In this document: positions 1-64,000 of the stretch, in pieces
Layout of the letters: every line of letters starts with the position of its first letter
How positions within the stretch are numbered: position 1 is the stretch's first letter
NCBI RefSeq assembly: GCF_006345805.1
Contig: NC_043023.1
Coordinates: 21,142,001 to 21,206,000, forward strand
Direction: 5' to 3'
DNA length: 64,000 nt
Source: Octopus sinensis
Lineage: Eukaryota
The notes under the pieces: generated by a model
Seen by the model: only the letters and a program-made list of their open reading frames with translations
What the model was told of the DNA's origin: nothing
The model's database searches: none
Translations under genes and position numbers: made by a program

Positions 1-13049: not shown

Positions 13050-13520
13050 GCAACCATACCCTGGGATATGCCGATACACACAGATAGAGAAATTAAGGCC
13101 AACAGACCAGATATAGTTGTCAGAGATCATGAAGAAAAAAAATGCTTTCTAATTGATGTATCAATACCGGCAGATGACAACGTGTCTCTAAAAGAAATGG
13201 AGAAACTCTCAAAATACAAAGACCTGGAAATAGAGGTAACCAGAATGTGGAATCTAAATACAGAAACAATTCCTATCGTAGTAGGTGCATTAGGCATGAT
13301 AAAAAAATATTCAGACAAATTCATAACAAAAACACCAGGACTTACAAACACATATAACATACAGAAAATTGCACTACTAGGCACTGCACACATCCTACGC
13401 AGAACACTTTCCATACAATAACCATCAGAGCATCACAACAAATCACAGCACATATCCAAGGCACACAGAGCTGCGCTCGGTAGTGAAGTGAAAGCACGCT
13501 ATAAAAATAAAACTACTAAA
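13050..13520 (+). mobile_element. R4/Dong 3' end: intact RLE coding segment, 3' UTR and (AAT)n tail
   Basis: ORF 13068-13421 NRPDIVVRD..CFLIDVSIP..EKLSKYKDL..QKIALLGTAHILRR (PD..D..K endonuclease motif). Confidence 0.92.
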
Positions 13521-13560
13521 TAATAATAATAATAATAAATAATAATAATAATAATAATAT

Positions 13561-13591
<31 letters not shown>

Positions 13592-13619
13592 TAATAATAA
13601 TAATAATAATAATGAAATA

Positions 13620-13653
<34 letters not shown>

Positions 13654-13677
13654 TAATAATAATAATAATATTAATTA

Positions 13678-13708
<31 letters not shown>

Positions 13709-13717
13709 AATAATAAT

Positions 13718-13752
<35 letters not shown>

Positions 13753-13899
13753 TAATCCAAAGGGACAAGAAATTAGAAAACAATAGACAAGATATTGCAA
13801 TCGTAGATAGGGAAAAGCGAAATTGTTATTCAGTTCGTTTGTGAGTAGAATCAGTGCCGTGCAAAAAAGTAATGGGGAGAGGGAGTCACCTTAAAAGAT

Positions 13900-14310
13900 G
13901 CCTCGTTTGATGTTGATGTTGTTAGAGTGGCTTATCCCATTACTATGATTTAGAAGGAGACGGGTGTTCCACTTGGCCATACTATCTTGTAAGAATTTGG
14001 AGACAACTCAAGGGCCTTGAAGAGCCAACTATGTAATCCATCCATGCCATACTCAGGTTTATTTTTTTGTTCTCCGGCATTTGTCTACAATCTCATTGCT
14101 TATGAGTAATTGATCCTTGCACCCATAAGAATTCCTTCTACAACCTTTTTGAGCTTGAGGAAGGATAGACTTCTGTTCAAGGAAAGCGTATTTTTTTCGG
14201 GTAGTATGCATGTGAGAATCGTGTAGGTTGGGACACGTTATTGAACGGTAGTTCTTTAGACTTTTTTTGTGTGTCTTCAGTTTTTGGTAGAAGGTATGTT
14301 GTTCCTTCAG
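13900..14310 (-). mobile_element. R4/Dong RT N-terminal fragment
   Basis: KNYRSITC, QKGCRRNSYGCKDQLLI. Confidence 0.75.
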
Positions 14311-14338
14311 TAGTAGTAGTAATAATAAAAATAACAAC

Positions 14339-14383
<45 letters not shown>

Positions 14384-14930
14384 CCAGTACCAGGCAGTGG
14401 CTCTCGTGGCTTCTGATCTTAAACGATTGGAAGTGTTATCATGTACATTGTTTAGTATTGGTATAAAAGATGGGCTACAGCAAATATTCTGCTCAATACC
14501 ACAGATTTGCTTGTCAATTGTTTGACCTTAACCAGTTGAGCATGTCCCTTAGAGGCTGACGATATGTGCATCTCTGATCACGAGCAGAAGTTGTGGGGGA
14601 GCATCATAGCCATGTGTTGAGAGGGATTCTTTGGGGTTTGGATAATTCACGTCTGGAAACATGGGTGTTTCGTTTAACATCCTTAAACAACCCTTATTTA
14701 GGGACCTTTTGAGCGGGATGGGTTACTCGACCAGAAGAAAATTCTAACTGGGCCCCACCTGCAAGGTCATGTGCTGTTTATCTTGATATGAGATCACCAT
14801 TTCGCGTACGTATGGTTGTGATGCATGTGCCTGGTGTACCCTTATCAGACGGCTAGTCATGATGGGTATATTGGGCTTCGTATATTTTACCCCAGTGTCA
14901 CTTTGATGGCATGCACTGCTCTCTAACTCA
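14384..14930 (+). mobile_element. Family F, near full-length, opposite orientation
   Basis: Reverse complement of 5880-6420; (AAT)n on both sides. Confidence 0.85.
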
Positions 14931-14932
14931 AA

Positions 14933-14974
<42 letters not shown>

Positions 14975-15024
14975 TATAATAATATAATAATAATAATAAT
15001 AAAATAATAATAATAATAACAATA

Positions 15025-15059
<35 letters not shown>

Positions 15060-15159
15060 GATAATAAACAATAATAATAATAATAATAATATAACAATAA
15101 CAATACTAATAATAATAATAATACAATAACATAATACAAATAATTAATATAAATATACA

Positions 15160-15525
15160 GACTTGCTAAAAGAAAATGAAAAAATGTGGCATCTCAAGGT
15201 GACTACAGTACCAGTGATTGTAGAATCTCTAGGAATAATTTTAAAAATTGGTACCAAAACCTATTTGAAAATGATTCCAGACTTACCATCCCTACAGGAA
15301 GTGCAAAAATTCGTATTAACTGGAACGGCTCATGTACTGAGAAGAGCACTATCGCTGTGAAAATAACATCCATTCATGAATTATTTACTTACTAAGCTTT
15401 AAAGTACATATTTTACCTGTGAATTTGCGTGTGTAATCTGGGAATGCATGCAATGAGCTTCTCTGCCCTAGGTTACGGAAGACACTCGGCGAGAAACGGA
15501 GATAACATTTGAAGAAAGAAGGAAA
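15160..15525 (+). mobile_element. R4/Dong 3' end
   Basis: KMWHLKVTTVPVIV..LQEVQKFVLTGTAHVLRRALS; UTR related to 7013-7170; (AAT)n tail. Confidence 0.85.
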
Positions 15526-15714
15526 AAATAATAATAATAATATAATAATAATAATAATAATAATATAATAATAATAATAATATAATAATAATATCAGAAG
15601 TAATATTAATGTCATTATTAATAATAATATAATAATAATAAAAATAATAATAATAATAAATAATAATAATAATAATAATAATAATATGAGAGTAGTATAT
15701 TAATGTCATTAATC

Positions 15715-15780
<66 letters not shown>

Positions 15781-15957
15781 GTGAAATATGGTGTTGTTTC
15801 GCTTCGTATCCATTTAATTTCTGGATTTCTTTCATTGTCATTTTCCTTCATTTTTATTCTAAAAAAAACTCTTTCAATTCATCTTCATTCGTTGTCATCA
15901 TGTTATTGTTATCGTTTTTTTTTTTTTTCTTTCTCTCTCTCTCTCTCTTTTTCTCAA

Positions 15958-16402
15958 ACCACCACCACCACCACCACCACCGCCACTGCTACCACTACTA
16001 CAACTACGACGGCAACGACAACAACGCACACCCACCTCAACTCCGACGCCGACACCGACCCCGACATCACCGCCACTGCAACAACAACCGCCGCCGCTGC
16101 CGACGTCATCTACGGTTTCCAACACCGCCGCCATCGTCAACCATTGCAACGCCCGTGGCCGCCGCTATAACACCATCGCCACCGCCACCGTCAACACCCA
16201 TACCACCGCCAACGCTCACTCCAACACCGCCGCCGCCACCGCCACCACCACCACGATCACCACCACCAACGCCACGACCACGACGATCAACGCCACCGCC
16301 ATCACTCCCTCCGCCACCACCACCACCAACACTACTACCATCAACAACAACTACAACTACAACAACAACGCCAACACCAACACCAACACCAACACTGCTA
16401 AA
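15958..16402. repeat. GC-rich cryptic trinucleotide repeat (ACC/GCC/ACA)
   Basis: Direct reading; no flanking splice signals found. Confidence 0.8.
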
Positions 16403-16914
16403 AGAAAAGAGACTATCATCTTTTGAACACGTGACAGGAAGTGAGGCGCGCGTTTATGAACATCATCATCATGGCTGCTACGAGTTTGCGTGGGTGGATT
16501 TGGACGAGACGAAAGCGGATGGTAAAGAACGAATCAGGATACAGAAACAACACTTGAACACCATTGGACATTACTATTATTATTCTTATTATCATTGTTA
16601 TTGTTATTATTATTATCATCATTATTATTATTATAATTATTGTTGTTGTTATTATTCTTATTATTGTTGTTGTTGTTATTTTCATCATTACTATCGTTGG
16701 AGACTCGTTTGCATGCCGGACGAAGTGCATAGCGGCGTTTCTTCCGTCTCTTTACGATCTAAGTTCAAATTCCGCCGAGGTCGACTTTACCTTTCATCCT
16801 TTCGGGGTTCGATGAAATAAGTACCAGTTACACACTGGGGTCGATGTAATCGGCTTAGCCCCATCTTCCCCGGAACTTGCTGGCCTTGTGCTAAAATTTG
16901 AAGTCATTATCCTA

Positions 16915-16946
<32 letters not shown>

Positions 16947-17496
16947 GACCGTTAGTAGAATTGTTAGTATGCCGGATAAAATGCTTAGCGACATCTCTTC
17001 CGGCGTTTACTCTTCTGAGTTCAAGTTCCGCTGAGGTCGACTTTGCCTTTCATCTCTTTGAGGGGTGGATAAAAACAGGGTACCCGTTGAGCACTGATGC
17101 CGATGCGATCGATTTGTGCCCCTCCCCTCAAAGTTTCAGGCCTTATGCCTATAGTAGAAAGGATTACAAATAGCAACCACGCGCGAATGAAACGTTTGGT
17201 GGCATTTCTTCCGGTTTTACGTTTTGAGGTTTCAATTCCGCCGAGGTCGACTTTCCCTTTCATCCTCTCGGGGTCGACGAAATAAAGACCAGGGTAACAC
17301 TGGGGTCGATGAAATCGATTAGCCCCCTCATCAGAAACTGTGGGTCTTGTGCCTTTACTAGAAAGGATCATTTTTATTATTATTATTATTATCATTATTA
17401 TATTATTATTATTATATATTATTATTATTATTATTATTATATTATTATTATTATTATCATATTATTATTTATTAGTATTATTATCATTATTATATA

Positions 17497-17542
<46 letters not shown>

Positions 17543-17652
17543 ATTATTATTATTATTATTATCATTATTATTAATTAACATTATTATTATTATTATCATT
17601 ATTATTATTATTCTTATATTATTAATATTATTATTATTATTATTATTATTAT

Positions 17653-18193
17653 TGAATGAGAGAGTAGTACATGCAATCAAATCGACACTGGGGTTATATA
17701 TACGAAGCCCAATATACCCATCATGACTACCTGTCTAATGAGGGTACACTAGGCATGCATAATAACCATATGTGCACGATATGGTGATCTCGTATCAAGA
17801 TAAACAGCACACGACTTTGCAGGTGAGAATTTTCTTCAAGTTGAGTAACCCATCCCACTCAAAAGGTCCCTGAATAAGGATTGTTTAAGGATGTTGAAAG
17901 AACCACCCATGTTTCCAGAGGTGAATTATTCAAACCCCAAATAATCACTCTCAACACATGGCTATGATGCTCCCCCACTACTTCTGCTCGTGATCAGAGA
18001 TGCACATATCGTCAGCCACTGAGGACATGCTCAAATGGTTAAGGTCAAACAACTGACAAGCAAATCTGTGGTGTTGAGCAGAATATTTGCTGTAGCCCAT
18101 CTTTTATATCAAGACAAAACAATGTACATGATAACACTTGCAATCAGTTAAGATCAGAAGCCATGAGAGCCACTGTCTGGTACTGCATCAGGG
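17653..18193 (-). mobile_element. Family F, full-length
   Basis: Matches 5880-6433. Confidence 0.85.
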
Positions 18194-18264
18194 TATTTTG
18201 TTATTATTATTGTTATTATTATTATTATCATCATTATTATTATTATTATAATTATTATTATTAT

Positions 18265-18374
18265 TAATTGTTGTCGCCATATTAATATGGCAGTCTTATA
18301 AGACTATAAAAGCTGTCGACAGCTTTTAGTCTTATATCTATAAGACTGCCATATTAATATGGCGATAACAATTA
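18265..18374. repeat. Nested palindrome (~110 bp)
   Basis: Centre GTCGAC at 18315-18320; the arms contain the self-palindromes GCCATATTAATATGGC and AGTCTTATAAGACT. Confidence 0.85.
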
Positions 18375-18431
18375 ATTTCCAGTAACGCTGCCGTAATCTG
18401 TTTTAGAGAGACTTAGTAATTTTAATATTTC

Positions 18432-18487
<56 letters not shown>

Positions 18488-19094
18488 TATTGAAGGGTTT
18501 GTTAATGAATGAATTGTTAAGGTGAGAAATAGATCAAAACGATTGCCGAGTCAAACAACGAGGTAACAAGAAATAATTTCACATTTTCAGCCTTATGATT
18601 AGCCCCGCCACATCATCCTTCGTCATTCCTAAATAAGGTCAGGTCACCGATTGGAAATAATCGCTTGAGCAACAAGCAAAATGTCCTGTCAAGTAGCTTC
18701 ATGTGTGTCCACTGGACGCAAACGTGGTCCGGTGGTTAAGACGTTCGTTTAGCAATCGTAATAAACTGGGTTCGATTTGACCTCGAGGAATCTTAGGCAA
18801 GTTTTTTATCCTTTATTTTCTTTAACTTTTGACTCCTTTCAGTCGTTTACTGTGGCCATACTGGAGCATCACCCTGAAGGGATTTAGTTTTAAAAATCGA
18901 CCCCAGTATTTAGTATTTTTTTTTATTAAATCTGGTATTTATTCTCCTCGACCTTCTTCACCAAATCGTTAAGATACGGAGATGAAAACAAAGCAACATC
19001 GGTTGTTAAGATGTGCGGGACTGACACAAACACAAAGAACTACACACACATATGTACACGTTTGTGTATTTATATTTCTTAACAAGAATACTAT

Positions 19095-19183
19095 TGACAG
19101 GGACTTCGAAGTTACGGTCAGCTTAAACTTCGTCGGTCAGTCGGATGATGGCTTAGCTGAGCGAAACTTCAAAGTCGCTGTCA
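19095..19183. pseudogene. Degenerate inverted pair of HHR-like motifs
   Basis: Hairpin TGACAGGGACTTCGAAGTT...AACTTCAAAGTCGCTGTCA. The + strand core reads CGGATGA...GAAACTTCAAAGTC (U4 to G); the - strand core is also mutated. Confidence 0.45.
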
Positions 19184-19319
19184 GTATTATTCTTGGTACA
19201 GAAAAATAGATCTATACTCTACCAAGTGTATTGAGTGCGCCTTCGGTCTAATGTAAATTTGTTTTTACTATGACATTAAAACAAACATTAATATACGTAC
19301 GTATGTATGCACCAATGAG

Positions 19320-19320
19320 A

Positions 19321-19353
<33 letters not shown>

Positions 19354-19435
19354 AATATATACACATATATGTATATATATGTATGTATATGTATATGTTT
19401 GTATGTATATACATATGCATATGCTTGTATGTATG

Positions 19436-19476
<41 letters not shown>

Positions 19477-19506
19477 TATATATATATATATAATATATAT
19501 ATATAT

Positions 19507-19541
<35 letters not shown>

Positions 19542-19611
19542 TATATGTGTGTGTTTTTATATGTATGTATAATACATATATATATACATATATGTATATA
19601 TATATATATAG

Positions 19612-19650
<39 letters not shown>

Positions 19651-19700
19651 ATATATATAATATATATAATATATATATATATATATACCTGTATATGTAT
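19320..19700. repeat. (AT)n microsatellite (others at 21000-21260, 31030-31290, 58170-58280, 59340-59500)
   Basis: Direct reading. Confidence 0.95.
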
Positions 19701-20235
19701 AAGACGGGCTGCTTTAATTTTCCCTCTACAAGCCCACATGCATTGGTCGGCCCGTGGCTATAACATTAGACACCTTCTCGCGGCTTCACACAACAGGATT
19801 GAACCCACAACCAAGTTACGCTGCGTCAGAAAGGGGTGTGGTGTGTTTGTTTTTTGTTTTGTTTTTTTTTTGTGGCGGGGGTGCTTTTTTAGTATAGCTT
19901 CGGGTCGACTTTATCGCTGTGAGCGAGATCGATGAGGTCGAAGCTGTTTGGGAACTCGAAGGATAGTGTTCTACGCGTTATTGTTCACACCCTCCACACA
20001 CGCCTTGAAATAGAACTTGCAAAAAACAAAAACACAGGAGCTGAGGCTAACGAAAAGAAAGGGCAGCAGCCGCCCGGTCCCCTTCTCTGTTCTTGACTAA
20101 TGATTGATGAGACTAATGACGAAAAGAGGTTCTATTTTTGACTGTGTAAATAATGTCGCTTGTTATAACTATTTTCAGAAAGTTTTCGTCTTCCTCGAGA
20201 CGTTGTGTAACTGATACCCAATCTCCATTGACCAG

Positions 20236-20270
<35 letters not shown>

Positions 20271-20273
20271 AGG

Positions 20274-20324
20274 AGCTTCTACAGGACAAGAACTGTTTCA
20301 TTCAAAAGAAATCATCAGGAAGCT
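20274..20324 (-). ncRNA. Type I hammerhead ribozyme (left arm of inverted PLE-type repeat)
   Basis: AGCTTC-CTGATGA-T.TTC(TTTT)GAA.T-GAA-ACAG(TTCTTGTC)CTGT-A-GAAGCT: stem I 6 bp, stem III 4 bp, intact core. Confidence 0.8.
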
Positions 20325-20500
20325 AGGTGACAAGAATAGTTTTGGCATTTATACATTTAGGCAGATTTAAAGTGGTGGGGGGGGCTTTTTGGGGTAGGCA
20401 TGGCGCAAACTGTCTTTCTTAGGGGACCCCAAAAAGTCCACCACCACCACCACTTTAAATCTGCCTAAATGTATAAATGCCAAAACTATTCTTGTCACCT

Positions 20501-20550
20501 AGCTTCCTGATGATTTCTTTTGAATGAAACAGTTCTAGTCCGTAGAAGCT
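20501..20550 (+). ncRNA. Type I hammerhead ribozyme (right arm, stem III partly disrupted)
   Basis: AGCTTC-CTGATGA-TTTCTTTTGAAT-GAA-ACAG..CCGT-A-GAAGCT; one mismatch in stem III relative to the left copy. Confidence 0.6.
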
Positions 20551-20669
20551 CCTTCTATAAAATAAATTAATTTACTCTGCTATGTATTGAGTACCTTATT
20601 TACTGTGGTTAACCCCGACTCAACCCGGGACCTACATATATATATATATATATATGATATCATATATAT

Positions 20670-21000
20670 ATAAGTAGTTGAATGAATTATCTTAGTATGG
20701 ATAATCGGTTAACCGATACTGGGTAGCAAATTCACGTCAGAAAAACACGGTTGAAGCTACATGCCAAGGCAAGATCACGTGCTTTCGTGTGGAAATTTGT
20801 GTGTTTTTTTTAATACAAATAATGAAAGAATGGAGTTGAACGACTTATGCTGACATAAGTTCCTTTTTGTTTTCCTGATGAGAAGGCGGCATAATGCACC
20901 CCTTATTCCTTCGAAATTAGGAATATGCAGCCTTCGAAACATATGTCGAGAATAAAGGAATTTTTGTAAATCGTCGTTCAACTCCATTCTTTCATTTATT

Positions 21001-21005
<5 letters not shown>
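20670..21005. mobile_element. PLE-type element with partial inverted terminal repeats and a central HHR
   Basis: Inverted arms AATAATGAAAGAATGGAGTTGAACGAC / GTCGTTCAACTCCATTCTTTCATTTATT; 20670-20850 resembles the reverse complement of 59137-59330; flanked by (AT)n. Confidence 0.65.
20860..20960 (+). ncRNA. Type I hammerhead ribozyme with GUC cleavage triplet and palindromic stem III
   Basis: GTTTTC-CTGATGA-GAAGGC.GCATA(insert)TATGC.GCCTTC-GAA-ACATATGT-C-GAGAAT; stem I extends to about 13 bp with wobbles and a bulge; predicted cut after 20947. Confidence 0.85.
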
Positions 21006-21048
<43 letters not shown>

Positions 21049-21269
21049 GAATATATTATATTATAATATATAATATATATATAATATATATGTATGTATA
21101 TATATATATATATATATATCATATATATATATTATATTTATATTATAGATTTGTGTATATATATTATATATATATGTTATAGATTTGTGTATATATATAT
21201 ATTATAGATCTGTTATAGATTTGTGTATAGATATATATAATATTAATATTATATATAATTGAAATTTAT

Positions 21270-21415
21270 AGAAAAACGAAAGACGTAGACAGGTGTTTGA
21301 ACAACAAGCAAGTGTATTAGTTTCACGTTCGGGAAAAATGAAAGTCTTTTACGTTTCGAGCCTACGCTCTTCAACAGAATGAAATAACAAGAAATAAAGA
21401 GAGATTGAAAAAAGT
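21270..21415 (-). mobile_element. PLE-type terminal-repeat family with variant HHR-like core (second copy 38185-38380, +)
   Basis: Both copies share CTG(T/A)(T/A)GAAGAGCGTAGGCTCGAAA(C/T)GTAAAAGAC and lie adjacent to (AT)n. Confidence 0.5.
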
Positions 21416-21859
21416 TCGCAGATCAACGGTCTATATACATATATGCTTCCAAACATTGCTATGAATAACGGAAGTGAGTGGGATCGTTATAATTTAGTGC
21501 GCATGCGCGAGAGACCTCAAGGCCAATCAGCGCCAGGCGGCCTCGTTCTGCGTACTCTAGTACCGTTCCTATAATAAGAGAACCGATATAATAAGGAATC
21601 AAGGGACAGAGAAAGGGATCTTTTGATATTTTTATGCCTTTCGTGTGGCAGAGTAATTTTTGCTGGATTCCCCCCACCAACCGGACCCTTCCCCCAAACA
21701 ATTAGGGATATTTTTTTTAATATGTTATTCTTATATTTTTTATCGATTTTTGTTTTCTTCTAACTTCGCCTTTTTATAGGATGTAAAACCCATCCTTATC
21801 ATTTTGTAATTTCGTCCATGTAACGTCCTCTCCAACTTGGGCAATTGTCACCAATAAAA

Positions 21860-21872
21860 TAGATTACTATTA

Positions 21873-21904
<32 letters not shown>

Positions 21905-21906
21905 GA

Positions 21907-21967
<61 letters not shown>

Positions 21968-22010
21968 ATTATTATTGATATTATTATTATTATCATCATT
22001 ATTATTAATA

Positions 22011-22044
<34 letters not shown>

Positions 22045-22065
22045 CATTATTATTATTATTATTAC

Positions 22066-22097
<32 letters not shown>

Positions 22098-22200
22098 TGA
22101 TATTATTATTATTATCATCATATTATTAATATTATTATTCTTATTATTATTATTATTATTATTATTGTTATTGATATTATTATTATATCATCATTATTAT

Positions 22201-22235
<35 letters not shown>

Positions 22236-22338
22236 ATGATATTATTATTATTATTATTATTATTATTATCATTATTATATTATTATATTATTATTATTAT
22301 TAATTATTATTATTATTATTATTATTACTATTAATATA

Positions 22339-22387
<49 letters not shown>

Positions 22388-22675
22388 TTTATTACTATGA
22401 TTATTATTATTATTCTTATTATATTATTATTATCGCCAGTATTATTATTATTATTATTACTATTATTATTATTATCATTATTATTTATATTATATGGATA
22501 TTATTATTACTATCATCATTATTTTAATTATTATTATTATTATATATTATTATTATTATTATTTTTTATTGATATTATTATTATTATCATCATTATTATT
22601 GAATATTATTATATATTAGTATTATTATTATCTTATTATTATTAATATTATTATTATTATTATTATTACTATTAA

Positions 22676-22718
<43 letters not shown>

Positions 22719-22739
22719 TATTATTATTATTATTATTAA

Positions 22740-22779
<40 letters not shown>

Positions 22780-22828
22780 TATTAATATTATATTATTATA
22801 TATTATTATTATTTTATTATTATTATTT
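21860..22828. repeat. ~970-bp (ATT)n microsatellite
   Basis: Direct reading. Confidence 0.97.
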
Positions 22829-23249
22829 CGGTGTGGCTGTCTAGGACGGATATGTCTTGCAGATTTACCGCAAGAAGTGAAATATTACATTTTAATTCCT
22901 GTGAATTGTTTTGTTTTGTATTTATATACACATATATAGTTATTTTTCTCTTTGAAATTCTTTAGTATCCACCCTGTTTGTTTTGAGGGTGCGAAGAAAA
23001 AATCTAAGGTCCTATAGTGGGGTATATTTACGTACATCTTCTAAAATTACCACACCGTTTACATAATGTAGAGAATATTCCACCAGCATTGCCCAAAGGA
23101 CCTTAACATCAATTTTCAGAATTCATCCAAGGGTGGGGCCACGTGGCATATGCCTCCTACGCAAGAAAGACTCATAACATATAAATAAATACTGCACCAT
23201 CATCCCTTATCCTCAAGGGGCCCTGTTTTATTTCATATTTTTCCAAAAC

Positions 23250-23560
23250 AAATTAGTGATGACTAAAGATCCCATCGCTTTCACACGAAACCCTGGGCAA
23301 ATTTCTCCGGGTGATATTAGATAAACAATCTATATATGGGTATATCTGGGTCAACAAATGTTCCCAACATGATACCGTAAATCTTGACTCTAAAATCAAT
23401 GAGAAGATTCTATCAGGCGATGCTATAAAGTTAAGACATGGACTGGACCAATTTGGGGCCGAATCATGTCTTGCGTAAACATAAGGCGTCTTGATTTGAG
23501 GAAAGGCTTGGAGTAAGAAGCGAAGATCATAACAGCGTACAGGATCTGAAGGATTACGAA
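23250..23560 (+). pseudogene. Possible ancient LINE RT C-terminal remnant (Jockey/I-like)
   Basis: KFLRVILDKQ resembles KFLGVILD; many stops. Confidence 0.25.
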
Positions 23561-24598
23561 GAAAATTTTGTTGAAAATTGTGTATATAAAATAAAAATAA
23601 AGGCAAAAAATGGTAATTTGACTAATCAATACAATTACAAATATACACGCGCATACACACATCGTCTAAAACCGAAAAATGCCTAGGAAAACGCAAGCGA
23701 ATACGTTTGTATTGTTGAATACTGTTACTGGACAATAACACAAAAGTTTCACCAATGTCGCGATCCAGAAAGAAGCTTTGAACATACGACGGAGAGCTTA
23801 CTGATAAAGTTTAATGAAAAAATAAGCATGCGGAAAAAGACATATCACAGCGTCTTGAAAAAGCATTAAGATTTTTAGTGTGCCCCCAAAAGGGCAATTT
23901 AAGGAGTTTGCGTACGATATGTGGCCTGGTGCATTTTATATCGATAAGTTCAGGGTTTATAGAAGTATGCGTTGCGGGGAGATTTTTTCTATTGCAAGTA
24001 CTTAGGAAAAGGCAGCTGTGGAGAGCGATGCAGCAGAACTTGCAGGCTTTTATTCCCTGTATAGCACCTCAACACGAGTCTCTCGGTTACACTCATGGAG
24101 AGGAAGGTCTAGAGACCTGCCTCTCCCCCTGGGTCAGGAGCCGACAACATGGATACTGACGAAGGAGTCGAAAAGTAAAATTCAGAAATGTGTGTATCCC
24201 AGGGTGCACATCTTCAGTATTCTGCAATATATAATTCCAGTGTGCCACTAGTATAGTAAAACTCCTCTACTAGATCAGTGGTACCCTGAAATAAATGCAA
24301 GATGGACAGTGGCAGAACATTGCCGGGTAGAGCAAAAACAGTAGATAAAAAAAACAGATAAAGCAATGAGCCTAAACAAAAAAGAAAAAGGTCCCCGCAT
24401 CCGCGGAGATGTTGCGAGATTCATCACGGTTCGGTTACCAAGCAATGTGGTAGTGATATTAAAGTTAGGCATCCTTGAAATGTGACTAGTAGGAAGATAT
24501 GCCAATTAATGAGGAGAATATGCGGCGGAATTTCCAGAAACCTTCTGACGATTCGGTATTGTTAAATCATATCACAACACAACCATTTCTAGAGGACT

Positions 24599-24664
<66 letters not shown>

Positions 24665-24786
24665 TAATTAATGAGGAGAAAATGCGACGAAATTTCCAAA
24701 AACTCCTGACGATTCGGTATTGTTAAATCATATCACAAATAAACAACCATTTCTAGAGGACTTTGAATATATTATATATATATATA

Positions 24787-24856
<70 letters not shown>

Positions 24857-25462
24857 TATGTATACATATATATATACATATATACACACACACATCTGTC
24901 CCATACAATGCAAAATCTGCTTAGCCTCATTTGCGTGTACCAGTTTCAAACACAAGGAGCGGCAGGTGGGGGTAAATCGTGGGGGCAATTCAACCCAATC
25001 AAGTGACACCTTACCTTTTTCACTCGTCGGTGACATAATTGCTTTCTTGGTAGCTTTAAACTAATTTAACTACATCTGTGCTTTATCTAATTATCTTATT
25101 TATTTTGTGTAATTATTATTTTGTGATTTTTTCAAATATTTACTATGTTTTAATATACAATATGACCCCACTCGGCCCCTCCCCCCTTTTTATATATCTT
25201 CATTGTATAAACTCCCACCCCGGCTCACAAGTATGTCCTTTTTTTAATCTATTTTGTAACATATCTCTTCTATGTATGATTGAGCCATAATGGAAAATAA
25301 AAGAAATCCTTATTATTGCTCTTGTTGTTCTTGTTGTTGTTCTTTGCGCGTCGAACAAAATGCTCAACAGCATTTCTTCCGGCGCTTTTCATTCTGAGTT
25401 CGAATAAGGTTGAGGGCCGACTTTCACTTTCATCGTTTCGTGGTCGAGCCGATGAAATAAGG

Positions 25463-26250
25463 CGCAAGAGTGGCTGTGTGGTAAGTAGCTTGCTTACTAA
25501 CTACATGGTTCCGGGTTCAGTCCCACTGAGTGGCACCTTGGGCAAGTGTCTTCTGCTATAGCCCCGGGCCGACCAATGCCTTGTGGGTGGATTTAGTAGA
25601 CGGAAACTGAAAGAAGCCCATCGTATATAGGTATATATATATATATTATAGGCACAGGAGTGGCTGTGTGGTAAGTAGCTTGCTTACCAACCACATGGTT
25701 CCGGGTTCAGTCCCACTGCGTGACATCTTGGGCAAGTGTCTTCTACTATAGCCCCGGGCCGACCAATGCCTAGTGAGTGGATTTGGTAGACGGACACTGA
25801 AAGAAGCCCATCGTATATATAGGTATATATATATATATTATAGGCACAGGAGTGGCTGTGTGGTAAGTAGCTTGCTTACCAACCACATGGTTCCGGGTTC
25901 AGTCCCACTGCGTGACATCTTGGGCAAGTGTCTTCTACTATAGCCCCGGGCCGACCAATGCCTAGTGAGTGGATTTGGTAGACGGAAACTGAAAGAAGCC
26001 CGTCGTATATATATACGCATATATATATGTATGTGTGTGTTTGTGTGTCTGTGTTTGTCCCCCTAGCATTGCTTGACAACCGATGCTGGTGTGTTTACGT
26101 CCCCGTCACTTAGCGGTTCGGCAAAAGAGACCGATAGAATAAGTACTGGGCTTACAAAAGAATAAGTCCCGGAGTCGATTTGCTCGACTAAAGGCGGTGC
26201 TCCAGCATGGCCGCAGTCAAATGACTGAAACAAGTAAAAGAGTAAAAAGA
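25463..26250 (+). mobile_element. SINE family B with three tandem heads
   Basis: Head units at ~25463, 25650 and 25842, followed by one tail. Confidence 0.85.
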
Positions 26251-53407: not shown

Positions 53408-53712
53408 AAGAAGAAAAAAGATAATAATAATTAATTCGCTTATTCGCCACAAGGGCTAACAAAAATCAATTATACCATAAAGGGACAAAACACAGGACTA
53501 AAGTTACAAAGTGTTTTTCCGTTTGAAAAATCCGTGTAAAAATCAGTGTAACAACGAACATATTTAATGTCACAAACTTTTGGGGGAATCGGTCTAGTCG
53601 ATTACATCGACCCCAGAGTATAACTGGTGCTTATTACATTGACCCAACCCCAAATAATGCATCTGTTTTATATACATGCAATTAAGTGCAATAAATTTGT
53701 TTTCATTTGCAG

Positions 53713-53840
53713 ATGTAAACGAGTGTAGAAGGAGTTTTCGATGCGGTAGATACGGGAAATGCGTCAACACAATAGGGTCCTACAAATGTTTGTGTAAACC
53801 AGGGTTCCGTTTCAATGGGAGAACATGTGTTCGTAGATAA
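53713..53840 (+). CDS. Terminal calcium-binding EGF exon 4 ([42 protein letters not shown])
   Basis: Acceptor tttgttttcatttgcAG; DVNEC cbEGF consensus; in-frame TAA at 53838-53840. No further EGF exon was seen downstream. Confidence 0.9.
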
Positions 53841-54229
53841 AGCACACAACAACAACAAAACGTGTAAGTATAAGTAATTGGGTTGAATTCTTCGGGGTTT
53901 GGATAATTCACCTTTGGAATCGTGGGTGTTTCGTTCAACATCCTTAAACAACCCTTATTCAGGAAATTTTTTAAAGGGATAGGCTACTCGACCAAAAGAA
54001 AATTCTAACTGGGCCCTCCCCTCCCCAGAAAGGTCAGGTGCTATTTATCTTCATATGAGGTCACCATGTCGCGCACATATGGTTGTGATGCATATGCCTG
54101 GTCTACCCTTATCAGACGGGTATTCATGATGGGTATACTTGGCTTCTTATATTTTACCCCAGTGTCACTTTGATGGCATGCACTGCTCTCTAACTCAATA
54201 ATAATAATATAATAATAATAATAATAATA

Positions 54230-54344
<115 letters not shown>

Positions 54345-54709
54345 GTAATAAGCCATTCTACTATGGGAACAAGGCTTGAACTTTGTGGAGGAGGTGGTGA
54401 AGTGGATTACATAGACCCCAGTCTAGAACTAGTTCTTAATTCATCGATCCCGAAGGACGAAAGGCAAAGTTGATCTCGGCGGGATTTTAACCCAAAACAT
54501 TAATACGGTCGACTTGCCTCCAAGCATTTTGTCCGGCGTGTTAACGATTCGTCCGTCCTTGACTGGTACTTATTTTATCGACCGCGGAGGGCTGAAAGGA
54601 AAAGTCGACCTCGGTGGAATTTGAAATCAGTACGTTAAATGAACGGGCAAAATGTCGCCAAGCATTTTACCCGGCGTGTTAATGACTCTGCCATCTCACC
54701 GCCTTCACC

Positions 54710-54749
<40 letters not shown>

Positions 54750-55560
54750 TGGTTCTAAGTTTTGACGTTTCAGTATATCTACTAAAATTTTCTTCTCAAG
54801 TAATATGCAGGAGAGATATCATCACCACTGCTTTGGCAAGATATGTATGGATCCTGAAAGAACCCACCGCACAATATTACATTAAGTGGAGTCTGTCAGA
54901 GTAGAACAGACTTAGCTGAACATCAGAAGGTTCTGAAAATTCTGTTTACCAGGGAAAGGAAACAGTAACATATCCCGCCACCCCTGAACTATTCAAATGA
55001 GCGTTTCTTATCTTGACCTCCTGAACGCAAGATTATAATAAACCCTTTTGTGGGATGCTCCATTAGTATAGCGTTCGCTTCTTACATTTTTGTATATTGT
55101 TACATATTTTTTAAATTTTTGCTTATATTTATTTATTTGTGTCTTATTTTCAGGTATCGGCTAATTTTAACGAATTTTAAAATATTCCCAGCAGGAAATA
55201 TCTGTCGGTCACATTCCTAGCAAGACATCTCCCGCCTGATTTATCTCCGTATGACCTACATCGCCAGTTATTACCAGGTTATCTTCGATGAAGTTTACAG
55301 AGAAGACTATCCCCTCATCCAAATATCTCAATTATATCTTAGTACTATATTAACGTAATTTAGCTTTCTCTGATCATTATATTAATTGAATATATTAATT
55401 AATAAATAAAAGGTTATTTTAATCAAAAAATCGTTTGGCTCTCTGACTTTTATTGAGTAACATTTCGGCGTTTGTTCTACTTTAATTTCAAACACACACA
55501 CACACACACACAAACATATATATATGTCTGTGTGTTTGTGTGTGTGCGTGTGCGTGCCCG

Positions 55561-55594
<34 letters not shown>

Positions 55595-55695
55595 CGTGAC
55601 TGTCTTTTTATGTGCTTGAATGTGTTTATATAGATAGATATATACAATGATGTGTACACACAGACAGAAATATTTCAGTTCCGATATGCAAATTC

Positions 55696-55780
<85 letters not shown>

Positions 55781-55865
55781 ATCAACCAAATTGTTTTGCT
55801 ATTAGTGCCTTATTTTTAGTGTAACCACCTTTGAAAGACATCGACTTACCTTTAGACTGAAAAAA

Positions 55866-56213
55866 GGGGTTTAAATAACGGTTATCTCCCTTCCTCTGTT
55901 TGGAGTTGGTGTATAAATTAAAACTGATATCGTTTATATCCTTACAGCTAGATTTCATGTCTCCCTTACTAAAGGTAGAATAAGATTGAATGCAATCAAT
56001 GTAGATAACTTTATCTGTATAAACTGCTTTAAGTAAGGCAGGGGTACAAAATTGAGCCTTGTCGTTAAAAGTGCCTACATAGGCAGAGAACTTAGAAAAT
56101 CTAAATGAAATATTCTTAACTAAGTTCTTAGTGATCGCCTTAGAATGATTATTTAATTGGCTAATATACTTAAGGTTGGTCGATTGTTTGTGGTATGGGA
56201 CGTAAGAATTATT
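55866..56213 (-). pseudogene. Penelope-like element RT thumb/linker fragment
   Basis: Hand translation: NNSYVPYHKQSTNLKYISQLNNHSKAITKNLVKNISFRFSKFS...FNDKAQF...QRKGDNRYLNP. This resembles the PLE consensus Y.PY.K....L.Y....SNHP....KNL.KNIS.R.S.LS...RK...WFNPP. Confidence 0.7.
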
Positions 56214-56495
56214 GCGTAAGTTAAGTTGGCTTTCGTTACATCATCCTAAAGACAATGCCTAAACCCATTCTACGGAAAAAAAAACTTAACTGAAGTATTC
56301 TTAACATTTTGTACTTTTTGGTCAGAAACATTTTTGAGGTAAAGTAAACAATCAACACGATATAGACCTCTGTTGATGTTTGGGAACTGGTCTGCCATTT
56401 CAGAAAGTATATATATTCAGACCAAATCAGTTACTTGTGCTGAAGCAGATCTTCCCATCGTGATATCAAAACCATCGGGTGTGTCTTTATGGACC

Positions 56496-56551
<56 letters not shown>

Positions 56552-56570
56552 CACGCGCATACGTTCATGA

Positions 56571-56616
<46 letters not shown>

Positions 56617-56994
56617 TTTATATATATATATCTCAGAGGCGATTCAGTGTCACACGGGCTCATCACAGATTTCATACAAGACACATTTCTACTCGAAGAA
56701 TTTCACGTTTTCCCGCTTTATTTCTAGCCCCAAATGGCTTATTTTTTCACATCTAACGCTATGTCTTTCTCCGTTTCTAAGTTAAGGATTACAAGAAAGC
56801 AACCCTGCAAAACACAACTGATTTTTGCGCACAAATGCACAGAATAACAGCAATCAAATTACGACAGCAGAGTGCACAAGCAAACACCAGCGATCTGACT
56901 GTCGCTTGTAATCTTGACAAGAGATGCCAGTTTCTCCTTTACACCTTCCAGGCTCGTTCCTATTAGCCCGAGTTGCTGGATAAATTTTCGTTCC

Positions 56995-57410
56995 GGGTCT
57001 TTTCTGTTTGAACGGCAGTTTTTTAAAATAATTTCCACGTAACTAAACACTTTTAAACTTCGTATACTGATAGAATGTGTTTATAAAACATCTTTTTCTC
57101 TTGGCTTTATTGAGAAAATTCTATAGTATGTAAGATATTTGTTGTTGTTTTTTTCTTCAATTTCTGTAATTTCAACCAATCAGTGACGTCTATTGAGGTA
57201 AAAAAAACATTCTGTGTCGTATGAATATGTCCCTCGTTTAAGAAACAGATTGGGTTTCTTTACATTTCTGAAGAAAAACAGATACCCTTCCCTCACCCCT
57301 AACCCTAAAACAGATTGAAATGCAATAGATCGATACTAGGGTCATAACTATGGGTGACAATTTCATATGCCACCGCTAGAAAAAAACTGCCGTTCAAACC
57401 GAAAAGATCC
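56995..57410. mobile_element. MITE with ~30-bp TIRs and 8-bp TSD (hAT-like)
   Basis: TIR GG(A/G)TCTTTTC(G/T)GTTTGAACGGCAGTTTTTT; TSD TTCGTTCC at 56987-56994 and 57411-57418. Confidence 0.85.
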
Positions 57411-57805
57411 TTCGTTCCTTTAAGAATATTACAGAGCGGAAACTTTTCATGGATTTTAATTTAAATATTAATCTCTCTAAAAATTTATAGTTTCAAGAAA
57501 ACATTGCATTTGAATTAATTTTAATTTTTACGATTATTGATAAGAACTCGGGATGTAACTTCTGAGACCGAGTCAGGCGCGTGTGAACGATGTCGAGAGA
57601 ACGTCTGCTACGAATGATATTTTGACACAGACGGTGAACGAAAATAAACCAACAGCGACCAGGCTCAATAAAAGGAGCACGAGTTATTGGCTACAATTAC
57701 ATACTTGAAGTCAGTGTTGGCAGAAATGAAATCAGCTTATAAATACACGTCCACCTTATTACATTTATATTCGGGCTAAGCTCGAACAGCCCGAGTGCCG
57801 GAGTC

Positions 57806-57843
<38 letters not shown>

Positions 57844-58057
57844 CAATATAAGCAACGAGAATATCCAAAGGTAGTGTAGTTTACTCGTTTCATGCTACTT
57901 CATTTAATTAAACAATGTAAATATTACGTCAGTTTTAAAATGTAGAGCACGCTTCAGCCACATATGGACATTTTAAATTAAATCGACAATATTCATTTTT
58001 ATACTTATTCCATTTTCCAACATTACAAAGAGGGTAGATATATAGACAGAGAGATGA

Positions 58058-58151
<94 letters not shown>

Positions 58152-58183
58152 ATCTATCTATCTATCTTTCTATATACCTATAT

Positions 58184-58269
<86 letters not shown>

Positions 58270-58279
58270 ATATATATAT

Positions 58280-59333
58280 AATTAGTGAATGGAATAAAGG
58301 ATATGTAATCTTTGTAACTCTGAGCTTTTCCACATATTGTTCGCCAGAGGCCGTTTGGTAAACGGGCTTTTACAGACTGCTTTTCGATGTCCCCATTGGC
58401 GGCGTCATACGTTTCTTACATATAAATGATACCTAAGACAATTAACACCTTGATATCCTAATAAAAGGAAATAAATTTTGAAAAAATTTTTTTTGAAAAA
58501 AATCTCTGAACAATTTTTGCAAGGGGAAATTACTCCCCTTGGGCGATTGGTCGGTTTTTAGAAGCAAGGGCAGGAGTTATATACCCCTCTGATTTTTGGC
58601 GATGTTAATTTAGATAAGCAGGCCACTGACGGACACACGAACACAGAATTATTTCAGCCGCCTGACCGGCTATTTTCAGCAGTGCTCACTATCTCGCGCC
58701 CCACGCATACACAGGCTAGCATACACACACATGCATGTAGGTAGGTAGTGTCTCGCACCTAAATAATACACCCTGAATTCTTAAAATATTCAGAGCTTTA
58801 ATTTTGGTTACACAGAATATCTTCACACCCCTTGTTTTCATTAATTCCTCACCTACTAGATTTGACCGCGGCCTGACCTTGATTTATTCCAACGGACCTT
58901 TTTGTCGGCCTCCACCAACCCCCCGATTTCAACGTATATTGAGAAACAGTTTGCCCCAATACATGGGCTCTTAAGGAGCGTTATTGTTCGAATTGCTTGC
59001 TGCGCCTTTGTTTTTGTTTGGACATCGTAATTCCTGGATTTTCCTGAAGAGAAAGCTGCAATATGGTATCCTTATTCAATCAGAATTTGGAAAATTGTGG
59101 CCTTTGAAACATGTGTAGAATGTAATAAAAGGAATTCTGTACAGTCTTCGTTCAACTCCATTTCTTCCATTCACTAATTATATTAAACTTCAATTACCCG
59201 CACAAACGCACGGTTGCAACACCCTATGGTCATAACTCCAACCATGTTTTTTCTGCTGTGATTTTTGCTACCCAGGTATCGGTTAAACTTTTAAATAATC
59301 TGTAACAAGATAATTCATCTTTCCATTTCAACA

Positions 59334-59335
<2 letters not shown>
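58280..59335. mobile_element. ~1-kb non-coding PLE-type element with inverted ends and HHR
   Basis: AATTAGTGAATGGAA (58280) is inverted to TTCCATTCACTAATT (59179); HHR at 59029-59136; flanked by (AT)n. Confidence 0.5.
59029..59136 (+). ncRNA. Probable type I hammerhead ribozyme, same family as 20860-20960
   Basis: TTC-CTGAAGA-GAAAGCTGCAAT(insert)ATTGTGGCCTTT-GAA-ACATGTGT-A-GAA. Proximal stem I is only 3 bp, with a distal AATTCCT/AGGAATT pairing. Confidence 0.6.
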
Positions 59336-59379
<44 letters not shown>

Positions 59380-59443
59380 CGGTGCCCCAGCATGGCCACA
59401 GCTCGTGAGATGAAACTAGATAAAATAAAAATAAAATAATATA

Positions 59444-59504
<61 letters not shown>

Positions 59505-59505
<1 letters not shown>

Positions 59506-62500
59506 ATAAATATTAGGGAATAAATCCAAATTTACAGGGAAAAAAATCAGATTTAGGATTAAATCCAATTTTATAGTAAAATATTATAAAATATTATAAA
59601 ATATTATAAAATATTATTTATAATATAGGAGCTAATTGTTGTTATTTATGCTCTAATGAGTTTAAAGAAATTTTATTTTATAAGTATGATAATTTACTTA
59701 ATACTGGTGAAGAGCGCAAAATAAAATGCAGACACAAGTTACTTTACCTATATAATAAGTTTCATGATAAATAGCAATAATAGTTCCCTTTTAGGTTACT
59801 TTAGTTTAGTTTAAATTAGTTTAGATAATATATTTTTGGTTATGTTGTCTAGGCTTTAATTATAGTTAGTCTTTATTGATATTTCTTTGTTTTAATTAGT
59901 TCATTTTTAATGTATATTAATTTAACAGTTTATGGTACGTTAAAACTTTAATAATTTATATTAGATTTTTTTATTTTTTTATTTTTATTTTTATTTTATT
60001 TTATTATGTATTTTTATTTTGCATTTGTTATATGTATTGGAGGATATATTTATATGTTTTGGGTGTTATTTAGTGGTGTTTTTATTGAGTTTTGTATGTA
60101 TGTGTGAATGTTTAAGATCCCTTTGTATTTTGTTTTTTATTTGTATGTTGAATTGACAGATTTTATTTGGGTATTGTCTTTTATAATAAAGTACACACAC
60201 CCATAACAAATATAAGTGCCCACTTCATTCGTTGTACTTGGGATTGCATGTGAGCCTCAGCATATGCACCTAACGGCCACTCCCGCCCCACATGGATAAA
60301 TAAACACATACATCCCCAAAAATGGGAGTAATCCCATTCACACCAATTATATGTATACAATTATACACACTAGAATAATATATAACTAACCCAAATATAC
60401 AGAACATACTAATAATCACCAACTAACCACCATCATAAATGAAACCCACACCCATACAATGACAAAACTCCCCCCCATACCCTATTTACACCCACATAGT
60501 AATCCCAATATATTCATCCATACATGGACGCAAGTGCGTGAAGCACATGCACATAATTAGTACGTACAACCCCTAATACACACTAATATATACGTATCAA
60601 GCTCGACCTCCACAGCGATACGTTTACACCCACTCACACCCAGATGGGTGAATTGCACAACCAGTGAATGCTCACACACACGGGCGCGATTACATTGTTG
60701 CATATATCGAGCCAAAATAGTATGCATATGTACATGTGAGGGGTACACGCAAATGAAGTGAGCGTGTACCCCCTGCATTTATACCCGTGCGTGAATATAC
60801 ACATGGAGACTACCACATAGGTACAAATTGTTTAGAAATGGGAGCCCCATCACTACACTTAATGTATACTCTCACCCATCCGCACGGATGTGTAAGTGTA
60901 TCTCCGGTGTATATGTTGAGGCTTATATGTAGCGTTGTGGAAGGGAACGTCGTTTAAATTGTGAATGAATAGGTGGAGTTGGGAATTGTAACCGGGTGGT
61001 GGACTAGCGTTGCTTGGAATTGTGAATGGATTAGTGTGGTAGTGAGGTATGCATCGAGAATAGTTATGGGTTACTGTAAGTTGTTTGTTAGAGCTGCTAG
61101 GGTGAGCTAAAGCTCATAAATGTATATAATGATTTTCATGGTAGTTTTTATAGAATCCATTCATAATAAATTTTTTTAAGTAGCGTTGGTTTGCTACGTG
61201 ATATAGTTTTTAGTTCCATTTATTATATTTCTCCATTCATATTTTGAATGACGTTTACTTTCTATGGCGCGTATTCTTTTTTTACATAAGTTATTTCTAT
61301 GGTAACGTAATTTTTGTTTGGTTTTTTAACGGCTAAGAATTTAATTTCACTTCATAATTTGTAACTGAATTGTAAGTATGTATTTGATTTATCCTTATGT
61401 CATATTGTTATTTTTGATATTCTGGTTAATTACGATGTATTTAATGTTGTTTTCATAGGAGTGTTTATGTATATGAGATTGGTTGTGAGTTTTTAGTTGT
61501 ATAATTAATTTATTTATCTGTATGAGTGTGGGTGTGTAAATATTGTTGTATATATCGAGTTTAGTGAGTATGTATATGCGTATATGTGAGGGAGTATATG
61601 TATCTGTTGTGTGTGTGTGTTTTGCGTGTGTGTGTGTTTGTGTGTGAATGTGTATTTGGGTTTGTTATTTAGGTTTTGGGATGTATGTGTTAATTTGTCT
61701 GTGTGGGAGGGAGTGGGTTTTGGTGTATTTTGAGGTTTATAAGTTAGTATAGGTTTGTGTATAAGTCTTGGGTCTGTGGTTTACGTGTGTGTATTTGTGT
61801 GTGAATGTTTAGGTTAGGGGGATTGCTATATAAGTTTGTTATAGGGTTTAGCAAAGGGAGATTTTATCGTTATATGCTTTTATGAGTTTTGGTTTATCAT
61901 GGTTTTTTTTAGGTAATTCGTGGTAATTTGTCTATTTTCGATGTTGGTTATTTTTTTACATTGTTTCATTCATAATTTTTGAGTGGTGTTCGTTTTGCCA
62001 CGTGCATAACCGGGTGGTGGACTAGCGTTGCTTGGAATGTGAATGGAATAGTGTAGTAGTGAGGTAGGCATAGAGAATGGGATTGGGTTACTGCAAGTTG
62101 TTTGTTAGAGCTGCTAAGCTGAGTTAAAGCTCATAAATGTATTTAATGATTTTTGTGGGTGTGTAAGTATTGTTGTATATGTCGAGTTTAGTGAGTATGT
62201 ATATGCGTATATGTGAGGGAGTATATGTATCTGTTGTGTGTGCGTGTTTTGCGTGTGTGTGTGTGTTTGTGTGTGAATGTGTATATGGGTTTGTTATTTA
62301 GGTTTTGGGATGTATGTGTTAATTTGTCTGTGTGGGGAGGGAGTGGGTTTTGGTGTATATTGAGGTTTATAAGTTAGTATAGGTATGTGTATAAGTCGTG
62401 GGTCTGTGGTTTACGTGTGTGTATTTGTGTGTGAATGTTTAGGTTAGGGGGATTACTATATAGGTTTGTTTTAGAATTTAGCAAAGGGAGATTTTATCGT

Positions 62501-62825
62501 TATATGTTTTTAAGAGTTTTGTTTTATCATGGTTTTTTTTAGGGAATTCGTGGTAATTTGTCTATATTTTCGATATGGATTATATATAGGTTATATATGG
62601 ATTATATACTTATATTTTTTCATTTATACTTTAATTATTTAAAATTATTATTTTTATATTTTAAAATTTTGATTTTTTAGATTGGAAGTCCACCTGAAGA
62701 TTGTCGATCAAGACAAGAAACGATTGTAGTGGCGGTTTTTTTGACTATTTATTAAAATTTTATGTATTGATTAAGTCTTTCCTTGTTTGCTTTGCAAAAT
62801 AGTGGTTTTGTCTCTAATAATATTT
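59505..62825. mobile_element. Decayed Penelope-like composite element with strong strand skew, internal duplication and terminal HHR
   Basis: Ends are shared with 27278-27565. 60990-61135 repeats at 62009-62155 and 61530-61960 repeats at 62157-62575. GT/CA skew switches near 60180 and 60830. HHR at 62690. Confidence 0.55.
62690..62732 (+). ncRNA. Minimal type I hammerhead ribozyme in PLE-type terminal repeat
   Basis: CCAC-CTGAAGA-TTGTC(GATCAA)GACAA-GAA-ACGATTGT-A-GTGG; near-palindromic stem III; predicted cut after 62728. Confidence 0.85.
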
Positions 62826-62857
<32 letters not shown>

Positions 62858-63088
62858 TATAATTAATCAATATAGGGTGGCAAAAAAAATTTTGTAGAAT
62901 TCCTTTTGCCACCAGCGGCCTAGTGGGAAAAAATTAAATAGTCACAGACCATTTTTAAGTTCAACATCAACAATCAAGGAACGGCCATAATAGGCCATTC
63001 ACCCACTAGAAATAACAGCCAAAGCTTCAACCGCAAATAAAGATTAATTCCGTAAACAGGAGAAAATTTAAAAAACATTTACCCTGTA

Positions 63089-63195
63089 ATTTCTTGTACG
63101 ATGTACCGTTTCATCTGCTGTTTAATGGTAAACTAACCTGATTAAATTAAATCAAGCCAATCTTCCATAGGCCCTCAGATTCTTCAGCAAGAAAT
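63089..63195 (-). ncRNA. Type I hammerhead ribozyme in 490-bp repeat, unit 1
   Basis: Minus strand: ATTTCTTG-CTGAAGA-ATCTG(~58-nt insert)CAGAT-GAA-ACGG(TACA)TCGT-A-CAAGAAAT. Stem I 8 bp, stem II 5 bp, stem III 4 bp, intact core; predicted cut between 63097 and 63096. Confidence 0.9.
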
Positions 63196-63579
63196 AGCCA
63201 AGTCGGAACAGATATTTTCACGAGGCATTTCCGACCCTGCCAAGGCAATATCTGACCTAAAATTTTCAAATCGTCGCACTCGCGCCAAATTTATCGGCAG
63301 CAAATAAATATAAGCCGCCGATTCCATTACGGAATTAACCAGAAAATCCATAATTAATCAATATAGGGTGGCAAAAAAAATTTTGTAGAATTCCTTTTGC
63401 CACCAGCGGCCTAGTGGGAAAAAATTAAATAGTCACAGACCATTTTTAAGTTCAACATCAACAATCAAGGAACGGCCATAATAGGCCATTCACCCACTAG
63501 AAATAACAGCCAAAGCTTCAACCGCAAATAAAGATTAATTCCGTAAACAGGAGAAAATTTAAAAAACATTTACCCTGTA

Positions 63580-63686
63580 ATTTCTTGTACGATGTACCGT
63601 TTCATCTGCTGTTTAATGGTAAACTAACCTGATTAAATTAAATCAAGCCAATCTTCCATAGGCCCTCAGATTCTTCAGCAAGAAAT
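63580..63686 (-). ncRNA. Type I hammerhead ribozyme in 490-bp repeat, unit 2
   Basis: Same sequence as the unit-1 HHR, shifted by 491 nt; predicted cut between 63588 and 63587. Confidence 0.9.
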
Positions 63687-64000
63687 AGCCAAGTCGGAAC
63701 AGATATTTTCACGAGGCATTTCCGACCCTGCCAAGGCAATATCTGACCTAAAATTTTCAAATCGTCGCACTCGCGCCAAATTTATCGGCAGCAAATAAAT
63801 ATAAGCCGCCGATTCCATTACGGAATTAACAGAAAATCCATAATTAATCAATATAGGGTGGCAAAAAAAATTTTGTAGAATTCCTTTTGCCACCAGCGAC
63901 CTAGTGGGAAAAAATTAAATAGTCACAGACCATTTTTAAGTTCAACATCAACAATCAAGGAACGGCCATAATAGGCCATTCACCCACTAGAAATAACAGC

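What the first reader, a model, noticed from the sequence alone, without database searches (positions are those of the whole stretch)
62860..64000. Tandem ~490-bp array with one intact hammerhead ribozyme per unit: candidate octopus retrozyme / self-processing circular RNA system
Seen: near-identical head-to-tail units starting at 62860, 63351 and 63841. On the minus strand each complete unit folds into a full type I HHR (8-bp stem I ATTTCTTG/CAAGAAAT, core CTGAAGA...GAAA, 5-bp stem II with a ~58-nt insert, stem III ACGG/TCGT, GUA cut site). The two cut sites are 491 nt apart. The unit is also richly self-complementary (TTAATTCCGTAA 63044/63327, GGTGGCAAAA/TTTTGCCACC, CTAGTGGG/CCCACTAG) and has no meaningful ORF. 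Established: HHR-bearing tandem repeats (newt satellite 2, Schistosoma Sm-alpha, cricket pDo500, metazoan non-LTR retrozymes) are transcribed as multimers, self-cleave to unit monomers and can circularise. Inference: this is an equivalent, young non-autonomous retroelement in a cephalopod-like genome, possibly mobilised by PLE reverse transcriptases, since it starts in an (AT)n tract beside a PLE-type end. I do not know of a description of this family.
Basis: partly seen in the sequence, partly recalled or inferred. Interest (0 to 1): 0.92.

Follow-up and report, generated by a model that had tools for sequence, protein, structure and literature searches.

The report
Hammerhead-ribozyme tandem repeat in octopus
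At the end of this Octopus sinensis window lies a head-to-tail array of 491-bp non-coding units, each with a complete self-cleaving hammerhead ribozyme motif on the minus strand; it fits the known animal "non-LTR retrozyme" class, so it is a new example of a known kind.

Summary
Tandem Repeats Finder gives period 491, 2.3 copies and 99% identity at 62859-64000, and the array runs off the window end. Each full unit carries a type I hammerhead (HHR) on the minus strand, at 63089-63195 and 63580-63686. The core is intact, helix I has 8 bp, and helix II has 5 bp plus a 58-nt hairpin extension. Helix III has 4 bp, and the GUA cut sites lie 491 nt apart.

A descriptor of this quality occurs in 0 of 200 shuffles of the window. 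Scanned alone, the motif's best match among 4227 Rfam families is Hammerhead_1, but at only 16.1 bits against a cut-off of 34. The 10.1-11.1 pair is A-U, not the usual G-C.

The 491-nt minus-strand circle is predicted to be strongly self-paired (z = -6.2), with 21 G-U pairs that the plus strand cannot form. The unit has 37.5% GC and no real ORF, and its edge abuts a (TA)18 tract.

The window is from Octopus sinensis (GCA_006345805.1). All testable features of metazoan non-LTR retrozymes are met. Cleavage, circles, copy number and mobility remain untested, and the neighbouring "PLE-type end" is only weakly supported.

Verdict: a new member of a known kind, of moderate to low interest.

The parts
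62826..62861 (.). (TA)18 microsatellite that forms the left junction of the array
   Evidence: TRF period 2, 18 copies. The unit sequence starts at 62859/62860 within the TA-like word ATAATTAAT.
62860..63350 (-). Unit 1 of the array (491 bp)
63351..63840 (-). Unit 2 (490 bp; one C fewer than unit 1 near its end)
   Evidence: 99.8% identity.
63841..64000 (-). Unit 3, first 160 bp only, cut by the end of the window (one G>A substitution)
63089..63195 (-). Hammerhead ribozyme motif, copy 1. In + coordinates: helix I 5' strand 63195-63188, CUGAAGA 63187-63181, helix II 63180-63113, GAAA 63112-63109, helix III 63108-63099, U16.1 A17 63098-63097, helix I 3' strand 63096-63089.
   Evidence: Descriptor scan, folds, Rfam Hammerhead_1 at 16.1 bits as the top family.
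63580..63686 (-). Hammerhead ribozyme motif, copy 2, identical to copy 1
63096..63097 (-). Predicted self-cleavage site 1 (after A17 of GUA, before C1.1)
   Evidence: Read from the motif.
63587..63588 (-). Predicted self-cleavage site 2, 491 nt from site 1
62690..62732 (+). Minimal HHR-like motif on the opposite strand, 108 bp before the (TA)n: CCAC|CUGAAGA|UUGUC-GAUCAA-GACAA|GAAA|C-GAUU-G|UA|GUGG. Its link to the array is uncertain.
   Evidence: Relaxed descriptor only, with a chance expectation of 0.045 per window. No Rfam match. Fold no better than shuffles.

Best explanation
This is a genomic array of a non-autonomous, non-coding retroelement of the metazoan non-LTR retrozyme kind, in Octopus sinensis.

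Proposed working (only the anatomy is shown; steps 1-4 are inferred from the family):
1. The minus strand is transcribed as a multimer. RNA polymerase II or read-through is the likely source, because the minus strand has T6-T8 runs that would stop polymerase III.
2. In each unit the type I hammerhead folds. Helix I pairs AUUUCUUG with the CAAGAAAU just past the cut, helix II is a long imperfect hairpin, and helix III has 4 bp. [quoted passage not shown]
3. The monomer folds into a compact branched structure, and a host RtcB-type tRNA ligase closes it into a circle.
4. A reverse transcriptase supplied in trans, most plausibly from a Penelope-like element whose GIY-YIG nuclease prefers AT-rich or (TA)n DNA, copies the circle or multimer more than once round at a nicked (TA)n tract. 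This gives the near-identical head-to-tail copies seen here.
For: Shown here:
- Tandem array with period 491 and 99% identity.
- A complete HHR core with three helices per unit, absent from 200 shuffles.
- The catalytic fold lies within 0.5 kcal/mol of the MFE.
- Hammerhead_1 is the best of 4227 Rfam families when the motif is scanned alone.
- The circular monomer MFE is -153.6 kcal/mol on the minus strand (shuffles -113.5 +/- 6.5, z = -6.2) against -104.4 on the plus strand.
- 21 of 157 predicted pairs are G-U and cannot form in the plus RNA. They include 5 of the 14 pairs of the helix II hairpin, read by eye from the fold.
- GC is 37.5%. No ORF exceeds 72 aa, and that ORF has no homologue.
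- The edge of the array that is the 3' end in HHR polarity abuts (TA)18.
- Three other HHR or HHR-like motifs in the window each have a (TA)>=8 tract 35-108 bp past their 3' end, although only about 10% of the window lies within 100 bp of such a tract.

From the literature:
- Definition and life cycle of non-LTR retrozymes, including a mussel, and RtcB circularisation: PMC7229834, PMC7761336.
- Retrozymes related to PLE pseudo-LTRs: bioRxiv 10.64898/2026.07.22.740005.
- (TA)n or AT-rich target preference of PLEs: PMC8557442, PMC11167929.
- 31 Penelope-like families are listed in the recently-active TE table for the related species O. vulgaris: PMC13282606.
Against: - The Rfam score (16.1 bits) is far below the gathering score (34), and the motif is invisible in ordinary scans.
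- The 10.1-11.1 pair is A-U. G-C is the most conserved pair of the consensus after A15.1-U16.1 (PMC3088659).
- The usual loop 1-loop 2 contact cannot be recognised, because helix II continues as a 68-nt arm.
- Only one locus and 2.3 units are visible, and the right end is outside the window.
- There is no expression data.
- No relatives were found, so there is no covariation support.
- No PLE ORF was found in the window.
- Part of the strand asymmetry in folding energy comes from the G+U-rich composition of the minus strand; the z-scores are -6.2 and -5.1.
Confidence: 0.72

Rival explanations
1. It is a hammerhead-bearing satellite or dead array. The units descend from a ribozyme element, but this HHR variant no longer cleaves efficiently, or the locus is silent. 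On this reading the array is just tandem DNA kept uniform by unequal crossing-over.
For: A10.1-U11.1, a 58-nt helix II insert and a sub-threshold Rfam score. No recognisable loop-loop contact. No expression evidence available. The record range places the window near one end of the 21.3-Mb record, where satellites are common.
Against: The core is perfect in both copies and all three helices are intact. The helix II extension is a well-formed, minus-strand-specific hairpin rich in G-U pairs, which suggests constraint at RNA level rather than decay. Natural HHRs with non-G-C 10.1-11.1 pairs do cleave (U-U cases in PMC3088659 and PMC7229834). The units are 99.8% identical, so the array is young or was recently homogenised.
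Confidence: 0.15
2. It is the remains of a Penelope-like element insertion: pseudo-LTR-only tandem copies left after loss of the ORF. It would not be an element with its own circular-RNA cycle.
For: PLEs insert as tandems and carry HHRs in their pseudo-LTRs (PMC4209133, PMC8557442). A 2026 preprint derives retrozymes from pseudo-LTRs. The array sits at (TA)n, with a minimal HHR-like motif 130 bp away.
Against: No RT or GIY-YIG ORF was found in the units or elsewhere in the window. The array's HHR has a stable 4-bp helix III, unlike the minimal PLE type with 0-1 bp and a palindromic loop (PMC4209133). The unit shows no similarity to the flanking sequence.
Confidence: 0.08
3. It is an assembly artefact: a single copy, or a different number of copies, wrongly expanded by the assembler.
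For: Near-identical tandem copies are error-prone in long-read assemblies. The window contains an N gap at 43256-43355.
Against: The copies differ by an indel and a substitution. The left junction with unique flank is clean. A single copy would still carry the HHR.
Confidence: 0.04
4. The hammerhead-like words occur by chance in an ordinary repeat.
For: The simple word pattern CTGANGA...GAAA...TH is common: 28 matches against about 12 expected.
Against: With the helices required, 0 of 200 shuffles give a hit. Hammerhead_1 is the top Rfam family over its full model length. Two further motifs of the same architecture in the window score 26.0 and 22.7 bits.
Confidence: 0.01

Closest known systems
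Metazoan non-LTR retrozymes, e.g. the ~350-bp Mytilus galloprovincialis and 220-240-bp Acropora millepora repeats (Cervera & de la Pena 2020, PMC7229834)
   Same: One type I HHR per unit. Head-to-tail arrays from dimers upward. GC below 45%. No LTR, PBS, PPT or ORF. Predicted highly self-paired monomer. Helix III stable enough for a single motif, as in invertebrate retrozymes. Like the mussel HHRs, it lacks the archetypal loop 1-loop 2 nucleotides.
   Different: The unit is 491 bp, above the reported 150-450 bp (circles 170-400 nt). Helix II is a 68-nt arm instead of 4 bp plus a small loop. The 10.1-11.1 pair is A-U. The host is a cephalopod, for which I found no report. Expression as circles is not shown here.
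Classical HHR satellites: newt satellite 2, Schistosoma Sm-alpha, Dolichopoda pDo500 (named in the finding; pDo500 in PMC2837043)
   Same: [quoted passage not shown]
   Different: The newt and Schistosoma motifs have a 1-2-bp helix III with a palindromic loop and work as dimers (PMC4209133, PMC7229834). This one has A-U, C-G, G-C and G-U pairs plus a UACA loop. There is no sequence similarity to them.
Minimal hammerheads in pseudo-LTRs of Penelope-like elements (Cervera & de la Pena 2014, PMC4209133)
   Same: Type I topology, association with tandem insertions, and a link to AT-rich or (TA)n targets. The motif at 62690-62732 resembles this minimal type (4-bp helix I, 1-bp helix III).
   Different: PLE motifs sit next to an RT-GIY-YIG ORF. 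They have a 7-8-bp helix II with an extra base after A9, a conserved G10.1-C11.1 pair and a palindromic 15.2-16.2 region and loop 3. The array HHR and the 62690 motif lack these features, and no PLE ORF is nearby.
Rfam RF00163 Hammerhead_1
   Same: Full-length alignment to all 45 model positions, with core and helices in register.
   Different: 16.1 bits against a gathering score of 34. There is a 58-nt insert where the model has 4 nt, and 6 nt where it has 2 in loop III.

Membership tests
Hammerhead ribozyme, type I | Conserved core: C3 U4 G5 A6 N7 G8 A9, G12 A13 A14, an A15.1-U16.1 pair, and H17 at the cut | tested here: met
   CUGAAGA ... GAAA ... UA in both copies. Aligned in register by Rfam.
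Hammerhead ribozyme, type I | Three helices around the core, with helices II and III closed by loops and helix I open | tested here: met
   Helix I 8 bp, helix II 5 bp plus extension, helix III 4 bp including A15.1-U16.1. The enforced three-helix fold is -31.0 against an MFE of -31.5 kcal/mol.
Hammerhead ribozyme, type I | G10.1-C11.1 pair at the base of helix II (highly conserved, but with natural exceptions, so not strictly defining) | tested here: not met
   A10.1-U11.1. PMC3088659 and PMC7229834 report active or natural motifs with U-U at this position.
Hammerhead ribozyme, type I | Rfam RF00163 curated gathering score of 34 bits (an operational cut-off) | tested here: not met
   16.1 bits, E 0.17 on 126 nt, best of 4227 families. 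Not reported in larger scans.
Hammerhead ribozyme, type I | Tertiary contact between helices I and II | tested here: inconclusive
   Helix II has an internal loop after 5 bp and helix I one after 8 bp. No canonical loop nucleotides are recognisable.
Hammerhead ribozyme, type I | Site-specific self-cleavage | not testable with these tools
   Needs in vitro transcription of a two-unit clone.
Metazoan non-LTR retrozyme | A type I HHR in each unit of a short head-to-tail tandem repeat (reported 150-450 bp) | tested here: met
   Period 491, 2.3 visible copies, one HHR per full unit. The unit is about 40 bp above the reported size range (PMC7229834).
Metazoan non-LTR retrozyme | Low GC content (<45-50%) | tested here: met
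   37.5%.
Metazoan non-LTR retrozyme | No LTRs and no coding capacity (PBS and PPT motifs were not searched for separately) | tested here: met
   Longest ORF is 72 aa, with no homologue among 5.8 billion proteins. No terminal repeats other than the units themselves.
Metazoan non-LTR retrozyme | Monomer predicted to be a stable, highly self-paired circle | tested here: met
   Circular MFE -153.6 kcal/mol, 64% of bases paired, z = -6.2.
Metazoan non-LTR retrozyme | Expressed as linear and circular monomer RNA | not testable with these tools
   No octopus RNA data reachable. Unit ORFs are absent from the assembly and protein collections.
Metazoan non-LTR retrozyme | Many dispersed arrays in the genome, i.e. 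evidence of mobility, with target-site duplications where present | not testable with these tools
   There is only one locus in the window. The right end lies beyond the window and could not be fetched. Pattern scans of the metagenome, viral and prokaryote collections gave only chance hits.
Metazoan non-LTR retrozyme | Co-occurrence with Penelope-like elements in the same genome | not tested
   No PLE ORF was found in the window. The literature lists 31 Penelope-like families in the recently-active TE table for the related O. vulgaris (PMC13282606).
Penelope-like element (pseudo-LTR) | An RT plus GIY-YIG ORF between the repeats | tested here: not met
   No such ORF in or beside the array. The only RT domains in the window (8136-9284 and 4322-4780, both minus strand) hit RVT_1, and the first looks LINE-type, with a restriction-like nuclease motif downstream read by eye.
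Penelope-like element (pseudo-LTR) | Minimal HHR: helix III of 0-1 bp with a palindromic loop, helix II of 7-8 bp with an extra base after A9, and G10.1-C11.1 | tested here: not met
   The array HHR has a 4-bp helix III and A10.1-U11.1. The 62690 motif has a 1-bp helix III, but a non-palindromic GAUU loop and U10.1-A11.1, and no Rfam match.

The most novel reading that the evidence does not exclude
Octopus genomes may hold a so far unannotated population of type I hammerheads with a distinctive build: a 54-68-nt helix II arm. Three sequence-unrelated families occur in this one 64-kb window. All are missed by standard Rfam scans, and all have their 3' side anchored at (TA)n tracts. If these are active, cephalopods would have abundant PLE-mobilised ribozyme elements and long, highly double-stranded circular RNAs. 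The (TA)n junctions would be direct sequence evidence for which enzyme mobilises animal retrozymes.
Probability: 0.3. Interest if true: 0.5.

Novelty: new member of a known kind. Interest (0 to 1): 0.35.

Why it matters
Animal retrozymes are a recently recognised source of abundant small circular RNAs, and the enzyme that mobilises them is still inferred, not shown. A cephalopod example widens the host range. It also shows that hammerheads with long helix II arms escape routine Rfam annotation. The array's junction with (TA)n, together with three more HHR or HHR-like motifs that have (TA)n just 3' of them, fits the AT-rich or (TA)n target preference reported for Penelope-like nucleases. That gives a cheap genome-wide test of the PLE-mobilisation idea. 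None of this changes the picture of the class, so the gain is incremental.

Tried and rejected
1. Rfam on the whole window at gathering score, and on 1.6 kb and 13 kb at E<=10, showed no hammerhead. This was a filter and search-space effect. Scans of about 100 nt recover Hammerhead_1 for three of the four motifs but not for 62690.

2. Search for relatives:
- The pattern CTGANGAATCTG-N45-72-CAGATGAAAC in the metagenome, viral and prokaryote genome collections gave 46, 2 and 22 loci. None resembles the unit (blastn E<=0.01 found nothing), so they are chance matches.
- Exact look-ups of the four unit ORFs (72, 55, 40 and 34 aa) found nothing on record.
- A homology search with the 72-aa ORF found no candidate.

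3. Extending past the window end through ORFs at 60557-60778 and 56489-56785 failed, because neither is on record. The array's length and right junction therefore stay unknown.

4. Search for a PLE partner in the window. Pfam on 20 ORFs or fragments found only RVT_1, at 8133-9095 and at 4322-4780, both on the minus strand. The first looks LINE-like. There was no GIY-YIG hit.

5. No second ribozyme on the plus strand. Nothing appeared in Rfam at E<=10.

6. No tRNA genes. A pol III origin for minus-strand multimers is unlikely, because the A6-A8 runs on the plus strand give T6-T8 runs in the minus strand.

7. The folding-energy asymmetry between strands is not proof on its own, because the minus strand is G+U-rich. 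I rely instead on z-scores and the G-U pair count.

Full report
**Where the window comes from**

A 306-aa ORF of the window (15900-16820) is encoded, residue for residue, on CM016885.1 of assembly GCA_006345805.1. It lies about 170 kb from one end of that 21.33-Mb record. PMC10700109 names the assembly as the chromosome-scale Octopus sinensis genome.

**The observation**

- Tandem Repeats Finder reports one array at 62859-64000 with period 491, 2.3 copies and 99% matches.
- Aligned, the units 62860-63350, 63351-63840 and 63841-64000 differ by one 1-bp indel and one substitution.
- The array runs off the window. blastn finds no other copy in the 64 kb.
- Its left edge touches a (TA)18 tract at 62826-62861.

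**The ribozyme motif**

On the minus strand each full unit reads AUUUCUUG | CUGAAGA | AUCUG-[58 nt]-CAGAU | GAAA | CGG-UACA-UCG | UA^ | CAAGAAAU.

- This is a complete type I hammerhead. All core nucleotides are present. Helix I (8 bp) is open. Helix II (5 bp) continues as a long imperfect hairpin. Helix III is A-U, C-G, G-C, G-U with a UACA loop, and the cut follows GUA.
- The two cut sites (63096|63097 and 63587|63588) are 491 nt apart.
- I scanned both strands with a descriptor that requires the core and the three helices. At helix lengths >=5/4/2, or at the observed lengths, none of 200 dinucleotide shuffles of the window gave a hit. A relaxed form (>=4/3/1) gave 0.045 hits per shuffled window.
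- The 107-nt motif folds at -31.5 kcal/mol (shuffles -17.9 +/- 3.1, z = -4.4) with helices I and II and the hairpin in the MFE. Enforcing helix III as well costs 0.5 kcal/mol.

**Why Rfam was silent at first**

- Hammerhead models did not appear at gathering score on the window, nor at E<=10 on 1.6 kb.
- Scanning 126 nt alone, where the filters are laxer, makes Hammerhead_1 (RF00163) the best of 4227 families. The full model 1-45 aligns in exactly my register. The score is 16.1 bits (E 0.17; gathering score 34), with the 58 nt placed as an insert in loop II.
- So the model recognises the motif but penalises the insert and the non-consensus base of helix II.
- That base pair, 10.1-11.1, is A-U. 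The G-C pair is the most conserved of the consensus after A15.1-U16.1, although natural exceptions exist (PMC3088659; HHR_Amex2 in PMC7229834).
- These two points are the main sequence-level reasons to doubt full activity.

**The rest of the unit**

- GC is 37.5%.
- The longest ORF is 72 aa and has no homologue.
- Cut at the ribozyme sites and closed into a circle, the minus-strand RNA has a predicted MFE of -153.6 kcal/mol with 64% of bases paired (shuffles -113.5 +/- 6.5, z = -6.2). The plus strand gives -104.4 (z = -5.1).
- The minus-strand fold contains 21 G-U pairs among 157, none of which can form in the plus RNA. By my count from the fold, 5 of the 14 pairs of the helix II hairpin are G-U.
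- Part of the asymmetry is compositional, because the minus strand is G+U-rich. Even so, a helix II arm that exists only in the ribozyme polarity argues for constraint on that RNA.

**Surroundings**

The same descriptor found three more motifs in the window.

- 20864-20958 (+): CUGAUGA, G10.1-C11.1, helix III C-AUAU-G, cut at GUC, helix II region 54 nt. Hammerhead_1 scores 26.0 bits, E 8.5e-5, when it is scanned alone. A perfect 24-nt inverted repeat closes it.
- 31554-31641 (+): G-C, C-AAUU-G, cut at GUA, helix II region 57 nt. Hammerhead_1 scores 22.7 bits. It lies inside a 94-nt-arm foldback with its own antisense copy.

The first two share nothing with the array HHR except the core and the build. 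Their helices differ in sequence but still pair. A long helix II arm therefore recurs in this genome in unrelated families.

All three plus-strand motifs have a (TA)>=8 tract 35-108 bp beyond their 3' end. The array's 3' edge in ribozyme polarity touches one directly. Only about 10% of the window lies within 100 bp of such a tract.

PMC8557442 reports (TA)n as a preferred target of Naiad elements and a microsatellite bias attributed to the nuclease linker in Neptune elements. PMC11167929 shows AT-rich cleavage by a purified Poseidon protein. The junction evidence therefore fits mobilisation by a Penelope-like enzyme, which is the partner proposed for animal retrozymes (PMC7229834, PMC7761336, bioRxiv 10.64898/2026.07.22.740005). 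PMC13282606 lists 31 Penelope-like families in its recently-active TE table for O. vulgaris, a related species.

Against a local link:
- The 62690 motif has U10.1-A11.1 and a non-palindromic loop 3. It folds no better than shuffles and gets no Rfam match at all.
- The unit has no similarity to its flank.
- The window holds no RT-GIY-YIG ORF. The clearer of its two RVT_1 fragments looks LINE-type.

**What it is**

Every sequence-level feature that PMC7229834 uses to define metazoan non-LTR retrozymes is met:
- a type I HHR in each unit of a short tandem repeat;
- low GC;
- no LTRs and no coding capacity (PBS and PPT motifs were not searched for separately);
- a highly self-paired monomer.

The unit is a little larger than reported (491 against 150-450 bp). 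The features that need other data are untested: expression as circles, multiple loci, target-site duplications and an autonomous partner in the same genome. I therefore file it as a new member of a known kind. It has two structural peculiarities: the helix II arm and A10.1-U11.1.

**How it most likely works**

All of the following is inferred from the family. Only the anatomy is shown here.
1. The minus strand is transcribed as a multimer. Polymerase III is unlikely, because the strand has T6-T8 runs.
2. Each hammerhead cleaves after GUA and releases 491-nt monomers.
3. An RtcB-type ligase circularises the monomers.
4. A PLE-type enzyme reverse-transcribes the circle or multimer at a nicked (TA)n tract, which gives near-identical tandem copies.

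**Rivals**

- An inactive or silent HHR satellite: 0.15.
- ORF-less pseudo-LTR remains of a PLE insertion: 0.08.
- An assembly artefact: 0.04.
- Chance: 0.01.

**What could not be done**

- I found no relatives. Pattern scans of the three DNA collections gave only chance matches.
- The unit's ORFs are not on record.
- The sequence beyond the window could not be fetched.
- There is therefore no covariation test within the family, no copy number and no right junction.
- Searches of the held literature found no report of hammerheads or retrozymes in cephalopods. That library omits most subscription journals.

**Verdict**

The interpretation as a retrozyme-type element in an octopus is the best reading (0.72), but it rests on anatomy alone. 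The class is known, so interest is moderate to low (0.35).

Noticed in passing
window 20821-20996 (HHR 20864-20958, + strand): A second, unrelated type I hammerhead: CUGAUGA, G10.1-C11.1, helix III C-AUAU-G, cut at GUC, 54-nt helix II region. A perfect 24-nt inverted repeat closes it, and it lies between two (TA)n tracts. Rfam Hammerhead_1 scores 26.0 bits, E 8.5e-5, when scanned alone, below the gathering score of 34. It looks like a single-unit ribozyme element.
   Followed up: partly
window 31414-31666 (HHR 31554-31641, + strand): A third hammerhead family: G-C, helix III C-AAUU-G, cut at GUA, 57-nt helix II region. Hammerhead_1 scores 22.7 bits. It sits inside a foldback whose other arm is its own antisense copy (94-nt arms, 85% complementary), flanked by (TA)n on both sides. 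The inverted arrangement recalls the inverted truncated copies described for PLE insertions (PMC8557442).
   Followed up: partly
window 32687-32811: A near-perfect foldback (61-nt arms, 93%) between (TA)n tracts. It contains CUGAUGA...GAAAC words but has a poor helix II, so it is not a convincing hammerhead. Rfam scores it as miRNA-like (MIR1120, 58 bits, below the gathering score of 86), which probably only reflects the hairpin.
   Followed up: partly
window 20284-20541: Another foldback element (101-nt arms, 97% complementary) right next to a (TA)n tract. Short hairpin-forming insertions in (TA)n seem to be a recurring theme of this region.
   Followed up: no
window 60985-62570: Just upstream of the array, a G/T-rich, C-poor repeat is present in two tandem copies at 88-96% identity. 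The first copy carries an extra segment of about 390 bp. Its nature is unknown, and it has no similarity to the array unit.
   Followed up: no
window ~31765-31840: A tRNA-like SINE head, read by eye: A box TGGCCCAGTGG and a B-box-like GGTTTCGATTCCC. It is inserted between TA-rich tracts. Neither ARAGORN nor Rfam calls it.
   Followed up: no
window 7181-9284 (- strand): A degraded LINE-type reverse transcriptase (Pfam RVT_1, E 2.7e-22). A restriction-like endonuclease motif, read by eye, follows it downstream. Long AT-rich low-complexity runs interrupt it. It is not a Penelope-like element.
   Followed up: partly
window 43256-43355: A run of 100 N, which is an assembly gap.
   Followed up: no
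whole window: 43 perfect (TA)>=8 tracts, grouped in 28 zones. All four HHR or HHR-like elements have such a tract at or within 108 bp of their 3' side, while only about 10% of the window lies within 100 bp of one.
   Followed up: partly
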